A DNA stretch of 64,000 nucleotides from Synergistaceae bacterium (GTDB lineage: Bacteria; Synergistota; Synergistia; Synergistales; Aminobacteriaceae). The stretch is from positions 21,535-85,534 of the forward strand of contig JAFUYQ010000012.1 in assembly GCA_017470485.1 (NCBI GenBank), in the 5' to 3' direction. This document shows positions 1-64,000 of this stretch, in pieces. The translations under genes were made by a program, and so were the position numbers. The notes below the pieces were generated by a model. That model was not told the DNA's origin and did not search any database. It saw only the letters and a list, made by a program, of their open reading frames with translations. Within the stretch, counting starts at the first letter, position 1. Each line of letters opens with the position of its first letter.

Positions 1-513
1 GTTACAGCCGTAAAGGACATTCCCCAGAACGCAAGGCGTGATTTAACGCTGGCACTGATAACTCTGAAATACACTCAGTCAAATTCAGTCTGTGTAACGA
101 AAGACGGTCAGACGTTAGGAGTCGGAGCAGGTCAGCAGTCGAGGCTTCATTGCGTGAAACTTGCGTGTGATAAGGCTGACTTGAGATTACTCCGCGAACA
201 CCCGAAAGTTTTAGAGCTTGAGTTCCGCGATGATTTAGGCCGTCCCGAACGCGACAACGCTATAGCCTCAATGCTTGCCGGTGATTTCCTCAAAGCTGAT
301 GAAAAACGTGATTTCCTCGCCGAAAACGTTGGGGGGAGTCTGGGGAGTGATGCTTTCTTCCCGTTCCCTGACAGCATAGAGAGGGCAAGACTTAGCGGCG
401 TGAAGTATGTCGCTCAGCCCGGCGGTTCAATCCGTGATGACCTCGTGATTAAGGCATGTGATGATTACGGAATGTCTATGGTCATGACCGGCAGGAGATT
501 GTTCCATCACTAA
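1..513 (+). CDS. purH: Bifunctional AICAR transformylase/IMP cyclohydrolase PurH, C-terminal part (5' end outside window)
   Basis: Frame 1 is open from nt 1. The translation ...VTKDGQTLGVGAGQQSRLHC...GSDAFFPFPDSIERARLSGVKYVAQPGGSIRDDLVIKACDDYGMSMVMTGRRLFHH matches the conserved PurH C-terminus. purD and purL lie downstream. Confidence 0.9.
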   Translation, partial: VTAVKDIPQNARRDLTLALITLKYTQSNSVCVTKDGQTLGVGAGQQSRLHCVKLACDKADLRLLREHPKVLELEFRDDLGRPERDNAIASMLAGDFLKADEKRDFLAENVGGSLGSDAFFPFPDSIERARLSGVKYVAQPGGSIRDDLVIKACDDYGMSMVMTGRRLFHH

Positions 514-528
514 GCGGAGGCAATAGCT

Positions 529-1233
529 GTGGAAATTCTCGCTGGAGTGTTCGTGAAGTATTGGGAGGAAGTTATAGTAGCAGTTATGTTGACTGCTACA
601 CTTCCTTTTATTCGCAGATATGTGAGGAGGCAGAGAGCGAAAATGCTTAGTATTTTCAAGGAAAGGGAACGTTTGAAAGCGGCATTGAGTGAGGCGGAAG
701 GACGTGCAGAGAGTGAGCGTAAGGTACGTGAGGAGTTGGAGCGCAAACTTGAGGCTGAGACTGCGGAGAGGCGGAAAGCAGTTGATGAGGCTGAAAATCT
801 GCGTGCATTGTTGGAACAGGAGCGCAAGGCACATGATGAGGCAGAGCGCAAATGTCAGGCTGAGGCGGACGAGAAGCGCAAGTTTCAAAGTGAGGCCGAA
901 AATCTGCGTGTCGCGTTGGAGCAGGAACAGAAAGCTCGTGAACAGGCGGAACGTACAATCGGTGCTGAAACTGTGGAGAGGCGCAAAGCTCAAGAAGAGA
1001 TAGAGGGGCTTCGGGCAGAAATTCAGCAGGAACGCAAAGCACGTGAGGAGATAGAGCGTAAATATCAGGCTGAAGCTGAGGAGCGGAGCAAAATTCAGTC
1101 TGACAATGAGCGTACTTGGGAGGCTCGCATGGAGGCTGAACGTCGGCGCACTAAGGAGTGGCAAAAGTCTCAAGAAGAAAGGCGCAAGGCATCAAGTCTA
1201 TCCAATTGGGGGATACCTAGTTATCTGAAATAA
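529..1233 (+). CDS. Membrane-anchored coiled-coil repeat protein (unknown function)
   Basis: GTG start 8 nt after GGAGG (516-520). One N-terminal hydrophobic helix (VIVAVMLTATLPFI) is followed by about 200 aa of E/K/R/A-rich sequence. That sequence has three clear 35-aa units: EAENLRALLEQERKAHDEAERKCQAEADEKRKFQS / EAENLRVALEQEQKAREQAERTIGAETVERRKAQE / EIEGLRAEIQQERKAREEIERKYQAEAEERSKIQS. Confidence 0.6.
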   Translation: MEILAGVFVKYWEEVIVAVMLTATLPFIRRYVRRQRAKMLSIFKERERLKAALSEAEGRAESERKVREELERKLEAETAERRKAVDEAENLRALLEQERKAHDEAERKCQAEADEKRKFQSEAENLRVALEQEQKAREQAERTIGAETVERRKAQEEIEGLRAEIQQERKAREEIERKYQAEAEERSKIQSDNERTWEARMEAERRRTKEWQKSQEERRKASSLSNWGIPSYLK

Positions 1234-1260
1234 AAAGCAACAACGAAAGAAGGCAAAAAC

Positions 1261-1300
1261 ATGAACATACTCATAATCGGCGGAGGCAGACGCGTAATCG
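1261..1300 (+). pseudogene. Duplicated fragment of the purD 5' end (start codon plus first ~9 codons, then degenerate)
   Basis: atgaacatactcataatcggcggaggc (1261-1287) is identical to the true purD start at 6689-6715. Similarity then decays (agacgcg-taatcgc vs ggacgtgaacatgtaatcgc). Confidence 0.85.
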
Positions 1301-1306
1301 CAGAAA

Positions 1307-1555
1307 ATGTTTAATGAAATTCAGTACTCAAAGCAGGCAATCAAATTCCTGAATAAACAGCCATTGCGGATTCGTCAGCTTATCGTTCAGGCAATAAAGC
1401 AAATCCCAGAGGGCGACATCGTAAAACTTCAGGGCAGAGATGGATACAGGTTACGGGTTGGAAGTTACAGAGTAATTTTCGACCACGATGGCCATATCAT
1501 TTTCATCAATAAAATCGGCAGTCGCGGAGATGTATACAAAGGAGGCAAAAACTGA
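1307..1555 (+). CDS. RelE/ParE-family type II toxin
   Basis: 82 aa. GYRLRVGSYRVIFDHDGHIIFINKIGSRGDVYK is the classic RelE/ParE C-terminal signature (YRLRVGdYRvIy...I.I..I.hRg..Y). Its ATG overlaps the stop of the purD-fragment mini-ORF (ATGTTTAA). Confidence 0.75.
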   Translation: MFNEIQYSKQAIKFLNKQPLRIRQLIVQAIKQIPEGDIVKLQGRDGYRLRVGSYRVIFDHDGHIIFINKIGSRGDVYKGGKN

Positions 1556-1792
1556 TTGAACGCAATTAAGGAACGAATATTCGGAGCTGTTACCGTAATG
1601 GATAACTCATCTGCCTTAAAGTTGTGGGAGTTTATCACAAACGAGTTTGTTCATTCGGCAGACTGGCACGGCATACCAGAAACAGAACCAGATGAATTTG
1701 ACTTGCATATGCTGGCGGAAATTGAACAGGATAAAGACTGTCATGAATTTATTCCGGCTGAAGAAGCTGAAAAAATGCTAGGTCTTGCATAA
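1556..1792 (+). CDS. Small acidic protein, putative cognate antitoxin (toxin-first gene order)
   Basis: It starts directly after the toxin stop (TGA 1553-1555; TTG 1556, alternative in-frame ATG 1598). 64-78 aa, acidic C-terminal half. The call is by position only; no DNA-binding motif is recognisable by eye. Confidence 0.4.
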   Translation: MNAIKERIFGAVTVMDNSSALKLWEFITNEFVHSADWHGIPETEPDEFDLHMLAEIEQDKDCHEFIPAEEAEKMLGLA

Positions 1793-1806
1793 CCCTAAAG
1801 AAAGAA

Positions 1807-1867
1807 GGCAAGACTTAGCAGTGTAAAGTATGTCGCTCAGCCCGGCGGTTCGATTCGTGATGACCTC
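1807..1867 (+). pseudogene. Duplicated internal fragment of the purH 3' region
   Basis: 61 nt (ggcaagacttagcagtgtaaagtatgtcgctcagcccggcggttcgattcgtgatgacctc) align without gaps to purH 384-444 with 5 mismatches. No intact reading frame continues. Confidence 0.85.
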
Positions 1868-1880
1868 TGTTAATGAAGGA

Positions 1881-1917
1881 ATTCAGCACACTGGGATATA
1901 GTGTGCTGAATTTTTTA
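1881..1917 (+). terminator. Rho-independent terminator
   Basis: Perfect 12-bp stem attcagcacact / agtgtgctgaat with a 7-nt loop, followed by a T-run (tttttt). Confidence 0.65.
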
Positions 1918-1949
1918 TGTTACACTTTAGTTTATTCTTTTGATGAGAG

Positions 1950-3899
1950 GTGCGGAAGTTTATGGAAAGCATTATCGAAATCGCGTTAGCATGTATTCTT
2001 TCAACCGTTCTTTTTGCTGCATTGATAATATACATCTCGAAACACCCGCAGAAAAGTACAAAGCCGCTGAAAATAATATTTGTCTTCATGTTCATATCCG
2101 GCATGATTCTATACTGCTACTGTCATTATCAGGTTCTCGAAAAGGCAAATCAGTCAGGTAATCCGGAAAACAGCCTTTTCGCATGGGCTAAAGACGCTTG
2201 GGCTTCAAAAATACTGTACATCTCAATGAGATCCGTCATCGACGTAGGAATGATGTTCTACGGACGCGCCGACAGTGATGCGTTCTACAAGCTGGACGAG
2301 GCTAAAGACCCGTTATATGTCTGCTTGTTCTGGCTGATTAACGTGGTTTCTTTCTGTACGGCTGCAAGCGCATTGCTCATACATTTCGGGAACGACCTCC
2401 TCAGATGGATTAAGATAGCACAAACAAAAGTCTCCGACATTGATTTAGTGTACGGCGTAAGCCCTGACTCGATTGCGTTCGGAAGAAATATCGCTGAAAC
2501 AAAGGGCAGAATGCTCATCTATGTTGACAGCATAATCGGAGAGGATTTCGAGGCTTCAATACGTGATATGGGCGGACTTAGCTATTCAGATAAAGACGCT
2601 CTGAAAGCTACTCAGTCATTCCTGAAAGAAATAAGAGTCAGACCACTGAAAACAAGACTCAGGCTTTTCGCTCTGTCCTATAAATACGATAATAACCTTC
2701 AATACGCCCGTATGATGTCCGAAAGTCTCCAGAAAGCCGGAATACTCCCCGAACAAACTGAACTTGTTCTTCTCGGCTCGGACGAATGGAAGGGAATTAT
2801 ATTCCAGTCCGGCGAAAATCAATACGGTTACGGGAAAGTTCTCTCGTTCGATGAATATGAGATGAGCGCACGCCTCCTCATCAATAAATATCCTCCGTGC
2901 AATGCAATACATTTCGACACAGACGGACGGGCGACTGAAAACATGGAAGTTCTCATAGTAGGGTTCGGGCGAATCGGTCATGAAGTCCTCCGAAAACTCA
3001 TCGCTAACGGACAGTTTGAGGGAAGCCGCTTCCATGCCACAATATATCAGCCTGATGTCGAAAACATCGCAGGGTTCTTCAAGTCTCAGTATCCTCTGAT
3101 GTTTGCGAAGGAAAATTACGACATCGACTTCCAGCTTCACGGCGGAAGAGGCAGCGAAATTTTCAGCTTCCTACGCGAAAACGCTCCCAAACTGAAATAT
3201 ATCGTCATATGCCTTGAGGACAGAGACCTCGCAAGAGACATAGCCGTCCGAATGGTCGAGAGTCTTCAAATCATGGGGTACTCCCTGAACGTTTACACCT
3301 GCGACTCGAAAAGCGTCAGATGTTACTCACAGTACGCAAGAGAGTGCGAAACTTACATGATATGCGACTCGGATCTCCTTTATTCCGGCGAACTCGACCG
3401 ATACGCTATGGAACTTAACCACCGTTACTGCGGAGGTTCAAGCCTCAATGAAGACTGGAAGAAGTGCGCTTACTTCGACAGAATGAGCAGCAGGGCAAGC
3501 GTTGATTACCTCATACCCGTAATCCGCAGAATAACGGCGAAAACTAACTCAAATGCCCTGACGCATGAACAGAGAGAAAATCTTGCGAAGAGCGAACATT
3601 TAAGATGGTGTGCGTTCCATTACACTTTCGGATTTGATGTCATGGACAAAAACGAGTTCATTCAGCGCGTTAAAGACCGTCAGAACGAAATCAGGCAGTT
3701 CGGGAAGTCATCAATCAAAGTAACGAAGGATAACAAGAAATTAACTCATGTATGTCTTGTTGACTGGGACGAACTTGACGAGATTTCGAGGATTGAGAAC
3801 TCACTGACTCACGGGAACAGGGACTACAAAGAATCTGACAGAATGAATGTCGATATGGTCGCTGAAATCATGAGAGATAACGGGGAAAAATCAAATTAA
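1950..3899 (+). CDS. Membrane protein with cytoplasmic Rossmann-like (TrkA-N-type) segment(s) and C-terminal RyR-domain-like repeats
   Basis: GTG 1950 or ATG 1962. About 4 hydrophobic helices lie in the first 150 aa. GxGxxG motif in MEVLIVGFGRIGHEVLRKLIANG. C-terminal motifs YAMELNHRY...W...SSRASVDYL and LAKSEHLRWCAFHYTFGF...KLTHVCLVDWDELDE...YKESDRMNV resemble the RyR domain consensus (LAexiHexW....GW...k.hP.LvpydeL.e..K..DR) as I recall it. Confidence 0.55.
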   Translation: MRKFMESIIEIALACILSTVLFAALIIYISKHPQKSTKPLKIIFVFMFISGMILYCYCHYQVLEKANQSGNPENSLFAWAKDAWASKILYISMRSVIDVGMMFYGRADSDAFYKLDEAKDPLYVCLFWLINVVSFCTAASALLIHFGNDLLRWIKIAQTKVSDIDLVYGVSPDSIAFGRNIAETKGRMLIYVDSIIGEDFEASIRDMGGLSYSDKDALKATQSFLKEIRVRPLKTRLRLFALSYKYDNNLQYARMMSESLQKAGILPEQTELVLLGSDEWKGIIFQSGENQYGYGKVLSFDEYEMSARLLINKYPPCNAIHFDTDGRATENMEVLIVGFGRIGHEVLRKLIANGQFEGSRFHATIYQPDVENIAGFFKSQYPLMFAKENYDIDFQLHGGRGSEIFSFLRENAPKLKYIVICLEDRDLARDIAVRMVESLQIMGYSLNVYTCDSKSVRCYSQYARECETYMICDSDLLYSGELDRYAMELNHRYCGGSSLNEDWKKCAYFDRMSSRASVDYLIPVIRRITAKTNSNALTHEQRENLAKSEHLRWCAFHYTFGFDVMDKNEFIQRVKDRQNEIRQFGKSSIKVTKDNKKLTHVCLVDWDELDEISRIENSLTHGNRDYKESDRMNVDMVAEIMRDNGEKSN

Positions 3900-3916
3900 C
3901 TGGAGGAAGATTCATC

Positions 3917-6016
3917 ATGGAACAGGAATTTAAGTATTACGCTTTCATCAGCTACAGCCACAAAGACCAGAAAATCGCCAAGCAGCTTCAGAAGCGTCTC
4001 GAACGCTATCATCTTCCGGCCACTATCATTGACGATCACCCTGACCTTCCCAAGAAACTCAGTCCAATCTTCGTTGACGAGTCAGACCTCGTAGCAATAG
4101 ACGGAAGCCTGAGCGATTCACTGAAAGGCTTTCTCAGTGAATCGAATTATCTCATTGTGATTTGTTCGCCCAACAGCGCAAAATCTCCGTACTGCAATGA
4201 CGAAGTGGACTACTTCATCAACACGCTGCACAGAGCGGATCACATTATCCCATTGATTGTCGGAGGATTACCGCACGCCCAAGACCCCTCGCTGGAATGC
4301 TTCACTCCTGCACTTCTGTCGCTTCCCAGAGAGCTTGAGCCGCTGGGAATTGACCTCAAGACGTTCGGAAAGCGTGATTCTTTTCTCAGGGTCATGGCCA
4401 CGATGCTGAGGCTGAATCTTGACTACTTCAAGTCGAGGGAGGACGAGGCGAGAAAAAGAAGGTTGATGATATTTGGGGCAATGGCGGCGGTACTTGCGGT
4501 GATTTTTGGGGTGCTTATCTGGTACAGTGTCGAGACATTTATTCTTATGCGGAGCGGTAGTTCAATTTCACAATTCTATTTTGGCCGAATGTATGAACGA
4601 ATGAAGAATTACGACAAGGCAAAGGAGTGGTATGAAAAGGCCGCCGCTAACGGTGATGCCACTGCTCAATTTAATCTGGGCTACATGTACGATAAAGGTT
4701 TGGGAGTAGAGCAGGACTACGCAAAGGCTGTAGAGTTGTACGAAAAGGCCGCTACTCAAGGTGATGCCGATGCTCAAAATAATCTAGGCATGATGTATGC
4801 ACATGGTCAAGGAATAGAGCAGGATTATGCAAAAGCTATAGAATGGTACGGAAAGGCAGTTGCTCAGGGTAATGCCTCTGCTCAAAATAATCTGGGCTAC
4901 ATGTACGATAAAGGCTTGGGAGTAAAGCAGGATTACGCAAAGGCTAGTGAATGGTACGAAAAGGCCGCCGCTCAGGGTCTTGCTAGTGCTCAAAATAATC
5001 TGGGCTACATGTACGATAAAGGTTTGGGAGTAAAGCAGGATTACGCAAAGGCTAGTGAATGGTACGAAAAGGCCGCCGCTCAGGGTCTTGCTAGTGCTCA
5101 AAATAATCTAGGCATGATGTACCATAACGGTCGTCAGGGAGTAAAGAAGGATTACGCAAAAGCTATAGAGTTGTACGAAAAGGCCACCGCTCAAGGTCAT
5201 GCCACTGCTCAAAATAATCTGGGCTATATGTACCAACATGGTCAAGGAGTAGAACAGGATTACGCAAAAGCTATAGAATGGTACGAAAAGGCAGTTGCTC
5301 AGGGTAATGCCGCTGCTCAAAATAATTTGGGCTGTATGTACGAACATGGTCGTGGAGTAAAGCAGGATTACGCAAAGGCTAGAGAGTTGTACGAAAAGGC
5401 CACCGCTCAAGGTCATGCCACTGCTCAATTTAATCTGGGCGTGATGTATTATAACGGTCAGGGAGTAAAGCAGGATTACGCAAAGGCTAGAGAGTTGTAC
5501 GAAAAGGCCGCTGCTCAAGGCGATGCCGATGCTCAAAATAATTTGGGCTGGATATACAATAAAGGCTTGGGAGTAGAGCAGGACTACGCAAAGGCTGTAA
5601 AGTTGTACGAAAAGGCCGCCGCTCAGGGGCAGGCCAATGCTCAAAATAATCTGGGCAATATGTACGAATACGGTAAGGGAGTAAAAAAGGATTACGCGAA
5701 AGCTATTGAATGGTACGAAAAGGCGGCAGCTCAGGGTCATGCCAAAGCTCAAGATAATTTTGTTGATATTGCCTTTATGTACGTCTGGGGCTGGGGAGTA
5801 GAACAGGATTATGTGAAAGGTAGGGAGCTGTATGAAAAGGCAGCTGCTCAGGGTAATGCTAAGGCTCAAAATGCTCTTGGCTTTATGTACGATAACGGCT
5901 TGGGAGTAGAACAGGACTACGCAAAAGCTATAGAATGGTACGAAAAGGCGGCAGCTCAAGGATTTTCAGACGCTCAAAAACGGCTGGACGAACTGAAAAA
6001 CTCACAGGCCAAATAA
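3917..6016 (+). CDS. TIR domain - single TM - ~13 Sel1-like repeat (SLR) protein
   Basis: GGAGG RBS. N-terminus YYAFISYSHKDQKIAKQL...NYLIVICSPNSAKSPYCNDEVDYF is TIR-like, with the conserved Glu at codon 96 (nt 4202-4204). TM at about aa 183-203, preceded by KRR. Then 13 units of 36 aa of type AQNNLGxMYxxGxGVxQDYAKAxEWYEKAAAQG (Sel1 signature). Confidence 0.85.
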   Translation: MEQEFKYYAFISYSHKDQKIAKQLQKRLERYHLPATIIDDHPDLPKKLSPIFVDESDLVAIDGSLSDSLKGFLSESNYLIVICSPNSAKSPYCNDEVDYFINTLHRADHIIPLIVGGLPHAQDPSLECFTPALLSLPRELEPLGIDLKTFGKRDSFLRVMATMLRLNLDYFKSREDEARKRRLMIFGAMAAVLAVIFGVLIWYSVETFILMRSGSSISQFYFGRMYERMKNYDKAKEWYEKAAANGDATAQFNLGYMYDKGLGVEQDYAKAVELYEKAATQGDADAQNNLGMMYAHGQGIEQDYAKAIEWYGKAVAQGNASAQNNLGYMYDKGLGVKQDYAKASEWYEKAAAQGLASAQNNLGYMYDKGLGVKQDYAKASEWYEKAAAQGLASAQNNLGMMYHNGRQGVKKDYAKAIELYEKATAQGHATAQNNLGYMYQHGQGVEQDYAKAIEWYEKAVAQGNAAAQNNLGCMYEHGRGVKQDYAKARELYEKATAQGHATAQFNLGVMYYNGQGVKQDYAKARELYEKAAAQGDADAQNNLGWIYNKGLGVEQDYAKAVKLYEKAAAQGQANAQNNLGNMYEYGKGVKKDYAKAIEWYEKAAAQGHAKAQDNFVDIAFMYVWGWGVEQDYVKGRELYEKAAAQGNAKAQNALGFMYDNGLGVEQDYAKAIEWYEKAAAQGFSDAQKRLDELKNSQAK
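4880..5095 (+). repeat. Near-perfect tandem duplication, 2 x 108 bp (three SLR-length... one SLR unit each) inside the TIR-SLR gene
   Basis: 4880-4987 and 4988-5095 differ at one position (aaaggCttggg vs aaaggTttggg). Both encode AQNNLGYMYDKGLGVKQDYAKASEWYEKAAAQGLAS. Confidence 0.9.
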
Positions 6017-6038
6017 TTCTGAAGGAGGTTTTATCAAA

Positions 6039-6683
6039 ATGACATCAATGAATCTGACTGTTGACGGTAAATTACTGGACATGCTCACACGCTCAAGCTC
6101 CGCGCTCGGCGTTGAGGTCAGTCAGGTATTGAACGACGCTGTGGGAGCGTACTTCCGCAAACTCGTTACCGACGGAAAAATCCCGATGGACGAAGCCTGC
6201 TCCTCATTGAGCAGTAACACCCCTGAGACTGAATACACCCTCGCTGACTCAAAATCCCTCAGCGACCACAGAAAATACAGCCTCACTCAAAAAGAACGCT
6301 CAGCATTAAGCAAAACTCAGCTCAAAAACGCCGGCAAGGCCGAGAACGGCGACCCTAAAGCCCAGAACGTCATGGGAACTTATTACGAGAGCGGAAACGG
6401 TGTCGAGAAAGATTACATGAAAGCGATTTACTGGTACACTAAATCAGCGGAGCAGGGAAACTCTAACGCTCAGTATCATCTCGCTGTCCTCTATAACAAG
6501 GTCGAGGATAACCCGTTGAAGTCGTATTACTGGTTTGAGGTAGCGAGGCTTTGCGGTTTCAATGTAACGGCGATTCATCAGGATTATATGCTGAGATTGA
6601 CTGAGAGGCTTTCGGAGCGTCAGATAAAACTCGCTCAGGACGAAGCCTTAAAGAAATTCAACGCAATACAGAAAGGAGAATAA
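6039..6683 (+). CDS. Ribbon-helix-helix-like N-terminus fused to Sel1-like repeats
   Basis: AGGAGG RBS. MNLTVDGKLLDMLTRSSSALGVEVSQVLNDAVGAYFRKL fits the beta-alpha-alpha RHH (CopG/Arc) pattern. The C-terminal half has SLR units (AQNVMGTYYESGNGVEKDYMKAIYWYTKSAEQGNSNAQYHLAVLY). Confidence 0.6.
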   Translation: MTSMNLTVDGKLLDMLTRSSSALGVEVSQVLNDAVGAYFRKLVTDGKIPMDEACSSLSSNTPETEYTLADSKSLSDHRKYSLTQKERSALSKTQLKNAGKAENGDPKAQNVMGTYYESGNGVEKDYMKAIYWYTKSAEQGNSNAQYHLAVLYNKVEDNPLKSYYWFEVARLCGFNVTAIHQDYMLRLTERLSERQIKLAQDEALKKFNAIQKGE

Positions 6684-6688
6684 ATCAC

Positions 6689-7945
6689 ATGAACATACTC
6701 ATAATCGGCGGAGGCGGACGTGAACATGTAATCGCTAAGCGTGTCGCCCAAAATCCCAACGTCAGCAAAATTTACGCTCTTCCCGGCAACGGCGGTATCT
6801 CTCAAATCGCTGAATGCGTCAAAATTTCAGCGGAAGACATTGACAACATAACATCATTCGCGAAGACTCATGACATTGATTTCGCTGTTGTCGCTCCCGA
6901 TGACCCTCTCGCGCTCGGAGCTGTTGACAGGCTTGAGGCTGAGGGCATTAAATGTTTCGGCCCCTCGAAGAACGCCGCTGTCATTGAGGGAAGCAAGGTT
7001 TTCGCTAAGGAACTCATGGCGAAATACAACATACCTACGGCAAAATACGAGGTCTTCACGGATATTGACAAGGCGTTGTCTTACGCCGCACTTTCGGACT
7101 GCCCAATCGTGATTAAGGCTGACGGTCTGGCTAAAGGCAAGGGCGTAACTGTCGCTGAGAATTTCCAGCAGGCTAGAGAGGCGATAATGTCCTGCATGAA
7201 GGATAAGGCGTTCGGCCATAGCGGTGAGCGAATCTTAATTGAGGAATGCTTAACGGGAAAAGAAGTTACGGTTTTGGCGTTCACTGACGGTGATACTATT
7301 ATCCCTATGGTTTCGTCAATGGATCATAAGCGCGCCTATGACGGCAACAAAGGCCCTAATACCGGCGGAATGGGCGTAATAGCTCCGAACCCTTACTACA
7401 CTCCTGAGATTGCTGAACAGTGCATGAGGACTATATTCCTTCCGACAATGAAGGCCATGAACAATGAAGGCCGAAAGTTCAAAGGCTGTCTTTATTTCGG
7501 ATTAATGCTGACGGATAAAGGCTCTAAAGTCATTGAGTATAACTGCCGTTTCGGAGACCCTGAAGCTGAAGCGGTGCTTCCCTTAATGGAAAGCGATTTG
7601 CTTGACGTTATGATGGCGGTGAGAGACGAGAGACTCTCTGATGTCCCAGTGAGGTTCAAAGAGGGAGCGTCATGCTGTGTGGTCTGCGCGTCATCAGGGT
7701 ATCCGGCCTCATACCTTACGGGTTACGAGATAGACTTCGGGAACGCTGAAGGGATTGAGGGTGTTGAGGTTTTCCACGCAGGAACTAAGAAGGAGGACGG
7801 AAAGTATTACACTTCGGGCGGAAGAGTCTTGGCGGTCAACGCTGTGAGCGGTGATTTAGAGTCCGCGCGAGAAAAGGCTTACAAGGCTGTTGACCAAGTA
7901 AACTTTGAGGGAATGCGTTACAGAACTGATATAGGAACTCTCTAA
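6689..7945 (+). CDS. purD: Phosphoribosylamine--glycine ligase
   Basis: 418 aa. MNILIIGGGGREHVIAKR..., ATP-grasp core and GGRVL near the C-terminus are typical of PurD. Confidence 0.95.
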   Translation: MNILIIGGGGREHVIAKRVAQNPNVSKIYALPGNGGISQIAECVKISAEDIDNITSFAKTHDIDFAVVAPDDPLALGAVDRLEAEGIKCFGPSKNAAVIEGSKVFAKELMAKYNIPTAKYEVFTDIDKALSYAALSDCPIVIKADGLAKGKGVTVAENFQQAREAIMSCMKDKAFGHSGERILIEECLTGKEVTVLAFTDGDTIIPMVSSMDHKRAYDGNKGPNTGGMGVIAPNPYYTPEIAEQCMRTIFLPTMKAMNNEGRKFKGCLYFGLMLTDKGSKVIEYNCRFGDPEAEAVLPLMESDLLDVMMAVRDERLSDVPVRFKEGASCCVVCASSGYPASYLTGYEIDFGNAEGIEGVEVFHAGTKKEDGKYYTSGGRVLAVNAVSGDLESAREKAYKAVDQVNFEGMRYRTDIGTL

Positions 7946-8031
7946 AAAATTCATGAGGACGGGTGATTTTTTCCCTGTCTTTCCCGTATAATACCTCCAT
8001 CACGGAATTTCCGCATGGAGGTTTATTAAAC

Positions 8032-11000
8032 TTGGTACACAGAATTTATACCGAACGTAAAGATCCGCTTAATCCCGAAACATTATCCCTTTCAGCCGAA
8101 CTTCAAAACCTGACCGGCTCAACGTTCAACAGAATACGAATCCTTAACCGCTATGACGTTCAAGGGCTTGACGATTCTCAGGCAGCCGTCTGTACCGACT
8201 CAATCTTCGCTGAACCCTTCACCGATAACGTTCTCACATCGCTTCCCGATGACGCTGATGAAGTTCTTGCTGTCGAGTACCTTCCCGGACAGTACGACCA
8301 GAGAGCCGACTCGGCTGAACAGTGCGCAGGACTCCTCTTGGGGTTCAGGCCGGTAGTAAGGACAGCGAGAGTCTATCTGTTCTACGGAGACGTTAAGAAT
8401 TTCGAGGCGGTAAAGAAACATCTCATTAATCCAGTTGAGGCAAGAGAAGCTCAGTTAAGCGAATATGAATCTCTCAGCTTGAATTACGCCGCTCCCGATG
8501 ACGTTAAGACAGTTGATGACGTTATGAGCCTTAAAGGGCTGGCGATGAGCAGGGAAGATTTAATCTGTATCAGGAATTATTTTGACGCTGAAAAACGAAA
8601 GCCAACTCAGACAGAAATTAAAGTCCTTGATACATACTGGTCGGATCATTGCAGGCACACAACGTTCACGACTCATATTGACAGCGCGGAGATTAACGAT
8701 GACGCTGTGAAAGACGCTTTTTCGCTTTACATGGCCGTTCGTAAGGAACTCGGCTATTCCGACGATAAGCCCGTTACGCTCATGGACATCGCTACGATAG
8801 GAGCTAAGTACCTCCGCTCAAAAGGCAAACTCCCTGACCTCGCCGGAACTGAGGAAAATAACGCCTGCACCGTCAGAATTAACGTCAACGGCGAGTCATG
8901 GCTTCTTCTCTTCAAGAACGAGACGCATAACCACCCTACCGAGATTGAGCCTTTCGGAGGGGCGGCGACCTGTATCGGCGGTGCGATAAGAGATCCTTTA
9001 TCGGGGCGTGCATACGTCTATCAGGCAATGAGGCTCACCGGCGCGGCTGACCCCTTCGGGAAAACGTTATCAGGAAAACTCCCTCAGCGTTCAATCATCA
9101 CTAAGGCGGCTCAGGGTTACAGTTCTTACGGAAACCAGATAGGACTCCCAACAGGAAGCGTCAGGGAAATTTATCACGAGGGCTACAGGGCTAAACGTCT
9201 CGAAATCGGCGCAGTAATTGCGGCTGTGAAGGAGTCGGACGTTATTCATGAGAAGCCCGAAGCCGGAGACATTGTGCTTTTACTCGGAGGCAGAACGGGA
9301 AGGGACGGTATCGGCGGTGCGACCGGTTCATCAGTTTCGCACACGGCTAGTTCTATTGAGACCTGCGGAGCCGAAGTACAGAAGGGAAACGCTCCCGAAG
9401 AACGTAAACTTCAGAGGCTTTTCCGTAATCCTGAGTTCACGCGCCTTATTAAACGCTGTAACGATTTCGGGGCTGGAGGGGTAAGCGTTGCGGTCGGCGA
9501 ATTGGCTGACGGCCTCGACATAAACCTTGACGCTGTTCCGCTGAAGTATGCCGGTCTTGACGGCACTGAAATAGCGGTGAGCGAGTCTCAGGAGCGTATG
9601 GCAGTCGTGGTTTCGCCGGAGAATGAGGAACGTGTCAAAATGCTTGCGCTTAATGAGGACGTTGAGGCGACATTGATTGCGAGGGTTAATGATTCAGGCC
9701 GTATGACAATGACATGGCGAGGCAAAGAAATCGTCAACATCTCGCGCTCATTCATCGACACCAACGGAGCGTCAAGGCACATAAAAGTTAAAGTTAATCC
9801 TAAATCGCCCTGCCTTAGAAATCATGCTGACTTCCCGGAGAATCTCGCTGACCTTAACGAGTGTTCACAGCGCGGACTGTCGGAGAGGTTCGACTCAACA
9901 GTCGGGGGCAATACCGTATTAATGCCCTTCGGAGGAAAGCACCAGAAGACTCCGTCAGCGGCCATGTGCGCCAAGATACCTTCGCTTGACGGGACTGATA
10001 CATGTTCGCTGATGTCATGGGGATTTGATCCTTACATTTCCGAAAGTTCTCCGTTTGACGGGGCATATACTGCAGTGCTTGATGCCCTCTGCAAAATCAT
10101 AGCGTCAGGCGGTAATCTTTCTCATTGCTGGCTGACCCTTCAGGAATATTTCGGGAAGCCTGAGAATGACCCCGAAAGATGGGGACTTCCTTTCAGCGCG
10201 CTGCTTGGGGCGTTGAAAGCACAGATTGATTACGGAGTTTCAGCGATAGGCGGAAAGGACTCAATGAGCGGTTCGTTCGAGTGTTCGGACGGCGAGAGGC
10301 TTGATGTTCCTCCGACATTGGCGGCTTTCGCTGTGTCAGTCGCTGATGTTAAGAGCGTAATCTCGCCTGAGTTCAAGTGTTCGGGGTCAAGGGTAATCGT
10401 TCTTGAACCTGACTACGATTCGAGGGGGCTGCCTGTTCCTGCGTCAATGCTGAAGATTTTTGCTGACATTGAGAAATTGAACGGCGAGGGGAAAATTCTT
10501 TCGTGTTCCGTCGTAACGTCAGGAGGAATTGAGGCTGAAATTTTCCGAATGTGCTTGGGCAATAATTTTGGCTTTGAGTTCGCCGGAAGCGTTGAGGATT
10601 TTTGCAGAGGTACCTTCATCATTGAGCTTTCCGAACCTGAGGAGGGCTGTAAAGTTCTGGGGCGAGTGATTTCCGACCCTGAGATAATAATTTCCGGCAG
10701 ACACATAAAACTCAGCGAGGCCGAAAAAATTTATGACTCTCCGCTCTCCGAAGTCTTCCCTACAGAAGCGGACGAGAAGTCCGAGCTTCCAAACGTCAAA
10801 ATTAGTCCAGAGACTCCGAAAGCGTTTTATTCGCCGATTTCCGTGTCAGTGCCGAAATTTTTGATTCCAGTTTTCACGGGGACAAACTGCGAGTATGAGA
10901 CTGCAAGAGCCGTGAACAATGCCGGAGGAAAGGCTGAAATTTTCGTTGTGCGCTCATTAACTCCCGACCTCATGAAGGAATCCGCCGAGCGTTTCGCGAA

Positions 11001-11658
11001 TGCCTTGAGAGATTCGCAGGCGTTGATTATTCCGGGCGGTTTCTCGAACGGCGATGAGCCTGACGGTTCAGGGAAGTTCATAGCGATATTCCTGAGAAGT
11101 CCGATTGTTCGTTCAGCCCTTGAGGACTTGATAGATTCGAGGGGCGGATTAGTCTGCGGAATCTGCAACGGCTTTCAGGCTCTCGTCAAAACAGGATTGA
11201 TACCTCACGGGAAAATCATGAACCCTGACGAGCTTTCGGCAACATTGACGTTCAACAGGATAGGCCGCCACCAGTCGAGGATAATACGCTCCCGTGTCGT
11301 CTCGAATAAATCAGCGTGGCTCAAATTCATGAACGAGGGCGAGATTTACTCGATTCCGATTTCGCACGGCGAGGGAAGATTCGTATGCAGCGAGGCCGAA
11401 TTTACCCGTCTGATGTCGAACGGCCAGATTGCCGGACAGTACGCCGACTATGACGGAAACCCCTCAATGCTGACGCAATATAATCCTTCGGGTTCGTGTT
11501 ATGCTGTAGAATGTGTTACGTCTCCTGACGGGCGCATACTCGGAAGAATGGGGCATGTCGAACGCACAGGAGATAATCTTTACAGGAACGTCCCGGGCGA
11601 CTTCACCGCCGGAAGAAAACTTTTCGGGGCAGCCTGTTATTATTTTAAGAAACAGTAA
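8032..11658 (+). CDS. purL: Phosphoribosylformylglycinamidine synthase, single-chain large form
   Basis: About 1200 aa with PurS-like, FGAM synthetase (YWSDHCRHTTF, ETHNHPTEIEPFGGAATCIGG) and C-terminal glutaminase (GICNGFQAL) parts. The long ORF opens at 7963. An in-frame TTG at 8032, 10 nt after GGAGG, gives the usual (M)VHRIYTERK N-terminus. Confidence 0.95.
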   Translation: MVHRIYTERKDPLNPETLSLSAELQNLTGSTFNRIRILNRYDVQGLDDSQAAVCTDSIFAEPFTDNVLTSLPDDADEVLAVEYLPGQYDQRADSAEQCAGLLLGFRPVVRTARVYLFYGDVKNFEAVKKHLINPVEAREAQLSEYESLSLNYAAPDDVKTVDDVMSLKGLAMSREDLICIRNYFDAEKRKPTQTEIKVLDTYWSDHCRHTTFTTHIDSAEINDDAVKDAFSLYMAVRKELGYSDDKPVTLMDIATIGAKYLRSKGKLPDLAGTEENNACTVRINVNGESWLLLFKNETHNHPTEIEPFGGAATCIGGAIRDPLSGRAYVYQAMRLTGAADPFGKTLSGKLPQRSIITKAAQGYSSYGNQIGLPTGSVREIYHEGYRAKRLEIGAVIAAVKESDVIHEKPEAGDIVLLLGGRTGRDGIGGATGSSVSHTASSIETCGAEVQKGNAPEERKLQRLFRNPEFTRLIKRCNDFGAGGVSVAVGELADGLDINLDAVPLKYAGLDGTEIAVSESQERMAVVVSPENEERVKMLALNEDVEATLIARVNDSGRMTMTWRGKEIVNISRSFIDTNGASRHIKVKVNPKSPCLRNHADFPENLADLNECSQRGLSERFDSTVGGNTVLMPFGGKHQKTPSAAMCAKIPSLDGTDTCSLMSWGFDPYISESSPFDGAYTAVLDALCKIIASGGNLSHCWLTLQEYFGKPENDPERWGLPFSALLGALKAQIDYGVSAIGGKDSMSGSFECSDGERLDVPPTLAAFAVSVADVKSVISPEFKCSGSRVIVLEPDYDSRGLPVPASMLKIFADIEKLNGEGKILSCSVVTSGGIEAEIFRMCLGNNFGFEFAGSVEDFCRGTFIIELSEPEEGCKVLGRVISDPEIIISGRHIKLSEAEKIYDSPLSEVFPTEADEKSELPNVKISPETPKAFYSPISVSVPKFLIPVFTGTNCEYETARAVNNAGGKAEIFVVRSLTPDLMKESAERFANALRDSQALIIPGGFSNGDEPDGSGKFIAIFLRSPIVRSALEDLIDSRGGLVCGICNGFQALVKTGLIPHGKIMNPDELSATLTFNRIGRHQSRIIRSRVVSNKSAWLKFMNEGEIYSIPISHGEGRFVCSEAEFTRLMSNGQIAGQYADYDGNPSMLTQYNPSGSCYAVECVTSPDGRILGRMGHVERTGDNLYRNVPGDFTAGRKLFGAACYYFKKQ

Positions 11659-11673
11659 AGGAGCTGTTATTTT

Positions 11674-14600
11674 TTGAAGCGAAATAATATTGAACAGTAT
11701 CTCGGAAAAATTGTCGAGATTATGTTAATGCCTGACGGACACAAAATGTCAGGCCATCTTCTCAGATGTGAAGAAGATCTTATGGTTCTCAAGGACGAAT
11801 CGGGCGAGTCAATGTTCGCTTACCCTATGATATGGGGTATAAGACCGCTGGGAAATCCTCAGCCTTCCCAGCCTTCTTCTTCCCCTTCTCCTGCGCCTGC
11901 GCCGTCTGCATCGCCTTCGCCCGTTGCCTCATCTTCAAACGCTGAGACTGTAAAAGAGCCTGAACCTGAGAAAATCCCGGAGCCTCAGCCCGTCAAAACT
12001 GAATCTGAAGCTGAATCCAAGCCTGAGCCGAAGCCTCTGCCCGTGTCCAGAGCCGAGACTGTAAAAGAGCCTGAGCCTGAGAAAGATTCAGAGCCTTTAG
12101 AGGCGGTATTTCTTGATGAGCTTGACGAATGCTATGACGACCTTGAGACTAAAGCAGACACTTACATTCTAAATTCTGATTACGTCCGAAAGTTCAGGAC
12201 TGACAGGCACGACAGAATACAGAACACTATGGAAAGCATACTGACTAAGTATTCGTACGCCGTGAGCGTTCACGAGGACAGGCCGTATTCAATGAGAATG
12301 AGGCAGATCGCTGACGAGGCTAAAAATTTGTGGCGCGCTAACCAGTCGAATGTCTCAGCATCGGAAATTTACGGCTTTGTTCTTTACCTTATGGGCGAGA
12401 ACGCGAGGAGTGTTAAAGTCTACATGGGCATACATGATTTCAGGGCGGCATTCACTGCTGCAACCGCTGCACCTTCGAGAATGCTTGCAGCCGCGTGCCT
12501 CATAGTAAGCGAGCCTTTAACATCACGAAATTTCGCGGCTCTTCTAAAACTTGAACCGCCCCAGATTAACGCTCTGCTCCGCTGGATAATGAATAATGCC
12601 GTTCTTAATGAAGGTTATCCCGAAGAACACAGGTCATTATGTTTCAAAAATGTCTGCGCTCTCTCATGGAAATTATTAGGCTTCAATTCATCTTCATGGC
12701 CCGAAAAAAAACTCTTATTCTCTCAGGCTAATATTGATGCTCTAAACGAATGGCTTTCCTCCCAGCCGTCTGACATGAAAATTATTGAGGACGCTCAGAA
12801 ACTTTCAGATAAGGCCAACTCCGCCGCCCGTGATGAAACTGAAAGGTACAGGCGTATTGACTGGAAGAACCAGAGATTTGAAGGTGAATTTGACTTCTTC
12901 AACCCCAACAGGGATAAACTTTACGGCTTCATTAAAAGTCCAATTCTGAAACGCTTTAATGTCCCTCTGCGTTCAGAAGGTTCGGTATTCGTCCATTTGA
13001 ATCAGGTTGAGGACAGGGCATTGCGCCGGAAATTGCTGACCTGCGGAAAAATGAAGCCGATGTTCCGCGTAACCTTCAGGCTCGGAAACAACGTTGAAGG
13101 CCCCGCAGCCTATGACGTGAAAGAAAAGGTTGATGAATCTCAAGTATCGCTTTCAGTAGACATGATGTCGGCATTATCAGAGGAGGGCGAAATTGATTTT
13201 TACTCGCGCTATAACGATCCGCCTTTCGGGAAAGTAAGAGCTAAAGGCGACAAAAGCACTTACACATTCAACGAGAAGAATATTACTGACCCTGTTCTTG
13301 CTGTATTCCTTGAGGTTGACCCCTCGCCTGAAGGACACCCCGTAAGATTCACAAAGAGCATGAGCAGCAGCGGAAAGATTCAGATTCAGAATGTCGGTTC
13401 GGCGATTCCTTTTCCTGAAGAGAGATTAAAGGCTTGGGAGGACTCAGGATTAATCAGGAAGGCTAAAGAGAGACTGAATATCCCTGATGAGGAAGAAGCA
13501 GCAGAGGATTCCCCCAAAAATGAAAAAGAGCCCGAAGAATATACTGCCGAGATTAACGATGAAGTAGAGGAGTTAATTTCACGCGGCTATATGCCTCTTG
13601 AGCCTTATACTCCTGAGACTAAGGGTCTTAAACCTAACGGAAAGCAGCAGGAGGATACATCTCCCAGAAAGCCCTCAGTGCCTGAAACTTTCAGCGAGCT
13701 TCCCAAGTTTTTGCAGGACAGAATCATGAAGACTTCAACCGCCGGAAGATACAGCACTCAATACTTGACTGACACATATTACGCGAAGGGTCATTTCCGC
13801 GAGGTGAGGGCTAATTATCTCTCGATGGTGGGGCGTTTCAACAGCGATAATATTTCCCTGACCAATGCCGAAAAGGCCGAACGCTGTTTCATAATGGCGC
13901 GTTACGTATACAATTTCTTTCTTCTTGCGGACAGTTCCGAAAAGAAACAGTACCCCTCATCTGAGGAGGACAACATAAGGATTATGGCCTACAAGGGATT
14001 AGAGTATCTTCTCTATTCCCAGCTTGACGGCGCAAAGAAGCATGAAGCGAATTACGACACCGCCCGAAGGTACTGCCTCTTGAAACTCGCCGATGAGATT
14101 CAGGAGACGAGACGGATTGACGAGAATAACGAGTGGCTGAGGATATACATATATTCATACTTTGTGAACGGCCTGAGATTTCACAGCTCGTCAGGGAAGT
14201 GGTCGGCTCAGAACGTCTCGCTTTCGGGGTGCAGTCTTCTTGAGTTCAACGACTTCGGGAAATTCTTTGACGGTCTCATAACTTTGGCATACCTTACGGG
14301 CGAGCAGTTAATTTTCCCGACACTGAAAGCACTTCTTCACAGCCTTGAATATTCGGGGAGCCTCTTGTCGAAACTTGGACTTGACGCGAATGTTTTCTCT
14401 CAGGAAAACGCTGACGCAAAAATCCGCGAGGCATTCAAGAGGGTGTTTGAGGGTTACGGCGACCGCAGGGACGCATTGATTCAGGACGCTGAAGTGAGAT
14501 TATCGCCCGAACTTCTGAGGATACTGAGCGTTCAGAAAATGATAGTCCGCCTGATGAAGACTGAATTAACGAGGATTCTCAAGGCCACGCCTGAAACTCT

Positions 14601-14943
14601 TGACGAGGCGTTGAAGAAGGCTAATCCCATTCTTGCCTCAGACGAATATTCCAACTCTCTGGCCAAGACAAAGAGGAAATATAATCCTGACGCAGGACTT
14701 CTTGACGTTCTCCCGATAAACGTTCTTGGGGCGGTAATGAGGCAGTACTGGGGCGAATGCTTCGGGGCGTATTTCGGCGGAAAACCTTACGGGGCTTACT
14801 GGAAGGAGAGGTTCGCAAAACTTCAGTGGGTAAGAGATCCTGTGTTTCACGCGCACCCTGAGTATATCAAGAATGAGGATATTGATGAAGTCAAGGCAGT
14901 ATGCACCGAGATAACAGAATGCCTTAGCATCAAGAAAAAATAG
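11674..14943 (+). CDS. Large multidomain protein: Sm-like barrel, Pro-rich linker, helical region, two cold-shock-like OB folds, C-terminal HEPN-like (Rx4H) domain
   Basis: TTG start 9 nt after AAGGAG, 15 nt after the purL stop. N-terminus LGKIVEIMLMPDGHKMSGHLLRCEEDLMVLKD...IWGIRPL is Sm/DUF2642-like. Low-complexity PSQPSSSPSPAPAP with repeated AETVKEPEPEK. GEFDFFNPNRDKLYGFIKSP...SVFVHLNQVED and GEIDFYSRYNDPPFGKVRAKG are CSD-like. The C-terminus LGAVMRQYWGECF...LQWVRDPVFHAHPEYI resembles Swt1-type HEPN (R at 14833-14835, H at 14848-14850). Confidence 0.65.
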   Translation: MKRNNIEQYLGKIVEIMLMPDGHKMSGHLLRCEEDLMVLKDESGESMFAYPMIWGIRPLGNPQPSQPSSSPSPAPAPSASPSPVASSSNAETVKEPEPEKIPEPQPVKTESEAESKPEPKPLPVSRAETVKEPEPEKDSEPLEAVFLDELDECYDDLETKADTYILNSDYVRKFRTDRHDRIQNTMESILTKYSYAVSVHEDRPYSMRMRQIADEAKNLWRANQSNVSASEIYGFVLYLMGENARSVKVYMGIHDFRAAFTAATAAPSRMLAAACLIVSEPLTSRNFAALLKLEPPQINALLRWIMNNAVLNEGYPEEHRSLCFKNVCALSWKLLGFNSSSWPEKKLLFSQANIDALNEWLSSQPSDMKIIEDAQKLSDKANSAARDETERYRRIDWKNQRFEGEFDFFNPNRDKLYGFIKSPILKRFNVPLRSEGSVFVHLNQVEDRALRRKLLTCGKMKPMFRVTFRLGNNVEGPAAYDVKEKVDESQVSLSVDMMSALSEEGEIDFYSRYNDPPFGKVRAKGDKSTYTFNEKNITDPVLAVFLEVDPSPEGHPVRFTKSMSSSGKIQIQNVGSAIPFPEERLKAWEDSGLIRKAKERLNIPDEEEAAEDSPKNEKEPEEYTAEINDEVEELISRGYMPLEPYTPETKGLKPNGKQQEDTSPRKPSVPETFSELPKFLQDRIMKTSTAGRYSTQYLTDTYYAKGHFREVRANYLSMVGRFNSDNISLTNAEKAERCFIMARYVYNFFLLADSSEKKQYPSSEEDNIRIMAYKGLEYLLYSQLDGAKKHEANYDTARRYCLLKLADEIQETRRIDENNEWLRIYIYSYFVNGLRFHSSSGKWSAQNVSLSGCSLLEFNDFGKFFDGLITLAYLTGEQLIFPTLKALLHSLEYSGSLLSKLGLDANVFSQENADAKIREAFKRVFEGYGDRRDALIQDAEVRLSPELLRILSVQKMIVRLMKTELTRILKATPETLDEALKKANPILASDEYSNSLAKTKRKYNPDAGLLDVLPINVLGAVMRQYWGECFGAYFGGKPYGAYWKERFAKLQWVRDPVFHAHPEYIKNEDIDEVKAVCTEITECLSIKKK

Positions 14944-14957
14944 AATAAACCGAAAAG

Positions 14958-14998
14958 AATCCCGGTCATTCCATTTTCAGGAGGCCGGGAATTTTTTT
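14958..14998. terminator. Hairpin plus T-run between convergent genes
   Basis: tcccgg...ccggga stem followed by attttttt. It lies between the 1089-aa gene (+) and the permease gene (-). Confidence 0.4.
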
Positions 14999-15908
14999 AT
15001 ACAACTAAGTCAACAATCAGTCCGTTCACTAGCGAATAGAGCATAATGAACGCAAGATAGCCGATGAACTTCCAGCCTCCCAAAACGATTTTGAGCGCAC
15101 CGAGATTCGTTATCTTAGTGGCAGGGCCGGTAATCATGAATGCGCTCGCACTGGCCATGCTCATACCGTCAGCGAGCCACATTTGAAGCAATGGAATCGT
15201 TCCGCCTCCGCAAGCGTACAAAGGTACTCCGACAGTTGCGGCCATGAGAACGCCGAAACCGTTTTTACGCCCGAAAAGCCTCGCAAACGATTCAGCCGGT
15301 ACATACCTCATGAAAAGCGCGGTCAGAAATATTCCGGCAAGAAACCAGCCACCTGTAGCCCTGACGTTTCGCCCGAAATTCTTTATGTACCTCAGAAAAA
15401 TATTGGGGTCAGTGTCGCGGTTAGATGTCCCGTAAAATTCTCCGAAACTGAAAAATCTCCTGCCGCCCGTAATCTTCCCGTATAAATTCACGGCAAGCCC
15501 TGCGAAAATTCCGCAGAAAAAACACGAAAGCCCCCTCACCGTCAGAGCAGTTGTTCCGAGTGCTGTACTGTAGACGATTAACTGGGGGTTGAGGAGAATT
15601 GAGGCGGTCATGAACGAGGCAAGCCAGTCCTCTCTCATACCCTTTCCGCTGAACGAGGCAGCTATAGGGATTGTCCCGTACATGCACAGCGGAGACGCTA
15701 TCCCCAATAAACATGCCGGAACAATCCCGAATATACTCAGCCTTTTACCGCTCATAGAGGCGAAGAGGCCGTGTATTTTTTCTTTCCCGAAGACAGAAAC
15801 GAATGAGCCTATCGCCATTCCCAAGAGCCAGTAAAAATAAATCTGCTCAAGCTGGAGCGTGAAGTAATACCAGAGATAAATGAACTCTCTGCGGAAAATG
15901 TTAATCAA
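14997..15908 (-). CDS. Predicted permease (COG0701/ArsP-like family)
   Basis: 303 aa, polytopic. VGVPLYACGGGTIPLLQMWLADGMSMASASAFMITGPATKITNLGALK matches the conserved C-terminal half of this permease family. Confidence 0.7.
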   Translation of the reverse strand: MINIFRREFIYLWYYFTLQLEQIYFYWLLGMAIGSFVSVFGKEKIHGLFASMSGKRLSIFGIVPACLLGIASPLCMYGTIPIAASFSGKGMREDWLASFMTASILLNPQLIVYSTALGTTALTVRGLSCFFCGIFAGLAVNLYGKITGGRRFFSFGEFYGTSNRDTDPNIFLRYIKNFGRNVRATGGWFLAGIFLTALFMRYVPAESFARLFGRKNGFGVLMAATVGVPLYACGGGTIPLLQMWLADGMSMASASAFMITGPATKITNLGALKIVLGGWKFIGYLAFIMLYSLVNGLIVDLVV

Positions 15909-16836
15909 TGTTCACAAGGTCGTATGCTCTTGAGCCGAGTCCGATTGCCTCAGCGTGTTCAACTGTGTGAATGCCGTGTCTCGACTCCATTCGCTTGATT
16001 AAGGACTGGCCGTCAGGAGCTTTGTAGACTAAATCGACACATGCCTGATCCAGTGCTACAGGGTCGAGCGAACCGAGTATGCCTATGTCGTGCATGTCGG
16101 GGGCTGAAGGGTTGCCATCGCAGTCGCAGTCAACCGAGAGATGATTCATGACGCTGATGTACATGATTCGTTTTCCGTTTCCGAGACTGTCTGATACGGC
16201 TTTGGCGGCTTCGGCCATTGACTCGAGGAAATCGTCCTGCTTGTCGTACCAGATACTTCCTGAATCTCTAGTGCCTGCGGTGTGAATGATTGCTTTGCCG
16301 CGAGATGAAGCGATACCGATTGAGATGTTCTTGAGCGCGCCGCCGAAACCTCCCATCGCGTGGCCTTTGAAGTGAGTGAGAACAAGGACGAAATCGTAAT
16401 CCTTGAAGTGCGAGCCGACAACGTCTTCTTTGAGGTGCTTTCCGCCGGTTACAGGGAGTGAAATCTCGCCTTCCTCGTCCATGATGTCAACTTTTGCGAT
16501 TTTCGTGAAGCCGTGATCTTCGGCTACCTGCCTGTGCATTGCGGTGCTTGAGCGTGAACCGCCGTAAGCGGTGTTGCACTCGACGATTGTACCGTTGACC
16601 TTCTTAACGAGTTCGCCGATTAACGCCGGTGAGAGGTAATGAGTGTTGCCGGCCTCGCCTGTGCTGAGTTTTACGGCGACTTTGCCGGTTGCCTGACGGC
16701 CTAATGCGTTGTAGACGGCCATTATTCCGGCAGGGGAGATGTCTTTCGTGAAGAAGACCTTTGACGCTGCGAACGAAGTACCTGCAACTGAGAGAACGAA
16801 TAATAATGCTGCGAATAATAATGTGATTCGTTTCAT
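15901..16836 (-). CDS. DUF362 (COG2768-like) domain protein with signal peptide
   Basis: Signal-like N-terminus MKRITLLFAALLFVLSVAGTSFA. LTHFKGHAMGGFGGALKNISIGIASSRGK matches the DUF362 core motif (HFKGH..tGfGGalKN.gmG). 8-nt overlap with the downstream permease. Confidence 0.75.
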   Translation of the reverse strand: MKRITLLFAALLFVLSVAGTSFAASKVFFTKDISPAGIMAVYNALGRQATGKVAVKLSTGEAGNTHYLSPALIGELVKKVNGTIVECNTAYGGSRSSTAMHRQVAEDHGFTKIAKVDIMDEEGEISLPVTGGKHLKEDVVGSHFKDYDFVLVLTHFKGHAMGGFGGALKNISIGIASSRGKAIIHTAGTRDSGSIWYDKQDDFLESMAEAAKAVSDSLGNGKRIMYISVMNHLSVDCDCDGNPSAPDMHDIGILGSLDPVALDQACVDLVYKAPDGQSLIKRMESRHGIHTVEHAEAIGLGSRAYDLVNID

Positions 16837-16970
16837 GGGGGTAATGCCTCCTGTAAAATTGATGAGAAAAAAATAAATGTTAAAGTCGGGTTTACGTCAA
16901 GTGATTAATTGCCGGTTTAGTCATTCCGCAAAACAGAGTGTACAATAACCGCAGGGAGGACGTTATATTT

Positions 16971-17867
16971 ATGAACGAAGTATATATTTTCAACACAGCA
17001 AAATTAGCCGTAAAATCAATAATTCTTACCGCCTCAGTATATCCTAAGCCGGGTTTAATCACTCCTATCGACAGCAATGCGCTTGACGGCACTGAATTTC
17101 CGAACCTTCTCGATTCCGCGCTGTCATTATTCCAGAGCTTCATCAATTTCGCCTCCGCAGGGGCTGATACTGAAGCCGTTAATCCCGAAGACGTTTTCAC
17201 GATACTCAGGCCGTCAATAAAAATCGGCATTAACGATTCACTCACTGCAACTCGCGGAAAACTCTCAATGAAAGGTCATATCCTCTGCATGGGATTGCTG
17301 TGCGCCGCCGCCGGAAGGTTACTCGCTCAGAAACGCATTCTCACTCACGGGGCATTAACGCTCACTGCCTCATCGTTCGCGAGAGGAATTACCTCCCGTG
17401 AATTATGGCCTCTCACGGAAAATCCAATGTTCAAAGTCCTTACTTCAGGCGAGAAATCCTACGTCTCTTACGGCCTTGAAGGCTGCAGGGGCGAGGCTGA
17501 ACACGGTTACGCGCAGACAGTGAAAGCTGTTGAGACCCTTCAGAGATTGGAGGCTACTCAGGGCCAACTGAACATCAGGGAGAAATTGACTCAGACGCTC
17601 CTGACCATCATGACCGAAAACGGCGACACTAATATATCCGGCAGTCTAGGTGTGAGCGAGTTAATGAGAGTTCAGGAGGAGGCAAAGAAAGTTATTGAGG
17701 CAGGAGGAATGCTTACCCCTGAGGGAGTTAATTCAGTTCTTGAATTTGACAGGAATTTGCGTTCTGGGGGAACAGCTCCGAACGGCAGTGCTGTAATTCT
17801 TGACTGTGCTGTGTTCATAACTGAGCTTCTGAAGCTGAAAATGACACGTTCAGGCTATGAAGAATAA
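16971..17867 (+). CDS. Triphosphoribosyl-dephospho-CoA synthase family (CitG/MdcB-like)
   Basis: ATG 16971 follows GGGAGGA; the ORF opens at 16938. VYPKPGLITPIDSNALDGTEF, KGHILCMGLLCAAAG and GDTNISGS match CitG family motifs. Confidence 0.65.
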   Translation: MNEVYIFNTAKLAVKSIILTASVYPKPGLITPIDSNALDGTEFPNLLDSALSLFQSFINFASAGADTEAVNPEDVFTILRPSIKIGINDSLTATRGKLSMKGHILCMGLLCAAAGRLLAQKRILTHGALTLTASSFARGITSRELWPLTENPMFKVLTSGEKSYVSYGLEGCRGEAEHGYAQTVKAVETLQRLEATQGQLNIREKLTQTLLTIMTENGDTNISGSLGVSELMRVQEEAKKVIEAGGMLTPEGVNSVLEFDRNLRSGGTAPNGSAVILDCAVFITELLKLKMTRSGYEE

Positions 17868-17877
17868 AATAAAAAAA

Positions 17878-17913
17878 CCCTCCGGCTTTTCTCCAGAGGG
17901 CAATTATTTTTTT
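17878..17913. terminator. Bidirectional hairpin between convergent citG-like and tctA genes
   Basis: A-run, ccctc..gaggg stem, then ttattttttt. Confidence 0.4.
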
Positions 17914-19426
17914 ACTCCTCAGCTTTACTGGTCATTCTGTCCATCAGTACCGGCGAAAGAACTCCAAGCACACAGAGCGCAATCAATACCCAGCATACAG
18001 GAGTTGAGAACAATATTGACGGGTCGCCGCCCGAAAGAAGCAATGACCTTCTGAGTCCCTTCTCGCCTATAGGTCCTAATATCAGCGCGAGGACTATAGC
18101 CGCGTTATTCAGCCCGAATTTACGCGACAGCCAGCCTATTACACCGAATATCAGCATTATCACAACGTCAACATAATTCTGATGAATTGCGAATGACCCC
18201 ACAACGCAAAGTATCGTTACCGAAGGAATCAATATAGCGTCCGACAGTCGGGCGATGTGCGCGAAGCCCCTGCACCCAAGAAGCCCGATCCCTAACATGA
18301 AGAACTGAATCAGCACAAAGCCGGCGAAAAATGTGTAAGTCATCTTCGCCGTCTCGCCCACAAAAAGATTAGGGCCGGGCGTTAAACCTTGAATTATCAG
18401 TCCGCCCATCAGCACGGCGGTAACACTCTCGCCCGGAATGCCGAGCGTCAGCATAGGGATTAACGAACCGCCGGTTACGGCGTTGTTAGCGGCCTCGCTG
18501 CCTGCAACGCCCTCATAGCTTCCGTGTCCGAAAAGCTCCTTGCGCTTCGAGAACTGACGCGCCGTGTTGTAACCCATGAAACACGCTATTGACGCTCCTG
18601 CGCCGGGCAGTATTCCGATGAGGTTGCCGATTATCCATGAACGCCCTATAGTCGGGGCAATCTCTTTCAGTTCGGATTTTGTGAGCAGCATTCTGTCCTT
18701 GAACTTTGCGGCCTCAGCGCGCTGTTTGATTTTTGCTTCGGCGAGAACTAACGCCTGACTCATCGAGAACAGTCCGATTAAAGCGCAGGTTACGTTAATT
18801 CCCTCGTACAATGACGACTGACCGAACATGAAGCGTTTAACTCCCTGCATGGGATCCATTCCGATAGTCGAGAGAAGAAGACCAAGCGCACCGCTCATTA
18901 AGCCTTTGACCATTGACTTTGACGAGACACCGGCAATGATAGTCAATCCGAAAATCGAGAGCCAGAAATATTCAGGCGACCCGAATTTCATCGCCAGCTG
19001 TCCGAGTATGGGCGCGAAGAAATAAAGCGATATACATGACAGCAATCCCCCGAAGAATGACGCTATACACGCTGTGCCTAATGCTTTACCGGCCTGACCT
19101 TTAAGTGTCATTTGGTAGCCCTCAATAGCTGTGGCCGCGCTCGCTGGAGTTCCGGGCGTGTGAATGAGTATTGCCGAGATTGAACCGCCGAATATAGCTC
19201 CGCAGTAAATCGCTCCGAGCATAATCATTCCTGTTGAGGCTTCCATTGAGAACGTCATAGGCAGAAGCAGAGCGACTCCCATAGCCGCCGAAAGTCCGGG
19301 AAGACAGCCGATTACGATTCCGATTGTTACCCCTGCGGTCATGGCCAGAAGGTTGACGGGGTAGAGGGCATTAACGAACCCCATTCCCATTAACGATAAT
19401 GTCTCAGTCATGATTAGACCCCCCAT
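17912..19426 (-). CDS. tctA: Tripartite tricarboxylate transporter, large permease
   Basis: 504 aa polytopic protein with TctA-type sequence (GCLPGLSAAMGVALLLP..., GILPGAGASIACFMGY). It sits in tctC-tctB-tctA order. Confidence 0.9.
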   Translation of the reverse strand: MGGLIMTETLSLMGMGFVNALYPVNLLAMTAGVTIGIVIGCLPGLSAAMGVALLLPMTFSMEASTGMIMLGAIYCGAIFGGSISAILIHTPGTPASAATAIEGYQMTLKGQAGKALGTACIASFFGGLLSCISLYFFAPILGQLAMKFGSPEYFWLSIFGLTIIAGVSSKSMVKGLMSGALGLLLSTIGMDPMQGVKRFMFGQSSLYEGINVTCALIGLFSMSQALVLAEAKIKQRAEAAKFKDRMLLTKSELKEIAPTIGRSWIIGNLIGILPGAGASIACFMGYNTARQFSKRKELFGHGSYEGVAGSEAANNAVTGGSLIPMLTLGIPGESVTAVLMGGLIIQGLTPGPNLFVGETAKMTYTFFAGFVLIQFFMLGIGLLGCRGFAHIARLSDAILIPSVTILCVVGSFAIHQNYVDVVIMLIFGVIGWLSRKFGLNNAAIVLALILGPIGEKGLRRSLLLSGGDPSILFSTPVCWVLIALCVLGVLSPVLMDRMTSKAEE

Positions 19427-19860
19427 AATGTTCCCGAAGGAAGCCTTACCTCAAGGAACAGTGTGAACGCGCAGTAGACGAGGGCGAACACTGCAATTTC
19501 CGAGAGAATAATCTGCCAGATTTTCACTCGCAGGAAAAGCAGGCTCAAGGCCATGAACACAACGCTTGAGGCATAGAAGCCAACGTAAGGCATTGAGGCT
19601 ATATATATCACTATCATTGCAAGGAGCGTGAAGAACTGTGAGGGTACGAAACCGCTGAAATTTTCGAGGCCGTTTGTTACGCCTTCACGAAGTGCGCCGA
19701 TAATCATATTTATCACGTGAAGGGTAGTAAGTCCGGCAAGGAGAGCTATTACGCATAGAGGGTAAATCTGCGCCGACTTAGGGAGCTGGAGCGTCATGTA
19801 CAGGAAAAACGCGCATACCCCGTACATGACAGCACAGACTCCAATATCTGATTTTTTCAT
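19414..19860 (-). CDS. tctB: Tripartite tricarboxylate transporter, small subunit
   Basis: 148 aa with 4 TM segments, between tctC and tctA. 13-nt overlap with tctA. Confidence 0.7.
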   Translation of the reverse strand: MKKSDIGVCAVMYGVCAFFLYMTLQLPKSAQIYPLCVIALLAGLTTLHVINMIIGALREGVTNGLENFSGFVPSQFFTLLAMIVIYIASMPYVGFYASSVVFMALSLLFLRVKIWQIILSEIAVFALVYCAFTLFLEVRLPSGTLWGV

Positions 19861-19879
19861 TCTCTAATGTCTGCAAAAA

Positions 19880-20818
19880 TTATTCCCAGAGTTTAGCGAC
19901 TTCATTCACGCAGAAATCGTACTGCTGATTGATGAGCTTTGCAGTGTCCTCAGCGTTCATGTAAAGCGTCGTAATCCCTGCTTTTTCGGCGGCCGCTTTG
20001 TATTCTGGATCGTCCATAGCATTCTTGAAAGCCTCCTCGTAGAACGCTATGACATCAGAGGGAGTGCCTTTCGGGGCAACAATGGCTCTCGCGCTTCCGT
20101 ACCACTTGTTATAGAAGCCGAGTTCACCGAGCGTGGGAGCGTCAGGGAATGAGGGCATACGTTTTTCGGCGAACACTCCGAGAACTTTTACTTCGGTCAG
20201 CATTGAGGCAATGTCGGCCTCTTTAGCGACGCTGAAATCGACTTCGCCCTGCCTGAGTGCTAACAACTGGTCGGCAGTACCGCCGTAAGGTATGGCCATG
20301 TACTGAAAGCCTGCTGACTTTGCGAAGAGTTCAGCACCGATATGGTTACTAGCTTTCATGCCGTTAGTTGAGGCTTTAAGTTTTCCGGGATTTTCCTTAG
20401 CGTAGGCAACGAGTTCCTGAAGCGTGTTGAAGGGGCTTGACTTGCTGACCATGACCATTGAAGTCTCGTTGACGTGGTTGCAGATCGGCACGAAGTCATC
20501 AATCTTGTAATCTCCTAACTGCTCAACGATATTCGAGCATAGTGTCGGGAGATTGACGAAGCCCAATGTGTAACCGTCAGGTCTTGCCTGAGAAAGAGCT
20601 GTCCAGCCTATTGAGCCTGAGCCGCCCTCTAAGTTCTGAATGACGATAGTTCGGCCGATTTTGTCCGAAGCGAATTTTGAGAGGACTCTCGCGGTGTTGT
20701 CAGTTCCTGAGCCGGCCTTGTAAGCGACAATGACGGTAACATTTTTTGACGGTGTCCACGCGAATGCACATGAAGCCGTCAGAGCGACAACGAGTAAAGC
20801 AACCATAAATTTTTTCAT
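19880..20818 (-). CDS. tctC: Tripartite tricarboxylate transporter substrate-binding protein (Bug family)
   Basis: 312 aa with signal peptide. KAGSGTDNTARVL...NLEGGSGSIGW...PYGGTADQLLALRQGEVDF is typical of TctC/Bug receptors. Confidence 0.85.
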   Translation of the reverse strand: MKKFMVALLVVALTASCAFAWTPSKNVTVIVAYKAGSGTDNTARVLSKFASDKIGRTIVIQNLEGGSGSIGWTALSQARPDGYTLGFVNLPTLCSNIVEQLGDYKIDDFVPICNHVNETSMVMVSKSSPFNTLQELVAYAKENPGKLKASTNGMKASNHIGAELFAKSAGFQYMAIPYGGTADQLLALRQGEVDFSVAKEADIASMLTEVKVLGVFAEKRMPSFPDAPTLGELGFYNKWYGSARAIVAPKGTPSDVIAFYEEAFKNAMDDPEYKAAAEKAGITTLYMNAEDTAKLINQQYDFCVNEVAKLWE

Positions 20819-20875
20819 GAAATATCACCTCTTAAATAAAATTATACCCTGTCAACAGCAAAGTCAGAATAGCTA

Positions 20876-20902
20876 TTGACTTTTTCCTATCGTGGATATT
20901 AA
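20876..20902 (+). promoter_or_regulatory. Possible sigma70-like promoter for the viperin-like gene
   Basis: TTGACT (20876-20881) with an AT-rich -10 candidate (gatattaaa) 14-16 nt downstream. The spacing is not ideal. Confidence 0.25.
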
Positions 20903-20942
20903 AATCCGTAAACTGCTTTTATAGAGGAGGAGTCAGAACAAC

Positions 20943-21767
20943 ATGAACAACTTGAAAATAAATTTGCATATTACTGAGCGTTGCAATTTTAAGTGTAAAT
21001 ATTGTTTCGCGTATTTCAATCACCGCGCGGATTTGCCTCTTGAAAGCTGGAAAAGAATTATTGATGACCTAAAAGCCTACGGAGATATTTCAGCGATAAA
21101 TTTCGCGGGCGGCGAGCCGGTTCTATACAAAGGTTTTCCTGAACTAATTGACTACGCTAAAAATTTGGGTTTCAAAGTTTCGATTATCTCAAACGGTTCT
21201 CTTTTGCTTAACGAAAAATTTACCCCGCCCGATGTGTTCTCAAAACTTGATACGCTCGGAATTTCTGTTGACAGCTTCAATGAAAAAATCTTAATTGAGC
21301 TTGGTCGTCGCGACGGAAATTTTCATGTTTTGTCTGAGGAAAAATTTATAAAAATTATTGAGTGCGCGAAATCCGTAAATCCCTCGATAAAAATAAAAAT
21401 CAACACTGTTGTCTCGCAAATTAATAAAAATGAGCGGCTTACTGAAATTGAAAATCGAGTTGAAATAAATCGCTGGAAATTTCTAAATACTAAACTTTTC
21501 GAGACAGAAAATTTTTCCAACAGAAATTTGCTTGTGAGCGACGAGGAATTTCAAAAATTTATTGAGCGAAACCCGCGCGAAAACGGCGAAAGCGTCTTTG
21601 AGAAAAAGATCAGCCGTTCTTATATCATGATTGACAACGTTGGAAATATGCTTGACGACTTCGGGGAAGATTACGAGATTGTCGGCAATATTCTTGAGGA
21701 AAAATTTTCCAACGTGTTCAGCCGTTTTCAACTCGACAAAGAACTTTATCAGAGTCGTTACGTTTGA
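20943..21767 (+). CDS. Prokaryotic viperin homologue (pVip; radical SAM, predicted ddh-nucleotide synthase)
   Basis: CxxxCxxC at C14/C18/C21 (ERCNFKCKYC). It is collinear over the whole length with animal viperin as I recall it: NLHITERCNFKCKYCF / INFAGGEPVL / VSIISNGSLL / LGISVDSFNEK / IKINTVV / INRWKFLNTKLFETEN / SDEEFQKFIERN / SYIMIDNVGNML. Confidence 0.8.
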   Translation: MNNLKINLHITERCNFKCKYCFAYFNHRADLPLESWKRIIDDLKAYGDISAINFAGGEPVLYKGFPELIDYAKNLGFKVSIISNGSLLLNEKFTPPDVFSKLDTLGISVDSFNEKILIELGRRDGNFHVLSEEKFIKIIECAKSVNPSIKIKINTVVSQINKNERLTEIENRVEINRWKFLNTKLFETENFSNRNLLVSDEEFQKFIERNPRENGESVFEKKISRSYIMIDNVGNMLDDFGEDYEIVGNILEEKFSNVFSRFQLDKELYQSRYV

Positions 21768-21784
21768 GATGGAGATGAAAAGTT

Positions 21785-23383
21785 TTGAAATTAACAAATG
21801 AGAATATCGCTGCCGCCGTTGAGGGCATTCAAAAATTTTTTGAAAAATCAAATGTCAGCAAGCAAGATAAGATTAAAATTTGTCTTTTATTTGAGGAAAG
21901 TTTGCTTCGCTGTCAAGAAAATTTCGGGAAAAATCATGAATTTGAGCTTGTGAAAAGAAAATGGTTCGGCACTCCCAAAGTTATGATAAAAATTTGGGGT
22001 GAGCCTTACAATCCTGTAAACGATGATGATGAAAAAAATATTTTTTCAGAAATTGTCATGAGAAATTTTCTGAATTATGAAAGCGCGCAAGTTATTTATC
22101 GTTATGAAAACGGCTATAATGAAATCAGCGGTTTTCCCACGAAACAATCTCAAAAAATAAAAATTCCCGGCGGAAGTCTGACTGTAGCGGTTTTTTGGGC
22201 TATTATTTCGGCTTGGATCGCGCGAAATTTACCTGAAACCACACAAAAAATTATTGTCGCTAATTTTATTACGCCGATTTTAAGTAAATTATTCGGCGCG
22301 ATTGTCGCGGTAACTATTCCGCTGATCTTTATTTCGATTGTGTCTAGCGTTTGCGCGATTGAAAATGTATCCGCTTTGCGTAATTTAACCCTAAAAGTTT
22401 TCAAAAGATTTTTATGGATTTTGCTTTTTGCCGCGATTTCATCAGTTATTGTCAGCGAGATATTTTTCCCCGCGCTTAATTTTGATTTCAGCGGGCAAAT
22501 TGCGTCAAATAATTCCGGCGAAACGCTAAAAATTTTCGATTTGATTTTGTCGATAATTCCGCAAAACATTATTGAGCCGTTCCTGGAAGGAAAAATTTTG
22601 CAAATTGTAATTCTGGCGTTGTTTACGGGAGTTTGCGTAACAATTTTAGGTGAAAGGGTTCAGGATATTAAAAATTTAGTTTTTAGCACGCGGAAAATTG
22701 TTACTCAAATGGTGTCGATAGTTTTCAAAATAATTCCCGCGATAATTTTTTTATGTATCGTGAAAGTAACGCTGCAAAACTCAATGTCAGAAATTCTCAA
22801 TGTATGGAAAGTTGTTTTGGCGCAATATGTTCTTTATATCTTTTTATGTTTAGTAATGCTTTTGAAAAATTATTTTCAGTACGGCGTGAATATTTCAGAT
22901 TTCTTGAAAAAAATTTATCCTGTCGCTTTAATTTCATTTATTACAGGGAGCGCAAGCGCGGTAATGCATAAAAATATTGAAATTTGCGACGAAGTCTTAG
23001 GAATCAAGAAAAATCTTTGTGATTTTTATATACCATTGTCGCACGCGCTTTGTCCCGCCTTAAGAATGGTCAGTTTTATAGTTTATATATTTTTTGTCGC
23101 GAAAAATTCAGGAGAACAAATTACAATTTCGCGACTTTTTATAATAATGTTTTTCTCAATTCAATTCGCTCTCCTCGCTTCAGACGGAGGAGGCGGCGGC
23201 GGATTTGTGGCTATGATGGGGCTTTTGCTTACGCAAGTCGGATTTTCTTTTGACGCGATAGGCGAAATTATGACCGCGAATATTTTTGTCGTAAACTCAG
23301 CGGCGTTTTTTTCATTGATAATCCGCGACTGTGATTTATTGGCGTTTTCGCGAAGCGTATCGCGTTTTAATTATGAAGCATAG
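21785..23383 (+). CDS. Divergent glutamate-transporter-fold (DAACS-like) membrane protein with ~130-aa cytoplasmic N-terminal domain
   Basis: TTG start 17 nt after the pVip stop. TM core has DAACS-like landmarks (AIVAVTIPLIFISIVSSVCAIENVSALRNLTLKVF; ITGSASAVMHKN; FYIPLSHAL; ASDGGGGGGFVAMMGLLL). The NMDGT motif position reads LCPALR. The N-terminal domain (KICLLFEESLLRCQENF...VMIKIWGEPYNPV) is reminiscent of a degenerate SpoIIAB/RsbW-type GHKL module. Confidence 0.55.
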   Translation: MKLTNENIAAAVEGIQKFFEKSNVSKQDKIKICLLFEESLLRCQENFGKNHEFELVKRKWFGTPKVMIKIWGEPYNPVNDDDEKNIFSEIVMRNFLNYESAQVIYRYENGYNEISGFPTKQSQKIKIPGGSLTVAVFWAIISAWIARNLPETTQKIIVANFITPILSKLFGAIVAVTIPLIFISIVSSVCAIENVSALRNLTLKVFKRFLWILLFAAISSVIVSEIFFPALNFDFSGQIASNNSGETLKIFDLILSIIPQNIIEPFLEGKILQIVILALFTGVCVTILGERVQDIKNLVFSTRKIVTQMVSIVFKIIPAIIFLCIVKVTLQNSMSEILNVWKVVLAQYVLYIFLCLVMLLKNYFQYGVNISDFLKKIYPVALISFITGSASAVMHKNIEICDEVLGIKKNLCDFYIPLSHALCPALRMVSFIVYIFFVAKNSGEQITISRLFIIMFFSIQFALLASDGGGGGGFVAMMGLLLTQVGFSFDAIGEIMTANIFVVNSAAFFSLIIRDCDLLAFSRSVSRFNYEA

Positions 23384-23502
23384 CCACGATGAGCATTAGT
23401 CCGTGTCGCTCAGTGATGGCGAGAATGACGCGGACACAAACGAGAAAAAGAATAATACGCAAATATACCCCGTGTACAAAGCACGGGGCATTCCTGCATT
23501 CC

Positions 23503-24900
23503 TTACGAGTTCAAAGGCTCAAGCCTCTTGAACAATTCTTCCTTATCATGGCCGAGTATGAGCGTTAATGAAGCAGCTCTTTTGTCGGGCTGAATGAGTT
23601 TCTCGTTGGTTATTCCGCAGAGTTCAGCAAGTGCCAACGCTCCCTGCCTCACACTTTCGTCCTCGCTCGGAGGGTAAATTATGCTCGATGACCTGTAATC
23701 GTAATGCCTCGCGTTCCCCGTGTAAGGCACTTCGATTCCGATTCGCTGGAAAATCTGCGCCGCTCTTTTGCCGATTCCTTTTTCACCGTCGCCGTTAAGG
23801 ATTCTTATGCTGAGTATCTGATCCCTCAACTGGGCTATCTTCTCGCTGTCAAATCCTGACATGTCCACAGGTTCAGGCGAGAAATCAAGTTCAACCGTTT
23901 CCGACTCCTCAAGCACCGCCGGATCTGTAGGAGGCAGCTTCGCGGCAAGCTGTAATGAAAACGCATTGTTATCCAGAATCCAATAGCTTATACTCTTGCT
24001 TGAGCCTGTACGTCCGGGAGCCATGAACATTTTTATTCTGTCAGCCGGTATGGCGTTAGCGAACTGTACCAGCTTCAACGCCTCCAGCGGTGCTAAATCC
24101 GTATCAATAGCGTCAAACAACTCGTTCACTATCGCAGGGATACGCGGAATTATTGAAGGGGTTTTGAGCTTGCTCATCATTATGTTGATGAAGTTCTGCT
24201 GTCTCCTCACACGCCCTATATCGCCTAATGGGTCATGCCTGAATCTGACGTAGCCCAGCGCGGTTTTACCGTCCATATGTTGCTGTCCTGCAGGAATGTT
24301 GATGAATAATTTTCCTGAGTAGTCGTTGTAATGCAGTCTCTTCTCAACGTATATATCTACTCCGCCGAGAATATCAACTATTCTTGGGAAACTCTTGTAA
24401 TTTATCTTGACGAAGTAATCTATCGGCATTCCCGTTAAATTAACCAGCGTTTCCCTCAGAAGATTAATACCTCCGTAGACGTAAGCATGATTAATTTTGT
24501 CCCAGCTCCGTCCGGGAATATAAACTCTTGAGTCTCTCGGTATTGACGCGATTCGCAGTGCTTTGTTCTCAGCGTCGAAAATTGCAAGCGCAATAGCGTC
24601 AGTCCTTGAGCCTCCCTCAACATTATCAAGCCCAACTATCAATACATTAACTGTGCTTCGGGCAGTGCTTTCGGGCTTCTGGACTTCGCCGACTGCAAGC
24701 TCTGTCGCAACGACTGAGGCACTTTCAGTTGAAGGCTGTGAAATCTGGGGAGGCAGATCAGTTTTTGACTTCACCAGCGAGGCTTTAGGCAATGGAAGCG
24801 GATTGGGGTCATTAAGGACTTCCATAAGGCGCAGGGCTGCACCTCCTATAGCTGAGGCGGCAACCATGAAAATTATTCCTAATATCTTCAGCACTTTCAT
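23503..24900 (-). CDS. LytR-CpsA-Psr (LCP) family protein with C-terminal LytR_C-like domain
   Basis: N-terminal TM. VNVLIVGLDNVEGGSRTDAIALAIFDAENKALRIASIPRDSRVYIPGRSWDKINHAYVYGG is the LCP core. Confidence 0.85.
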   Translation of the reverse strand: MKVLKILGIIFMVAASAIGGAALRLMEVLNDPNPLPLPKASLVKSKTDLPPQISQPSTESASVVATELAVGEVQKPESTARSTVNVLIVGLDNVEGGSRTDAIALAIFDAENKALRIASIPRDSRVYIPGRSWDKINHAYVYGGINLLRETLVNLTGMPIDYFVKINYKSFPRIVDILGGVDIYVEKRLHYNDYSGKLFINIPAGQQHMDGKTALGYVRFRHDPLGDIGRVRRQQNFINIMMSKLKTPSIIPRIPAIVNELFDAIDTDLAPLEALKLVQFANAIPADRIKMFMAPGRTGSSKSISYWILDNNAFSLQLAAKLPPTDPAVLEESETVELDFSPEPVDMSGFDSEKIAQLRDQILSIRILNGDGEKGIGKRAAQIFQRIGIEVPYTGNARHYDYRSSSIIYPPSEDESVRQGALALAELCGITNEKLIQPDKRAASLTLILGHDKEELFKRLEPLNS

Positions 24901-24917
24901 TATTGAGTAATCACCTC

Positions 24918-25514
24918 TTATAAATTTTTATAGAGATTATTCGACTCTATATATATTTCGACAAGATGAGGCACTAAAAACCTTATGCCTCTTCCGTTCC
25001 GCGCACGCTCTCTTATTTCGGTGCTTGAAATTGCGAACTGCGGTATCTCTATATATTTTAGCTTATTGCGTATGAAGTCAGGCAGTTTTTCAATGCCGCT
25101 GACAGGATAGCCCGGCCTTCTGGCTGTTACAAGCGTGCATAATTCGGGTATTCTCTCGTATTCAAACCATGATGTTATCGACAGCATAGCGTCAAGTCCT
25201 GTTATGAAAAACAAATCTTCAGGCTTAATCCCCGACTCTATGAACGCCGTCAAAGTGTCAACTGTATGTGTAGCGTCCTTTCTGTCGATTTCGATTCTTG
25301 AAACTGAATACTCATGCACCCCTGCAGTAGCAAGAAGCGTCATGGCGTATCTGTCTTCAGCAGGAGTGATTTTACGGCTTTGTTTATGTGGAGGGTCGCC
25401 GGTCGGAACGAATATAAGCCTGTCGATTCCGAGATTGCGCCGAGCCTCTTCAGCCGCGAGCAAATGGCCGTAATGTATAGGGTCGAACGTTCCGCCCATA
25501 ATTCCGGTTTTCAT
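24918..25514 (-). CDS. nadD: Nicotinate-nucleotide adenylyltransferase
   Basis: GIMGGTFDPIHYGHL (HxGH motif), ISSTEIR near the C-terminus, downstream of obg. Confidence 0.9.
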   Translation of the reverse strand: MKTGIMGGTFDPIHYGHLLAAEEARRNLGIDRLIFVPTGDPPHKQSRKITPAEDRYAMTLLATAGVHEYSVSRIEIDRKDATHTVDTLTAFIESGIKPEDLFFITGLDAMLSITSWFEYERIPELCTLVTARRPGYPVSGIEKLPDFIRNKLKYIEIPQFAISSTEIRERARNGRGIRFLVPHLVEIYIESNNLYKNL

Positions 25515-25517
25515 GGC

Positions 25518-26819
25518 CTAAGACACTGTGTCAGGCTCGAAGTCAAATTCGACATCGCCTATATAAACTTTATCGCCCTCTCTGGCTCCTGCGGCCTCTA
25601 ATGCCTCCTCAACGCTCAGTGCTTTGAGAAGACCTGCGAATTTCTGCAATGCGTCCTCATGCTCAAAATTGATTCTGGCAACTGACTTCTCGAAATTAGC
25701 GTGTTCAACCCTGAATGACCCGTCCGACTGACGGATTATTTTTACGGGTTCGCGCGATGATTTTCCTGATGACTTCCTCATAGGAAGCTCGATAATTTCG
25801 GACGAAGAGTTAATTTCGGATTTAGCGGCCGGAGTTTTTCGCACCAAGTCGGCTATTGCCTTTATCAATTCAGGGATATTAGTTCCGAAGACGGCACTGA
25901 CGGCCATGTAAGGGAGCGATAAATTTTCAGCCTCCTGCCTGAGAAGCTGAGAGTTCGATTCAGTTCCGGCAATGTCGATTTTGTTGCCGATAATCATTGA
26001 CGGCCTCTTGTCGAGTCCCTGACCGTACTCGCGAAATTCATTCATCAATGCTCTGAACGTTCCTACGGGGTCGGGCTGTGAAAGGTCAATGACGTGGAGA
26101 ATTATTCTAGTCCTCTCGACATGCCTGAGGAACTGAAGTCCGAGTCCCTTTCCCTCGTGCGCCCCTTCAATGAGGCCGGGCAAGTCAGCGATTACGACTT
26201 GGGCATCGTCAACGGCAAGTACTCCGAGATTAGGGCTGAGAGTCGTGAAGGGGTAGCCTGCAACTTTTGGTCTTGCACCGCTTATGGCTGTAAGAATGCT
26301 GGATTTGCCTGCGTTCGGGAAACCTGCGAGTCCGACATCGGCAATGAGTTTGAGTTCGAGGGTTAGAGATTTTTCTTCGCCCGGATCTCCTTTTTCGGCG
26401 AACTTCGGAGCGCGCCTTGAAGATGTTGCGAAGTGCGAGTTACCTCTGCCGCCCTTGCCGCCGTGAGCAGCCGTGAATCTCTGACCGGTTTCGGTGAGGT
26501 CAGCGAGGATTTTGGGATTTCCGGCCTCGCGGATTAGAGTTCCGCACGGTACACGGATAATGAGGTCATCGCCGTTCGAGCCTGTCCGCATTGCGCCTGA
26601 GCCGTGTCCTGCGTGTCCTGCCTGAAAACGTCTGTCATACTCGAAATCAGCAAGGGTTACGATACCGCTGACCGCCTCAATTATGACATCGCCGCCCCTG
26701 CCTCCGTCGCCGCCGTCGGGGCCGCCTTTGGGGACGAATTTTTCGCGCCTGAAACTTAATGCGCCGTTGCCGCCTCTGCCTGCTTTAACGAAAATTTCTG
26801 CTGTGTCTGTGAATTTCAT
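25518..26819 (-). CDS. obg: GTPase Obg/CgtA
   Basis: MKFTDTAEIFVKAGRGGNGALSFRREKFVPKGGPDGGDGGRGGDV is the Obg fold. G-domain GFPNAGKSS, DLPGLIEGA, NKID, plus a C-terminal OCT-like domain. The ORF opens at 26861, but the conserved N-terminus begins at the Met at 26819. Confidence 0.95.
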   Translation of the reverse strand: MKFTDTAEIFVKAGRGGNGALSFRREKFVPKGGPDGGDGGRGGDVIIEAVSGIVTLADFEYDRRFQAGHAGHGSGAMRTGSNGDDLIIRVPCGTLIREAGNPKILADLTETGQRFTAAHGGKGGRGNSHFATSSRRAPKFAEKGDPGEEKSLTLELKLIADVGLAGFPNAGKSSILTAISGARPKVAGYPFTTLSPNLGVLAVDDAQVVIADLPGLIEGAHEGKGLGLQFLRHVERTRIILHVIDLSQPDPVGTFRALMNEFREYGQGLDKRPSMIIGNKIDIAGTESNSQLLRQEAENLSLPYMAVSAVFGTNIPELIKAIADLVRKTPAAKSEINSSSEIIELPMRKSSGKSSREPVKIIRQSDGSFRVEHANFEKSVARINFEHEDALQKFAGLLKALSVEEALEAAGAREGDKVYIGDVEFDFEPDTVS

Positions 26820-26872
26820 TTGACGATAAAAAAATTGCCCCATTTTACAGGGGCTTTTCATGAATGAATGTC

Positions 26873-27133
26873 TTACTCTGACTTTGAAGGCTCGACCGAA
26901 ACGAATTTACGTCCGAGCTTTTTGTGATAATTGACTTTTCCGGGAACGAGCGCAAAAAGCGTGAAGTCTCTTCCGAGTCCGACATGTTTTCCCGGGTGAA
27001 CCTGAGTTCCGCACTGCCTCACTAAGATACTTCCGGCAGTAACGTCCTGACCTGCGTAAACTTTTATGCCTCTGTACTTGGGCTGACTGTCGCGCCCGTT
27101 AGTTGAACTTCCTTGACCTTTCTTGTGTGCCAT
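26873..27133 (-). CDS. rpmA: 50S ribosomal protein L27
   Basis: [29 protein letters not shown]... is the canonical L27. Confidence 0.95.
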
Positions 27134-27150
27134 GAGTGAATATGCCTCCT

Positions 27151-27465
27151 CTATGCTTCAATGCTTCTGATGACGACTTCGGTGAAGTACTGCCTATGTC
27201 CGCGCATTTTGCGGATATTCTTTTTGCTCTTGTACTTGAAGACGAGAACTTTATCGGCTCTGCCCTGCTTAACGATTTCGGCGGTAACTCTTGCGCCGGA
27301 AATGTAAGGGTTTCCGAATTTTGTTTCAGTACCTTCGCCGCCTAGTGCTAATACTTTGTCGAATACGATTTCAGTGCTTGTTTCGCCGGAGAGTTTTTCG
27401 ATTCTGAATTTGTCTCCTGAATTTACGCGGTATTGTTTACCGCCTGTCTCGATTACTGCATACAT
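27151..27465 (-). CDS. rplU: 50S ribosomal protein L21
   Basis: [14 protein letters not shown]... is the canonical L21 start at the Met at 27465, preceded by AAGGAGG. The upstream extension to 27597 is an ORF-track artefact. Confidence 0.95.
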
Positions 27466-27552
27466 GGTGTGAATAATTTTCCTCCTTACGCTGACGACAG
27501 GCCGTGTGTTCACGTTATGAGCCTTCATCATGCGAGAATAACAACGCGAATG

Positions 27553-27561
27553 ATTATAGCA
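27553..27561 (-). promoter_or_regulatory. Extended -10 promoter candidate for rplU-rpmA-obg
   Basis: The minus strand reads TGCTATAAT (TGnTATAAT) about 85 nt upstream of the rplU ATG, just after the HMA-gene terminator hairpin (aacgggttgtg...cacagcccgtt). Confidence 0.35.
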
Positions 27562-27625
27562 TAATGAAAACGGGCTGTGCCTCATTTTCAGAAACACAAC
27601 CCGTTAAACTTTCAGATTAAATTTC

Positions 27626-27841
27626 TTACGCCGCTTCTATCTTGCTGACCTCATACCCTGCGTCCTCAACCGCTGAGACTATGGCGGTATCGGCAACGTC
27701 CTGTGTCAGTGAAATTTCAGCAGTGTTCGTGTCAAGGCTCACTTCCGCCGAAGCTACCCCGTCAAGTGCCTCAAGTGCTTCCTTAACGTGCTTCACGCAG
27801 TTCATACAGCCCATTCCCTCAACGTGAACAACTTTTTTCAT
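27626..27841 (-). CDS. Heavy-metal-associated (HMA) domain protein, CopZ-like
   Basis: 71 aa, GMGCMNCVKHVKEAL (GMxCxxC) ferredoxin-like metallochaperone pattern. Confidence 0.85.
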   Translation of the reverse strand: MKKVVHVEGMGCMNCVKHVKEALEALDGVASAEVSLDTNTAEISLTQDVADTAIVSAVEDAGYEVSKIEAA

Positions 27842-27844
27842 TGG

Positions 27845-29362
27845 TTATGCCTTTCTTGACTCAGGCGCGTACACTCTCAGCCAGTAAATCGCGAAGAACA
27901 AAACCGCTACAGCGATTCCGATTCCGTAAGCAAGCGTTCTGTCGAGCATTAAGTAGCACTCAGGGGCAATGCAGAAGTAAGTTACGCTGACCGCCGACAT
28001 GAACGTTGCAGGAATTGCCGCTACAAATCCCTTGCCTGCGCCGACGTTCCTGCAAAGGTACACAGCTCCTGCCCACAAAGCTATCATTGCGAGCGTCTGG
28101 TTCGACCATGAGAAGTAACGCCATACGATTCCGTAGTCAAGGAACGAAATTGCATAGCCTGCCGCAAGCAACGGGAGCGCGAGAACAAGTCTCGGAGCGA
28201 ATCCCTTCTGGTCAATCTTGAACCAGTCGGCAAGAGTTAATCTTGCGCTTCTGAAAGCTGTGTCGCCTGAAGTAATCGGGCAGGCCACGACTCCAAGCAG
28301 TGCCAGAATGCTTCCCACAGGCCCGAGAAGTCCGACTGAAATCTGGTAAACGCTCGTTGAGTTACCGCCTCCGACCGCTAAGAGGCCAGCTGTTGAGAAA
28401 CCGCCGTCAGTCGCGTTGTAGAACGCTATACCTGCTGATGCCCAGATGAGCGCGATAATTCCCTCAGCGACCATAGCTCCGTAGAACACGAATCTTCCCT
28501 GACGCTCTGACGTTAAGCATCTCGCCATCATGGGCGACTGTGTTGCATGGAATCCCGAAATCGCTCCGCAAGCTACCGTGATGAACATCAACGGCCAGAT
28601 AGGCATTGAGTCAGCCTTAGGGTGCATGTTGTAGAGACCTTCCCAAAGCTCAATCATCGGTTTCGTTCCCTGAATGTGATTGTAGACCGTAACTCCGCCG
28701 ATTCCGATTGCCATGAAGATTAAGCAGAGGCCGAATACAGGATAGATTTTGCCGATTACCTTGTCGATCGGGAGGAGGGTAGCGAGGAAGTAATAGACAA
28801 GTATAACGACCGTGAGAATCTTAGTCCATTCGGCAGCGGTGTAGCCCATTGCCATTGCGGGCGCACCGCCGGCAGCACCTACAGCACCGCTTGTTCCTTG
28901 AGTAACCATGAGGGCAAGAAGTCCGGCAGGGCCTACCATGAAGACGACTCCGACCATAACGAGAAGTACGACCGAGAACAGTCTCATTACCTGAAGCATG
29001 AAGCCTCCGAGATATTTTCCGGTAATCTCTGAGACGCTTGCGCCGTCATTCCTCATTGAGAGCATTCCGACCATATAGTCATGGACAGCACCGGCAAAAA
29101 TCGTTCCGAAGACTATCCATAAATAGACCTGAGGCCCCCAGATTGCGCCGGTCAAAGCACCGAATATAGGCCCTAAACCTGCAATGTTGAGGAGCTGAAT
29201 CAGGAACGCTCTGCCTGCCGAAATAGGTACGAAGTCTACCCCGTCAGGGTGAGCAACGCAAGGTGTCTGCCTGTCGTCAGGCCCGAATATTTTGTTGACG
29301 ACAGCTCCGTAAATCATATAGCCCAGTATTAAAATCACAAGACCGCCGAGAAATGAATACAT
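27845..29362 (-). CDS. cstA: Carbon starvation protein A family transporter
   Basis: 505 aa polytopic protein. LLNIAGLGPIFGALTGAIWGP and ISGFHATQSPMMARC are CstA motifs. Confidence 0.9.
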   Translation of the reverse strand: MYSFLGGLVILILGYMIYGAVVNKIFGPDDRQTPCVAHPDGVDFVPISAGRAFLIQLLNIAGLGPIFGALTGAIWGPQVYLWIVFGTIFAGAVHDYMVGMLSMRNDGASVSEITGKYLGGFMLQVMRLFSVVLLVMVGVVFMVGPAGLLALMVTQGTSGAVGAAGGAPAMAMGYTAAEWTKILTVVILVYYFLATLLPIDKVIGKIYPVFGLCLIFMAIGIGGVTVYNHIQGTKPMIELWEGLYNMHPKADSMPIWPLMFITVACGAISGFHATQSPMMARCLTSERQGRFVFYGAMVAEGIIALIWASAGIAFYNATDGGFSTAGLLAVGGGNSTSVYQISVGLLGPVGSILALLGVVACPITSGDTAFRSARLTLADWFKIDQKGFAPRLVLALPLLAAGYAISFLDYGIVWRYFSWSNQTLAMIALWAGAVYLCRNVGAGKGFVAAIPATFMSAVSVTYFCIAPECYLMLDRTLAYGIGIAVAVLFFAIYWLRVYAPESRKA

Positions 29363-29464
29363 GAAAGATTTTCTCCCTTCTTAATAGTGTGGTAGTATTA
29401 TGACAATGAAATTTTAGTCCATTCGCGAATATAATCAAGCATTCACAAAAGGAGGTTTTTAATT

Positions 29465-30169
29465 ATGTCTGTGCGTCCTGAAAAAACGTTAGGTGTACTC
29501 GGAGGAATGGGGCCTGCCGCCTGTGCTGAATTTCTCCGCATACTGGCAAGGGACTGCCCTGCCGAAAACGATTCTCAGCACCCAAAAATCATAATGCTTT
29601 CAGACCCCGAAACTCCTGACAGAAGCGACGGCCTCATGGGTATAGGGCCTGACCCTCTGCCCGTAATCCGAAGGAATCTTCTTCAGCTCGTTCAATGGGG
29701 TGCGGACGTTCTGGCTGTCCCGTGCAACACGGCTCATTATTTCATCGACAGGTTCAGAGATGAACTTCCTGTACCGCTGGTGCATATTGTTGAGGCGACT
29801 GTGGCGGCCGCTAAAGAATTGAGCAAGGGGAACTGTTCATGGCTTCTCGCTACTGACGGGACTCAGAAAAGCATGATTTACCCTGAGTGCGCTCAGAGAA
29901 TGCAGTATCATTTCCTCAAGCCCTCGAAGGAACAGCAGGATAAAATCCAGTCGTGCATACGTTACGTCAAGGCAGGGGACATGAAGACTTCGGGAGAGAT
30001 TATGCGCGGAGTAGTGAGCGAGTTATGGCATGAGCGCGATGTCCCCGTAACGATGGGCTGTACTGAGCTTCCGTTAGCGTATGAGGCTTCGGGGCTTCCT
30101 GAGGATCGTCAGGTGTCGAGTCTGAGGGCGTTGAGTGATGAGTGTATAAGGGTGCTTTACGGCGAGTAA
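29465..30169 (+). CDS. Aspartate/glutamate racemase family protein
   Basis: LGVLGGMGPAA, VPCNTAHYF and MGCTELPL carry the two catalytic Cys motifs of Asp/Glu racemases. Confidence 0.8.
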   Translation: MSVRPEKTLGVLGGMGPAACAEFLRILARDCPAENDSQHPKIIMLSDPETPDRSDGLMGIGPDPLPVIRRNLLQLVQWGADVLAVPCNTAHYFIDRFRDELPVPLVHIVEATVAAAKELSKGNCSWLLATDGTQKSMIYPECAQRMQYHFLKPSKEQQDKIQSCIRYVKAGDMKTSGEIMRGVVSELWHERDVPVTMGCTELPLAYEASGLPEDRQVSSLRALSDECIRVLYGE

Positions 30170-30216
30170 TGCTATAATCAGCCTTAAAAATTCACACGAA
30201 GGGATTTGAGTTAAAC

Positions 30217-31386
30217 ATGCCTTACGAAGACGATGAAGTAGAAATAGACCTGATTGAATTATTCGGCCTTATGTGGCGCAGAAAAGGAATAATAATTTTG
30301 CTGATGGTTCTTTTCGGCGGAGCGGCTACTATTTATGCGTTTACGACACCGTTCATTTACAGGGCTGAATGCAGGATAGTTTCAAATGCAGGCGGCAGCA
30401 GTGCGGCAGGAGGATTAATGGCTCAGCTGGGAGGCTTGGCAAGTTTCGCCGGTCTTCCGACCAAAGCAACACCCGGCCAGATGATGCTTGGGATTCTCAA
30501 GGTTGACAGTGTTGTTGACGCTATTATCGACAAATTCAACCTTATGGAGGAACTACAGCAGGAAATACGCCTCAACGCAAGAGCTGCTGTAATTGGAACA
30601 CTTGAGGCAAATGAGGACTCACAAAGCGGTATCATCAGTGTCGCCTACATTCACAAAGACCCTCAGAAAGCGGCTGACATTGCAAATGCTTTTGTTGAGC
30701 AGTTACAGATAAAGCTCCGCGAAATGGCCATAAGTGATGCTCAGGAAAAGCGTGCGTTCTTTGAGAATCAGTTCCTTATGGCCCAGCAGGAACTCAGCGA
30801 TGCCGAAAACGCAATGATGAGATACCAGCAGAACAGCGGTGTATTGGCGTTAGGTTCTCAGACAGCCTCGCTTCTCAGCTCAATAGCAAGCCTCCGAAAT
30901 CAGATTGCCGCAAAGAACGTTGAAATTTCCTCGCTTGCAAGCTATGCCAGAGAAGATAACCCCCGTTTGAAGCTCGCAAGATCCCAGCTTGAGGCAATGA
31001 ACAAGGAACTCAGAAACCTTGAGGAGGAGCAGAAACGCACCGAAAGAATACAGAGAAAACCTTTATCAAGCGATCTTCTCTCGTCTCTCGGAAACGTCCC
31101 CGAAATCAACGTCGAATACATGCGCTACGAAAGAGCGATACGGTTCGCAAACGTCAAGTATGAAACTATGCTGAGGCAGTATGAGAACGCTAAACTCTCT
31201 GAGGCCAGCGACCTTTCAACGCTCCAGATTATTGACCCTGCCACGCCTCCCGATTACAAGTACAAGCCTAAACGCGCTCAAATTATGATGATTGGTACTT
31301 TTATCGGCTTCTTCTTGGGAGCAGCATGGATATTCATTCAGTACATGCGCTCAATGAGAGAAGAAAAGGAGCTTTACGGAAACTGA
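30217..31386 (+). CDS. Wzz/GumC-like polysaccharide chain-length determinant protein
   Basis: EIDLIELFGLMWRRKGIIILLMVLFGG N-terminal Wzz motif plus TM, a long coiled-coil periplasmic region and a C-terminal TM. Confidence 0.7.
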   Translation: MPYEDDEVEIDLIELFGLMWRRKGIIILLMVLFGGAATIYAFTTPFIYRAECRIVSNAGGSSAAGGLMAQLGGLASFAGLPTKATPGQMMLGILKVDSVVDAIIDKFNLMEELQQEIRLNARAAVIGTLEANEDSQSGIISVAYIHKDPQKAADIANAFVEQLQIKLREMAISDAQEKRAFFENQFLMAQQELSDAENAMMRYQQNSGVLALGSQTASLLSSIASLRNQIAAKNVEISSLASYAREDNPRLKLARSQLEAMNKELRNLEEEQKRTERIQRKPLSSDLLSSLGNVPEINVEYMRYERAIRFANVKYETMLRQYENAKLSEASDLSTLQIIDPATPPDYKYKPKRAQIMMIGTFIGFFLGAAWIFIQYMRSMREEKELYGN

Positions 31387-31402
31387 CAGCAAAAAAAAAT
31401 TA

Positions 31403-31437
31403 CCCTCCGTCAAAATTCATAAGGCGGAGGGTTTTTC
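31403..31437. terminator. Bidirectional rho-independent terminator
   Basis: A-run, stem ccctccg / cggaggg, T-run ttttt. It lies between the convergent wzz-like and comM genes. Confidence 0.6.
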
Positions 31438-32946
31438 TTATCGTCTGTTATAGACCTGCCGGTAAATTATCGCTTCGGCAATATGCTTCCGCTGAATGTC
31501 TTCCTCTCCGGCCAAGTCTGCAATAGTCCTCGCAACTTTCAGCACCCTAGTTAATCCGCGTCCGGAAAAATTCATTTTCATGGCCATCTTCGCAAGGTAA
31601 TCGCGCGTTTCATCATCAAGCGTCAAATACCTTTTCACCAAACTTTCGGGTATCTCGGCATTGCAGGTGTAACCGTGTTCCTTCCATCTCTGAATCTGAA
31701 TGTTCCTCGCGGATATTACACGTTTGCGGATTGATTCGCTTTTTTCTGGGGGAGTGCCTTTCCCGTCAATCGAAAGTAATTCTTCAGGGGTTAATCTCGG
31801 TACTGCCAGCTGCAAGTCTATTCTGTCCATTATCGGCCCTGAGAGTTTGCGCCGGTAACGCTCGATTTCAGCCGGAGAACACTTGCACGGTATGACTGGA
31901 TCTCCGGCGTAACCGCAGGCGCACGGATTAGCCGCAAGCACTAAAAGAACACGCGAAGGGTATTTCACTGACCCTGCGGCACGGCTTACAGTGATTTCGC
32001 CGTCCTCTATGGGAGCGCGGAGGCTCTCCGTTAAATCCCTCTTGAACTCTGTGTACTCGTCAAGAAAAAGAACTCCCCTGTGAGCCAATGACACCTCGCC
32101 CGGCCTTAAATCAGCTCCTCCTCCGCAGACCGATACCGTACTGGCCGTAAAATGAACAACTCTGAACGGTCTTTCACGGCTTGCCTTAATCTCCATTCCC
32201 AAAGTGCTTCGCACTAAAAGCGTCTCGACAAGTTCATCGTCAGTCAACGGAGGCAGTATTCCGGCCATAGCCCTTGCGATTAGAGTTTTACCGCTTCCCG
32301 GCGAACCAACCATCAGCAAATTGTGATGACCGGCCGCAGAAATTTCAGCGGCTCTCTTAGCCTGTAACTGGCCTTTGATGTCAGCGAAGTCAGGTTCAGG
32401 GGCAGCGGTTATATCCGGAATGTATGCAGGCGGTAAAGGTCTGGGCTTTTCCTCGCCCTTGAGCATCATTACGAGTTCGCCGAGATTATCAGCGCAGTAA
32501 CCCTCAACTCCCTGAACCAGCGAAACTTCTGAAGCGTTCTCGGACGGAATAAAAAGAGGAATCTTCATCTTCCTCGCCAGAAACGCCGCCGGTACTGCCC
32601 CTCTGACCCTCCGTAAACGCCCGTCAAGCGCAAGTTCGCCCATGTACAGCGCACGCGGACATCTCTTCAACGCTCCGGCCGCCCTCATGAGTTCGAGTGC
32701 TATTGGCAAGTCTAAGAGTGCGCCCTCTTTCGGAATATCAGCAGGTGCAAGGTTGACCGAGACTCTTCCTTTGAGGTTAAGGCCGACCGAACGGAGCGCG
32801 GAACGTACACGTTCTCTTGATTCGCGGACGGCAACATCAGGCATACCGACTATTGAAACCGAAAAAAGCCCTCCCGTTATAGCTGCTTCAACTTCTACGG
32901 GAAGGGCCTCCATTCCTCTTAGCGTTACGCCGGGTATACCGCTCAT
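31438..32946 (-). CDS. comM: Mg-chelatase-like AAA+ protein YifB/ComM
   Basis: 502 aa with a Lon-like N-domain, Walker [18 protein letters not shown], and a C-terminal ChlI-type domain. Confidence 0.9.
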
Positions 32947-33554
32947 GATTTTTTACGCCGCCTGATTATCATTACATAAGCTCCTGCGATTATCACAGCC
33001 AGAGCAATGCACCCGATTGTTATGACGTGAAGATACTCTTTGAGAAGTTCCTGATGTTCGCCGAGAAGATACCCTGCAAACGTAAGCACTACTACCCATG
33101 TACCTGCCCCGATTGTCGTGAAAAGCATAAACGTTTTCATGGGCATTCTTGCGATACCGGCAGGCAGTGAAATGTATTGGCGTATTACGGGAAGAAGTCT
33201 TCCGATTAGTGTGCTTACATGGCCGTGCTTCGAGAAAAATTCATCGGCCTTGTTAATAGATTCTGGGGAGACGAAGAAATATTTTCCGTACTTCAGAAGG
33301 AACGGTCTGCCGAGCTTCACGGCTATCCAGTAATTGAACAGCGCACCCAGAAGGCTTCCGGCTATGCCTGAAAAGAGTACGAGAGGAAGCGACATTTCCC
33401 CCTTCCATGCGAGATAACCGGCCGGGGGCATGACGACTTCACTTGGAAAAGGAAAAAACGAAGATTCTAAAAACATAAGCGAAATGATACCGGTGTAGCC
33501 CATTCGGCCTATAGTTTCAACGAGCCATTGAGTGAGTGCGCTGATGATACCCAT
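32943..33554 (-). CDS. DedA family membrane protein
   Basis: [20 protein letters not shown]...[13 protein letters not shown]...[16 protein letters not shown] are DedA signatures. Confidence 0.85.
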
Positions 33555-34576
33555 TACAGACCTAACTCCTCTTTGACGGTCGGATCATAGGCGATGTTAC
33601 CGCCCATCTCCTCAAGTTTTTTCTGAGAATGAACCGCCGATATGAATCTTATTGTCCCCGAACTGCTCCTCATGCAGAGCGAATTAGTTTCGATATGCGC
33701 CCCGTGATAATGAACTCCCCTGAGCAAATCGCCGTCCGAACCTCCTGCCGCCGCGAAGAATACATTATCGCTCTTAACAAGGTCGTCAATCGTCAAAATG
33801 CTGTCCCGTGTCAAGCCGCGTTCTCTCGCTCTGGCCTCGTCCTCCTCATTCCTGAAGTAGGGCTGGCACTGCATGTTAGCGTCAAGGCACTTCATAGCGC
33901 AGGCAGTTATTACGGCTTCGGGCGAGCCTCCGATTCCGAGAAGCAAATCCGCCGATTCATGACCTGGCAAACTCGTCATCAATGCTCCGGCGACATCACC
34001 GTCCCCGATGAGCCTTATTCTTGCGCCCATTGCCCTTACTCTCTGAAGTATCTCGTTATTTCTGGGGCGGTCGAGCATTACGACTGTAGTTTCCTCAATT
34101 TTTTTGCCTTTGGCTTTAGCGACTATCCTGACGTTGAACTCGACAGGGGCTTGAATATCTATGTAACCTGCCGCCTCATGGCCGGTAACAATCTTGTTGA
34201 GGTAGAAAAGATTATCAGGGCTGAACATTGAGCCTCTAGGGGCAGCAGCTATAACGCTTATAGCACCGTCCTGACCCTGAGCCATCAGGCGAGTACCGTC
34301 TATGGGGTCTACGGCTATGTCAACTTCGGGGCCTTCGCCGGTTCCGACTTCCTCGCCGTTGAAAAGCATAGGGGCTTCATCTTTTTCGCCCTCGCCGATA
34401 ACTACAACGCCTTTCATATCAACGCCGTGAAGCACGTATCTCATTGCCTCGACAGCGGCTCGGTCAACCTCGTTTTTGTTGCCGAGTCCGAACCATCGGC
34501 CTGAGGCCATGACAGCGGCTTCAGCAGACCTCACGAGTTCCATTGCGAGGTTCTTATCCTGCGCGAATAATGCCAT
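33554..34576 (-). CDS. glpX: Fructose-1,6-bisphosphatase class II
   Basis: [14 protein letters not shown]..., VDPIDGT and GIGGSPEAV are GlpX motifs. Confidence 0.9.
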
Positions 34577-34706
34577 GATTATTTTTCCTCCCCTGAAAAT
34601 TTATGCTAATTCTTTCTGAATGATTATTAAATGAAATTATATCGTACAAGTACAAAAAAACCCTCTGATGTTTTGACACCGGAGGGTAGAAATTTTGCTG
34701 ATTGTT

Positions 34707-37199
34707 TTAGTCTAAGCCGTACTGTTTCAGCAACTGCCTGTAACGCTGTTCAACCTCATTAAGCTGAGGCTCCTGACGTTTCGGTGCAGGTGCTGAAGGT
34801 CTTGGCACTGGGGCATTAGTCGCCGGTGCGCTGACCTGCTGATGTGCGCGCGGTGCAGGCGGTTCGTTATCTTCAGTCTGCTGTGAGGATTTCTTTCTCC
34901 CTGACGGCTCATCGTCATCATAAGACCTTCTGGCCAGATATGTATCGTCCTGTTCAACAAGGAAAAGTCTAGGGCCTCTTGGGTCATTGTCCGCCGCCCT
35001 GTAGCTCCCTCCGTGAACAGGGCATGAGGCAGTCGGTGAACGTCCTTTCGGGAAGAACAACGGCACTGCCTGACAGCCTGAACGCGCTCTGTAGCCTGTT
35101 ACCCTGCATATTGATACCTTCTCCGTCTCAACCCATGAGGGAGGAGCCTCGAAGTTCGCAGGAGTATCCTGTTCCTCAACGGCGTACTGCATAAATTTTT
35201 TCCAGACCGGCGCGGCCACAGTTCCCCCGAACGCGCGTTTGCCCATTGTCTTATGGTCATCGCGCCCGACATAAACCGCTGTCGTTAATCCCGGAACGCC
35301 TCCGCAGAACCATGCGTCAATGAAATCATTTGATGTTCCAGTTTTCCCGAAGACGTTGACTTTTGATATTGCGGCAGGTTTTCCAGTTCCCGACCTCACA
35401 GCGTCCTGAAGCATTGAGCGGATAGTGTAGGCTGTTTCGGGGCGCATGGCCTGAGTAACGGCAGTTTCGCGCTGTTCGATGATGTTGCCGTCCCTGTCCT
35501 TAATCTCGCGTATCATCATGGGAACGATTCTTTTGCCGCCGTTGTTGAAGCAGTTGAAAGCTACCGCCATTTCGAGAGGGGTTAAGCTCGCCGAACCCAA
35601 TGCTACCGACAAATCATCAGGAAGATATTTCGTCTCAATTCCCATGTTCCGCGCCATCTTGACGATTGCGTCAGTTCCAATGTAAGCGGCTACCCTCACG
35701 GCCACAGTGTTGAATGAGCCTACTAATGCCCTCTGAAGGGTAACTTCGCCGGAATAGCCTCCGCTTGAATTATGGGGCGACCAGCCTTTACCCTTGCTTC
35801 CCTTCTGCTTGAAGGTTATCGGAGCGTCAAGGAAGTGATCGCTCGGCATAACGTCTTCTTCGATTGCGGCGGCGTAAACAATGGGCTTGAAGCTCGAACC
35901 CGGCTGTCTTATTGCCTGAGTGGCACGGTTGAATTTGCTTTCCTTGAAGTCCTTTCCGCCTACGAGTGCCAATACCTCGCCCGTCTCGGCCTCAATGCAG
36001 ACCAATGCGCCCATTACGTTTTTATTCAAGCCCTGTATCACTTCTCTGGCCTTGTCCTGAAGATTCACATCGAGCGTCGTGTAAATCTGCATTCCTCCGC
36101 TGTAGACTTCATCTTTTCCGTACTTGGGCAGCAAGTCATTGAACAGAAGGTGCGAGACAAAGTAAGGCGCTCTGTTGAACTCCTCGATTTTGTTGACTCT
36201 GCTTCTGAACTGCAACTCCTCGTTGTAAGCGTCCTGCCTCTGCTGAGGCGTAATCCAGCCCAGAGTCTCCATTCGTCCGAGAACGTAATTCTGTCTTGCC
36301 TTAGCGTTGTTAATGCTGGTCTGAGGGTTATACCGTCCCGGATTGGCTATCAGCCCTGCGAGTATTGCCGACTGTGCGAGGTCTAAATCCCTTGCCGATT
36401 TGTCGAAGTAAGTCCTCGCCGCTATCTCGACTCCCCATGCGCCGTGCCCGAAGTTTATCGTGTTGAGATAAAGTTCAAGTATCTTGTCCTTCGGGAACAA
36501 TTTTTCGAGCCTCATAGCGATGATGATTTCCTTTGCTTTTCGGGTAATGCTCTTTTCGTGCGAAAGGAATAAATTTCTCGCTAACTGCTGTGTAATCGTG
36601 CTTGCTCCCTGAACTTTACCGCCCTCAACAACGTCAGTCCATAATGCCCTGAGTATTGAGCCGATTCGTATTCCTCCGTGCTGGTAGAACGCTGAGTCTT
36701 CTGCGGCAAGTACAGCCCTTACGATATTGGGCGACATCTCGTGAAGTTCAAGAGGCGTTCGGTTCTCGATGAAAAGTCTTGCGATGACTTCGCCGTTACG
36801 GTCATAAAGTATGGAGGGCAGACTGTTCTTTGGGTTGGCAAGATCTACCATGCTCGGCAAATCCTCAGAGAGTTTCACGACATACCACGCTACTCCTGCG
36901 CTTAATGCACCAGTTGCGAGGAGTACGACAAGAAGAAGTGTCATCAGTATAATTTTCATGAAGGAGACGCGCTTCCGCTTACGGGGTTTTGGCTGGTGCT
37001 GGTGCTGAAGCTGAGGCGGTTTAGGTTTTCGAGGCTGTGATGACTGTGAAGAAAGCTCCTGCATTTTTGAACGCTGCATCTGATTGTTTTTGTAGAGTAT
37101 CTCTTCGAGGTCTATGCGGTAATTTGTATTGTTAGTTCCGCGAGGGCGGTGCGGATTATTCCGTTCGTTCATATAAGATTCTCCTTTCCCGTTTTTCAA
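34707..37199 (-). CDS. Class A penicillin-binding protein (glycosyltransferase + transpeptidase)
   Basis: The GT51 motifs AAEDSAFYQHGG, GASTITQQLARN and RKAKE are present. So are the transpeptidase motifs SSFKP, SFN and KTGT. It has a basic N-terminal tail with a TM and a Pro-rich C-terminal tail. Confidence 0.9.
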   Translation of the reverse strand: MKNGKGESYMNERNNPHRPRGTNNTNYRIDLEEILYKNNQMQRSKMQELSSQSSQPRKPKPPQLQHQHQPKPRKRKRVSFMKIILMTLLLVVLLATGALSAGVAWYVVKLSEDLPSMVDLANPKNSLPSILYDRNGEVIARLFIENRTPLELHEMSPNIVRAVLAAEDSAFYQHGGIRIGSILRALWTDVVEGGKVQGASTITQQLARNLFLSHEKSITRKAKEIIIAMRLEKLFPKDKILELYLNTINFGHGAWGVEIAARTYFDKSARDLDLAQSAILAGLIANPGRYNPQTSINNAKARQNYVLGRMETLGWITPQQRQDAYNEELQFRSRVNKIEEFNRAPYFVSHLLFNDLLPKYGKDEVYSGGMQIYTTLDVNLQDKAREVIQGLNKNVMGALVCIEAETGEVLALVGGKDFKESKFNRATQAIRQPGSSFKPIVYAAAIEEDVMPSDHFLDAPITFKQKGSKGKGWSPHNSSGGYSGEVTLQRALVGSFNTVAVRVAAYIGTDAIVKMARNMGIETKYLPDDLSVALGSASLTPLEMAVAFNCFNNGGKRIVPMMIREIKDRDGNIIEQRETAVTQAMRPETAYTIRSMLQDAVRSGTGKPAAISKVNVFGKTGTSNDFIDAWFCGGVPGLTTAVYVGRDDHKTMGKRAFGGTVAAPVWKKFMQYAVEEQDTPANFEAPPSWVETEKVSICRVTGYRARSGCQAVPLFFPKGRSPTASCPVHGGSYRAADNDPRGPRLFLVEQDDTYLARRSYDDDEPSGRKKSSQQTEDNEPPAPRAHQQVSAPATNAPVPRPSAPAPKRQEPQLNEVEQRYRQLLKQYGLD

Positions 37200-37205
37200 A
37201 TCATA

Positions 37206-37832
37206 TCACACTGTGCGCTCAATTATTCTGATTATTCCGCCCTTGCGCTCGTAGCCTGTCTCGTAAACGTCTCTGAGGCTGAACCATTTATACTCGCCGT
37301 AAGTAACCGTCAGAATGTTAATGCCGTTCCCGTTTTCCTCATAGCCTGCGAGGTTGAACCAATGCCACTGGAAATCATCAAGTTCGGGTTTCTTATGGTT
37401 AAGAAGGAGAAAGGGTACTGGGAAATCCCTGTCAATCTGGTCAGTGATGGCTCCGGCGAAATCGTCATAGCCTATACTGCCCGAAATGCCCTCAAAAATC
37501 AGGGAGTTATTTCCGGCTGAGGCCATGTAGTCATAGAGGCCGCATATGTAAGTCTCAAGGAAATCGATTCCATGATAGCGCGGCGAGAGATAAGGTTTCA
37601 TAATTGAGGCGAACTTTATGAAATCTGAACGGGATAAATTTTCGGGGCTGAACGGGTAAAGACTTCGGAACTTTTCGCGCCTCGACAGGAATACGCAGGT
37701 ATCGCAGGCCGTAACAGCGGCACAGCCTCCCATGTTCATGTCCCATTCGGGGAGCCAGTCCTGATTTCCGCCGGGGGCATTGTCAATCGTGAAGTAACCG
37801 AGAATTTTTCTGTGTGTCAATTCGAGAATCAC
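37206..37832 (-). CDS. Hypothetical protein, possibly papain-like (BtrH-N/C39-like) fold
   Basis: GTG start. Candidate Cys (MGGCAAVTACD) and downstream His (FQWHWFNLAGY). This is a weak motif-level guess only. Confidence 0.3.
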   Translation of the reverse strand: MILELTHRKILGYFTIDNAPGGNQDWLPEWDMNMGGCAAVTACDTCVFLSRREKFRSLYPFSPENLSRSDFIKFASIMKPYLSPRYHGIDFLETYICGLYDYMASAGNNSLIFEGISGSIGYDDFAGAITDQIDRDFPVPFLLLNHKKPELDDFQWHWFNLAGYEENGNGINILTVTYGEYKWFSLRDVYETGYERKGGIIRIIERTV

Positions 37833-37835
37833 CTT

Positions 37836-37890
37836 CTGAAAAAATTTTCACGCGCTTATTTTATAGCGTCCATAAAAAAATAACCTCCTC
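37836..37890. repeat. 55-bp direct repeat, copy A (flanks RelE/Phd cassette)
   Basis: ctgaaaaaattttcacgcgcttattttatagcgtccataaaaaaataacctcctc is identical to 38573-38627. Confidence 0.95.
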
Positions 37891-37928
37891 CCGTGATTTT
37901 TCGGAAGGAGGTTTTATGCGGAAAATCG

Positions 37929-38258
37929 TTAGAGTCCGTGCCGTATTATTCTTTCGTGAGCAATGTCGTATGCTTCTTCATTTTCACGTGCGCCAATGAC
38001 AATAACAAACATTTCCGTATCAGTACGCACCAGCTTGTAAATCACGCGCAAACCTGAACCGCGCAGCTTGATTTCCAGAAAGCCGGATAAGTCATTTGCT
38101 CCCTTATGCCCTAATTCAATGCCGTAACCGCCTTCACGGTGCGGGAGGGGATTTTGAAGTGTGCGCTTTATGGCCTTGCGGACAAGAAGCTTCTGGCTGC
38201 CGTCAAGTTTTTCGTAGTCTTCTGTGGCTTCGTCAAGATATTCTATGCGCCAGTTCAT
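37929..38258 (-). CDS. RelE/ParE-family type II toxin
   Basis: 109 aa. WRIEYLDEATEDYEKLD...GFLEIKLRGSGLRVIYKLVRTDTEMFVIVIGARENEEAY fits RelE/StbE. 4-nt overlap with the upstream antitoxin. Confidence 0.8.
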   Translation of the reverse strand: MNWRIEYLDEATEDYEKLDGSQKLLVRKAIKRTLQNPLPHREGGYGIELGHKGANDLSGFLEIKLRGSGLRVIYKLVRTDTEMFVIVIGARENEEAYDIAHERIIRHGL

Positions 38259-38566
38259 TCGAGTTCTATTTCCTCCCAGCCTTCAAGGTCTTTTTCCGTA
38301 ATGCCGAATCTCTTGTCGAACTCTTCCTGCGAAACAAGCCGTGAACGGTCAAAATGCTTCATGCGCTCCCTTGCGATTCCTATCAGGACTGCCTCGTTGA
38401 ATTTGTCTGAATACTCTTCGGGCGACATAAGGACACATGCGGCTGAATCGTCATCATTAACGACTAACCTTGTGCCGGAACGCCTGACTTCCCCGAAAAT
38501 TTCTGCGGCTCTTCCCTCATTGAACGCTGAGAGCGGAATAACTGTATTGCTTTCTGACATGTTCAA
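38255..38566 (-). CDS. Phd/YefM-family antitoxin
   Basis: VIPLSAFNEGRAAEIFGEVRRSGTRLVVNDDDSAACVLMSPEEY is a Phd/YefM-type N-terminal domain. It lies upstream of and overlaps the toxin gene. The real start is possibly ATG 38560. Confidence 0.75.
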   Translation of the reverse strand: MNMSESNTVIPLSAFNEGRAAEIFGEVRRSGTRLVVNDDDSAACVLMSPEEYSDKFNEAVLIGIARERMKHFDRSRLVSQEEFDKRFGITEKDLEGWEEIELE

Positions 38567-38572
38567 TCACTC

Positions 38573-38627
38573 CTGAAAAAATTTTCACGCGCTTATTTTA
38601 TAGCGTCCATAAAAAAATAACCTCCTC
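38573..38627. repeat. 55-bp direct repeat, copy B
   Basis: Identical to 37836-37890. Each copy is followed by a different CCTCC...GGAGG hairpin that, read on the minus strand, ends in a T-run (a terminator for the gene upstream of it). Confidence 0.95.
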
Positions 38628-38657
38628 TTGAGATTTGAGGAGGCATTTTATTCCGGC

Positions 38658-40442
38658 TTACCGTTTACCGTCCAGACGTTTCAGCGCGTCCTTTGCGTCA
38701 GTATCTCCCTGAGCTGCCGCTTTTTCGTACCACTTTCGGGCTTCCTGAAGGTCTTTTGCTACGCCTCTGCCGTACTCGTACATAACCCCCAGATTGAATT
38801 GCGCCACATCGTTGCCCTGTTCAGCCGACAGACGATACCATTTCAAGGCCTCCCCGTAATCCTGCTTCACTCCGTAGCCGTACTCGTACATAAACCCCAG
38901 CCAGTTTTGCGCCACAGCGTTTCCTCTTTCAGCGAGTTTCTTTACGTCCTCAAACGGCAGGGATTTCATATCGGCAAACTCTAACTGCCAGAGCCTTAAC
39001 TCTTCTCTGAGCGATGACGAATCAAATCCGCCCTTCTCCATCAGAGCGAGAATCCTTCCGCTGAGTTCCTTTTCATGTTCACGGTCAATATTCGCCATGA
39101 CTCGCGCAATGCCCTTGTCCTTCTCGCCCATGAGGAAATACGCTGTCCCTATGAACAGATTGTCAGCCCAGTCATCAGGAGGGGTATTCCTTTCGGCAAT
39201 CCTGAGCTGTTCAATCACGGAAGGGCGTATCTCGTCAATGCTCTTTCCGCTTTCCGCGAGCCTGACGATTCTGTACTTTGCGGCCTCAAGCATATAAGGA
39301 TCTCTCCTAAGCACCGGCCTCCATACCTCATTGAATCTCGCGAAGCACTTTTCGGCCCCGTCATCATTCCCCAAAGCCTGAGCGGCCTTAGCCCTGTAGA
39401 ACCAGTAAGGGGGGTAGACGGAAAAATCGTCTTCAAGGCTTATGAGCATTCGGTTACGTTTTGCGGGGTCTTTCTCCTGAACAGCTCCGTAGAAATATCC
39501 GAGCATATCCTGTTTGAGCATGTACTCATCGGGGAACTTGTATTTGTTCCAGAGGTTCCACGATGAGGCGAGAAGTCTCTGCTGAAGCTCATTGCATTCT
39601 TCAAGCTCACTGCGTTCGAGCCGCCACTGTGAATTTTTGAGTTCCTCCTGAAGCAAGAGGCCATCATGTTTCATCTGCTCTTTGAGGTTTGACTTCAGCA
39701 CTTCGATTTGAGCGAGTTCGTCTTCCGCTGACTGCCTGAGATTTTCGCGATGGACTCTCATTATTTCCTGCTCATTTTCCGCGCGTCTTTTCTGACGCTG
39801 GGAATACTCTTTTTCCTCAGCGAGTATCCTGTAGTTTTCGTAAGCGTCGAGAGTGTCCCAGAACATTCCGCCGACCGCGAACACATCGCCCATAAACAGC
39901 GATACGCAGGAGGCAGCCATATTTCCGAGCCATGAGGCGGCGACTCCGGCCTGCTCCGTCTCAATCCTTCCGATGTCCCTGCGAATGTCATTGATGTTGC
40001 TGTCTGAGGCTCTCAATCTTGCTGAAGTCTCGCGGTTAATCCCCTCGATGTTGTGCCGTGAAGCATTAGCTGCCGACTCGGCGAGTCTTATGTTTGATAG
40101 CGCGTAAATGATTCGCCTCTGCTCTGCCGTGTCGTAAAAACTCTGGAGACGTTCCTTATCTTTGTCTCTGAGTTTTCGGGAAGAGATTACCCCCTGAAGT
40201 TTCAGGAACAGCGATAACATTTCGGGGTCGCTTGCGATGTTGCCTTGAGCGATGTTGTTGATGATGTTCTCGTATTCCTGCTCAAGGACGGCTCTGCTCT
40301 GTGTTGTGAGAATTTTGTGTACCGAGACGACGGCCATGTTGAGCGCGAGCATAGTGTGCTGAGGGTCGTATGCTTCCTGAGCTGCTGCCCCCGAAAAAAT
40401 CATCAACACTGCAATGATACCGGCAAGAAATTTTCTCGTCAT
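38658..40442 (-). CDS. Secreted/periplasmic coiled-coil protein with C-terminal Sel1-like repeats
   Basis: Signal-like N-terminus MTRKFLAGIIAVLMIFSGAAAQEA, a long helical region, and C-terminal AQNWLGFMYEYGYGVKQDYGEALKWYRLSAEQGNDVAQFNLGVMYEYGRGVAKDLQEARKWYEKAAAQGDTDA. Confidence 0.75.
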   Translation of the reverse strand: MTRKFLAGIIAVLMIFSGAAAQEAYDPQHTMLALNMAVVSVHKILTTQSRAVLEQEYENIINNIAQGNIASDPEMLSLFLKLQGVISSRKLRDKDKERLQSFYDTAEQRRIIYALSNIRLAESAANASRHNIEGINRETSARLRASDSNINDIRRDIGRIETEQAGVAASWLGNMAASCVSLFMGDVFAVGGMFWDTLDAYENYRILAEEKEYSQRQKRRAENEQEIMRVHRENLRQSAEDELAQIEVLKSNLKEQMKHDGLLLQEELKNSQWRLERSELEECNELQQRLLASSWNLWNKYKFPDEYMLKQDMLGYFYGAVQEKDPAKRNRMLISLEDDFSVYPPYWFYRAKAAQALGNDDGAEKCFARFNEVWRPVLRRDPYMLEAAKYRIVRLAESGKSIDEIRPSVIEQLRIAERNTPPDDWADNLFIGTAYFLMGEKDKGIARVMANIDREHEKELSGRILALMEKGGFDSSSLREELRLWQLEFADMKSLPFEDVKKLAERGNAVAQNWLGFMYEYGYGVKQDYGEALKWYRLSAEQGNDVAQFNLGVMYEYGRGVAKDLQEARKWYEKAAAQGDTDAKDALKRLDGKR

Positions 40443-40562
40443 AGACTTTGCTTCCCTTCATTAATAATTTTTGTTGCGGTCGAATAATTATATAACGTGA
40501 AAATCCGCAAGTGTGCTAAAATACTTCCCGTTGAAACGAACACGAAAGGAAGAATTTTTAAG

Positions 40563-40712
40563 ATGGCAGATATAATCGGACTGACCTGCTCGCAGTGCAA
40601 AAGACGCAACTACACGACAACTGTAAACAAGAAAAAACAGGCGAAAAAACTTGAACTCAAGAAATACTGCAAGTGGTGCAATGCTTCAACGCTCCATAAA
40701 GAATCGAAGTAG
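40563..40712 (+). CDS. rpmG: 50S ribosomal protein L33
   Basis: 49 aa, MADIIGLTCSQCKRRNYTTTVNKKKQAKKLELKKYCKWCNASTLHKESK (CxxC...CxxC zinc form). ATG at 40563; the upstream ORF extension is an artefact. Confidence 0.9.
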   Translation: MADIIGLTCSQCKRRNYTTTVNKKKQAKKLELKKYCKWCNASTLHKESK

Positions 40713-40763
40713 TATTGCCAAAGATTTAATCCTGTTGTAAAATTCAGCCCGTAATTTTCACGC

Positions 40764-40839
40764 AGGTCCGTGGCTCAATTGGCAGAGCACTGGTCTCCAA
40801 AACCGGGGGCTGCAGGTTCGAGTCCTGCCGGGCCTGCCA
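40764..40839 (+). tRNA. trnW: tRNA-Trp (anticodon CCA)
   Basis: 76 nt. Acceptor stem AGGTCCG/CGGGCCT (one G-U pair), D-loop TCAATTGGCAGA, anticodon loop CT-CCA-AA (CCA at 40797-40799), T-arm GGTTCGAGTCC, encoded 3' GCCA. It is in the classic position upstream of secE-nusG. Confidence 0.9.
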
Positions 40840-40866
40840 TTTTCTTATTAAGGAAACGACATAACT

Positions 40867-41082
40867 ATGGCAAAATCAGCAGCAGAAAAACCCACAAAAT
40901 TGTCTTCGCTTATGAACTTCATTCGTGAAGCCAAAGCCGAACTCAAGAAAGTTACATGGCCTACGCGCAGACAGATATGGTACTGGACGTTAGTAGTGAT
41001 AGTTTTCACTTTGTGCGTGTCAATGTATCTCGGTCTGATTGATTTTCTTCTTGCGTGGCTTTTCAGCGCACTTCTGGGTTAA
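40867..41082 (+). CDS. secE: Preprotein translocase subunit SecE
   Basis: 71 aa. FIREAKAELKKVTWPTRRQIWYWTLVVIVF plus a single TM, directly upstream of nusG. Confidence 0.85.
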   Translation: MAKSAAEKPTKLSSLMNFIREAKAELKKVTWPTRRQIWYWTLVVIVFTLCVSMYLGLIDFLLAWLFSALLG

Positions 41083-41091
41083 GGTATCATC

Positions 41092-41628
41092 ATGCCGGGC
41101 GAACGGAAATGGTATGTCGTACAGACATATGCCAGCTACGAGAAAAGAGTCAAAGATGACCTGACACAGCGAATCAAGGCCATGAAAATGCAGGATAAAA
41201 TTTTCAATGTCCTCATTCCGACCGAGACCAATATAGTTGTCAAGGACGGGAAAAGCCGCGAAGTTACAAGAAAACTTTATCCGAGTTATGTTATGATTGA
41301 AATGGTGCTTGATGAACAGTCATGGTACACCGTGAGGCACACGCCGGGCGTAACAGGTTTCATCGGCGCAGGTACTCACCCTATGCCGCTGTCGCAGGAC
41401 GAGGTTGACCGCATAATGTCCGGAATGCAGAAAGATGAAGACGCTCCGAAGCTGAGAATTGACCTCAAGCCGGGCGACATCGTCAGAGTAATCGCCGACG
41501 GTGTCAAGAAAGGATTTACAGGGCCGGTAGTCGAAGTCAACGCTAAAAAAGGCAAAGTGAAGTTCAGGCATGACATGTTAGGCGGTTCAATAGTTGATAT
41601 TGATTACAAGGACATTGAGAAAATTTAA
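41092..41628 (+). CDS. nusG: Transcription termination/antitermination factor NusG
   Basis: KWYVVQTYASYEKRVKDDL (NGN domain) and a C-terminal KOW (GDIVRVIADG...GPVVEVNAKKGKVKF). Confidence 0.95.
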   Translation: MPGERKWYVVQTYASYEKRVKDDLTQRIKAMKMQDKIFNVLIPTETNIVVKDGKSREVTRKLYPSYVMIEMVLDEQSWYTVRHTPGVTGFIGAGTHPMPLSQDEVDRIMSGMQKDEDAPKLRIDLKPGDIVRVIADGVKKGFTGPVVEVNAKKGKVKFRHDMLGGSIVDIDYKDIEKI

Positions 41629-41667
41629 TGTTCTTCAGTAATATTACAGAAAGGAAAAATTTTTATC

Positions 41668-42093
41668 ATGGCTAAGAAAGTAGTTGGGCAGGTAAAATTA
41701 CAGCTTCCTGCCGGTAAGGCAACGCCAGCTCCTCCCGTAGGCCCTGCGCTCGGTCAGCACGGCGTGAATATCATGGAGTTCTGCAAGCAGTTCAACGCTA
41801 AGACTCAGGATCAGGCAGGATTAATTATTCCGGCAGTAATCACGGTTTACGCTGACAGAAGTTTCACGTTCGAGCTTAAAACGCCTCCGGCAGCAGTTCT
41901 TCTCAAGAAAGCGGCAGGAATCGAATCAGGCTCAGGAGTTCCCAATAAGACGAAAGTCGGCAAAATCGCCCGCGCTAAAGTCAAAGAGATCGCCGAACTC
42001 AAGATGAAGGATCTCAATGCCAATGACGTAGAGGGCGCAATGAGAATGATTGAAGGCACTGCGCGTTCAATGGGTCTCGAAGTAACCGACTAA
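41668..42093 (+). CDS. rplK: 50S ribosomal protein L11
   Basis: [43 protein letters not shown] is canonical. Confidence 0.95.
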
Positions 42094-42150
42094 CTCAAAA
42101 AAGCGGAAGGGTCTTATCAAACCCGTTAATGACCGCAGGAGGATAACACA

Positions 42151-42855
42151 ATGAAAAGAAGCAAACGTTACAGGGAAGCCGCCTCGAAAATCGAAGAGGG
42201 AAAATTATACGGTCTCCGCGAAGCTGTCGATCTGTTCAAGACAATATCGACCGCGAAGTTCAACGAGAGCATTGAAGTTCACGTCCGTTTGGGGATTGAC
42301 CCCAGACACGCAGACCAGCAGGTCAGAAGCACCGTCTCGCTTCCTCACGGAACAGGCGTTACAAAGAGAGTTCTCGTCATCACTCAGGGCGAGAAAATTA
42401 AAGAGGCTCAGGACGCTGGAGCTGACATAGTCGGCGGAGATGATGTCGTTCAGCAGATTCAGGGCGGTTTCATGGATTTCGACGCGGTAATCGCAACGCC
42501 CGACATGATGAAGTCAGTAGGCCGTCTCGGAAAAGTCTTAGGCCCTCGCGGTTTAATGCCCAGCGCGAAAACCGGCACGGTAACTTTTGAGCTTGAGGCA
42601 GCCGTCAAAGAGATTAAGGCCGGACGAGTCGAGTTCAGAGCGGACAAGACAGGAATTACTCACAACGCCGCAGGCAAACGCGACTTCAGCGCGGACGACC
42701 TCTATGACAACGTAAAGGCTTTACTTCAGGCCATTTACAAGGCAAGACCGGCTTCGGTGAAAGGCACTTATGTCAAGAGCATCGCTATTGCTCCGACTAT
42801 GGGGCCCGGCATCGCGGTAGATCCGTCGCTTGCTCAGAAAGAATTAGCACTGTAA
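42151..42855 (+). CDS. rplA: 50S ribosomal protein L1
   Basis: [14 protein letters not shown]...[23 protein letters not shown]...GPRGLMP is canonical. Confidence 0.95.
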
Positions 42856-42869
42856 AAATTTTTCGTCAT

Positions 42870-43005
42870 TCATAAAATCTATCGCAATCCGAAGACAGCA
42901 GGGGCGTTCGCTTAATAATCCTGCTCAGGAGTGAGAAAGAGTAATCAATGCTCCTCCTGTGTCAAAACGGGGGGAGCTTGTTCGTAAAATAAAGGAGGTG
43001 AAATA
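42870..43005 (+). promoter_or_regulatory. Possible L10 (rplJ) autoregulatory leader
   Basis: A 156-nt untranslated gap lies between rplA and rplJ, where the L10(L12)4-binding leader normally sits. Only short local pairings (gcagg...cctgc) are visible by eye. Confidence 0.35.
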
Positions 43006-43011
43006 CAGAAC

Positions 43012-43551
43012 ATGCCGGCAGAAATAAAATACAGTCTTGTTGACGGGCTGAAGGAAAAATTATCGCGCACTAAGGCCGTTTTTGTCGCCGAGTATCGCGG
43101 AATGACCGTCGAGCAGAGCACAATGTTAAGGCACAAAGTCCGCGAGGCAGGCGGCGAATTGAAGGTCGCAAAGAATACTCTTTTCGCAATCGCTATGAAA
43201 GAGGCCGGACTCGCTGAACTTCCCGAAGACATGATGAAAGGGCCGAACATTTACGCTCTTTGCTATGACGACCCAGTATCAGTCGCTAAAGTCCTCAAGG
43301 AATATGCCAATGACAAAACCCAGAAAGCATTTATCCTCAAGGGCGGTCAGCTCGAAAACCAGCAGCTCAACTTGGCTCAGTTAATGGCTCTTGCCGAACT
43401 TCCTTCAAAAGACGTTCTCAGGGGTCAGGTCGTCAGAACTATCGCCGCGCCTCTGTCAGGTCTCGTCAACGTCCTTTCGGGTACTATCAGGAATTTCGTT
43501 ACGTGCCTAGACCAGATCCGCGCAAAGAAAGAAGAATCTCAGGCAGCTTAG
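43012..43551 (+). CDS. rplJ: 50S ribosomal protein L10
   Basis: 179 aa. ...AVFVAEYRGMTVEQSTMLRHKVREAGGELKVAKNTL... is canonical. Confidence 0.95.
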   Translation: MPAEIKYSLVDGLKEKLSRTKAVFVAEYRGMTVEQSTMLRHKVREAGGELKVAKNTLFAIAMKEAGLAELPEDMMKGPNIYALCYDDPVSVAKVLKEYANDKTQKAFILKGGQLENQQLNLAQLMALAELPSKDVLRGQVVRTIAAPLSGLVNVLSGTIRNFVTCLDQIRAKKEESQAA

Positions 43552-43608
43552 AGATTCTAAGAACAGAAACAGAAAAACAAAAAAATTATTACGGAGGAAA
43601 TTATTATT

Positions 43609-43986
43609 ATGACCAAAGAAGAAATCATTCAGGCTATTGAAACAATGTCAGTTCTTGAGCTTTCAGAACTCGTAAAGGCTCTTGAGGAGAAATTCGGCGT
43701 AAGCGCAAGCGCAGCTCCCGTCATGATGGCAGCTATGCCCGGCGCAGGCGCAGCAGCAGCCCCCGCAGAGGAAAAGACTGAGTTCGATGTCGTCTACAAA
43801 GGGCCCGGCGCAAACAAAATCGCCGTCATCAAAGCAGTCCGCGAGATTACTTCACTCGGCCTCAAGGAAGCTAAGGAACTCGTTGACAATCCCCCCAAGA
43901 ACATCAAGGAAGGCGTTTCAAAGGACGAGGCTGAGGAGATTCGCAAGAAGCTCGCTGAAGCCGGTGCAGAAGTCGAGGTTAAGTAG
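43609..43986 (+). CDS. rplL: 50S ribosomal protein L7/L12
   Basis: [33 protein letters not shown]..., an Ala-rich hinge, then [24 protein letters not shown]. Confidence 0.95.
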
Positions 43987-44000
43987 TTTATGTGCGTAAG

Positions 44001-44035
44001 AGAGGCTCATGAAATTAAAAGAGCCTCTTTTCTTT
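44001..44035 (+). terminator. Rho-independent terminator after rplL
   Basis: Stem agaggctc / gagcctct (8 bp), 12-nt loop, then tttcttt. Confidence 0.65.
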
Positions 44036-44062
44036 AATAAACGAACGGAGGGAAATGATATT

Positions 44063-44443
44063 ATGAGCGCGCAGAAAGATAAAAAATCAGCACAGTCCCC
44101 TGACAGCAAAAAGAAAATCATCATCGGCGTTATTGCTGTTATAGTCCTTCTCAACATCATGTGGACGGTAATGCAGAACAGATTCACACCGAAACTTGAC
44201 GAGGTCAAAGCCTCAATGGCCGCCCTCGAAAAAAGAATCGTGAAACTCGAAAACGGCGGACTTCCCGATGTCGCTAACCTCAAGGAAGATTTCGCAGCTC
44301 TGAAAGCGGTATCAGACAAATTCTCAGACAGAATCATTCAGGCTCTGAAAACTGAAGAAGACCAGCTCGCTTACTTAGAGGCTCAGGTCGAGGCTCAGAA
44401 AGCAAGAGTCGAATCGCTCAAGAAAATGGCAGCATCAGAATAA
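44063..44443 (+). CDS. Small membrane-anchored coiled-coil protein (unknown function)
   Basis: ATG 44063 follows GGAGGG. The track ORF start at 44009 would lie inside the rplL terminator. Basic N-terminus, one TM (IIIGVIAVIVLLNIMW), then helical heptad sequence. Confidence 0.5.
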   Translation: MSAQKDKKSAQSPDSKKKIIIGVIAVIVLLNIMWTVMQNRFTPKLDEVKASMAALEKRIVKLENGGLPDVANLKEDFAALKAVSDKFSDRIIQALKTEEDQLAYLEAQVEAQKARVESLKKMAASE

Positions 44444-44521
44444 CATACAGCGCACCTCCTTTAGAATTGCCCCCGTTGAAATCTTCGGGGGTTTTCTTGT
44501 ACCCTGAATATAGCGAAAGGA

Positions 44522-45139
44522 TTGATGATTATCATGAAATGCAACGCCTGCGGCGCACCGTTGGAGGCCGGTCAGGAGAAATGCACTTACTGCGGAACGC
44601 TGACCCCTTACGGCGAGGAGAAATTCAAACAGCGCGAGGCTCAGAAAATTGAGGCCGAGCGTCAGCAGAGACTCGACAACCTTCCGGCCATGAAGTTCGT
44701 ACCGGCAAGCGCGACCGTTTTACTCTACATCTTCACGGGAACGTTCTATTCGCCCTACTGGTACGCAGTCAGAATGAAATCCCTCAACTCTCTCGGCACT
44801 AAGGCTAAACTTCAGGCTTGGGCTGTCGGAATTTTCGCGGTTCTGATGTTCGCAACGTTCATGCTCCCGTCCTATGACCTCACCGCTTCGGGAATATCCG
44901 AAGAATTGTCCGAAAATATATATAATACCGTCCTTGCTCTCCTGATTCTCGTGTCAGGCTGGCTCGCTTACTCCGTCAAAAATATACTTCAGGAACATGC
45001 CTCCCAGTTCATCGGGAAAACTAACGCCGTTCAGTCAATAGCAAATTCAAATCTCATGCTGATACTTTTCGGGCCTGCTTACCTTCAGCTTCAGGTCAAC
45101 AAGATGATTAAAATGAACATGTTTGCTCCGAAAATCTAA
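44522..45139 (+). CDS. Zinc-ribbon plus DUF4234-like membrane protein
   Basis: N-terminal CNACGAPLEAGQEKCTYCG zinc ribbon, followed by TM segments with the FTGTFYSPYWY motif (DUF4234-like GiY..yW). Confidence 0.5.
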   Translation: MMIIMKCNACGAPLEAGQEKCTYCGTLTPYGEEKFKQREAQKIEAERQQRLDNLPAMKFVPASATVLLYIFTGTFYSPYWYAVRMKSLNSLGTKAKLQAWAVGIFAVLMFATFMLPSYDLTASGISEELSENIYNTVLALLILVSGWLAYSVKNILQEHASQFIGKTNAVQSIANSNLMLILFGPAYLQLQVNKMIKMNMFAPKI

Positions 45140-45154
45140 GCTCAAAAAAAATTA

Positions 45155-45176
45155 CCCCCTGTTCTTAGGCAGGGGG
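45155..45176. terminator. Bidirectional terminator hairpin
   Basis: A-run, stem ccccctg / caggggg, then cttt. It lies between convergent genes. Confidence 0.5.
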
Positions 45177-45187
45177 CTTTCATTCAA

Positions 45188-45913
45188 TTACTTCGCGTTC
45201 TTCACGTATTCATTTCTGTCCTTCAATGCCCTTTCAGCCGTAACACACGCACTGTTCACAGCGTTCGAGTCCCCTGACTTCGCCGCCTCCTGAAGTCCCT
45301 TTACTGCGTCTTCAAGCGAACGTTCAAGCCTTCCGCTCGCAGGAGTCGGATCTGAATACCTCACTGCCTCAGATAATCTCATTACCTGCGAAATAACTTC
45401 CTGAGACATTCCGGCTTTCTTGAGGTCTTCGGCAATGTAGCCGACAGCTGAGGCCATTGATGAGAGATTGAGCCTTCCTTCGGCCTGATGTTTCGACTCG
45501 GAACTAGACAGTTTCAGCTCGGCCATGTTGATTAATCCCATAGGCACAAGGAACACCGCAAGCCCTCCGACATGAACAAGCATATAATGAATAACGCTCC
45601 AGCCGGAATAAGCGTTCCAGAACGAAACGACTATCACGAAAAGGAAATATAATCCGCCCAGTATGGCCTTTGAGAAACTCACAGGAATATTTTTCCCCTT
45701 GTTTCCGCGCCACGCAATGCCTGCAAAAAGCAACGTCTCAAGCACAAGCCCGAACACTAAAAATCCAACTGAAATCCAAAACATTGTACCCCTCTGCTCA
45801 GGCGTTGTGAGGTAGTAGACGAACACAGCTGAAACCAGACCGATTAACGCCATTATCAGAAAGATATTGAAGACCTGACGAACCTTGTTGAAGAATTTTC
45901 CCATCGTAATCAC
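45188..45913 (-). CDS. Membrane protein (4 TM) with cytoplasmic helical tail, last gene of the SPFH operon
   Basis: 241 aa. Four hydrophobic segments, then about 100 aa of helical hydrophilic tail. 4-nt gap from the SPFH gene. Confidence 0.5.
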   Translation of the reverse strand: MITMGKFFNKVRQVFNIFLIMALIGLVSAVFVYYLTTPEQRGTMFWISVGFLVFGLVLETLLFAGIAWRGNKGKNIPVSFSKAILGGLYFLFVIVVSFWNAYSGWSVIHYMLVHVGGLAVFLVPMGLINMAELKLSSSESKHQAEGRLNLSSMASAVGYIAEDLKKAGMSQEVISQVMRLSEAVRYSDPTPASGRLERSLEDAVKGLQEAAKSGDSNAVNSACVTAERALKDRNEYVKNAK

Positions 45914-45917
45914 TCCT

Positions 45918-47027
45918 TTATATTTGTTTTCCGCAGTTCGGGCAGAATTTCGCGCCGGGTATCAGCGCATTACCGCAGCCGGGACATACAAGCCTCGCTC
46001 CGCAGTTCATGCAGAATTTTGCGCCGCTGACTACCGGCTGACCGCATGAAGGACATTTCTGCCCCTGTGCCGCCTGATTCACCGAAGGTGCTGAGGGCTG
46101 AGGGTTAGGAGCTTGAGGATTGATGTACTGCCCCATTTGAGAGGCCATTTGACCTATTGCACCGCCCATTCCCATTCCTGCACCAAGTCCGACACCTGCG
46201 CCGAGTAATGAACTGCCTCCCTCATTCTTAGCGGCAGATTCCATAACGTCAAATGAGCGTTTCTGCTGGTAGTTGTAGCCCATTACGTTCATTGAAGCGC
46301 GCTCGGCCATTGCGGATTTGAGCTTCTTTATTCCCTCGTCGTCGTCAATGACGTTCACCGAGCCGAAATAGAAATTCAGAGGCTCAATACCGTAGAGCGC
46401 GAATTCCGGACGGATTCTCTCTACGGCCTCGTTCGACATGTCCTCAAGGTATGCGTTTATCTCGAAGATGTTGACTTTCTTTTTGGCTATGTAAGTCGCT
46501 ATCATGTCGCCCATTCTTGAGAGGATTAAACCCTTGAAGTATTCTGCGACTTCATCACGGGTGATTGAGGATTTATTGCCCGAAAGTTTGAGGACGAACT
46601 GACGGCTGTCATTGACTCTCATTCCGAACTGTCCGAAAGCCCTGACATAAATCGGAATTTGATACTCAGGGTCGCGGAGGAGAATAGGATTTTGAGTTCC
46701 CCATTTGACGTCGAGAATGCTGACTTTGTTGACGAACCATACGCCTGCTTTGAACGCGCTTTCACCGCCGGTTGCTAGGTTGATGAGGCGGCCTAACATT
46801 GGGATATTGTTTGTCGAGAGGGTATGCCTTCCTGCGCCGAAAAGGTCTAATGCCTGACCGTCCTTGAAGAGGATTGCTTCCTGAGTTTCGCGGACTACGA
46901 GCTGAGTCCAGTTTCCGAGTTCATCGCTTTTAGAAGGGTTTTTACGGTCAACGTAACGCCATGCCAAAATTTCGTTAGAGTTGAGACTGTTGTCCCATTG
47001 TACTATTTGAACTATTGCCATTTTCAC
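45918..47027 (-). CDS. SPFH/band-7 family protein with C-terminal double zinc ribbon (COG4260, YdjI-like)
   Basis: N-terminal SPFH-like region (ILAWRY...LVVRETQEAILFKDGQALDLFGAGRHTLSTNNIPML), a Gly-rich linker, and the C-terminal CPSCGQPVVSGAKFCMNCGARLVCPGCGNALIPGAKFCPNCG. Confidence 0.7.
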   Translation of the reverse strand: MKMAIVQIVQWDNSLNSNEILAWRYVDRKNPSKSDELGNWTQLVVRETQEAILFKDGQALDLFGAGRHTLSTNNIPMLGRLINLATGGESAFKAGVWFVNKVSILDVKWGTQNPILLRDPEYQIPIYVRAFGQFGMRVNDSRQFVLKLSGNKSSITRDEVAEYFKGLILSRMGDMIATYIAKKKVNIFEINAYLEDMSNEAVERIRPEFALYGIEPLNFYFGSVNVIDDDEGIKKLKSAMAERASMNVMGYNYQQKRSFDVMESAAKNEGGSSLLGAGVGLGAGMGMGGAIGQMASQMGQYINPQAPNPQPSAPSVNQAAQGQKCPSCGQPVVSGAKFCMNCGARLVCPGCGNALIPGAKFCPNCGKQI

Positions 47028-47033
47028 ACGTCC

Positions 47034-47483
47034 TTATCTGAATAGATTATTTAAGAGAATATCCCAGCTTCCGCTCATTTTGAGGATTATATAGCCGGAG
47101 AGAATAAACAGGAATGAGGCTGTTATGCTCTGGAGGACTCCGTACCAGAATGAAGGTTTTACGGATTCAGCGAGTTTTTCGTACTTTGTGCAGTATTCCT
47201 GTGAGAGACGCTGTTTTTCTTCGGCAATCTCATCTTCGTACGAGGCGTTTAGAAATTCGCGCATCATTCTTCTTGCCTGATTTCTGTAGAGGTCAAGGAC
47301 ATAATCAGTCTGGTTAGCGTAAAACTCCTCAAAAATATCTTCTGGAATTACCATTACTCCGAGTTCTGCCTGTTTTTTTGCGACAAACTCTGTTTTGGTT
47401 CTCTTATATATACTATAAGCAATTTGCCCTGCCACATCATTGTCATCTTTAACGAGGCGGCTGTAAATATCTGAATAAGCCAT
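47034..47483 (-). CDS. Hypothetical protein with C-terminal TM
   Basis: 149 aa. Helical soluble part plus a C-terminal hydrophobic segment (VLQSITASFLFILSGYIILKM). 6-nt gap to the SPFH gene. Confidence 0.45.
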   Translation of the reverse strand: MAYSDIYSRLVKDDNDVAGQIAYSIYKRTKTEFVAKKQAELGVMVIPEDIFEEFYANQTDYVLDLYRNQARRMMREFLNASYEDEIAEEKQRLSQEYCTKYEKLAESVKPSFWYGVLQSITASFLFILSGYIILKMSGSWDILLNNLFR

Positions 47484-47487
47484 TCTG

Positions 47488-47676
47488 TTACTTCCCTTCT
47501 TTCGGTATAATAAATCGTTCGACTCTCATTGAGGCCTCTCTCAACGCCCGTTCAATATCTTCATCAGAAAATTTGTCGCTTATACGATATTCCGGCTTTA
47601 TGCCAAGAATCATTTTCATGTTTGCGCGATCTACTGTGTCCATGCCGAAGCCCCTTCGTTCCTGCATGTGAATCAA
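47488..47676 (-). CDS. Small hypothetical protein
   Basis: 62-aa ORF, 4 nt upstream of the next gene on the same strand. No recognisable motif. Confidence 0.3.
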   Translation of the reverse strand: MIHMQERRGFGMDTVDRANMKMILGIKPEYRISDKFSDEDIERALREASMRVERFIIPKEGK

Positions 47677-47756
47677 TCCTCCTTTGAGCTAATTATACTG
47701 TATTGTCGCATAAAAAATGCCCTCCCAATTCCTGAGAGGACATCATTCCTAAATCA

Positions 47757-48035
47757 TCATACTGCAATTCTCGAATACAAATCTGTATCAGCTTTCACTA
47801 ACGCGGCTATCTCACCGGCTTCCAGTTTCACATCTTCAAGCCTACGTGCTTCAGGAACTTCAAGCCCCTGCGTCTCAGCGTCGAGCAGCATCAAATTCAA
47901 TACATCTTCGGCGTTGTCCAGTGCCTCGCGCAAAGTTTCACCGTCCGTGAAACAATTTCTAATGTCAGGGAAATCTACGTAATATATTTTGTCCTGAAAA
48001 TCATAACTTATTACTGCCGGATATTCATACTTCAT
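47757..48035 (-). CDS. hicB: HicB-family antitoxin
   Basis: YPAVISYDFQDKIYYVDFPDIRNCFTDGETLREALDNAEDVLNLML is a HicB/UPF0150 N-terminal domain. 4-nt overlap with hicA. Confidence 0.8.
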   Translation of the reverse strand: MKYEYPAVISYDFQDKIYYVDFPDIRNCFTDGETLREALDNAEDVLNLMLLDAETQGLEVPEARRLEDVKLEAGEIAALVKADTDLYSRIAV

Positions 48036-48217
48036 TTTATGCCAGCCTCCCTAAAAATTTTTCGCAGTGTTCCAGGCGGTATGTCCTTGCCGGAATGCCT
48101 CCATACAGGAAAATCACAGCCGGTAATATCCGAGTGCCATACTTCATGATTTGCACCCTCGCGGACGCAATAACATCTGTTAGCCTTAAGTATCCGCAGA
48201 AGCTCAGAACGTTTCAT
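48032..48217 (-). CDS. hicA: HicA-family mRNA interferase toxin
   Basis: 61 aa. MKRSELLRILKANRCYCVREGANHEVWHS...GKDIPPGTLRKIFREAGI is the HicA signature (G.H....h......P.H.g.di..g.l..I...). Confidence 0.85.
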   Translation of the reverse strand: MKRSELLRILKANRCYCVREGANHEVWHSDITGCDFPVWRHSGKDIPPGTLRKIFREAGIK

Positions 48218-48223
48218 GCTATT

Positions 48224-49498
48224 CTACGACAACTGAACAATAGCCGAAGTTACAGGAGCAAATATTGATGTAGCAATGATAGCTATTATTCCTCCGACAA
48301 ACACTATTAACATAGGTTCAAGCAATGACACAGTAGCTTTGACCTGCTCATCGAGTTCCTGATCGTACCATGTCGCGACTCTTTCAAGCATGTTGTCAAG
48401 ATGTCCTGTCTCCTCGCCTATCCTCATCATCTGCGACACAAGCACAGGAAATATTCCTGCCTGCCTTGCCGAATCTCCGAGCGATATTCCTCTTGTTACG
48501 CCCAGCCTCAAATTCGCGTACCCTTCCTCAACGGCAGCATTGCCGGCAGTACCTTCGGCCATCTCAAGCCCCCTCACTATCGGAACTCCTGCGGCGGTCA
48601 GTGCCGATAGCGTCCGGCTTGAACGCGCCATTGACGCTTTCATGATTAAGTCCTTCATGACGGGGATTTTGAGTTTTATTCTGTCCATCATTCCTTTAGT
48701 GTGCTTGTTCGTTGAAAGTATGTGAAGCCCGAATACTATTCCGGCAAATATCAGCGCAACTATGTACCAGTTCCGCGAAAACCAGTTCCCCACCGCAAAC
48801 ATTACAAGTGTTACCTGCGGAAGGTCGATATTCAGCGCGGCGAATGTCTCCTCGAATTTCGGCACCAGAAACATAAAGAAGAATATCAGTATTCCGACTG
48901 CAAACAGCATTATGAATGCAGGGTAGAACATTGCGCTCTTAATCTTGCTCCTTAACTGTTCCTGTTTCTCAAGTAAAACTGCCGACTGTTCAAGCGACTG
49001 TCCTAAAAGTCCTCCCTCTTCCCCTGCCTCTATCAATGAAATTATCAGCGCATTGAAAGCCTTTTCCTGACTCATTGCCTGACTTAACGGCATTCCCCTG
49101 TCAAGTCTGCTCTTAATGTTGTTGAGGGCGTACCTTAATGAAACGTTTTTTTCTCCGCCGGCTATTACGTCTATTGATGTTGCGAGGCTTAGACCGGCAT
49201 TCTCCATTGTCGAGAGCTGACGGAAGAATACCATCAATGATTTAAGGGGTACTTTCCCTCCGCTGAGAAGATGTCCGATGTCAAGACTCATCAGCGATTT
49301 AAGGGACATTCCGCCCGAAGATGATGGTTTATTCGCAGGAGTGCCGGACAGTGTCGGCTTAGTTCCCTGAGCGTTAAGGTTAATGACTATCATTCCGCGC
49401 CCTCTGAGAGTGTTCAAAGCCTCCTTCTGGTCGTCAGCGTCAACATAGCCTTCAACAATTTCGCCGTCTGAAGCTCTTGCACGGTACTTGAAGTTCAT
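48224..49498 (-). CDS. pilC: Type IV pilus/T2SS platform protein (PilC/GspF family)
   Basis: 424 aa. Duplicated GspF domains with three TM segments, downstream of pilB-pilT. Confidence 0.85.
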   Translation of the reverse strand: MNFKYRARASDGEIVEGYVDADDQKEALNTLRGRGMIVINLNAQGTKPTLSGTPANKPSSSGGMSLKSLMSLDIGHLLSGGKVPLKSLMVFFRQLSTMENAGLSLATSIDVIAGGEKNVSLRYALNNIKSRLDRGMPLSQAMSQEKAFNALIISLIEAGEEGGLLGQSLEQSAVLLEKQEQLRSKIKSAMFYPAFIMLFAVGILIFFFMFLVPKFEETFAALNIDLPQVTLVMFAVGNWFSRNWYIVALIFAGIVFGLHILSTNKHTKGMMDRIKLKIPVMKDLIMKASMARSSRTLSALTAAGVPIVRGLEMAEGTAGNAAVEEGYANLRLGVTRGISLGDSARQAGIFPVLVSQMMRIGEETGHLDNMLERVATWYDQELDEQVKATVSLLEPMLIVFVGGIIAIIATSIFAPVTSAIVQLS

Positions 49499-49520
49499 GA
49501 ACAGCCAGCCCCTTTCCGAG

Positions 49521-50633
49521 TTAGATTCCTGCGGACATTACGCGCTCGATTTCGGCTTGGTCGTAAGCGAAACTCTTGGCCGTTGAACGCGAAATCTTAC
49601 CTTCCTTGACCCACCTCACTAAATCCTGTTCCATCGTGTGCATTCCGAAACTCATTCCCGTAAGCATTGCGTTTCGGATACTGCTTATCTTTCCCTCGCG
49701 AATGCTTGCGCGGATTGCAGGGGTTGTAATCAGAATTTCAGTGGCGCAAACTCTGCCTTTTATGTCTTCTCTGGGTATTAACTGCTGTGAGCATATTCCC
49801 AAGAGAGTATAGGCTAGCTGGAGACGAATCTGATTCTGCTGATGGGGAGGGAAAACGTCAACGATACGTTCGATTGACTGTGAAGCGTCCTGAGTGTGAA
49901 GCGTTCCGAAAACCAAGTGGCCGGTTTCGGCGGCGGTTATTGCCGCTCCGATTGTCTCTAAATCTCTCATTTCTCCTATCATTATGACATCGGGGTCTTG
50001 GCGCAGAACATGGCGTATTCCCGACGCGAAGTTCTCAGTGTCATGGCCGATTTCGCGCTGGTGAATTACAGAAAGTTCGGGCGTGTGAATGTACTCGATA
50101 GGGTCTTCAATCGTAACGATGTGAGCCTTTCGCTTGCGGTTAATCTCGCTGATGATTGCGGCGAGGGTTGAGCTTTTTCCGTGTCCTGTAGGGCCTGTAG
50201 CGAGGAATAAGCCTCTGTGTTTCTGGGACATCGTTTTCAGGATTGCAGGCAGTCCCAGTTCGTCGAGCGAACGTATCACTGTCGGCACAAGCCTGAACGT
50301 CAATGATACCCCATTCATCTCTCTGTACGCGCTGCCTCTGAATCTCTGAGTACCGTATGTGAACGCGAAATCTAAATCGCCTGTCCTGTTGAAGCGTTCG
50401 AGCTGTGAGTCAGTGAGAATTTCGCTGATGAATTTTTCGAGTGCCTCTTTCGTGAAGATGACGGACGAGTCAATATAGTTGAGTTCGCCGTGTACTCTGA
50501 GGGCAGGAAGACAGCCTGAGCTTAAATGAATATCGCTTGCGCCGTCATTGATTGAAAGGTTAATGAGCTTCTCTAAATCCGGATTGTTAAATTGTTGCAC
50601 TGAATACTTCCTCCATTGATGTATATCCGGCAA
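49521..50633 (-). CDS. pilT: Type IV pilus retraction ATPase PilT
   Basis: GLFLATGPTGHGKSST (Walker A), IMIGEMRD and GHLVFGTLHT are PilT-type, at about 360 aa. The annotated start overlaps pilB by 47 nt. An in-frame GTG near 50600 would reduce the overlap. Confidence 0.9.
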   Translation of the reverse strand: MPDIHQWRKYSVQQFNNPDLEKLINLSINDGASDIHLSSGCLPALRVHGELNYIDSSVIFTKEALEKFISEILTDSQLERFNRTGDLDFAFTYGTQRFRGSAYREMNGVSLTFRLVPTVIRSLDELGLPAILKTMSQKHRGLFLATGPTGHGKSSTLAAIISEINRKRKAHIVTIEDPIEYIHTPELSVIHQREIGHDTENFASGIRHVLRQDPDVIMIGEMRDLETIGAAITAAETGHLVFGTLHTQDASQSIERIVDVFPPHQQNQIRLQLAYTLLGICSQQLIPREDIKGRVCATEILITTPAIRASIREGKISSIRNAMLTGMSFGMHTMEQDLVRWVKEGKISRSTAKSFAYDQAEIERVMSAGI

Positions 50634-52269
50634 GCACAGCGTTTATACCTGCCTGCCTTAATGTTTTCATACCATCTTCTATTGCCGCGTTTCTTAATTC
50701 AAGAGTGTCAGCACCCTTGATAATCAGCTCCCTTAAATGGTCGTTAAGCACCATGATTTCATAAATTCCGCGTCTTCCCCTGTAACCGTGCCGGCAGTTC
50801 GGGCAGCCTACGGGACGGAATGCAGTAGTCCCTTCGGGAACGCCGATTTTCTTGCAGATTACATCATCGAGTTCGTACTCCTGTTTGCAGTGGGGGCATA
50901 AGCACCTTACAAGACGCTGTGCGATAACCCCTGTCAACGATGCGGCAAGAAGGAACGGTGCTACTCCCATGTCAATAATTCTTACTGCCGCGCTCGGAGC
51001 GTCATTAGTGTGCAATGACGACAGAACAAAATGTCCCGTTAATGCCGAACGTATAGCAATCTGAGCGGTCGGGGTGTCTCTAATCTCTCCTATCATTATT
51101 TTATCGGGATCCTGCCTCAGAATTGAACGGAGTGCGCTCTCGAAGGTCAATCCTGCTTTCTCGTTGACGTTTACCTGATTTATGCCCGGAATGTAGAACT
51201 CTACGGGGTCTTCAACGGTGATGATATTGATGTCGGGATTGCTGATTTTCTTGAGCATTGAGTAAAGCGTTGTTGATTTCCCAGAACCTGTAGGGCCTGT
51301 AGCTAACATCATTCCCCAAGGGGTGCCGCAGAACTGCTCAATATGCTTCATGTCATCGTCCTCAAGCCCCAAGTGTTCGAGTTCAACGAATGAATTATCG
51401 CGGTCAAGGATTCTGAGGACTACCTTCTCGCCGCTCATAGTGGGCAGCGAACTGACGCGCAAATCTATATGTCTTCCGTCAATAATCGTGAGTATGCGTC
51501 CGTCCTGAGGTCTTCTTTTTTCGGCAATGTCCATGCCGGCCATGATTTTCAGACGCGAGATGACCGCAGGCTGAACGACAGCAGGGTACTGGTTATGCAC
51601 GTATAACGCTCCGTCAACTCTGAAGCGTATACGGCTCATCTGTTCGTAAGCCTCGAAGTGAATATCTGAAGCGTTCTCCCTTACTGCCTGCTGAATGGCG
51701 TTGTTTACGAGTTCGATTAACGGGGCATCGTCAGGGTTCATTGTTGTTGTAGTCGCCGCTAACGGCGTGTAAGTGTCCCCTGCGTCCACTGTGTCGGTCA
51801 TGGCTCCTTGAAGGGTTTGGCTGAAGTCGTACATTCGGGACAGATTGCGCGTAATATCATCGCCGCCGGACGTAGCAATTCTTAGGTCATGGCCGGTGAG
51901 CATTTTTATCTCGTCCTGAGCCGGAAGGTCTAACGGGTCTGACATCGTAACGAGCAGTGTATCATCATCATCGAGTTTCAGCGGAATGAGCTGTAATCTC
52001 TCGGCAACGTTACGCGGAATCATTTTAATGGCTTCGTCTTCGGGCTGGTAACGGTCGAGCTGAATGAACTGTAATTCGAGCTGAACAGCTAAAGTTTCGG
52101 CAACCTGAGTGGGAGTTAATGCGCCTAATGATACGAGGATTTCTCCTAATCTTTTATCAGAAGATTTCTGAAGCATTAGGGCTTTATCAAGGGAGTCCTG
52201 GCTTACGAGGTCATATTCGCGGAGAATTTCGCCGAAACGCTTTCGCTGTGTAAAAAATATATCCTGCAA
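50587..52269 (-). CDS. pilB: Type IV pilus assembly ATPase PilB/GspE
   Basis: 560 aa. N-terminal MshEN/GSPII domain, Walker A GMMLATGPTGSGKSTT, IMIGEIRD, GHFVLSSLHTND, and a tetracysteine CPHC...CPNC motif. Confidence 0.9.
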   Translation of the reverse strand: MQDIFFTQRKRFGEILREYDLVSQDSLDKALMLQKSSDKRLGEILVSLGALTPTQVAETLAVQLELQFIQLDRYQPEDEAIKMIPRNVAERLQLIPLKLDDDDTLLVTMSDPLDLPAQDEIKMLTGHDLRIATSGGDDITRNLSRMYDFSQTLQGAMTDTVDAGDTYTPLAATTTTMNPDDAPLIELVNNAIQQAVRENASDIHFEAYEQMSRIRFRVDGALYVHNQYPAVVQPAVISRLKIMAGMDIAEKRRPQDGRILTIIDGRHIDLRVSSLPTMSGEKVVLRILDRDNSFVELEHLGLEDDDMKHIEQFCGTPWGMMLATGPTGSGKSTTLYSMLKKISNPDINIITVEDPVEFYIPGINQVNVNEKAGLTFESALRSILRQDPDKIMIGEIRDTPTAQIAIRSALTGHFVLSSLHTNDAPSAAVRIIDMGVAPFLLAASLTGVIAQRLVRCLCPHCKQEYELDDVICKKIGVPEGTTAFRPVGCPNCRHGYRGRRGIYEIMVLNDHLRELIIKGADTLELRNAAIEDGMKTLRQAGINAVLAGYTSMEEVFSATI

Positions 52270-52403
52270 AGTTTAAGTCCTCCTTTGAGATTAACGGTTA
52301 TATTATCGGATTCAACGGGTAAAATTTCAAACTGTCATGCGGAAATTGTTGCGCTATACTTTATACCATATGATATGAAATTTTACAGGGGAGTGATTCA
52401 AAA

Positions 52404-53660
52404 ATGCCTGCAATCATTGCACCAAGAGGAACAAGAGATATTTTACCGGCAGAGTCATGGAAGTGGTCATACATCATAAACACAGCGTCAAAAACTATGA
52501 CTGATTTCGGTTTCCGTGAGATACATCTTCCGGTATTCGAGCATACTGAATTATTCGCGAGGGGTGTCGGAGAGACTACTGACATTGTTGAGAAGGAAAT
52601 GTACACGTTCAATGACAGGGGCGGAAGAAGTATAACCTTACGTCCCGAAGCCACTGCCGGAGTAATGAGGGCTGCAATCGAAAATAACCTCTGCGCTCAG
52701 GGCGCAAGCGCAAAACTCTGGAACTGGGGGCCGATGTTCCGTCATGAACGGCCTCAGAAGGGGCGTTACAGACAGTTCTATCAGATTGATGCCGAGTGTC
52801 TCGGAATTTCGGGGGCTATGGCTGATGTTGAAGTAATTGCATTGAGCATTGAGATTTTCAGGAGGCTGGGACTCAAAAATCTTGAAGTCGTAATTAATTC
52901 AGTAGGCTGTGAGAAATGCAGACCTGTTTACCGTCAGAAGCTGGTCGATTACTTCTCGGCACATCTCGGTGAACTCTGTGAAACCTGCAAAGACCGATTG
53001 AACCGTAACCCTCTCAGAATCCTTGACTGCAAGAAAGAATCATGCGGACGGGTTTCGGACGGGGCACCAGACATTTTCGATTCGTTATGCGATGAATGCC
53101 GTGAACATTTCGCCGAAGTCAGGAGCGGACTCGAACGCTTGGGATTCACTTACACCCTTAACAAAAGACTCGTTCGCGGACTGGACTACTACACGAAGAC
53201 CGCCTATGAAATTTTATCGGGCGATTTAGGCGCGCAGAACGCTGTTGCCGGAGGAGGACGTTACGACAATTTAGCGTCAGCAATCGGAGGGGCTAAGATT
53301 CCGGGCGTAGGGTTTGCGTGCGGATTGGACAGGGTTGCGCTGGTTATGGAGGAACAGGGCTGTTCATTCGGTGAAATGCCGGCGGTTACTGTCTATTGTG
53401 TTGCGCTCGATAACGAATCAAGGGGAGCGGTTCAGGTTCTAACGCACAAATTCAGAACGGAAGGAATTTCCGCCGAGTGCGACACTTCAGGACGGGGCTT
53501 CAAGGCTCAGATGAAATCGGCAGGAAGCTGCAAGTTCGCGTGTATCATCGGTGCTGACGAAAGAGCTAATAACTCAGTGGCCGTGAAAAATCTCTCTGAC
53601 GGTTCACAGATAAGTATTCCAGTCGATGAGGCGGTAACTTACATAAAGGAAAGAATGTGA
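52404..53660 (+). CDS. hisS: Histidine--tRNA ligase
   Basis: PRGTRDILP, the class II motifs (FRHERPQKGRYRQFYQ; GGGRYDNL) and a C-terminal anticodon-binding domain. Confidence 0.95.
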   Translation: MPAIIAPRGTRDILPAESWKWSYIINTASKTMTDFGFREIHLPVFEHTELFARGVGETTDIVEKEMYTFNDRGGRSITLRPEATAGVMRAAIENNLCAQGASAKLWNWGPMFRHERPQKGRYRQFYQIDAECLGISGAMADVEVIALSIEIFRRLGLKNLEVVINSVGCEKCRPVYRQKLVDYFSAHLGELCETCKDRLNRNPLRILDCKKESCGRVSDGAPDIFDSLCDECREHFAEVRSGLERLGFTYTLNKRLVRGLDYYTKTAYEILSGDLGAQNAVAGGGRYDNLASAIGGAKIPGVGFACGLDRVALVMEEQGCSFGEMPAVTVYCVALDNESRGAVQVLTHKFRTEGISAECDTSGRGFKAQMKSAGSCKFACIIGADERANNSVAVKNLSDGSQISIPVDEAVTYIKERM

Positions 53661-55010
53661 ACTACCCCCGCTTATAGAAGCGGGGGCTTCCTAATTCAAC
53701 GAGGCTGCAATACAAATCTTGCGACTCATGTCGTCTTACGTCCTCTCCAAAGGCGTTAATTCCCTGCGTCCCACAGGTATTTATTTTTGGCAGAAGTATC
53801 ATATTACGAGCCGCGTGTATATCACGATCTTCACTGTATCCGCATTCACATTCATACACTCTGTCAGCTAACGTTATATTTTTCTTGAGCTTTCCGCAGT
53901 TAGGACAATATTTTGTCGTCGGCTGACTTTTTGATAATACTATTACACGTTCATGTTTCATCAGTTTGCTTTTGACAAGTCCCAATACTGAATGCTGCAC
54001 GGTGCGCCCAAAAAGTCCTTTATGCCAGCCCTTCAAGTTTTCGTCCTGCATGTATACTTTCTCATGCTCTAAAAGCTCATGCACGATTTTGTTCGCTGTG
54101 TCCTTTTTATGACTCGATAACTTCTGATATGCTCTGCGCAATAACTTCACCGCTTTGTACCGGTTGTTAGAACCTTTTTTGCGCCGCGCGATTAACCGCT
54201 GGCATTTCTTTATCCGTTCATTTTCTTCAACCAGCACTTTTATTTTTTGTCCTTCCGATGTTGTTACTGTCGTCTTTATTCCCATATCTATTCCGATTTC
54301 TGGCTTATATTTTTTCTTCTCACCTCCCTTATTCTGAAATGTCGTTACTGCCAAGTAATAACCGTCAGGAAGATTTAACAGTTTCGCATTGGCAAATTCA
54401 ATATTCGGGATATTCCAGAACTGATTAGCTCCCTTTATCTTTATTCGCCCTTTGAAACCCTGAAGCCCTATGTAATTCATACCATAGAACCTGTATGTTA
54501 CTTGGTACTGCTGAAGGTTTATCGACACATAATCGGACTTGTAACGCAAACTCCCGACTGTATGGTTATGTTTCTTCAGCGCGGAAAGAGATTTCAGACT
54601 GTGTTTCATGCCCTGTATCACTGACTGCCTCATCTGCGAGGATAAATATTCAAGCTCATGTGTTACCGGCTGTTTGTCTTTATCTAGCCCGTGAACAGTC
54701 CTAATAGATGTATCGTAATCGTTAATGTCGTGGTCATTCATGAAGGTTAAAACGTCATTATAGAGCCATTTAGCTTCTACAAACAGCATTTTAAGGCGAA
54801 CTCTTTGCCTATTGTTAAGGTGAGAGAAGTCTATTTTCACACGATACACGCGGCAGATTTGATTTTTGCGTTTTTCACGGGTCTGTCTGCCTTGTTCTCG
54901 TATACGGTTATTCTTGGCTAATCTCTGTTCTTCAGTCATGAAAATATTATATTATACTAACGGCGCAATTCATCTCCCTCTTACAGAAGTGGGAGGCTTC
55001 TTGCGCGTTA
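53655..55010 (-). mobile_element. TnpB-only IS200/IS605-type (IS1341-like) element; boundaries approximate
   Basis: Matched subterminal hairpins in the same orientation: 53665-53686 CCCCCGCTT-ATAG-AAGCGGGGG then GCTTCCT, and 54974-54995 CTCCCTCTT-ACAG-AAGTGGGAG then GCTTCTT. They bracket tnpB. Confidence 0.7.
53662..54939 (-). CDS. tnpB: TnpB (IS200/IS605-family OrfB, RuvC-type RNA-guided nuclease family)
   Basis: 425 aa. RuvC-I IGIDMGI, RuvC-II VYMQDENL, zinc finger CPNCG...CECG, RuvC-III EDRDIHAARNM. No tnpA is nearby. Confidence 0.9.
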   Translation of the reverse strand: MTEEQRLAKNNRIREQGRQTREKRKNQICRVYRVKIDFSHLNNRQRVRLKMLFVEAKWLYNDVLTFMNDHDINDYDTSIRTVHGLDKDKQPVTHELEYLSSQMRQSVIQGMKHSLKSLSALKKHNHTVGSLRYKSDYVSINLQQYQVTYRFYGMNYIGLQGFKGRIKIKGANQFWNIPNIEFANAKLLNLPDGYYLAVTTFQNKGGEKKKYKPEIGIDMGIKTTVTTSEGQKIKVLVEENERIKKCQRLIARRKKGSNNRYKAVKLLRRAYQKLSSHKKDTANKIVHELLEHEKVYMQDENLKGWHKGLFGRTVQHSVLGLVKSKLMKHERVIVLSKSQPTTKYCPNCGKLKKNITLADRVYECECGYSEDRDIHAARNMILLPKINTCGTQGINAFGEDVRRHESQDLYCSLVELGSPRFYKRG

Positions 55011-55021
55011 TGATAAACAAA

Positions 55022-55045
55022 TCCCCCTGCGTATTAACAGGGGGA
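55022..55045 (-). terminator. Terminator hairpin after speE
   Basis: Stem tccccctg / caggggga (8 bp). On the minus strand it is followed by atttgttt. Confidence 0.5.
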
Positions 55046-55050
55046 CAATT

Positions 55051-55908
55051 TTACTTTATCATTTCCTCGAGGAACGGAGGCAGTATAAAACTTGCCCTGT
55101 GAAGCTCATTCGTGTAATAGCGTGTCGGCTTAACCGTTCTTACCGGCTCGGAAGGATTTATGCCCGTTCCGTTCACAGAGAGGCCGTATGTCCACATTCC
55201 AGAAGGATACGTGGGGACTACGCCCCAGTACATATAGACATCAGGAAATACTTTCCTCATCTCGCGTATAGCCTGAGTCATCAAATCTGAATCAGTGAAC
55301 GGCGACTCAGTGAGTTCCGAGAGAACAGCCGAGTCGTTCATTACCCTCTTAACGTCAGCATAGAAACCCGACTGGAACAGCCCAGCCGCAAAATCTACAG
55401 GGTCAGTGCTGTCAATAATCACTACATCATAACGTTCATCAGTCTCACGGATATACTTCATAGCGTCCATGCACTTAACGTCAGCCCGTTCATCACTGAA
55501 TGAACACCCTGCAAACGGTAAATACTTCTTCGATGCCTCAATCACCCGTTCGTCAATGTCAATGAGAGTGCATTTCCTGACACATTCATGCTTCAGAACC
55601 TCGCGCATTATTGCCCCGTCCCCTCCGCCGATTATCATGACGTTCTTCGGGTCAGGGTGCGCGCAAATCGGAACATGCGCCATCATCTCGGAGTATGTGA
55701 ACTCGTCTTTCTCCGTAAGCTGGTACGCACCGTCAAGCATTAAAGTTCTTCCGTATTCAAACGTGTCGGCGATGAGCATTTCCTGATACGGAGTCTTCTC
55801 GGTGTGAATGAGGTCTTTAACACGGAGCGAGAGCTTCAGATTATCGCTGCTGTACTCGCTGAGCCAAAGGTCATTAGTTCGCTTCGGCCTCGTTACGTAT
55901 TCGCTCAT
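55051..55908 (-). CDS. speE: Spermidine synthase
   Basis: YQEMLIADT...GRTLMLDG, VMIIGGGDGAIMREVLKH, IDSTDP are PABS family motifs. Confidence 0.9.
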   Translation of the reverse strand: MSEYVTRPKRTNDLWLSEYSSDNLKLSLRVKDLIHTEKTPYQEMLIADTFEYGRTLMLDGAYQLTEKDEFTYSEMMAHVPICAHPDPKNVMIIGGGDGAIMREVLKHECVRKCTLIDIDERVIEASKKYLPFAGCSFSDERADVKCMDAMKYIRETDERYDVVIIDSTDPVDFAAGLFQSGFYADVKRVMNDSAVLSELTESPFTDSDLMTQAIREMRKVFPDVYMYWGVVPTYPSGMWTYGLSVNGTGINPSEPVRTVKPTRYYTNELHRASFILPPFLEEMIK

Positions 55909-57098
55909 GCCGATAATGCTGCTCCCAAGTTCGCGCCGAGTTCGGAAAGTTTCTCCAAGTCCTCCTGAGTCGGCGAGGCATAAACTTCGACTTCAGGGCC
56001 GATGAGTTCGAGCTTGCTTTTCTCCGCGTAATCATGAAGAGCGGTTAATGCCCCCTTGCTCCATGAATAACTGCCTGCTATGCCGATTATTTTGTTTTTG
56101 GGCATACGGTTGAGGAGCTTTGAGCATAAAGCCTCCATCGGTGGGAACAACTGAGTATTATACGTACAGGCCATGAGTGCGAATGCCTTGAACTTCCAGA
56201 TGTCCCGTAAAATATATGAAGGATCTGTCCTCGAAACATCATAGAGTCTGACATCATTAATTCCTGCTCCTGCTAATCCTGTGCAGACTGCCTCAGCCAT
56301 TTTCCTTGTGTTGCCGTACATTGAGCCGTAAGCTACTACAGCACCTTTATCGGCCTCGTACCTGCTCCATTTGTCATAGAGGGAAATTACGCGCTTAGGG
56401 TCTTTCCTGAACAGTGTGCCGTGAGACGGGAATATATTTGTTATAGGCAAAGCACCTAATTTCTTCAGTGCAACCTGAACGATATTTGAGTATTTGCCGA
56501 CTATGCAGGCATAGTAACGGAGCATTTCGTCTTCCCAGCGTTCGGGGTTTTTCTCGTCATCAAAGATTCCGCCCTCATGCGCTCCGAAGCCGCCGAACGA
56601 GTCATTCGAGAACAAAACGCCGGTAGTCGTGTCGAATGTTACCATGCTTTCCGGCCAGTGAAGCATAGGCACAGTGAAGAACCTCAGAACATGGCCGCCC
56701 AAGTCTAATGTATCCCCGTCTTTAACGGTGATGATGTCGTCCGTAATTCCGTGATAGCCTTTGAGCATTGGGAGGGTTTTGGCGTTGCCGATGAGTTTCA
56801 GCGATGGCCAGACTGATTTCAGCTGTGCGATTAAGCCTGAGTGGTCAGGCTCCATGTGATTGACGACAAGATAATTGAGAGTTCTGTGTCCTAATGCCTG
56901 AGTGAGTTTGCTGACGTAATCGTCAAGGTAAGGGCCTTTAACGGTATCAATGGCAGCAGTAGCAGTCGAACCGAGAACGACATAAGCATTGTAAGCGACT
57001 CCCTGCGGAAGCGGCCACAGAGATTCAAAAAGATCGGTTTCATGGTCATTAACGCCGAGCCACCATGTATCTTTGTTAGTTTTGATTGGTTTATACAT
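55905..57098 (-). CDS. FprA-type flavodiiron protein (metallo-beta-lactamase + flavodoxin domains)
   Basis: VVNHMEPDHSG (HxExDH), a later flavodoxin-like half (AVVAYGSMYGNTRKMAE), about 400 aa. Confidence 0.8.
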   Translation of the reverse strand: MYKPIKTNKDTWWLGVNDHETDLFESLWPLPQGVAYNAYVVLGSTATAAIDTVKGPYLDDYVSKLTQALGHRTLNYLVVNHMEPDHSGLIAQLKSVWPSLKLIGNAKTLPMLKGYHGITDDIITVKDGDTLDLGGHVLRFFTVPMLHWPESMVTFDTTTGVLFSNDSFGGFGAHEGGIFDDEKNPERWEDEMLRYYACIVGKYSNIVQVALKKLGALPITNIFPSHGTLFRKDPKRVISLYDKWSRYEADKGAVVAYGSMYGNTRKMAEAVCTGLAGAGINDVRLYDVSRTDPSYILRDIWKFKAFALMACTYNTQLFPPMEALCSKLLNRMPKNKIIGIAGSYSWSKGALTALHDYAEKSKLELIGPEVEVYASPTQEDLEKLSELGANLGAALSA

Positions 57099-57189
57099 CG
57101 AGTAATCAATTCCCCCTTCTTACGGGTTAAAATAATTTTAATCATTGTATCATGTCATTATTCAAAAAAATTTCGGAGGAGGCAGAATT

Positions 57190-58500
57190 ATGAACATCAT
57201 AAAAGGCGGAGCAGTCTCGAATCTTCTTTCAGGCGTGAAAATCCCAAAAATGTTCAGGGCAGAACAGAAATTCCCCAGACAAGCAATCAATCCCAAAGAT
57301 ATTCCGGCAAAAATTAACGCTGAGTTATCCAAAGAACCCTTCATCAGCAAAATCAAATCCGGAATGGAAATCGCTATCACCGCTGGAAGCAGAGGTGTCG
57401 CAAACGTCGCGTTAATCACAAAATCAATCGCCGATTTCGTCAGGGCAAGAGGCGCAGTACCCTTCATCGTTCCTGCGATGGGCAGTCATGGAGGCGCAAC
57501 TCCCGAAGGCCAGCTCGAAGTCCTCGAAGGCTACGGCATTACACCCGAATCAATGGGCTGTGAAATTCGCTCAAGCATGGAGGTAGTTCATCTCGGTGTC
57601 TCATCGACAGGCCGGAACGTCTACATTGACCGAAACGCTTACAATGCTGACGGAATAATCGTCTCATGCCGTCTCAAACCTCATAACGCTTTCAGAGGCT
57701 CTTACGAGTCGGGCCCCTGCAAGATGATGGCCGTAGGTCTCGGAAAGCAGAAGGGTGCTGAACAGGTTCACAGCGCAGGAATGGGGCATATCGCCGAGAA
57801 CATACCGTCAATCGCCCGTGTCATTCTCGAAAAAGCTCCCGTACTCTTTGCGCTGCCTTGCATTGAGAACGCTTACGATGAGACTTGCAGACTTGAGGCC
57901 GTTGACGCTCCTGACATTATGACCCGTGAACCTGAACTTCTGAAGTTTGCGTTCACTCAAATGCCGAGAATTATTGCTGGTGAATGCGATGTTCTGATTG
58001 TTGACGAGACAGGAAAGAATTTCAGCGGAACAGGCGTTGACCCCAATATCACTGGTACATTCTCGACTGAGTACGCAACGGGCGGAGTAAAAGTTCAGCG
58101 CACATGTTTCCTGAGACTCAGCGATGAGAGTCACGGGAACGCTCTGGGTGTCGGCCTCGCCAACGTCATAACAAAAAGATTCTACGAGGCCATTGACCCC
58201 GAAAAGATGTACCCCAACTGCATAACCTCAACCGTTCTCGCAAGCGCACGTATACCCTGTGTTGTTGCGACTGACAAGGAGGCCGTTCAAATGTGTATCA
58301 GGACATGCACAGGCATTGACAAAGAAAGAGTGAGGGTAATCCGCATTCCTAACAGCCTTCACATAGGAAACATAATGATGAGCGAGGAATATTATTCTGA
58401 TGTTGCCGCCGGAAAATGGGAAGGGATAACGGTGTTGTCAGAGCCAGAGGATTTGAAATTTGACAGCGAAGGGACTCTCATAACTCCGATAGTAGGGTAA
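57190..58500 (+). CDS. LarA-N-like (DUF2088) domain protein, possible 2-hydroxyacid racemase/epimerase family
   Basis: ATG 57190 follows GGAGGAGG. ITAGSRGVANVALI...FIVPAMGSHGG and CRLKPHNAFRGSYESGPCK resemble LarA N-domain motifs (ESHFFAGFSGGRK region). Family assignment is tentative. Confidence 0.45.
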   Translation: MNIIKGGAVSNLLSGVKIPKMFRAEQKFPRQAINPKDIPAKINAELSKEPFISKIKSGMEIAITAGSRGVANVALITKSIADFVRARGAVPFIVPAMGSHGGATPEGQLEVLEGYGITPESMGCEIRSSMEVVHLGVSSTGRNVYIDRNAYNADGIIVSCRLKPHNAFRGSYESGPCKMMAVGLGKQKGAEQVHSAGMGHIAENIPSIARVILEKAPVLFALPCIENAYDETCRLEAVDAPDIMTREPELLKFAFTQMPRIIAGECDVLIVDETGKNFSGTGVDPNITGTFSTEYATGGVKVQRTCFLRLSDESHGNALGVGLANVITKRFYEAIDPEKMYPNCITSTVLASARIPCVVATDKEAVQMCIRTCTGIDKERVRVIRIPNSLHIGNIMMSEEYYSDVAAGKWEGITVLSEPEDLKFDSEGTLITPIVG

Positions 58501-58554
58501 AATATAGACATTCCAGAAAAATTTTCCGCAAAATTTAATGAGGAGGGAAAAAAT

Positions 58555-60072
58555 TTGCGTGATTACGTGAAATTAACCGAGCGCGACAATGTCGCAGTAG
58601 TTACTCACGACACCCCTAAAGGCACTGAGATAATGCCCGGCCTTGAACTGCTCGATGACATTCCGCAGGCTCACAAATTCGCGCTCGCCGACATTCCGAA
58701 AGACGGTGAAATAATCCGTTACGGTGTTGTACTCGGCTATGCTCTCGACCCGATAAAGCGCGGAGCATGGATTAACGAACACATGCTGAGACTGCCTGTT
58801 TCGCCGTCAGTCGATAATCTTCCTTACGGCACCAACATCAAACCTAAAGAGGCTCTGCCCGAAGCTCCGCGAAAAACTTTCATGGGTTACAGAAATCCAG
58901 ACGGTTTTTACGCCGGAACACGCAACATTCTCGGCATTCAGACTACCGTTCAATGTGTTCAGGGTGTACTTGACGTTGCTGTCGCGAAGATTAAGAATGA
59001 AATTCTGCCAAAGTACCCCAATGTTGATGATGTTGTCGCCGTTAATCATGCTTACGGCTGCGGAGTGGCAATCAAAGCCCCTTTCGCTAAATTCCCGATA
59101 CGCGCTCTCAGGAACATCGCGAAACACCCGAACTTCGGCGGTCAACTTATGGTCGTGTCATTAGGCTGTGAGAAGCTGACTGTCGACATGCTCGTAGACC
59201 CTGAGAACAATACTCCCGAAAATGTCATAGTCCTTCAGGAATGCAAAGGCTACAACGCAATGATTGAGGCGATAATGAGCATGGCCGAACGCAAGTTGAA
59301 AGTGCTGAACCAGAGGAAGCGCGAGGAATTACCGTTGAGCGATCTTCTTGTGGGTATGCAGTGCGGAGGAAGCGACGCTTTTTCGGGGGTATCGGCTAAT
59401 CCCAGTGCCGGTTACGCCGCTGACATGCTTGTTCAGGCCGGAGCAACTGTGATGTTCAGCGAGGTAACGGAAGTTAGGGACGGTGTTCAGTTCATTGCCG
59501 AACGGTGCGTCAATGAGGAAGTAAGGGACAAGCTCGCCGAAGAAATGCGGTGGTACGATAATTACCTTGACGCCGGCGAGGTTGACAGGAGCGCGAACCC
59601 TACGCCCGGAAACAAGAAGGGCGGATTAAGCAACATAGTCGAGAAAGCTATGGGGTCAATAGCGAAGTCGGGAACTTCGCCGATTATCGAGGTCTTATCG
59701 CCGGCTGAACGCCCGACTAAACACGGAATGATTTACGCCGCCACCCCTGCAAGCGATATGGTCTGCGGCCCCTGCCAGCTTGCGAGCGGAATAGGACTTC
59801 AAGTCTTCATGACGGGAAGGGGAACTCCTTACGGTCTTGCGGCCGCGCCGGTAATAAAGGTCTGCTCAAGGAACGAGATGAAAGAGCAGTGGCCTGATGT
59901 CATTGATATTAGTGCCGGAGCAGTAGTTACGGGCGAGAAGACGATTCAGGAGGTTGGGACTGACCTTTTCAATTTCATTCTTGATGTCGCAAGCGGTACG
60001 AAGAAACCATACACAGAACAGTACGGGCTTCATAACTTCCTCTGCATATTCAATCCTGCGCCGATAACGTAG
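58555..60072 (+). CDS. UxaA/GarD family sugar-acid dehydratase (altronate/galactarate dehydratase-like)
   Basis: N-terminal SAF domain (NVAVVTHDTPKGTEI...AHKFALADIPKDGEIIRYG), a C-terminal UxaA domain with GCG/CGGSD motifs, about 505 aa. Confidence 0.8.
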   Translation: MRDYVKLTERDNVAVVTHDTPKGTEIMPGLELLDDIPQAHKFALADIPKDGEIIRYGVVLGYALDPIKRGAWINEHMLRLPVSPSVDNLPYGTNIKPKEALPEAPRKTFMGYRNPDGFYAGTRNILGIQTTVQCVQGVLDVAVAKIKNEILPKYPNVDDVVAVNHAYGCGVAIKAPFAKFPIRALRNIAKHPNFGGQLMVVSLGCEKLTVDMLVDPENNTPENVIVLQECKGYNAMIEAIMSMAERKLKVLNQRKREELPLSDLLVGMQCGGSDAFSGVSANPSAGYAADMLVQAGATVMFSEVTEVRDGVQFIAERCVNEEVRDKLAEEMRWYDNYLDAGEVDRSANPTPGNKKGGLSNIVEKAMGSIAKSGTSPIIEVLSPAERPTKHGMIYAATPASDMVCGPCQLASGIGLQVFMTGRGTPYGLAAAPVIKVCSRNEMKEQWPDVIDISAGAVVTGEKTIQEVGTDLFNFILDVASGTKKPYTEQYGLHNFLCIFNPAPIT

Positions 60073-60152
60073 AAAAAAAAATGCCCTCTCGCTGAATCGG
60101 TGAGAGGGCAAATATTTGTGTTATAATTCCCTAAAATTCCATGAAAAGGAGC

Positions 60153-60181
60153 TTGACAACGTAATTATGCAGGTGTACATT
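60153..60181 (+). promoter_or_regulatory. Sigma70-like promoter candidate upstream of the MBOAT/DHHW operon
   Basis: TTGACA (60153-60158), a 17-nt spacer, then TACATT (60176-60181). The predicted start site falls at the edge of the GACAC repeat. Confidence 0.45.
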
Positions 60182-60185
60182 CTTA

Positions 60186-60212
60186 GACACGACACGACAC
60201 GACACGACACGA
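60186..60212 (+). repeat. Pentanucleotide microsatellite (GACAC)5 + GA
   Basis: gacacgacacgacacgacacgacacga read directly; about 80 nt upstream of the MBOAT start codon. Confidence 0.95.
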
Positions 60213-60292
60213 ATCTTGTAGCCTTTTTTCCCCAAAAAACAAAATTTCCGAATAACTGCTTATTATACCGCATAGACGGGAGGATATAAATT

Positions 60293-61621
60293 ATGGTCTT
60301 CTCGTCAGGGGTATTCGTGTTTCTGTTCCTTCCCGGCCTCCTCTTAATGTATTACAGTCTCAAAAGCCGGACAATCCGCAATTATATCCTTCTCGCCGCG
60401 AGCCTCCTGTTTTACGCATGGGGCGAACCCGTTTTCGTCTTCATCATGACGGCTTCCATATTCCTCAACTGGTTTCTCTCAATCCTGATGTCAAAATCCT
60501 CGCTCCCGAAACTCTGGCTAACGCTGGCAATAAGCCTCGATGTTCTTCTTCTCGGAGTGTTCAAGTACGCAGGATTCATCACTGAGAACTTAGGGCTTGC
60601 CCGTGTGAATATCGCTCTGCCGATAGGAATATCATTCTTCACGTTCCAGATGATGAGTTACGTCTTCGATGTCTATTACGGAAAGGCTGAGGCTCAGAAA
60701 AATCCGCTCTACGTCGCGTTATACATATCATTCTTCCCTCAGTTGATAGCTGGGCCGATAGTCCGTTACAACCAGATTGAAAACGAAATCACAGAGAGGC
60801 ATGAAAACTTTGATGATTTTTCGGAAGGGGCTAGACGTTTCATTTACGGCTTGGGAAAGAAAGTTCTTCTCGCTAACTTCGCCGCTCAAATCGCTGATAA
60901 CGTCTTCGGCTACATCGTTAATCCTTCGGTTATGATGTCATGGCTCGGCGCGGTATCGTACACGCTGCAAATATATTTCGACTTCTCAGGCTACAGCGAC
61001 ATGGCGATAGGCTTGGGGTTAATGTTCGGGTTTCACTTCGAGGAAAACTTCAATTACCCCTACACTGCCTCAAGCGTAACGGATTTCTGGCGCAGGTGGC
61101 ACATCTCGCTTTCGACATGGTTCAGGGATTACGTTTATATTCCGATGGGAGGCAGCAGGGTATCGCATTCAAGACGGCTGATGAATCTTTTCGCTGTATG
61201 GCTTCTCACTGGGATATGGCACGGAGCAAACTGGACATTCATTCTCTGGGGACTGGTCTATTTCGCGCTGCTTGTGATTGAACGGGAGACTGGTTTCAAG
61301 CCCGGACATTTCCTGACAATGCTGGCGGTAATTCTGGCGTGGGTGGTATTCAGAGCTGACACTGTTGCGGAAGCCGTGAAGTTCATCGCTTCGATGTTCG
61401 GCCTTTCGGGTAATGCCCTCTATGACGGAGGCTTCATAAGTTATGTGAAAGGCACATGGTTAGTGATGATGTTAGCGGTGATTGGGATTTTCCCTATGGC
61501 AGGGAATTTTCTGAGGCGTTACAGATGGATTGAGTCCGCTTGGCTGATTGCAGTGCTTGGGGTGTCAGTCATTGAGATTGTCAGCTCAAGCTATAACCCG
61601 TTCATATATTTCAATTTCTGA
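60293..61621 (+). CDS. MBOAT family O-acyltransferase (AlgI/DltB-like)
   Basis: 442 aa polytopic protein. FWRRWHISLSTWFRDYVYIPMGG carries the invariant MBOAT His region. Confidence 0.9.
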   Translation: MVFSSGVFVFLFLPGLLLMYYSLKSRTIRNYILLAASLLFYAWGEPVFVFIMTASIFLNWFLSILMSKSSLPKLWLTLAISLDVLLLGVFKYAGFITENLGLARVNIALPIGISFFTFQMMSYVFDVYYGKAEAQKNPLYVALYISFFPQLIAGPIVRYNQIENEITERHENFDDFSEGARRFIYGLGKKVLLANFAAQIADNVFGYIVNPSVMMSWLGAVSYTLQIYFDFSGYSDMAIGLGLMFGFHFEENFNYPYTASSVTDFWRRWHISLSTWFRDYVYIPMGGSRVSHSRRLMNLFAVWLLTGIWHGANWTFILWGLVYFALLVIERETGFKPGHFLTMLAVILAWVVFRADTVAEAVKFIASMFGLSGNALYDGGFISYVKGTWLVMMLAVIGIFPMAGNFLRRYRWIESAWLIAVLGVSVIEIVSSSYNPFIYFNF

Positions 61622-61633
61622 TGAGGTGATGAA

Positions 61634-62902
61634 ATGAAACCTGAGAGATTTACGGCGTTGGTGTTTGTCGCGGTGATAGCGTTCTTCATGGTGCTTGCAC
61701 CGACAAGCCTTGTGATTAATAAAGTAGATAAAATGATAGAGAAGGCAAAAAAAGTAAATATTGATTGGGAAAAGCTGTATCCGTTTGCTGAGAACATATC
61801 TCACATCTCTACGGAAGAATCAAAATCGCTATACGAATATATCAAAGAGGGACTCAAAAGCTATACGTCGGATGCTCTCTTGGGATATACAAAAATCGTT
61901 GAGGCCTCAAAGAGATACGAAGATGTTGCAGGCTGGAATATGGCTCCAGTCTTTGACTACAACGCTGTCGTGAAACTGAAAGACGGTTATTTCACAAGCT
62001 ACAAAATGAGTCTTGATGTCGCTCCAGACGCGGCCTCAGTGAAGGAATTTGCGGACTTCTGCGCCGGAAAGGGAATTGATTTCATGTACATCAATTTCCC
62101 GACTAAGATATGTGTCTCGGAGGACAGAGACATCGCCGGAAAGCTGGATTTCGCGAATCAGAACGCTGACAGATTTTTGGCTCTGCTGAGAAATTCAGGA
62201 GTGAGGTGCTACGACTTCAGAAAGACTCTTCATGAGGACGGAATGAAACATCATGAGTCGTTCTTCGTAACTGACCACCATTGGAAGCCCGAAACAGGTT
62301 TATGGGCGGCAGGTCATATTCTGAGAATACTCAGGGACGATTTAGGCTGGAATGTTAATCCTGAGATACTTTCTCCCGAAAACTTCGAGTATGTCGTATA
62401 TCCTGAATGGTTCTTGGGGTCGCAGGGCAAAAAAGTAACGCTTGTTCGAGCGAAGCCGGACGATTTAACGGTAATATACCCGAAATTCAGAACGGACTTT
62501 CATGTTGAAATGCCATCGGTAAAAGTCAATGTGTCAGGGGACATAACGGGCTTTTACGATTTGGAACAAGTGAAGGAAAAAGACTTCTACAAATTGAACA
62601 ACTACTGTGTATACACATACGGGGATCAGCCGTTAATAAGGTCATGCAACAACTCTATGATAAACTCAAAACGTCTGCTGGTTATCAAGGATTCATTCTC
62701 TGAATGTGTTGTGCCGTTTCTGGCACTTGGGTTTCAGTACGTTGACGTGATAGATTTGCGAATTTTCACAGGTAGCTTGAGAACGTTCATCGATATGACC
62801 AAGCCTGACGCGGTGATAGTCGAGTATCACGCCACTATACCGGGCATAACGGTCAAACCGACAGCAACAAAGACAAATAAAAAATTTTATGACTTCAGAT
62901 AA
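61634..62902 (+). CDS. DHHW-motif protein (AlgX/AlgJ-like SGNH-type O-acetylation partner)
   Basis: N-terminal TM, the FFVTDHHW motif, downstream partner of the MBOAT gene (12-nt gap). Confidence 0.7.
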   Translation: MKPERFTALVFVAVIAFFMVLAPTSLVINKVDKMIEKAKKVNIDWEKLYPFAENISHISTEESKSLYEYIKEGLKSYTSDALLGYTKIVEASKRYEDVAGWNMAPVFDYNAVVKLKDGYFTSYKMSLDVAPDAASVKEFADFCAGKGIDFMYINFPTKICVSEDRDIAGKLDFANQNADRFLALLRNSGVRCYDFRKTLHEDGMKHHESFFVTDHHWKPETGLWAAGHILRILRDDLGWNVNPEILSPENFEYVVYPEWFLGSQGKKVTLVRAKPDDLTVIYPKFRTDFHVEMPSVKVNVSGDITGFYDLEQVKEKDFYKLNNYCVYTYGDQPLIRSCNNSMINSKRLLVIKDSFSECVVPFLALGFQYVDVIDLRIFTGSLRTFIDMTKPDAVIVEYHATIPGITVKPTATKTNKKFYDFR

Positions 62903-62908
62903 CAAAAA

Positions 62909-62942
62909 TCCCCCTAATTAGCTTTCAGGGGGAAAATTTTTT
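62909..62942. terminator. Bidirectional terminator hairpin
   Basis: Stem tccccct / aggggga with an 11-nt loop, flanked by A- and T-runs, between convergent genes. Confidence 0.5.
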
Positions 62943-63492
62943 ACAGGCTGATATTCTTAACTGCCTCCGCTAATATCCCTTCAACGTCAGCACCGATAAT
63001 ATCAAGTCCTTCAGCCTTAACGCAGACCGTCTCAGGAATACCCCAGTACGACCGAGACAATTCACTCACATAACCGTAACCGTAATCGTCCGAGACTATC
63101 GGCCCTCCGGCTGTCGTAACGTAAATCAGTCTCTCAGCTCCGCAAAGACCGTAAGGCACTCCCTGCTCAGTGTAAGCGAATGTTACCCCGACAACATTTA
63201 TTGCCTCGATATAATTCTTCAGTGCCGCCGGAAATGATAAGTCCCAATACGGAGCGGCCATGACTATCTGCGAGGCCGAAGCGAAAATTTTAGCGTCCTC
63301 AAAAATCGGGTCGTCAAAATTCCCTGCCTCTGAAAGCCTTGTTCTATGCTCAAGTGCTTCGTATGTTAAGGGAGGATTGACGGGCTTAATTTCACGGACG
63401 TTCTCAGTATGTGATAAACGCCTCAACACTTCCATTGCAAGCCGCCTAGTTCTTGACTGAGGGCGCACACATGCGTTGACGAAAAGAATCAT
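62941..63492 (-). CDS. Flavodoxin-like-fold NAD(P)H-dependent oxidoreductase
   Basis: 183 aa. ILFVNACVRPQSRTRRLA... and ...IVMAAPYWDLSFPAALKNYIE resemble FMN-dependent NAD(P)H quinone/azo reductase family motifs. Confidence 0.65.
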   Translation of the reverse strand: MILFVNACVRPQSRTRRLAMEVLRRLSHTENVREIKPVNPPLTYEALEHRTRLSEAGNFDDPIFEDAKIFASASQIVMAAPYWDLSFPAALKNYIEAINVVGVTFAYTEQGVPYGLCGAERLIYVTTAGGPIVSDDYGYGYVSELSRSYWGIPETVCVKAEGLDIIGADVEGILAEAVKNISL

Positions 63493-63992
63493 AATTTAAT
63501 CACCTTTCCTAAAGTTGAAACTGCACGGCATGTCATGCAGAGTCCTTTTCCTGAATCGTCAAGATTTTCAGCGGACTTGAACTTCAGATTGAACGGGAAG
63601 AATCTCGCCATGCTCCGAATAATCTCATCACGGTATTTATTCAGTCTCGGAACTTGAGCCGTCAAAACCGCGTCAACAAACTCAACGTTCCAGCCCTCAG
63701 AATTTACGAGCCTCATAACTTCCCTCAAAAGCTCAACGCTGTCAGCACCCTTGAATCTCTCATCACTCGCCGGAAAAATCGTCCCTATATCGGGAAGCCC
63801 AGCCCCTCCGAGAATTGAGTCCATTACGGCGTGAGTGAGTACGTCAGCGTCCGAATGCCCCAGAAGTCCGAGAGGCGACTCGATTTTAACGCCCCCAAGA
63901 ATGAGTCTGCGTTCGGGGACTAGCCTGTGAATATCCCAGCCCAAGCCGGTTCGCGTGATTTGTTTTTCCATCAATGCCCTTGCTATAGTCAT
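63489..63992 (-). CDS. ispF: 2-C-methyl-D-erythritol 2,4-cyclodiphosphate synthase
   Basis: GLGWDIHRL...LGHSDADVLTHAVMDSILGGAGLPDIGTIFP is the canonical IspF. The start is near the window edge and is uncertain. Confidence 0.9.
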   Translation of the reverse strand: MTIARALMEKQITRTGLGWDIHRLVPERRLILGGVKIESPLGLLGHSDADVLTHAVMDSILGGAGLPDIGTIFPASDERFKGADSVELLREVMRLVNSEGWNVEFVDAVLTAQVPRLNKYRDEIIRSMARFFPFNLKFKSAENLDDSGKGLCMTCRAVSTLGKVIKL

Positions 63993-64000
63993 ATCATCAT

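Follow-up and report, generated by a model that had tools for sequence, protein, structure and literature searches.

Remnants of purD and purH around a RelE-type toxin–antitoxin pair at a purH–purD cargo hotspot in Synergistaceae: probable scars of two events of different age

Chromosomal integration hotspots between conserved core genes have reportedly been described by Touchon and colleagues in 2009 and by Oliveira, Touchon and Rocha in 2017. In the case of phages and integrative elements, Campbell-type integration at tRNA or gene ends duplicates the end of the target gene. Homology-facilitated illegitimate recombination (HFIR) combines one homologous anchor with one illegitimate join (PMC3240628; PMC5361080). 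It was defined in laboratory transformation (de Vries and Wackernagel, 2002; Prudhomme et al., 2002; Meier and Wackernagel, 2003; as cited in PMC3240628 and PMC5361080) and has been proposed for the stacked orphan arrays at the T6SS and Rhs loci of V. cholerae (PMC3240628; PMC5361080). In T6SS effector-immunity and Rhs/CDI arrays, a new module is placed beside a conserved upstream gene and the old one is displaced downstream (PMC5361080). Such arrays with leftover fragments of conserved genes were described by Kirchberger et al. (2017), with an HFIR-like mechanism being proposed (PMC5361080).

The locus described here lies in a 64,000-nt window (the whole stretch of DNA that was analysed) from a Synergistaceae metagenome-assembled genome (MAG; G000), with its features listed in Table 1. 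The gene order of purH, coiled-coil gene, purD', toxin–antitoxin (TA) pair, purH', terminator, TIR island and purD agreed with that of an earlier sequence-only reading, in which purD' and purH' are out-of-order copies of the purD start and the purH 3' region. Realignment also upheld the repeats of that reading. Positions 1259–1292 matched 6687–6720 at 33/34 positions, and the reported identity of 1261–1287 with the real purD start was found to lie inside an identical stretch (1259–1287). Positions 1803–1867 matched purH 380–444 at 59/65 positions, and the 61-nt copy at 1807–1867 showed the five mismatches to purH 384–444 that had been claimed for it (91.8%, E 6e-19 against local flanks). Both long copies are far above chance expectation. 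The purD' copy is longer than first noted, as it extends to 1300 (...GTAATCGC) given a 6-nt in-frame deletion and then corresponds to purD nt 1–46. The 11-nt identity aaagaaggcaa (1246–1256 and 1801–1811) was recovered within a 14/15 match between 1242–1256 and 1797–1811. Alone, a repeat of this length is meaningless since about seven are expected per 8 kb (8000^2/2/4^11), but it becomes meaningful because relatives show both copies to be the purD upstream spacer.

Table 1. Features between purH and purD in the window, with the evidence for each
Feature	Position	Strand	Basis
Real purH 3' end (AICARFT/IMPCHase)	1..513	+	PF01808 8e-14
Cargo 1: membrane-anchored coiled-coil repeat protein, 234 aa	529..1233	+	ORF, 105-nt repeats
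Left copy of purD upstream spacer with SD (GAAGG); opens ~65-nt direct repeat	1242..1260	+	Repeat D20
purD' mini-ORF, 17 codons + TAA	1261..1314	+	nt 1261–1300 from purD nt 1–46
RelE-type toxin, 82 aa, pI 10.1	1307..1555	+	PF05016, homologues, AF2/Foldseek
Putative antitoxin, 78 aa from TTG, pI 4.3	1556..1792	+	Conserved N-terminus, pairing with toxin
Cassette tail (CCCTAAAG) and right copy of purD spacer (AAAGAAGGCAA)	1793..1811	+	Alignment of 11 cassette copies
Candidate crossover microhomology GGCAA, purD spacer / purH nt 384–388	1807..1811	+	Identity switch point
purH' fragment, purH nt 389–444	1812..1867	+	51/56 identical to own purH
Island leader with intrinsic terminator	1868..1916	+	RNA folding
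Cargo 3: 649-aa membrane protein, 699-aa TIR-TM-Sel1 protein, 214-aa Sel1 protein	1950..6683	+	
Real purD, 418 aa	6689..7945	+	Pfam GARS_N/A/C; repeat D6

A complete purH, as seen in L005/L072, has 1131 nt, and its nt 380–444 represent the source-type sequence of purH'. The purD' copy is the left member of a direct repeat of ~65 nt (purD spacer plus the first 46 nt of the gene) around the TA cassette, its right-hand counterpart being the first 46 nt of the real purD. The left spacer copy could be aligned with the spacer that precedes the real purD in five relatives (G013, G062, L064, G042 and G047). The stop codon of the purD' mini-ORF overlaps toxin codons 2–3 (ATGTTTAA). The hairpin at 1882–1916 was missed by the promoter/terminator scan and was clear on RNA folding (stem 1882–1893/1899–1910, U6 at 1911–1916; −23.8 kcal/mol, z −7.7). 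The leader that contains it (1868–1916) is homologous to the sequence after the complete purH of G002. At the other end of the island, the 214-aa Sel1 gene abuts purD.

The purH–purD spacer was compared among the 37 reference genomes with purH and purD on one contig. It was empty in 11/37 (13–55 nt) and filled in 26/37 (240–6175 nt), with at least nine cargo families being present, including a second TA of the YoeB type. Each cargo block of the window was found at this site without the others in relatives: the coiled-coil gene is the sole cargo in three genomes (G003, G006 and G008), the small Sel1 gene in G053 and others, and the TA cassette also occurs as lone cargo. The island is present without the coiled-coil gene or the TA pair in G002, where, on two separate contigs, the 649-aa gene directly follows purH and the terminator, and the small Sel1 gene directly precedes purD. 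Integrases were missing from the cargo except for one case, a TnpB-like gene in G063, and no recombinase gene was detected within positions 1–8000 of the window (ORFs, Pfam). The spacer is a hotspot for the repeated storage of accessory genes across the genus, which bears out the earlier proposal of a recombination hotspot with several separately captured cargos.

The toxin alone scored 22.6 bits against PF05016 (cut-off 23), while many of its homologues of 60–70% identity carry this domain and are named RelE/ParE. A profile built from 31 toxin homologues matched aRelE (1wmi, 6.8e-10) and RelE3 (3bpq, 2.7e-7). The AF2 model (pLDDT 79.4) has the topology H-H-E-E-E-E-H, and Foldseek ranks 1–9 for it were all RelE toxins with TM values of 0.46–0.66 (0.56–0.66 for ranks 1–8), ParE first appearing at rank 43. 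Residues Y47, R48, R50, R55, R73, G74 and Y77 are invariant across the 31 homologues, with R73-G-x-x-Y77 aligned to the RG..YK end of aRelE. By profile, fold and conserved residues the toxin belongs to the RelE branch of the RelE/ParE superfamily. The conserved basic residues and the C-terminal Arg and Tyr may well have a catalytic role in mRNA cleavage. The toxin gene lacks a Shine-Dalgarno (SD) sequence of its own, and no promoter belonging to the cassette was found at the pur locus by promoter scan or cassette alignment. Translation of the toxin is probably coupled to the purD' mini-ORF, which retains the purD SD and ATG. This mini-ORF is intact in five taxa, which is not significant (P ~0.2 by chance for no stop and an in-frame indel), and no significant sign of selection on it was found, the substitutions being too few.

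The TGA stop codon of the toxin abuts the TTG of the putative antitoxin, whose strong SD (AAGGAGG) sits within the 3' end of the toxin gene. The antitoxin N-terminus (MNAIKERIFGAVTVM) is conserved across 29 homologues, and the gene follows the toxin in 20/23 distant metagenome or viral loci (44–66% identity), the pair being kept in three genomic contexts. The two products differ in pI (4.3 vs 10.1), and dN/dS is 0.05–0.5. Among the cassette copies compared there were five inactivated toxins; the antitoxin is intact in four of these (G013, G042, G008:C190 and G000:C8) in G047, all that is left of it is a chimeric fragment. The converse, loss of the antitoxin beside an intact toxin, was not seen among these copies. 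The decay of the pair runs in the expected direction, toxin first. Together these features would be indirect evidence that the partner counteracts the toxin. The putative antitoxin represents an all-helical family without annotation: no Pfam or NCBIfam family was assigned apart from a weak C-terminal match to DUF6290 (0.05), nothing significant was obtained by PDB profile search or by Foldseek of its AF2 model, and no recognisable DNA-binding domain was found by the Pfam, NCBIfam, PDB and fold searches. Of the traits of type II systems, the locus shows conserved pairing of two small genes that are adjacent and co-oriented; a DNA-binding antitoxin that autoregulates its own promoter was not found at the pur locus.

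The cassette was found, together with its right junction, in seven taxa (G000, L064, G013, G062, G015, G042 and G047), six of which keep the left end and were covered by the left-junction comparison. The left junction, reading ...AATCGC and then A(G/A)AAnATG, is common to these six (G000, L064, G013, G062, G015 and G042). On the right, the spacer runs straight into the purD ATG in all five other taxa with this end on the contig. Every purD' copy has the ...AATCGC sequence, which is absent from several of the purD genes of the same genomes and so points to a single origin of purD'. The flanks are much older than the cassette itself. Comparison of G000 with L064 and G062 gave a dS of 0.28–0.41 for the toxin and 0.12 for the antitoxin, against 1.4 (G062) to saturation (L064) for purH and 1.96 for purD. 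The purH of L064 is only 70% identical, yet a block matching positions 660–1810 is 92–100% identical in this metagenome contig, including the coiled-coil gene from about nt 660 on.

Read from the anatomy of the end state only, the older, shared event would have inserted a promoter-less RelE-type TA pair into purD, with the join at nt +46 lying 6 nt before the toxin ATG. To the right of the pair, the purD spacer and gene would have followed in full, giving the ~65-nt direct repeat with purD' as its left copy. Once formed, the unit of purD', toxin, antitoxin and spacer would have passed between species of the genus, at no site other than purH–purD. The sequence-only reading had set local duplication against fragments of a mobile cassette lying at unrelated loci; purD' is carried along with the cassette from one species to another, yet it was at this locus each time and never at an unrelated one, which bears out the second alternative only by half.

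The purH' fragment has a different distribution. It was found only in the G000 lineage; it lies next to the cassette in no other genome of the genus, and is absent in all five other cassette-bearing taxa with the right end on the contig. Identity to the spacer of other species stops, and identity to purH starts, within GGCAA (1807–1811). The purH' fragment begins inside the right repeat copy, followed by the terminator, the TIR island and purD. As it lies to the right of the right-hand purD spacer copy, it interrupts the older purD'...purD repeat. For the sequence from 1870 onward, the homologous counterpart in G002 is the stretch after the intact purH. A younger event, confined to the G000 lineage, probably stacked two alleles of the site: a TA allele like that of contig L064, of the order purH, coiled coil, purD', toxin, antitoxin and purD, and an island allele like that of G002, of the order purH, terminator, TIR island, Sel1 and purD. 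One crossover would have been homologous and the other illegitimate at the 5-nt GGCAA (purD spacer against purH nt 384–388), leaving a duplicated 3' piece of purH as purH'. A later deletion of ~86 nt would have removed the end of this piece (purH 445–513 and about 17 nt of spacer). This deletion is an ad hoc step, as no full-length purH' intermediate (389–513) was found among the genus genomes or in the metagenome scan. The antitoxin-based metagenome scan returned 14 loci, none with purH' and none a closer intermediate.

The process would be akin to HFIR with DNA from a related strain, the locus having an illegitimate joint at a microhomology (GGCAA) near homologous sequence, with purD and purH as anchors to either side. 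A ComEC homologue is present in 41/47 other genomes of the genus; neither ComEC nor DprA was found in G000 (MAG, 86% complete). A comparable scar was detected in G051, where the last 45 nt of purH, stop codon included, recur in degenerate form, with a terminator hairpin, between cargo A (a Sel1 gene) and cargo B (an acetyltransferase). This scar is independent of that in G000 and matches a prediction of allele stacking. Taken together, purD' and purH' are probably scars of two separate events of different age, the younger of which stacked two alleles of the hotspot.

For purH' a local source was also considered, namely a short copy of the genome's own purH, 1.4 kb upstream, made by MMBIR/FoSTeS-like template switching during the joining of the island or the cassette, with no second purH allele involved. 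This is regarded as doubtful. A fragment of only 56–61 nt, with both ends internal to purH and GGCAA at one junction, would be expected from such a patch, as would the failure to find a full-length intermediate. The fragment differs from its own purH at 5/56 positions, four of the five at third codon positions. The nearest known allele is this same purH (51/56), and no donor allele was found. The codon-position pattern and the nearest allele are compatible with both a foreign and a local origin. However, a separation of 9% with mostly third-position differences, as between functional alleles, is less readily suited to a local patch, although not decisive. Allele stacking in turn predicts the purH stop and terminator retained in the G051 scar, and the sequence to the right of purH' is the very leader that follows purH in G002.

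A further possibility concerns only the spread of the cassette. Recombination between the ~65-nt repeats could release a circle of the toxin, the antitoxin and one repeat, and a single crossover that depends on RecA would then insert this circle at the conserved start of purD in another genome. The direct repeats of the highly conserved purD 5' end around the cassette, with the two copies identical in G062 (40/40), would provide for this; the flanks are also far older than the cassette, which sits at one and the same site throughout. However, 65 nt is a short homology, and the exchange between L064 and G000 used a longer homology rather than the repeat, since the young block reaches ~600 nt to the left into the coiled-coil gene. 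It is therefore quite unlikely that the cassette moved in this way, and equally so that it is a recombinase-free, homology-addressed mobile unit for which the purD SD, ATG and mini-ORF would enable toxin expression. If it were, a circle released by RecA-mediated recombination between the repeats could insert in every member of the genus, the purD start being nearly invariant, and the cassette would represent an addiction or defence module tied to pur-operon expression.

Two single-origin schemes had been offered in the sequence-only reading, and neither was sustained. A tandem duplication of the purH–purD junction (purH 380 to purD +46), with each copy and the joint then receiving separate insertions, gives the same gene order at a hotspot which does take many insertions, but it needs the TA pair to land exactly on the duplication joint and every other cassette-bearing species to delete purH' precisely, leaving identical spacer–purD junctions. 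With purH' to the right of the right-hand purD spacer copy, the spacer copy on its left also stays unexplained, making this scheme very unlikely. Still less can be said for a single Campbell-type integration of a circle carrying the cargo and the purH–purD junction, which would create purD' and purH' together. It would leave the observed order (purH...purD'-cargo-purH'...purD), but two flanks from one event should co-occur, and purD' is present in six taxa and purH' in one, with none in the five other taxa that have the right end on the contig. Moreover, purH' interrupts an older repeat beyond the right-hand spacer copy, it lacks the purH end and the junction spacer, and no recombinase was found. 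The cassette and flanks had no DNA match in 72,556 plasmids, nor in 50,697 phage records, and this integration is regarded as highly improbable. Lastly, chimeric assembler joins at short repeats, the mis-assembly named in advance as a possible refutation, are a negligible possibility and were excluded: the genome is a MAG with repeats shorter than a read and comparable to the k-mer (k141), but contigs of three other samples from two assembly pipelines, MEGAHIT-style k141 (ERZ27256832, ENA) and Logan (SRR12529323 and SRR12529339), are identical over 1200–1960, both junctions included, a fourth (ERZ27256822) is 99.7% identical across 69–1586, and other species have the purD' state too (five reference genomes, one metagenome contig).

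The locus is a natural example of known processes rather than a new kind of element, and current concepts are left unchanged. It clearly documents, in nature, that accessory genes can accumulate at a chromosomal hotspot with no dedicated mobility genes involved: within one genus, sites are empty, hold a single cargo or are stacked. The breakpoints are resolved to the base, with core-gene fragments that would mark the illegitimate joins; such scars are rarely documented beyond T6SS and Rhs loci. The TA pair appears to have been re-plumbed onto the translation start of a housekeeping gene. The main value is for annotation, in that purD' and purH' should not be treated as pseudogenes of separate origin. 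The locus may also serve to illustrate HFIR-like evolution among uncultured Synergistaceae.

Compared with RelBE type II systems (PDB 1wmi, 3bpq, 2khe, 9g12 and 4fxe), the pair shares the RelE fold, the C-terminal R-G-x-x-Y and the combination of a small basic toxin with a small acidic partner. It differs in having the toxin gene first and a partner from an unannotated helical family and, at the pur locus, in lacking both its own promoter and its own toxin SD. As in Campbell-type integration, the insert lies between direct repeats of the purD 5' end, and the gene stays intact in the right copy, but no integrase, attachment-site structure or circular form is seen here and the insert is about 0.5 kb. 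The resemblance to core-gene hotspots lies in one syntenic interval with differing accessory genes, many of them defence-related, and exchange via flanking homology, whereas the purH–purD site is inside a biosynthetic (pur) operon and its cargo is small (0.2–6 kb) and mostly integrase-free. With HFIR the locus has in common one side anchored by homology (purD or purH), another joined at a microhomology of a few bases (GGCAA) near the anchor, and foreign genes gained with a scar left. HFIR is laboratory-defined, whereas the purH–purD locus is known from its end state alone and a second small deletion is assumed. Finally, the T6SS, Rhs and CDI arrays likewise show stacking beside a conserved gene with core-gene fragments left behind. 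These arrays consist of variants of one system, whereas the purH–purD site stacks unrelated cargos (TA, TIR island, glycosyltransferase and others) and does so between two housekeeping purine genes.

The region was read through and scanned for repeats, and the features are listed in the table below. The sequence-only reading, in which copies of the purD start (purD') and of the purH 3' region (purH') bracket a toxin/antitoxin (TA) cassette in the order purH, coiled-coil gene, purD', cassette, purH', terminator, TIR island and purD, was confirmed as a whole. Positions 1259-1292 match the real purD start (6687-6720) at 33/34 nt, more than had been claimed for the copy at 1261, and with a 6-nt in-frame deletion allowed purD' extends to 1300 (...GTAATCGC), equivalent to purD nt 1-46. 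Positions 1803-1867 match purH 380-444 at 59/65 nt, and the 61-nt copy described within them (1807-1867) does carry 5 mismatches (91.8%). The 11-nt identity reported at both places lies within a 14/15 match of 1242-1256 to 1797-1811. Several occurrences of a bare 11-mer repeat are expected by chance in 8 kb, and its significance derives from the comparison with relatives and not from the repeat itself.

Features of the purH-purD region (window coordinates)
Feature	Position	Remarks
purH 3' end	1-513	
Coiled-coil membrane protein gene	529-1233	
purD'	1261-1300	
ParE/RelE-family toxin	1307-1555	
78-aa ORF (toxin partner)	1556-1792	TTG start at 1556
purH'	up to 1867	
Strong hairpin and U-tract	1882-1916	RNA fold -23.8 kcal/mol, z -7.7
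649-aa membrane protein, then TIR-TM-Sel1 protein	between hairpin and real purD	followed by 214-aa Sel1 protein
214-aa Sel1 protein	6039-6683	abuts purD
Real purD	6689-7945	purL next

The purD'/purH' arrangement is no assembly artefact. Eight contigs encode the exact antitoxin protein and three of them were compared with the window; ENA contig ERZ27256832 and the Logan contigs of SRR12529323 and SRR12529339, all from other samples, are identical over 1200-1960, both purH' junctions included, which disposes of the mis-assembly previously considered. A fourth contig, ERZ27256822, which terminates in sequencing adapter, shows 99.7% identity over 69-1586. Near-identical proteins bear names that assign the organism to Synergistaceae. 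The last 28 nt of the ENA metagenome contig L065 (1519-1546) are non-biological Illumina adapter (AGATCGGAAGAGC...). The strain of ERZ27256832 (L072) differs from the window solely in the Sel1 repeat array of the TIR protein (~4500-5900), in repeat number or sequence, and is otherwise identical.

The purH end and purD start were located in 48 species genomes of the genus, and the interval was extracted only where both share one contig. It is empty, with a spacer of 13-55 nt, in 11 genomes (including G004, G005, G009, G016, G018, G019, G046, G055, G057 and G058) and filled with 240-6175 nt in 26 others. The cargo comprises a coiled-coil protein (the sole cargo in G003, G006 and G008), a small Sel1 protein (the sole cargo in G053, G020, G021, G045, G056 and G059), the RelE-type TA, a second TA of YoeB toxin (PF06769, 2e-34) and RelB-like antitoxin (G043 and G060), an alpha/beta-hydrolase-like protein, a GT11 glycosyltransferase, a hexapeptide acetyltransferase, a TnpB-like protein and the 649-aa/TIR island (G002 and the source genome, G000). 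Antitoxin-only remnants of the YoeB system occur in G007, G011 and G012. The site is thus supported as a genus-wide hotspot; the earlier suggestion of at least three cargos was, at nine listed families, an understatement, and the proposed alignment with related purH-purD regions yielded both empty sites and single-cargo states. The YoeB-type TA lies just upstream of purD in L055 (G043:C10) and L082 (G060:C3). The commonest cargo is the 214-aa Sel1 protein abutting purD (at least 11 species), the N-terminus of which (NLTVDGKLLDMLTR...VLNDAVGAYFRK) looks like a ribbon-helix-helix. The sole mobility-type gene among all hotspot versions examined is the 443-aa TnpB/OrfB_IS605-like gene (weak Pfam match) of G063 (L075, G063:C2, insert nt 1255-2586).

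The RelE-type cassette occupies the site in G000, G013, G062, G015, G042, G047 and metagenome contig L064, and is the sole cargo in G013 and G062. In these two the order is purH stop, 16-nt spacer, purD' (46 nt), 6 nt, toxin, antitoxin, CCCTAAAG, spacer and real purD. The left junction (...AATCGC followed by A(G/A)AAnATG) is common to all six taxa retaining the left end, and the right junction (TAACCCTAAAG followed by AAAG.AGG..-ATG of purD) recurs unchanged in the five non-G000 taxa with the right end on the contig; G000 follows it as far as GGCAA at 1811. The contig of G015 stops within the antitoxin. AATCGC terminates every purD' copy, also where the purD of the same genome reads otherwise (G013 ...GTTATCACC, L064 ...GCCCTAGTC). 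These shared junctions and this common ending suggest that the ~65-nt duplication had a single origin and moves together with the cassette; purD' is part of an older repeat common to several species.

In comparison, purH' is a younger, separate scar. After the antitoxin, CCCTAAAGAAAGAAGGC... continues into the purD ATG in the five non-G000 taxa, while in the window it is kept up to GGCAA (1807-1811) and followed by purH nt 389-444. As purH 380-393 reads AGAGGGCAA followed by GACTT, the switch point falls within a 5-nt microhomology (8/9 with context). From 1870 onward the homology is to G002 sequence 3' of a complete purH (short leader, same hairpin, 649-aa gene), the small Sel1 gene and purD of G002 being on a second contig. 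With this switch from spacer to purH and the G002-type sequence downstream, the window looks like a TA allele (in L064: purH, coiled-coil gene, purD', toxin, antitoxin, purD) joined serially to an island allele (G002), the internal purH piece being the joint. purH' ends at nt 444, and relative to G002, purH 445-513 and ~17 nt of spacer are absent, which would require an additional deletion or a more complicated join. Strains of the same species with a simpler allele were not found. Copies of purD or purH flanking other cargos were not found at the hotspot, with the sole exception of G051 (L076, G051:C36), where the last 45 nt of purH, stop included, recur in degenerate form between a Sel1 gene and a PglD-like acetyltransferase gene, followed by a terminator hairpin (insert nt ~660-760). 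This is a second scar of the purH' type, independent of that in the window, and exactly what stacking would leave.

The cassette is far younger than the genes around it. Between G000 and G062, dS is 0.41 for the toxin and 0.12 for the antitoxin vs 1.41 for purH and 1.96 for purD; between G000 and L064 it is 0.28 and 0.12, with purH saturated (70% nt identity). Identity between G000 and L064 rises from ~60-80% to 92-100% near nt 660, within the coiled-coil gene, and remains high up to 1810. This block has therefore been transferred between species recently, in this case by way of homology that reaches into the adjoining coiled-coil gene.

The toxin is of the RelE type. A profile of 31 homologues matches archaeal RelE 1wmi at 6.8e-10, the nine best PDB matches of its AF2 model (pLDDT 79) are all RelE toxins with the first ParE at rank 43, and its invariant residues include C-terminal R73-G-x-x-Y77. 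The 78-aa partner, whose TTG start was assigned from an N-terminus conserved in 29 homologues, is acidic (pI 4.3 vs 10.1 for the toxin) and all-helical, and matched no known family or fold in family and structure searches. It lies 3' of the toxin in 20/23 distant loci, nine viral contigs included, and purifying selection acts on both genes. At least five separate inactivations of the toxin were seen: a 27-nt deletion in G013 (IGSRGDVYK lost), a 129-nt deletion in G042, a nonsense mutation at codon 10 in G008:C190, reduction to its 3' end at G000:C8, and its loss in G047, where only the antitoxin 3' half is left, fused to the YoeB-system antitoxin. The partner is intact in four of these, G047 retaining only the chimeric fragment. 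This pairing, the selection and the pattern of toxin inactivation point to the partner as a putative antitoxin.

The G047 chimera is a 100-aa ORF (L083, G047:C84, insert nt 2303-2605) in which an N-terminal part from the YoeB-system antitoxin is fused to 45 C-terminal residues from the RelE-system antitoxin; recombination has taken place between two TA cassettes that occupied the site in succession. The second, orphan antitoxin of G000 (L002 1501-1797, G000:C8:38967-39263; 82% nt identity) retains the last ~70 nt of its toxin, has downstream of it the same 426-aa-type gene that the defence islands of L066 and L069 carry, and could cross-neutralise the pur-locus toxin. In nine predicted viral contigs from IMG/VR (L103-L111), homologues of toxin and partner (44-62% identity) are always adjacent and often close to the contig end.

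Copies of the pair outside the pur locus either have an SD or promoter of their own or lie within a multigene operon in a defence island. In L066 (4823-12071), L067 and L068, the pair (87% nt identity, stop and start overlapping) is part of a conserved operon encoding a 392-aa protein, toxin, antitoxin, a 426-aa protein, a 504-aa AAA+ protein, 487-aa and 88-aa proteins and a WYL protein, adjoining an nSTAND/metallophosphatase NTPase. The operon is a candidate multigene defence system that incorporates a RelE pair. At the pur locus, homology to copies elsewhere begins only ~6 nt upstream of the toxin ATG. As the toxin there lacks an SD and the purD' ORF, 17-20 codons long in five taxa, terminates 8 nt into the toxin ORF, translational coupling of the toxin to purD' is plausible; the intactness of this ORF in the five taxa is statistically non-significant.

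It is probable that purD' and purH' are scars of two events resembling homology-facilitated illegitimate recombination (HFIR) at a hotspot flanked by core genes. One event is common to several species and the other is lineage-specific. For purD', a fragment starting just upstream of the toxin and anchored on its right side in purD would have been joined illegitimately, by its toxin-side end, at recipient purD +46, giving purD(1-46)-toxin-antitoxin-spacer-purD. The chief rival reading of purH' is unlikely: a replicative template switch would have copied in a stretch of this genome's own purH. The closest allele to purH' is indeed that purH (51/56), and their 9% divergence, with 4/5 differences at third codon positions, fits both readings. 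Neither a single Campbell-type integration of a circle nor a single junction duplication, as first proposed, is supported, since purD' is older and shared and purH' younger and separate. The data show the anatomy of the junctions, the differences between purD' and purH' in distribution and age, and that the cassette has moved horizontally; for the two HFIR-like events, we infer the recombination pathway, the direction of transfer and the extra deletion. Natural competence is an unproven route of DNA uptake in the genus: a ComEC homologue is present in 41/47 other genomes, and neither ComEC nor DprA was found in G000 (MAG 86% complete).

HFIR combines one homologous crossover with an illegitimate join nearby, at microhomology of a few bases, and has been described in transformation experiments with Streptococcus, Acinetobacter and Pseudomonas and in E. 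coli conjugation (PMC3240628). It has also been suggested to underlie the stacked orphan arrays of the V. cholerae T6SS and of Rhs loci (PMC5361080). The G000 locus resembles this, with purD or purH as the homology and the GGCAA microhomology join close by, and represents a well-resolved new example of known processes and no new kind of element.

Follow-up and report, generated by a model that had tools for sequence, protein, structure and literature searches.

A recurring bacterial two-gene module of TIR receptor and RyR-domain protein as a possible counterpart of the animal cADPR-to-RyR axis

Described TIR, RyR and RCK systems compared with the locus

Thoeris systems of types I-XI have been catalogued, including a type X that combines ThsB with an 'ion channel' effector, and several ThsB genes can occur alongside the effectors of a Thoeris locus (Yirmiya et al., 10.64898/2025.12.03.692087). 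Type X is the one published system that joins TIR proteins to an ion channel, and in its logic it is the closest published system to the locus described here, three open reading frames (ORF1, ORF2 and ORF3) of a rumen bacterium within an analysed stretch of 64,000 nucleotides (the window). As in Thoeris, a TIR domain with a glutamate at the catalytic position adjoins a constant effector, often with several variable TIR genes per effector, and in that effector a membrane-acting part is joined to a domain that putatively binds a nucleotide signal. Identity with type X was ruled out by comparison with a validated Bacillus-type locus (L084), in which both the effector and the TIR are unrelated to ours. 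The L084 effector (4298-4987) is an all-membrane protein of 229 aa with no Pfam match; it differs greatly from ORF1 in size, shares no Pfam match with it and gave no BLASTP alignment to it better than E = 34. The type X TIRs are small soluble ThsB proteins (~167 aa, PF08937 only), whereas ORF2 is a 699-aa TIR_2-TM-Sel1 receptor. Four TIR signature peptides specific to ORF2 and its partner-type relatives were absent from the Table S1 entries listed, which is weak evidence, while the generic probe FISYRHSD was found among those listed entries in type IV TIRs only (10.64898/2025.12.03.692087). A preliminary description of the locus had proposed that no named TIR system matches it, and this agrees both with the unrelated type X components and with PADLOC, which returned no system match at the locus. 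Its Thoeris-like reading held for the pairing of a TIR protein with a Rossmann/RyR membrane partner, but a role in phage defence is an analogy and not a finding.

ORF1 also resembles the RCK-gated K+ channels GsuK (4gx0), MthK, Slo1/BK and CASTOR/POLLUX, in which a membrane pore unit is followed by tandem RCK/Rossmann domains, and its type-B paralogues share a true TTVGYGD pore with these channels. It differs from them in an extra N-terminal TM helix, in having the non-canonical MFxGxND where they have the filter, and in a C-terminal RyR domain, present in none of the four, and identity is 9-12%. Proteins with RyR domains (PF02026) include the phage RyDEP glycosidases and sponges (PMC13232231), a Bacteroides thetaiotaomicron 'putative ryanodine receptor' (3nrt) and the animal RyR1-3, in which the domain is homologous. 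Phage RyR-domain proteins were reported in a May 2026 preprint to bind or cleave 2'/3'cADPR, binding at nanomolar affinity and with known 3'cADPR contact residues, and the R12 domain of human RyR3 was found to bind adenine ligands; the authors raised the question of whether the RyR domains of channels read cADPR-type signals (PMC13232231). ORF1 appears to conserve the positions through which these proteins contact 3'cADPR and adenine ligands (H-x-x-W, the second His and the Asp). It differs in that its one repeat contains an inserted helix of ~25 residues, in the fusion of the domain to a channel-like protein and in its adjacent TIR genes.

A further likeness is to animal TLRs, receptors that likewise cross the membrane once and have a solenoid of repeats as ectodomain and a TIR in the cytoplasm, and to the SARM1/CD38-cADPR-RyR axis, in that a TIR of the putative cADPR-making type is paired with a RyR-domain channel. 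Compared with TLRs, ORF2 is inverted (N-terminal TIR, type II), and the ectodomains are as a rule of the Sel1, TPR or propeller type in place of LRR. Homology between the animal axis and the module is confined to the TIR and RyR domains, and the resemblance in design may be convergent.

Operon layout and history of the purH-purD junction

The three genes lie on the forward strand as ORF1 (1950-3899, 649 aa), ORF2 (3917-6016, 699 aa) and ORF3 (6039-6683, 214 aa), separated by 17 nt and 22 nt and followed after 5 nt by purD (start at 6689), in agreement with the coordinates and spacing first given for them. A GGAGG-type ribosome-binding site precedes each of ORF2, ORF3 and purD. For ORF1 the ATG at 1962 is the more likely start, because GAGAGGTG precedes it and the resulting length agrees with a 645-aa NCBI protein (P0001). 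The features are as follows.

1881..1917, +, hairpin with T-run resembling an intrinsic terminator, directly 5' of ORF1 (RNA fold)
1918..1961, +, leader and ribosome-binding site GAGAGGTG ahead of the probable ORF1 start (L004 alignment, sequence, P0001)
1950..2423, +, ORF1 membrane domain, residues 1-158 (AlphaFold helices, conservation, hhalign)
2436..3359, +, ORF1 cytoplasmic tandem Rossmann/RCK-like domains (AlphaFold model, Foldseek)
3552..3899, +, ORF1 C-terminal RyR (Repeat12-type) domain with inserted helix (family profile, fold match)
3938..4321, +, ORF2 cytoplasmic TIR domain (PF13676, ThsB_TIR, alignments)
4322..4531, +, ORF2 conserved juxtamembrane helix and single TM helix at about residues 183-203 (sequence)
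4562..6016, +, ORF2 predicted extracytoplasmic Sel1 solenoid of 13 repeats (Sel1 profile)
6039..6683, +, ORF3, small cytoplasmic protein, N-terminus possibly RHH, one or two Sel1 repeats

The hairpin had been described as a strong terminator, and its folding bears this out (-24.4 kcal/mol, z = -7.0 for the 61 nt at 1870-1930, with the T-run after it); a consensus terminator scan did not detect it. No RNA elements were found near the locus with Rfam. A sigma-70 scan, which is uninformative for this phylum, returned no promoter between the hairpin and ORF1.

Upstream of the hairpin are two fragments of the flanking genes, a purD-5' fragment (1259-1292, 97% identical to 6687-6720) and a purH-3' fragment (1803-1873, 89% identical to 380-452). 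These had been read as scars of a once short junction into which ORF1-3 were wedged as cargo. The fragments are real, but they do not show such a wedging. At a locus from another Synergistaceae species (L004) the purH stop is followed directly by the same hairpin (with differences in the loop), the leader, the ribosome-binding site and ORF1, an arrangement that rules out the scars as a mark of the arrival of ORF1-3. The scars therefore belong to a later insertion upstream of a module already present, and this later insert consists of a coiled-coil gene, the partial purD, a toxin-antitoxin pair and the partial purH.

Domains of the encoded proteins

From its sequence ORF2 is predicted to be a type II membrane protein in which a single TM helix separates a cytoplasmic TIR domain from 13 extracellular Sel1 repeats. 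The TIR domain matched PF13676 (TIR_2) over residues 10-124 (E = 2.7e-13, 50.9 bits against a cut-off of 28) and also ThsB_TIR (E = 1.5e-6), which confirms its initial assignment. Glu96 (codon GAA, 4202-4204) had been placed at the catalytic position; it aligns with the alphaC Glu of the TIR domains of TLR10 and Cat1, and an equivalent residue was kept in 48 of 56 partner TIRs. The residues KRR lie N-terminal of the TM helix, from which the TIR is predicted to be inside and the C-terminus outside, and the same arrangement of TIR, linker and TM was observed in partner proteins and in fusions of TIR to ORF1. The Sel1 region (E = 2.7e-148, 13 stretches) forms a tandem array at the DNA level, with a period of 108 nt and 12.2 copies (Tandem Repeats Finder). 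The number of Sel1 repeats varies between strains, and a contig from another sample (L001) encodes a 663-aa version of ORF2 that is shorter by 36 residues, the length of one repeat.

ORF1 was expected to be a membrane protein with a Rossmann segment, and both features were found. In the AlphaFold model (pLDDT 87.6) the membrane domain contains three TM helices and one re-entrant, pore-helix-like helix, with helices at residues 2-31, 37-69, 84-103 and 121-158. At the position of the K+-channel TVGYGD lies a conserved but non-canonical 'MFxGxND' segment (MFYGRAD in ORF1), and D98, V99, M102, F103 and G105 are conserved across the family. ORF1 had no Ion_trans_2 match in Pfam and no TVGYG-type selectivity filter. 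When the membrane domain was compared with the type-B pore by hhalign (probability 62%, E = 7.5e-5), MFxGxND was aligned to TVGYGD, and homology of the domain to a pore is only moderately supported. The cytoplasmic part carries RCK1 (about residues 163-320) and RCK2 (about residues 332-470), the latter bearing GFGRIG; the motif LIVGFGRIGHEV noted earlier is present in ORF1. The best Foldseek matches were RCK/Rossmann folds, namely GsuK 4gx0 (E = 8e-5), hSlo1, MthK and the CASTOR gating ring (all with probability 1.0, E = 8e-5 to 2e-3), and the N-terminal Rossmann motif of GAPDH matched weakly. Scans of the Pfam, PADLOC and NCBIfam libraries with ORF1 returned nothing, and the full-length ORF1 profile against PDB sequences found just the weak GAPDH motif.

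The RyR signal emerged from the PDB search with the C-terminal profile of the ORF1 family only and not with the full-length profile. With the C-terminal profile, 56 of 57 matches were RyR proteins, including 6uhi (E = 1.5e-10), 6ug5 (5.6e-5), 3nrt (1.5e-4) and RyR3 (2.4e-4), and a model of the domain (pLDDT 92.8) superimposed on 3nrt and 6uag with an rmsd of ~3 A and a target TM-score of 0.6. ORF1 alone scored below the PF02026 cut-off (E = 0.1, 13.3 bits against 27.4), and paralogues that align with it across 'EH(L/K)RW' exceed the Pfam threshold. The RyR-like C-terminus noted earlier thus stands at the level of the family, by profile and by fold. Across the family H550, W553 and H600 hardly vary, and all type A members have D630; these four are likely counterparts of the RyR-domain residues that contact 2'/3'cADPR, having been paired with H75, W78, H100 and D117 of RyDEP through motif spacing and the B. 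thetaiotaomicron alignment.

The make-up first suggested for ORF3, a ribbon-helix-helix N-terminus joined to Sel1 repeats, was sustained in part. A single Sel1 repeat was above threshold (E = 1.7e-12), but the RHH N-terminus is unproven, its match to RHH_3 being below the cut-off (E = 0.19, 12.2 bits against 21.6; model positions 4-42 of 44 covered). We observed no ORF3 homologue among 80 related loci, and a metagenome scan gave a match to the Sel1 region only and no homologue. ORF3 was thereby ruled out as a conserved third component, and the sequence comparison places it as a lineage-specific accessory outside the conserved module.

Recurrence of the gene pair and its possible function

Synteny was examined in 80 loci with ORF1 homologues from two phyla, of which six were left out of the statistics because the greedy ORF caller had not picked up their channel gene. 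In 37 of the remaining 74 loci a TIR gene was found within two genes of the channel gene, almost always on the same strand. Of the 248 genes lying no more than two positions from a channel gene, 41 were TIR genes, compared with 1 of the 406 genes at four or more positions (16.5% versus 0.25%), a roughly 65-fold enrichment. Gene order differs between the phyla, while the linkage of TIR and ORF1 holds in both, with short gaps. About half of the channel loci had no TIR gene within 10 kb and kept the RyR ligand residues nonetheless. The partner proteins carry an N-terminal TIR and a TM helix at about residue 180-200, followed by ectodomains that vary between Sel1, TPR, beta-propeller, LRR (in L043) and YD-like repeats. 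In several loci one channel is accompanied by more than one TIR gene, with TIR-NB-ARC-TPR proteins among the products. In four fusion proteins the ORF2-type TIR-TM module is joined to the cytoplasmic body of ORF1; these fusions retain a two-TM hairpin only, so a classical pore is not needed in every member of the family. The suggestion that homologues of ORF1 and of the TIR protein would be neighbours in other genomes is borne out by these loci and fusions.

A total of ~25 neighbouring paralogues were bona fide channels, with Ion_trans_2 matches to 8.7e-16, a TTVGYGD filter and PF02026 matches to 3e-9, and ORF1 homologues were often paired with such a canonical K+ channel paralogue. Clustered at 50% identity, the ORF1 family falls into at least 252 groups. 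It is common among anaerobes of the rumen and gut and is annotated only as 'hypothetical protein'; one member is found in cultured Butyrivibrio fibrisolvens D1. Its distribution is patchy and its genomic position variable. Phage or plasmid cargo was ruled out, with no relatives among IMG/VR contigs or GenBank phages and a single plasmid match, to a 243-kb non-mobilizable Butyrivibrio replicon. A location in defence islands, also raised at first and the kind of setting through which the Thoeris types were discovered, was not observed: among 150 pooled neighbours PADLOC found no recurrent classical system and only scattered matches (WYL twice, mad3/mad8 and single PDC families), a weak negative for want of a genome-wide baseline.

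With somewhat better than even confidence, we read ORF1 and ORF2 as a two-gene TIR signalling module in which an NAD-derived signal made by the TIR gates a channel-like RyR/RCK effector. ORF2 would be a single-pass receptor with its Sel1 solenoid toward the periplasm and its TIR toward the cytoplasm. The putative trigger, a ligand or perturbation sensed outside the cell, would cluster ORF2 receptors and assemble the TIR active site around Glu96, and the predicted enzyme would then convert NAD+ to an ADP-ribose-derived signal, for example a cADPR isomer. ORF1 is built like an RCK-gated K+ channel, with a pore-like membrane part, a non-canonical filter, two RCK/Rossmann domains and the C-terminal RyR domain. 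From the phage proteins (PMC13232231) we infer that this RyR domain may bind the TIR product, possibly jointly with the dinucleotide site of RCK2, which would shift the gating ring and open the membrane domain. Ions would then flow or the membrane would depolarise, leading to growth arrest (abortive infection) or to a physiological response. The RyR ligand residues are kept in loci without a TIR gene, so that the ligand of this domain may instead be a common adenine nucleotide. A complete bacterial path from a TLR-like receptor through a TIR-made cADPR-type messenger to a RyR-domain-gated cation channel is a tentative proposal, to which we give well under an even chance.

The same wiring could serve envelope or environment sensing, with a TLR-like receptor tuning cation flux through the channel in response to an extracellular cue (for example a polysaccharide, a fragment of the wall, or a factor from a host or competitor), and we regard this as a real possibility, a little short of even. 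The sensor domains are predicted to lie outside the cytoplasm, and most neighbours encode glycoside hydrolases, transporters, an EAL-domain protein and response regulators rather than defence functions. The lack of relatives on phage or viral contigs points the same way, as does the position of the window copy inside the pur operon, common to the second species (L004). However, conflict systems typically show features seen here, namely variable sensors on a constant module, arrays of several TIR genes and TIR-NB-ARC-TPR neighbours. Some loci also have WYL regulators and a toxin-antitoxin pair close by, and the family is patchy and variable in position. NAD(H) is bound by KTN/RCK domains, and a response to NAD+/ADP is reported for GsuK, the best fold match of ORF1. 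Together with the GxGxxG dinucleotide-binding motif of RCK2, this is consistent with signalling in a different direction, in which the TIR consumes NAD+ or shifts NAD+/ADPR and ORF1 is a channel gated by metabolic state, its RCK and RyR sites reading NAD(H), ADPR or ATP with no dedicated second messenger. The equal conservation of the RyR ligand residues where a locus has no TIR, and the adenine ligands of the human RyR3 R12 domain (PMC13232231), also fit such a scheme. We consider it unlikely, since the TIR partners are variable and sensor-like while ORF1 is constant, as in a sensor/effector pair, and a membrane-tethered TIR at receptor-like copy number would be a poor depleter of bulk NAD+.

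More doubtful still is a TIR acting as a non-enzymatic adaptor, as in animal TLR signalling, that would contact ORF1 directly in the membrane with no small molecule. Both proteins are membrane-anchored, the natural fusions show that physical linkage works and the juxtamembrane helix is strongly conserved, but so is the catalytic-position Glu in most partners; soluble TIR-STAND proteins also accompany the channel, and ORF1 bears a domain type now known to bind cADPR isomers. That the genes are functionally unrelated, with ORF1 a housekeeping K+-type channel and the TIR incidental to it, was already disfavoured and appears very improbable. The absence of a TIR gene from half of the loci and the frequent pairing with a canonical K+ channel would agree with it, but the local TIR enrichment in two phyla with different gene orders, the co-orientation, the short gaps and the fusion proteins all argue against it.

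Our favoured reading, of a TIR-made signal gating a channel-like effector, extends what is known from Thoeris, where TIR signalling with dedicated effectors is established, in three features that would be new. A transmembrane TIR receptor with interchangeable extracellular sensors would place perception at the envelope and not in the cytoplasm, an RCK-type channel-like effector was found in none of the defence catalogues searched, and a RyR domain would be the predicted sensor of the signal. The recurring and so far undescribed pair supplies a hypothesis of function for a family of 'hypothetical protein' entries, and the operon offers a small, clonable and natural pair of TIR and RyR-domain channel that bears on the question raised with the phage proteins (PMC13232231). 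If the complete path from receptor to channel proves real, it would provide the first natural RyR domain through which an ion channel senses a TIR product as its ligand. It would also be an antecedent in prokaryotes of the disputed animal cADPR-RyR axis, or else a striking parallel to it.

Gene order and history of the purH-purD junction

Three co-directional genes (ORF1, ORF2 and ORF3) lie between purH, which ends at 513, and purD, which starts at 6689, and the coordinates and spacing in the preliminary description were reproduced exactly, with gaps of 17 nt between ORF1 and ORF2, 22 nt between ORF2 and ORF3, and 5 nt between ORF3 and purD. Strong GGAGG-type ribosome-binding sites (RBS) precede ORF2, ORF3 and purD. 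The start of ORF1 is more probably the ATG at 1962, behind GAGAGGTG, giving a 645-aa protein that is 100% identical to P0001, deposited for a Synergistaceae MAG. Three more genes sit between purH and a strong hairpin ahead of ORF1. Both this hairpin and the purD-5' and purH-3' fragments described earlier were confirmed.

Features of the purH-purD junction (strand where noted)
529-1233: protein with TM and coiled-coil segments, of repetitive charged (E/R/K/A-rich) sequence
1259-1292: purD-5' fragment, 34 nt, 97% identity to 6687-6720
1307-1555: ParE/RelE-like toxin (ParE_toxin E=1.6e-4, 22.6 bits, just below the cut-off of 23)
1556-1792: 78-aa ORF following the toxin, in toxin-first order
1803-1873: purH-3' fragment, 71 nt, 89% identity to 380-452
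1881-1917: hairpin, -24.4 kcal/mol, z = -7.0, 0/200 shuffles as stable
1950-3899, +: ORF1
3917-6016, +: ORF2
6039-6683, +: ORF3

The fragments had been read as a trace of the arrival of ORF1 to ORF3, and this reading did not hold. At L004, a locus from another Synergistaceae species with an ORF1 of 73% identity, the purH stop is followed directly, with no intervening genes, by the hairpin, leader, RBS and ORF1; the hairpin equals that of the window apart from loop differences, and leader and RBS are the same. The order purH-hairpin-ORF1 is therefore the older one in this clade, and the window's scars stem from a subsequent insertion or rearrangement, which placed the coiled-coil gene, the purD-5' stub, the toxin-antitoxin pair and the purH-3' stub upstream of the hairpin. 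This composite insertion between purH and the hairpin (529-1873) would fit a Campbell-type single-crossover integration at the purD start. The module was found at unrelated genomic positions in other Synergistaceae and is therefore mobile over longer timescales. Because the hairpin precedes ORF1 and ORF3 lies so close to purD, purD and purL are probably co-transcribed with the module. Directly 3' of purL is a 1089-aa ORF (11674-14943) with no significant Pfam domain (best match the TonB_N polyproline region, E=0.019); the contig's public annotation likewise lists no Pfam match for it. The only Rfam matches within the window were a tRNA gene (40764-40836) and a ribosomal protein L10 leader (42871-42992), both unrelated to the module.

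Domain composition of ORF1 and ORF2

ORF1 had no match in Pfam, PADLOC or NCBIfam. The best PDB folds for an AlphaFold2 model built from 92 homologues (pLDDT 87.6, pTM 0.77) were RCK-gated K+ channels or gating rings, including GsuK (4gx0, E=8e-5), human Slo1, MthK and LjCASTOR. The membrane helices and Rossmann segment noticed earlier were recovered in this model.

Domains in the AlphaFold2 model of ORF1 (residues)
2-31, 37-69, 84-103 (shorter) and 121-158: helices of the membrane domain
~163-320 and 332-470: Rossmann/RCK-like domains, the second with GFGRIG
C-terminal domain: helical

The canonical selectivity filter is absent from the ORF1 membrane domain, where a conserved 'MFxGxND' segment takes its place. 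ORF1 homologues of this kind (type A) usually lie, in Firmicutes loci, alongside a ~520-aa paralogue (type B) that is above the Pfam thresholds for Ion_trans_2 and RyR (PF02026). Across 93 family members, Ion_trans_2 was matched in 25 (best 8.7e-16) and RyR in 25 (best 3e-9), and the TTVGYGD filter of these paralogues is of textbook form. Profile-profile comparison of the ORF1 membrane domain with the type B pore gave a match of moderate support (prob 62%, E=7.5e-5). Tandem paralogues were observed among loci L019-L083 (e.g. L034, 8424-10013 and 10004-11848), their genes often overlapping by a few bases, with one protein of ~520 aa carrying a canonical TTVGYGD K+ pore, RCK and RyR, and an ORF1-like one of ~620 aa carrying the non-canonical pore segment. 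The pairing points to a channel of heteromeric make-up, or to a pore subunit working with a regulatory one. Two loci encode ~1140-aa ORF1 homologues with C-terminal papain-like (Peptidase_C1) and lectin-like domains (L037, 10004-13426; L071, 9980-13399), with a clostripain (C11) gene downstream and one to three TIR-TM genes upstream.

RyR-like motifs had been proposed for the ORF1 C-terminus, and the proposal holds. Searching the PDB with the last 190 residues of all 93 members returned RyR proteins in 56 of 57 matches, among them a Bt-hRyR chimera (E=1.5e-10), the Bacteroides thetaiotaomicron 'putative ryanodine receptor' (5.6e-5 to 1.7e-4) and RyR3 Repeat12 (2.4e-4), and 'HaCLVpWdeL' of the profile pairs with 'HPCLVPYDEL' in the RyR alignment. 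The ORF1 'EHLRW' (549-553) aligns with 'EHKRW' of the paralogue, at the start of its Pfam RyR match. For residues 476-649 modelled separately (pLDDT 92.8), the only structurally coherent folds were RyR-repeat structures, with weak Foldseek E-values (rmsd ~3 A, target TM-score ~0.6 and identity 20% for 3nrt and 6uag; probability 0.95 for 6uhi). PF02026 matched ORF1 alone at only E=0.1, because the repeat is interrupted by a ~25-residue helix. In phage RyR-domain proteins (RyDEP), which either bind 2'/3'cADPR with nanomolar affinity or cleave these molecules, the contacts are H75, W78, H100 and D117, reported by the authors as conserved across PF02026 and animal RyR R12 (PMC13232231, a May 2026 preprint). 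By motif spacing these would correspond to ORF1 H550, W553, H600 and D630. Types A and B alike show next to no variation at E549, H550, W553 and H600, and type A none at D630.

The TIR domain proposed for ORF2 is present at residues 10-124 (PF13676 E=2.7e-13; ThsB_TIR E=1.5e-6), separated by a conserved helix and one hydrophobic segment (~183-203) from 13 Sel1 repeats (E=2.7e-148). Because a KRR cluster lies on the N-terminal side of the hydrophobic segment, the TIR domain is predicted to be cytoplasmic and the Sel1 solenoid extracytoplasmic. Glu96 (GAA, 4202-4204) does occupy the catalytic-Glu position suggested for it, aligning with the alphaC Glu in both TLR10 and the NADase Cat1. At the DNA level the Sel1 array (4625-5958) is a 108-nt tandem repeat of 12.2 copies with 78% matches, and some adjacent repeats are identical in protein sequence. 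A near-identical contig from another sample (L001) carries an ORF2 version of 663 vs 699 aa (11956-13947); the 36 residues equal one repeat, and the difference reflects either a polymorphism in repeat number or a collapsed assembly.

Linkage of ORF1 relatives with TIR genes

A survey of one genome per GTDB species gave 168 loci with ORF1 relatives. The best 80 of these 168 were analysed, and came from rumen and gut Synergistaceae/Fretibacterium (51-73% identity) and from Butyrivibrio, other Lachnospiraceae, Oscillospiraceae and Solobacterium (31-41% identity). An exhaustive profile search placed the family at a minimum of 252 clusters at 50% identity (E<=1e-30). Using our own ORF calling, clustering and iterated TIR HMM, a TIR gene was found within two genes of the channel gene(s) in 37 of 74 loci and within four in 39 of 74. 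Of the 248 genes no more than two positions away, 41 encode TIR proteins, vs 1 among the 406 lying four or more positions away. The partners are nearly always co-oriented with the channel gene, upstream or downstream of it. Nearly all begin with a TIR, carry a TM at ~180-200 and end in a domain that varies (Sel1, TPR, PQQ/WD40-like propellers, LRR or YD-like repeats), while some are short. Among 56 partner TIR domains, 48 keep the equivalent of Glu96. Four retrieved proteins (P0105, P0106, P0110, P0111) are fusions in which the cytoplasmic body of ORF1 is joined to a TIR-linker-TM module of ORF2 type. In some loci a channel is accompanied by more than one TIR gene, and soluble TIR-NB-ARC-TPR STAND proteins are among the products. 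The pair also occurs in a cultured strain, Butyrivibrio fibrisolvens D1, whose pNP243 has a 'TIR domain-containing protein' gene directly upstream of an ORF1 homologue annotated as 'hypothetical protein'; the two genes are WAA20_RS20255 and WAA20_RS20260.

The synteny expected for all three genes was therefore found, through adjacency and fusions, for ORF1 and the TIR gene only; an ORF3 homologue was present in none of the 80 loci, and a metagenome scan gave only a Sel1-region match. The RHH match of ORF3 was sub-threshold, and ORF3 is a lineage-specific accessory, not the module component first supposed. About half of the channel loci had no TIR gene within 10 kb, such as many A+B pairs and Butyrivibrio loci with an upstream WYL regulator, and these loci keep the RyR residues. 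A three-gene block recurs beside channel genes in six loci (L033, L053, L054, L056, L064, L079). Its products are a ~890-970-aa protein bearing triple-helix repeats of collagen-like type, a small TIR-TM protein (~282 aa) for which no catalytic-position Glu could be aligned, and a ~687-aa TIR-TM-TPR protein. At L013 (Synergistaceae; 2623-5541), the ORF1 homologue is followed by a gene for a DUF4062-AAA_16(STAND)-TPR protein in place of a TIR-TM one; DUF4062 has been grouped with TIR-like domains.

Known systems and proposed signalling

The window module resembles Thoeris in the logic of TIR signalling. Yirmiya et al. (December 2025, 10.64898/2025.12.03.692087) list 29 predicted effector types, of which type X, ThsB with an 'ion channel', was validated. 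We retrieved a type X locus, taking the validated TIR of Bacillus sp. BH32 as the starting point. The effector of this locus, 229 aa long and all-membrane, had no Pfam match and no similarity to ORF1. The TIR, soluble and 167 aa long, belongs to PF08937. The window module is therefore distinct from type X. In its main text, the study of Yirmiya et al. mentions neither the RyR domain nor Sel1, and 'ryanodine' appears once, on animal cADPR signalling. A term search did not find 'RyR' in the portion of the supplements covered. In the part of its TIR table searched, four ORF2/partner-specific peptides had 0 matches, and a fifth, generic probe (FISYRHSD) matched type IV TIRs only. The pairing of TIR and RyR-channel was not described in the literature retrieved for PF02026, for the RyR domain in prokaryotes or potassium channels, and for transmembrane TIR with Sel1.

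On balance we lean toward a two-gene TIR signalling module, in which ORF2, as a membrane TIR receptor, would generate an NAD-derived signal and ORF1, as an RyR/RCK channel-like effector, would read it. The preliminary interpretation survives in part, for the two-gene TIR module with an RyR-type ORF1, and not for the ORF3 component or the insertion scenario. The role of the module may lie in phage defence or in sensing of the envelope and environment. Neighbour genes of the ORF1-family loci gave no clear defence-island signal, and relatives were absent from the viral contigs and phage genomes searched. WYL regulators frequently accompany defence systems. A WYL/WCX regulator lies immediately upstream of the ORF1 homologue, beside a GH31 glycosidase gene, in three Butyrivibrio loci with no TIR gene (L023-L025; e.g. 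L025, 8956-9945). We regard the module as a variant of TIR signalling through a ligand-gated effector, built from unusual components that are also timely: a TLR-like bacterial receptor and an RyR-domain channel.

Follow-up and report, generated by a model that had tools for sequence, protein, structure and literature searches.

The locus considered here, part of a window of 64,000 nucleotides (the whole stretch of DNA analysed) from a Synergistaceae bacterium, raises the question of what a very large polypeptide that seems to join RNA-binding folds to a nuclease is doing at the tail of a purine operon. An earlier note on this DNA had taken it for a conflict or abortive-infection protein, while allowing for a housekeeping gene linked to purL. 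The open reading frame, hereafter the fusion gene, spans positions 11674-14943 of the forward strand and encodes 1089 amino acids from a TTG start. The TAA stop codon of purL occupies 11656-11658, an AAGGAG motif follows at 11658-11663, and the TTG at 11674 leaves a gap of 15 nt in which no terminator-like site was found; reading of the sequence thus confirmed the arrangement first described, of a TTG frame close behind purL with its own AAGGAG and no terminator. The TTG and an AAGGAG-type Shine-Dalgarno sequence are kept in most orthologous loci, and among 30 loci with the N-terminal motif the start was called as TTG in 24 and ATG in five. Co-transcription of purL and the fusion gene is probable. 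On the other side lies a convergent ArsP permease gene, and no downstream partner gene of the fusion is conserved across the loci compared. Other conflict-type inserts in pur operons are TIR-Sel1 here and YoeB at locus L003.

Searches of Pfam, NCBIfam, PADLOC and PDB sequences returned no direct match to the fusion protein itself, and of the system models in PADLOC-DB v2 it reached 0 families at E<=1, in keeping with the earlier failure to recognise a named system. Its domain layout (Table 1) was instead drawn from AF2 models, structural searches and homology. The first linker, in which a duplicated AETVKEPEPEK had been noticed, does contain a 45-nt direct repeat encoding it (11941-11985 and 12052-12096, 84% identical), and is variable and gapped among orthologues (column identity 0.17-0.27, gaps 44-61%). 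Helical domain A has no match in Pfam or the PDB; it accompanies the cold-shock domains in four relatives (P0056, P0058, P0061, P0086). The acidic linker 2 sits where the two-gene relatives described below have a TPR segment of approximately 200 residues. Helical domain B shares 41% identity with residues 771-1009 of one such relative (gene 1 of L032), with profile matches to P0058 and P0061. Residues 811-859 are highly conserved, yet AF2 modelled them at low confidence.

Table 1. Coordinates of purL, the translation start and the domains of the fusion protein.
Feature	Position	Strand	Basis or content
purL, large FGAM synthetase, 1231 aa	7963..11658	+	Pfam GATase_5, AIRS_C, FGAR-AT_linker
Translation start region	11658..11676	+	AAGGAG 11658-11663, 10-nt spacer, TTG 11674-11676
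Sm/Hfq-like five-stranded beta-barrel, aa 1-60	11674..11853	+	AF2 and Foldseek to Hfq
Pro/Ser/Glu-rich disordered linker, aa 61-144	11854..12105	+	pLDDT 32-37
Helical domain A, aa 145-395	12106..12858	+	AF2 pLDDT ~90, all-alpha; conserved
Cold-shock domain 1, aa 400-486	12871..13131	+	RNP1-like LYGFI, RNP2 VFVH; Foldseek, Pfam CSD
Cold-shock-like domain 2, aa 500-580	13171..13413	+	AF2 beta-barrel; degenerate motifs
Acidic linker 2, aa 581-668	13414..13677	+	low pLDDT at 608-624 and 654-666
Helical domain B, aa 669-938	13678..14487	+	homologous to pre-NTPase segment of ~1690-aa relatives
Putative Swt1-type HEPN-like domain, aa 939-1089, and stop codon	14488..14943	+	homology to gene 2 C-termini; R1054/H1059

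The RNA-binding-type folds proposed for the protein were supported by structure models and fold matches. At the N-terminus, AF2 placed a helix (residues 3-7) followed by five strands at a pLDDT of ~89, which is the Sm fold, and Foldseek matched this barrel to many Hfq entries with target TM of 0.64-0.79 and a probability of 1.00, at E values of only 0.05-0.2; the best (3hfo, 1kq2 and 3sb2) reached target TM of 0.74-0.79 with an rmsd of 1.6-2.5 A, and fits in this TM range included rmsd values of 1.6-1.7 A at E 0.05-0.1. No Hfq or LSM sequence profile matched the barrel, and Pfam DUF6897 (E 0.009) and NCBIfam MM0924 (E 0.075) gave weak matches below their cut-offs. Two OB-type barrels were modelled further on, at 402-484 and 503-576, and the pair retrieved CSD1-2 of Unr (6y6m, E 3.1e-4), CSD789 of Unr (E 4.4e-3) and the CSD of AtGRP2. 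The first carries K-L-Y-G-F-I at 415-420 (RNP1) and V-F-V-H at 438-441 (RNP2), with G418, F419, I420, F439 and H441 invariant among the aligned orthologues. Its Pfam CSD (PF00313) score of 17.6 bits (E 0.0035) lies under the 27-bit gathering cut-off; the equivalent domain exceeds it in the homologue P0061 (29.0 bits) and scores 20.8 bits in P0079. The second barrel (strands 503-510, 519-523, 529-532, 556-563 and 569-576) has degenerate motifs, PFGKV and YTFN, of which P517, F518, G519, F532 and N533 are invariant. Sm+CSD paralogues that lack HEPN are found at L042, where they close a lysine-biosynthesis operon.

For the C-terminus the earlier note had proposed a HEPN RNase motif within approximately 90 residues; the motif and its Swt1-type affinity were supported, and the domain proved to be approximately 150 residues long (939-1089). 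The pair in question, R1054 (nt 14833-14835) and H1059 (nt 14848-14850) of R1054-D-P-V-F-H1059, whose absence from orthologues had been named as an argument against a nuclease, is kept in 37 of 37 aligned orthologues, and Rx4H is present in 51/51 full-length homologues and 63/63 distant relatives. In alignments of 32 and 63 relatives these two are the sole invariant columns of the C-terminal 150 residues, the consensus being ARNPxAHGHxEYL with N (44/63) or D (11/63) after the arginine. Residues 939-1089 are 40-42% identical to the C-termini of STAND-HEPN proteins from sister genomes (gene 2 of L032 and L031), and in a local re-search the family profile matched the C-termini of ~100 representative STAND proteins at E values down to 2e-40. 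Homologous domains in 18 of 32 relatives scanned matched PF18731 HEPN_Swt1 at E<=0.01 (best 5e-7), and those of six each matched HEPN_RiboL-PSP and SWT1_3rd; within full-length relatives the PF18731 matches score below the 27.5-bit cut-off. For the fusion itself no HEPN family profile matched even at E<=10, and the HEPN region of gene 2 matched PADLOC PDC-M34B at E 5.7e-5.

Judged by its sequence, the C-terminal domain is probably a HEPN RNase. As for the four-helix up-and-down bundle expected of HEPN domains, modelled alone the domain is confidently all-alpha (AF2 pLDDT 94.3, pTM 0.88), but Foldseek of this model against the PDB and BFVD retrieved no HEPN structure (best E ~1), with the C-terminal domain of yeast Swt1 (4pqz) at rank 27 (E 2.9, TM ~0.25). 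Since Foldseek found no HEPN match, the fold stays a predicted assignment. Among PDB sequences, HepS was the only HEPN protein reached by the HEPN profile (E 0.21-0.87). That no active HEPN RNase was matched in structure would also suit a non-catalytic RNA-binding scaffold or regulator whose C-terminal helices only dimerise or sense RNA, a role proposed for the HEPN domains of eukaryotic Swt1; the 2013 survey (PMC3710099) rates the HEPN dyad of Swt1 itself as probably inactive. We regard such a scaffold as improbable: across 63 divergent sequences nothing but the R and H is invariant, N or D follows the R in 55, and active HEPN families show this same pattern in that survey (PMC3710099). The dN/dS of the domain is as low as 0.01-0.11.

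A probable origin of the protein was suggested by sister Synergistaceae, in which the same slot between purL and the ArsP gene is occupied by two overlapping genes. Gene 1 encodes a protein of ~1690 aa comprising an Sm/helical/CSD head, TPR, domain B and a STAND NTPase; gene 2 encodes a STAND NTPase of ~500 aa with a C-terminal HEPN domain. In L032 and L033 the order is purL, a 1683-aa gene, an overlapping 495-aa gene, ArsP(-) and DUF362(-), and in L031 it is the end of purL, a 1698-aa gene, a 504-aa gene and ArsP. Alignment with L032 paired fusion residues 124-654 with gene 1 residues 49-563, 664-906 with gene 1 residues 771-1009, and 943-1084 with gene 2; because the flanking alignments skip gene 1 residues 564-770 (TPR_19 in P0061 and P0076), that span has no counterpart. 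The fusion consists of the gene 1 head and domain B joined to the gene 2 HEPN domain, with both NTPases and the TPR missing. Neither GxxxxGK[ST] nor [AG]xxxxGK[ST] occurs in it and no NTPase Pfam family matches it, whereas both members of the pair carry P-loops (GQKRSGKT in gene 1, GLPGSGKT in gene 2) and NTPase Pfam matches. The fusion is probably derived from a STAND system and is not itself a STAND NTPase. Two further reduced forms hold the same slot elsewhere: a 419-aa Sm+TPR+HEPN protein in L040 and L041, and in L039 helical domain A, CSD and HEPN without domain B.

The locus points beyond itself to a recurrent cassette, as the pairing of a big STAND protein with a STAND-HEPN protein was found in 43 of 80 sampled metagenome loci (gut, rumen and other metagenomes). 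ORF offsets within the pair run from -130 to +21 nt, with one at +1079, and the N-terminal region of the big STAND protein varies among these loci. The pair is not named in PADLOC, where relatives gave only weak partial matches to mad8 (one NTPase, E 1.4e-9) and PDC-M34B, and no description of it was found in the literature searched. With its variable head, the cassette is a candidate new defence system.

The fusion resembles this widespread, unnamed cassette collapsed into one gene and fixed behind purL in rumen Synergistaceae. Our preferred reading, to which we assign a probability of roughly 0.55, is that it is an NTPase-less single-chain descendant of the pair, acting as a HEPN endoribonuclease directed by RNA-binding domains. 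The ancestral pair would have been a very large STAND NTPase with a variable head followed by an overlapping STAND NTPase-Swt1-type HEPN protein of ~500 aa; in one clade of rumen Synergistaceae, the gene 1 head and domain B would have been joined in frame to the gene 2 HEPN domain at about residues 940-956. The Sm-like barrel and cold-shock domains, the first of which retains the aromatic RNP1/RNP2 residues, would bind single-stranded RNA. Self-association, by dimerisation of the HEPN domains and perhaps also in an Sm-type ring, would pair two Rx4H motifs into the composite metal-independent site typical of HEPN RNases, and RNA bound or close by would then be cleaved. Such a protein could arrest growth on infection or stress, or serve RNA surveillance. 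Deletion and fusion are favoured over fission and insertion because the two-gene form is the more widespread; against this, a midpoint-rooted purL tree places the two-gene species inside, and not outside, the fusion-bearing species. It is also hard to see how a nuclease without its NTPase switches is restrained. Translation from a weak TTG, conserved and placed last on the purL transcript, would keep the protein scarce.

Every one of the 29 loci that include upstream sequence, drawn from 26 species, has purL immediately before the fusion, and this invariant adjacency, with the probable co-transcription, could make the protein an accessory or regulator of the purine pathway functionally tied to PurL; the top PDB sequence match of the HEPN profile, PurQ (3d54, E 0.009-0.013), would fit. 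We consider this highly unlikely, as relatives outside this lineage (L034, L035 and L036-L038) have no detected purL adjacency and no enzyme-like or nucleotide-binding domain was detected in the fusion. The PurQ match itself, which spans 39 residues about the string RxPxAHG, lies in a protein of a different fold class and was judged to be chance.

Inheritance of the fusion family is vertical, and purifying selection acts on it as strongly as on purL. Its dN/dS was 0.01-0.17 across estimates (overall 0.05-0.15, domain B 0.02-0.16), as low as or lower than that of purL (0.12-0.16), and was highest, where estimable, in the linker at residues 61-144. The G+C content of the gene equals that of the host genome, and no copies were detected on plasmids, phages or viral contigs. 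These traits, untypical of defence genes, go some way towards the housekeeping alternative raised at the outset. They make a serious, if still tentative, rival of the view that the module was domesticated and now acts as a constitutive RNA chaperone and endonuclease (in mRNA decay or RNA quality control) with no antiphage role, a view with which the lack of a PADLOC match agrees and for which the HEPN-less paralogues at L042 suggest an ordinary RNA-binding use of the head. On the other hand, four architectures in one slot (two-gene, fusion, 419-aa and domain B-less) would be odd for an essential function; wherever a relative has informative partners, it belongs to a STAND-NTPase cassette with a variable head, as in immune sensors; and pur operons do carry the other conflict-type inserts mentioned above. 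Of the earlier proposal, then, a conflict origin gains real support from the occurrence of both halves in a two-STAND-NTPase cassette; because of the fixed locus, the core-like traits and the missing HEPN structure match, an abortive-infection role is plausible only by ancestry.

A bolder version of the preferred descent, which we hold with considerable doubt, would make the big-STAND and STAND-HEPN pair an undescribed immune system resembling paired NLRs, with the fusion as its natural 'short-circuit', in which sensor head and executor domain are joined and both nucleotide switches gone. Sensing would fall to the first protein, whose N-terminal head would be exchangeable and, in the Synergistaceae version, would read RNA through its Sm and cold-shock domains; the second would be the executor RNase. 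The fusion would have been kept long under strong selection at the far end of the purine operon, where its dose may be linked to nucleotide starvation, for example from phage replication.

Comparative genomics has brought to light HEPN RNases linked to STAND NTPases and OB-fold RNA binders, few of which have been studied experimentally. The slot behind purL offers a natural series, from the full two-gene cassette through the NTPase-less fusion to two further reduced forms, with which the contribution of the NTPase switch and the tolerance of a switch-less HEPN nuclease can be tested directly. The fusion, moreover, evolves in the manner of a core gene despite its probable descent from a conflict system, a possible case of domestication.

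Among known systems, Hfq and Unr/CspA resemble the fusion at the level of fold, with CSD1 sharing the RNP1 and RNP2 motifs, but they are free chaperones, whereas here the folds are modules of a 1089-aa protein without family-level sequence membership. HEPN-MNT toxin-antitoxin modules find no parallel at the fusion locus, where neither a gene for a minimal nucleotidyltransferase nor any other small antitoxin gene is adjacent. CoCoNuT type IV restriction systems combine cold-shock-like OB folds with HEPN nucleases, as the fusion probably does, and are predicted to target RNA, but their McrBC GTPases, coiled coils and tandem nucleases have no counterpart in the fusion (PMC11090510). Avs-type STAND sensors likewise join a variable sensor region to a constant effector, and reuse of such a sensor without the NTPase has precedent, since Dsr1 and a HEPN protein both contain that of Avs7 (PMC13581612). 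In Avs proteins, which sense phage proteins, one polypeptide carries effector, NTPase and C-terminal sensor in that order, whereas the proposed ancestral form here is two NTPase proteins with a head of RNA-binding folds. Bacterial Swt1-like HEPN proteins (PMC3710099) share the predicted HEPN clade with its Rx4H/RNxxAH-type motif and the association with STAND NTPases, TPR and OB-fold RNA-binding domains; the same survey lists 'STAND-ATPase, TPR, S1' fusions and proteins combining HEPN, STAND and cold-shock domains (Anantharaman et al., 2013, Biol Direct 8:15; PMC3710099). Each of these is one protein with its NTPase retained, whereas the fusion lacks the NTPase, adds an Sm-like barrel and two helical domains to the head, and has its nearest relatives in a two-gene STAND pair.

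The 1089-residue window protein encoded behind purL had been proposed in the earlier note, from sequence only, to be an Sm-like, double cold-shock-like and HEPN-like protein of the conflict or abortive-infection type, and its RNA-binding-type modules were borne out by structure prediction. In a full-length AlphaFold2 (AF2) model built on 37 orthologues (mean pLDDT 74.6), confident domains were separated by disordered linkers. With Foldseek, the N-terminal barrel matched many Hfq structures (target TM 0.64-0.79, rmsd down to 1.6 A, probability 1.00, E only 0.05-0.2), and the top PDB match of the whole model was the tandem cold-shock domains of Drosophila Unr (6y6m, E 3.1e-4; 7zhr, E 4.4e-3). 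The first cold-shock-like domain (CSD1) carries a classical RNP1-like LYGFI and an exact RNP2 VFVH, with G418, F419, I420, F439 and H441 invariant; the Pfam CSD model scored below threshold in the window protein (17.6 bits) and above it in the equivalent domain of the homologue P0061 (29.0 bits). Searches of the window protein and six sub-segments against Pfam, NCBIfam, PADLOC and PDB sequences returned nothing above cut-offs, helical domains A and B matched nothing in family or PDB sequence searches, and no paralogue of any part of the protein was found within the window. Conservation is among the highest in the protein at residues 811-859 of domain B (window 14104-14250; column identity 0.81-0.83), yet this stretch was modeled with pLDDT <50; it could be an interface or a ligand-binding hairpin that folds only in the presence of a partner. 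The same Sm-like barrel with three cold-shock-like domains, and without HEPN, makes up a 461-aa protein (L042:8001-9386) encoded after aspartokinase at the end of a dapA-dapB-dapH operon in an organism of 36% G+C. Several similar proteins of 300-470 aa were also found (P0064-P0077), and this head may represent a free-standing RNA-binding protein family.

Features of the window protein, its gene and the other window loci discussed in the text (aa, residues of the window protein; other positions, window nucleotides)
Feature	Position	Strand	Basis or remark
purL stop codon	11656-11658		15 nt before the ORF
AAGGAG	11658-11663		overlaps last base of purL stop; TTG 10 nt on
Window protein ORF	11674-14943	+	1089 residues, TTG start
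AETVKEPEPEK repeat	11941-11985 and 12052-12096		45-nt direct repeat, 84% identical
Beta-barrel, Sm/Hfq-like	aa 1-60		AF2, Foldseek
Disordered linker	aa 61-144		AF2
Helical domain A	aa 145-395		AF2
Two beta-barrels, cold-shock-like (CSD1, CSD2)	about aa 400-486 and 500-580		AF2, Foldseek
Acidic linker	aa 581-668		AF2
Helical domain B	aa 669-938		AF2
Compact helical domain, HEPN-like	aa 939-1089		AF2
Match to gene 1 residues 49-563	aa 124-654		30% identity
Match to gene 1 residues 771-1009	aa 664-906		41% identity
Match to gene 2 residues 338-495	aa 943-1084		40% identity
purH	1-510
Four-gene purH-purD insert	529-6683	+
Coiled-coil protein	529-1233	+	234 aa; purH-purD insert
Membrane + Rossmann-like protein	1950-3899	+	649 aa; no Pfam family
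TIR (TIR_2/ThsB_TIR) protein	3917-6016	+	699 aa; 11 Sel1 repeats
Sel1 protein	6039-6683	+	214 aa
purD	6689-7945
tRNA-Trp	40764-40839		Rfam
L10 leader	42871-42992		Rfam RF00557, 54 bits

Assignment of the C-terminal domain to the HEPN superfamily, also proposed earlier, was upheld in its motif. HEPN models did not match the window protein itself. A search of 1.84 billion representative proteins with the family profile returned 140 matches, about 100 of which covered only the last ~130 profile positions; these were mostly ~500-aa proteins, and every member scanned had STAND-type NTPase matches (AAA_16, NB-ARC and nSTAND2, mostly below Pfam cut-offs) in its N-terminal part. R1054 and H1059 were the sole invariant columns in alignments of 32 and of 63 diverse domains, where the motif consensus is ARNPxAHGHxEYL with N or D following the arginine in 55 of 63, and R[DN]xxxHAH was kept in 51/51 full-length orthologues. 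Scanned singly against Pfam, the 32 domains matched HEPN_Swt1 (18/32, best E 5e-7), HEPN_RiboL-PSP (6/32) and SWT1_3rd (6/32), and profiles of the HEPN alignments matched HepS among PDB sequences at E 0.21-0.87, over the motif helix. A domain-only AF2 model was very confident and all-alpha (pLDDT 94.3, pTM 0.88), but Foldseek searches of PDB and BFVD gave it no significant neighbor, the C-terminal domain of yeast Swt1 ranking 27 with an E of 2.9. Motif and transitive sequence evidence give good support to HEPN membership of residues 939-1089, which is unconfirmed at the level of the fold since no significant Foldseek neighbor was found.

The best PDB sequence match of the same profiles (window 14488-14940), residues 126-164 of Thermotoga maritima PurQ (3d54_D; E 0.013 and 0.009), was judged to be a chance one, as it comprises 39 residues around an RxPxAHG string in a different fold class; given the purL neighbor, it is an odd coincidence. 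The same HEPN domain was also observed at residues 397-494 of a 1382-aa protein (P0172), together with a STAND NTPase and 17 Sel1 repeats, a layout that echoes the TIR-Sel1 protein encoded upstream in the window.

The family search also returned proteins of ~1650-1780 aa whose similarity to the window protein covers its N-terminal half and domain B, and which have a STAND NTPase near the C-terminus. In other Synergistaceae, two overlapping genes occupy the same purL-adjoining slot: in loci L032 and L033 the order is purL, genes of 1683 and 495 aa, ArsP (-) and DUF362 (-), and in locus L031 it is the end of purL, genes of 1698 and 504 aa, and ArsP. The first of the pair (gene 1) encodes, in order, the Sm-like barrel, helical domain A, two cold-shock domains, TPR, domain B, a further segment and a STAND NTPase (Walker A GQKRSGKT), and the second (gene 2) encodes a STAND NTPase (GLPGSGKT) followed by HEPN. 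Given the three alignments listed in the table, coupled with the absence of any P-loop in a motif search of the window protein, this protein corresponds to gene 1 (head and domain B) up to a junction at about residues 940-956, and from there on to the HEPN domain of gene 2; both NTPases and the TPR are missing from it. As the flanks of L032 resemble those of the window (purL 71%, ArsP 82%, DUF362 89%) to the same degree as do those of fusion-bearing species, the two loci are orthologous. The neighbor-joining tree of purL was midpoint-rooted and not bootstrapped, and it does not settle a single versus a multiple origin of the fusion.

Two further-shortened forms were found in this slot in other lineages. 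In L040 and L041, a 419-aa Sm-TPR-HEPN protein starts 3 nt past the end of purL, and L039 holds a form without residues 696-880, most of domain B (P0056). Near its 5' end the latter locus (L039:1-2845) carries an in-frame stop, and the adjacent ArsP is split in two; this locus was not relied on and could represent a pseudogene, a decaying locus or an assembly error. An independent single-gene protein of 988 aa (P0086; L036-L038), with Sm, helical A, two cold-shock domains, TPR and HEPN and without an NTPase, is encoded not next to purL but beside HD, dUTPase and LytR genes in an organism of 29% G+C. Loss or absence of the NTPase may have arisen more than once.

Beyond the Synergistaceae, a STAND-HEPN gene lay directly behind the gene-1-like gene in 6/6 contexts examined, on contigs of 31-55% G+C. 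A metagenome scan seeded on the gene 1 NTPase returned 80 loci, in 43 of which the NTPase gene is followed at once by a 480-620-aa ORF ending in the HEPN domain (offsets -130 to +21 nt, one at +1079); 27 lack a HEPN partner, and 10 contigs were too short to judge. The unpaired loci include 25 coding for ~640-770-aa, high-G+C proteins that share the NTPase only; these soil-metagenome proteins (among L073-L126; 62-71% G+C) are a separate family built on the gene-1 type NTPase module. Since the Sm/helical/CSD head occurs in only five loci of the scan, the large protein is variable over its N-terminal ~1000 residues and gene 2 is constant, the pattern that would be expected of an exchangeable sensor and a constant effector. 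PADLOC did not recognize the pair, giving only PDC-M34B (5.7e-5) for HEPN and mad8 (1.4e-9) for one NTPase, and no description of the pair or of the fusion was found in the literature searched.

The ORF with its TTG start and own AAGGAG agreed with the sequence coordinates, and its start is backed by related loci, where the N-terminus L/M-[DEN]-R-K-x-[IL]-E-x-Y-[LIV]-G recurs behind an AAGGAG-like site; among 30 loci with this motif, the start codon is TTG in 24 and ATG in five. As proposed, no terminator-like site was seen between purL and the ORF in a consensus scan, promoter and terminator scores around the gene being at or near shuffle expectation and so uninformative. The duplicated AETVKEPEPEK noted earlier is a genuine repeat within a linker that is disordered in the AF2 model and highly variable among orthologues. 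Rfam matched no RNA family near the gene; its matches elsewhere in the window, tRNA-Trp and an L10 leader, mark a region of the ribosomal-protein/secE-nusG type unrelated to the window protein.

All close homologues (50-78% identity, ~1000-1090 aa) came from Synergistaceae/'Fretibacterium' MAGs of ruminant guts, and a genome scan placed the family in 26 species. With purL directly upstream in 29/29 loci that include upstream DNA, a G+C content of 47.1% vs 47.7% for the window, and pairwise dN/dS of 0.05-0.15 over the whole gene (0.049 at dS 0.26 for the unsaturated pair L016/L022), 0.01-0.18 in folded parts, higher in linkers, and 0.12-0.16 for the C-terminal half of purL in the same pairs, the gene behaves within this clade as vertically inherited and constrained. 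No relatives occurred in IMG/VR viral contigs, and tblastn gave no match to INPHARED phages (window protein) or to PLSDB plasmids (window protein, P0080 and P0124). The right flank varies, the ArsP permease/DUF362 pair being downstream in only about half of the loci, and no conserved downstream partner was found; a toxin-antitoxin reading was rejected for want of a partner gene, and a functional link to the purine pathway because relatives occur elsewhere without purL. Four genes, one encoding the TIR-Sel1 protein, are also inserted between purH and purD in the window, and a YoeB toxin pair occupies that slot in L003; in these genomes, conflict-type genes seem to gather at two positions of the pur operon.

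Taken together, the best-supported reading makes the window protein an endoribonuclease under the direction of its RNA-binding domains. CSD1 and CSD2, possibly with the Sm-like barrel, would hold single-stranded RNA, which would then be cut at a composite Rx4H site formed by two HEPN domains, which pair in this manner in established HEPN RNases. The TTG start, conserved and located at the end of the purL message, points to expression that is low and coupled to the purine operon. Regarding the outcome, growth arrest during infection is favored by the ancestry of the protein and the variability of its slot, and the conflict reading of the earlier note stands to that extent; routine RNA turnover is favored by fixation behind purL, which that note had itself counted against its proposal, and by vertical inheritance under constraint. 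The more interesting by-product is a recurrent, unnamed pair of a large STAND protein and a STAND-HEPN protein, together with a natural reduction series in one genomic slot.

A 2013 survey had associated Swt1-like HEPN domains with STAND ATPases, TPR, S1 and cold-shock domains (PMC3710099), and Avs7/Dsr1 (PMC13581612) is a recent example of a STAND sensor reused without its NTPase. The window protein resembles the HEPN conflict-type RNases tied to STAND NTPases and OB-fold RNA binders, but differs from them in having lost the NTPases, in its Sm-like head and in its fixed position behind purL.
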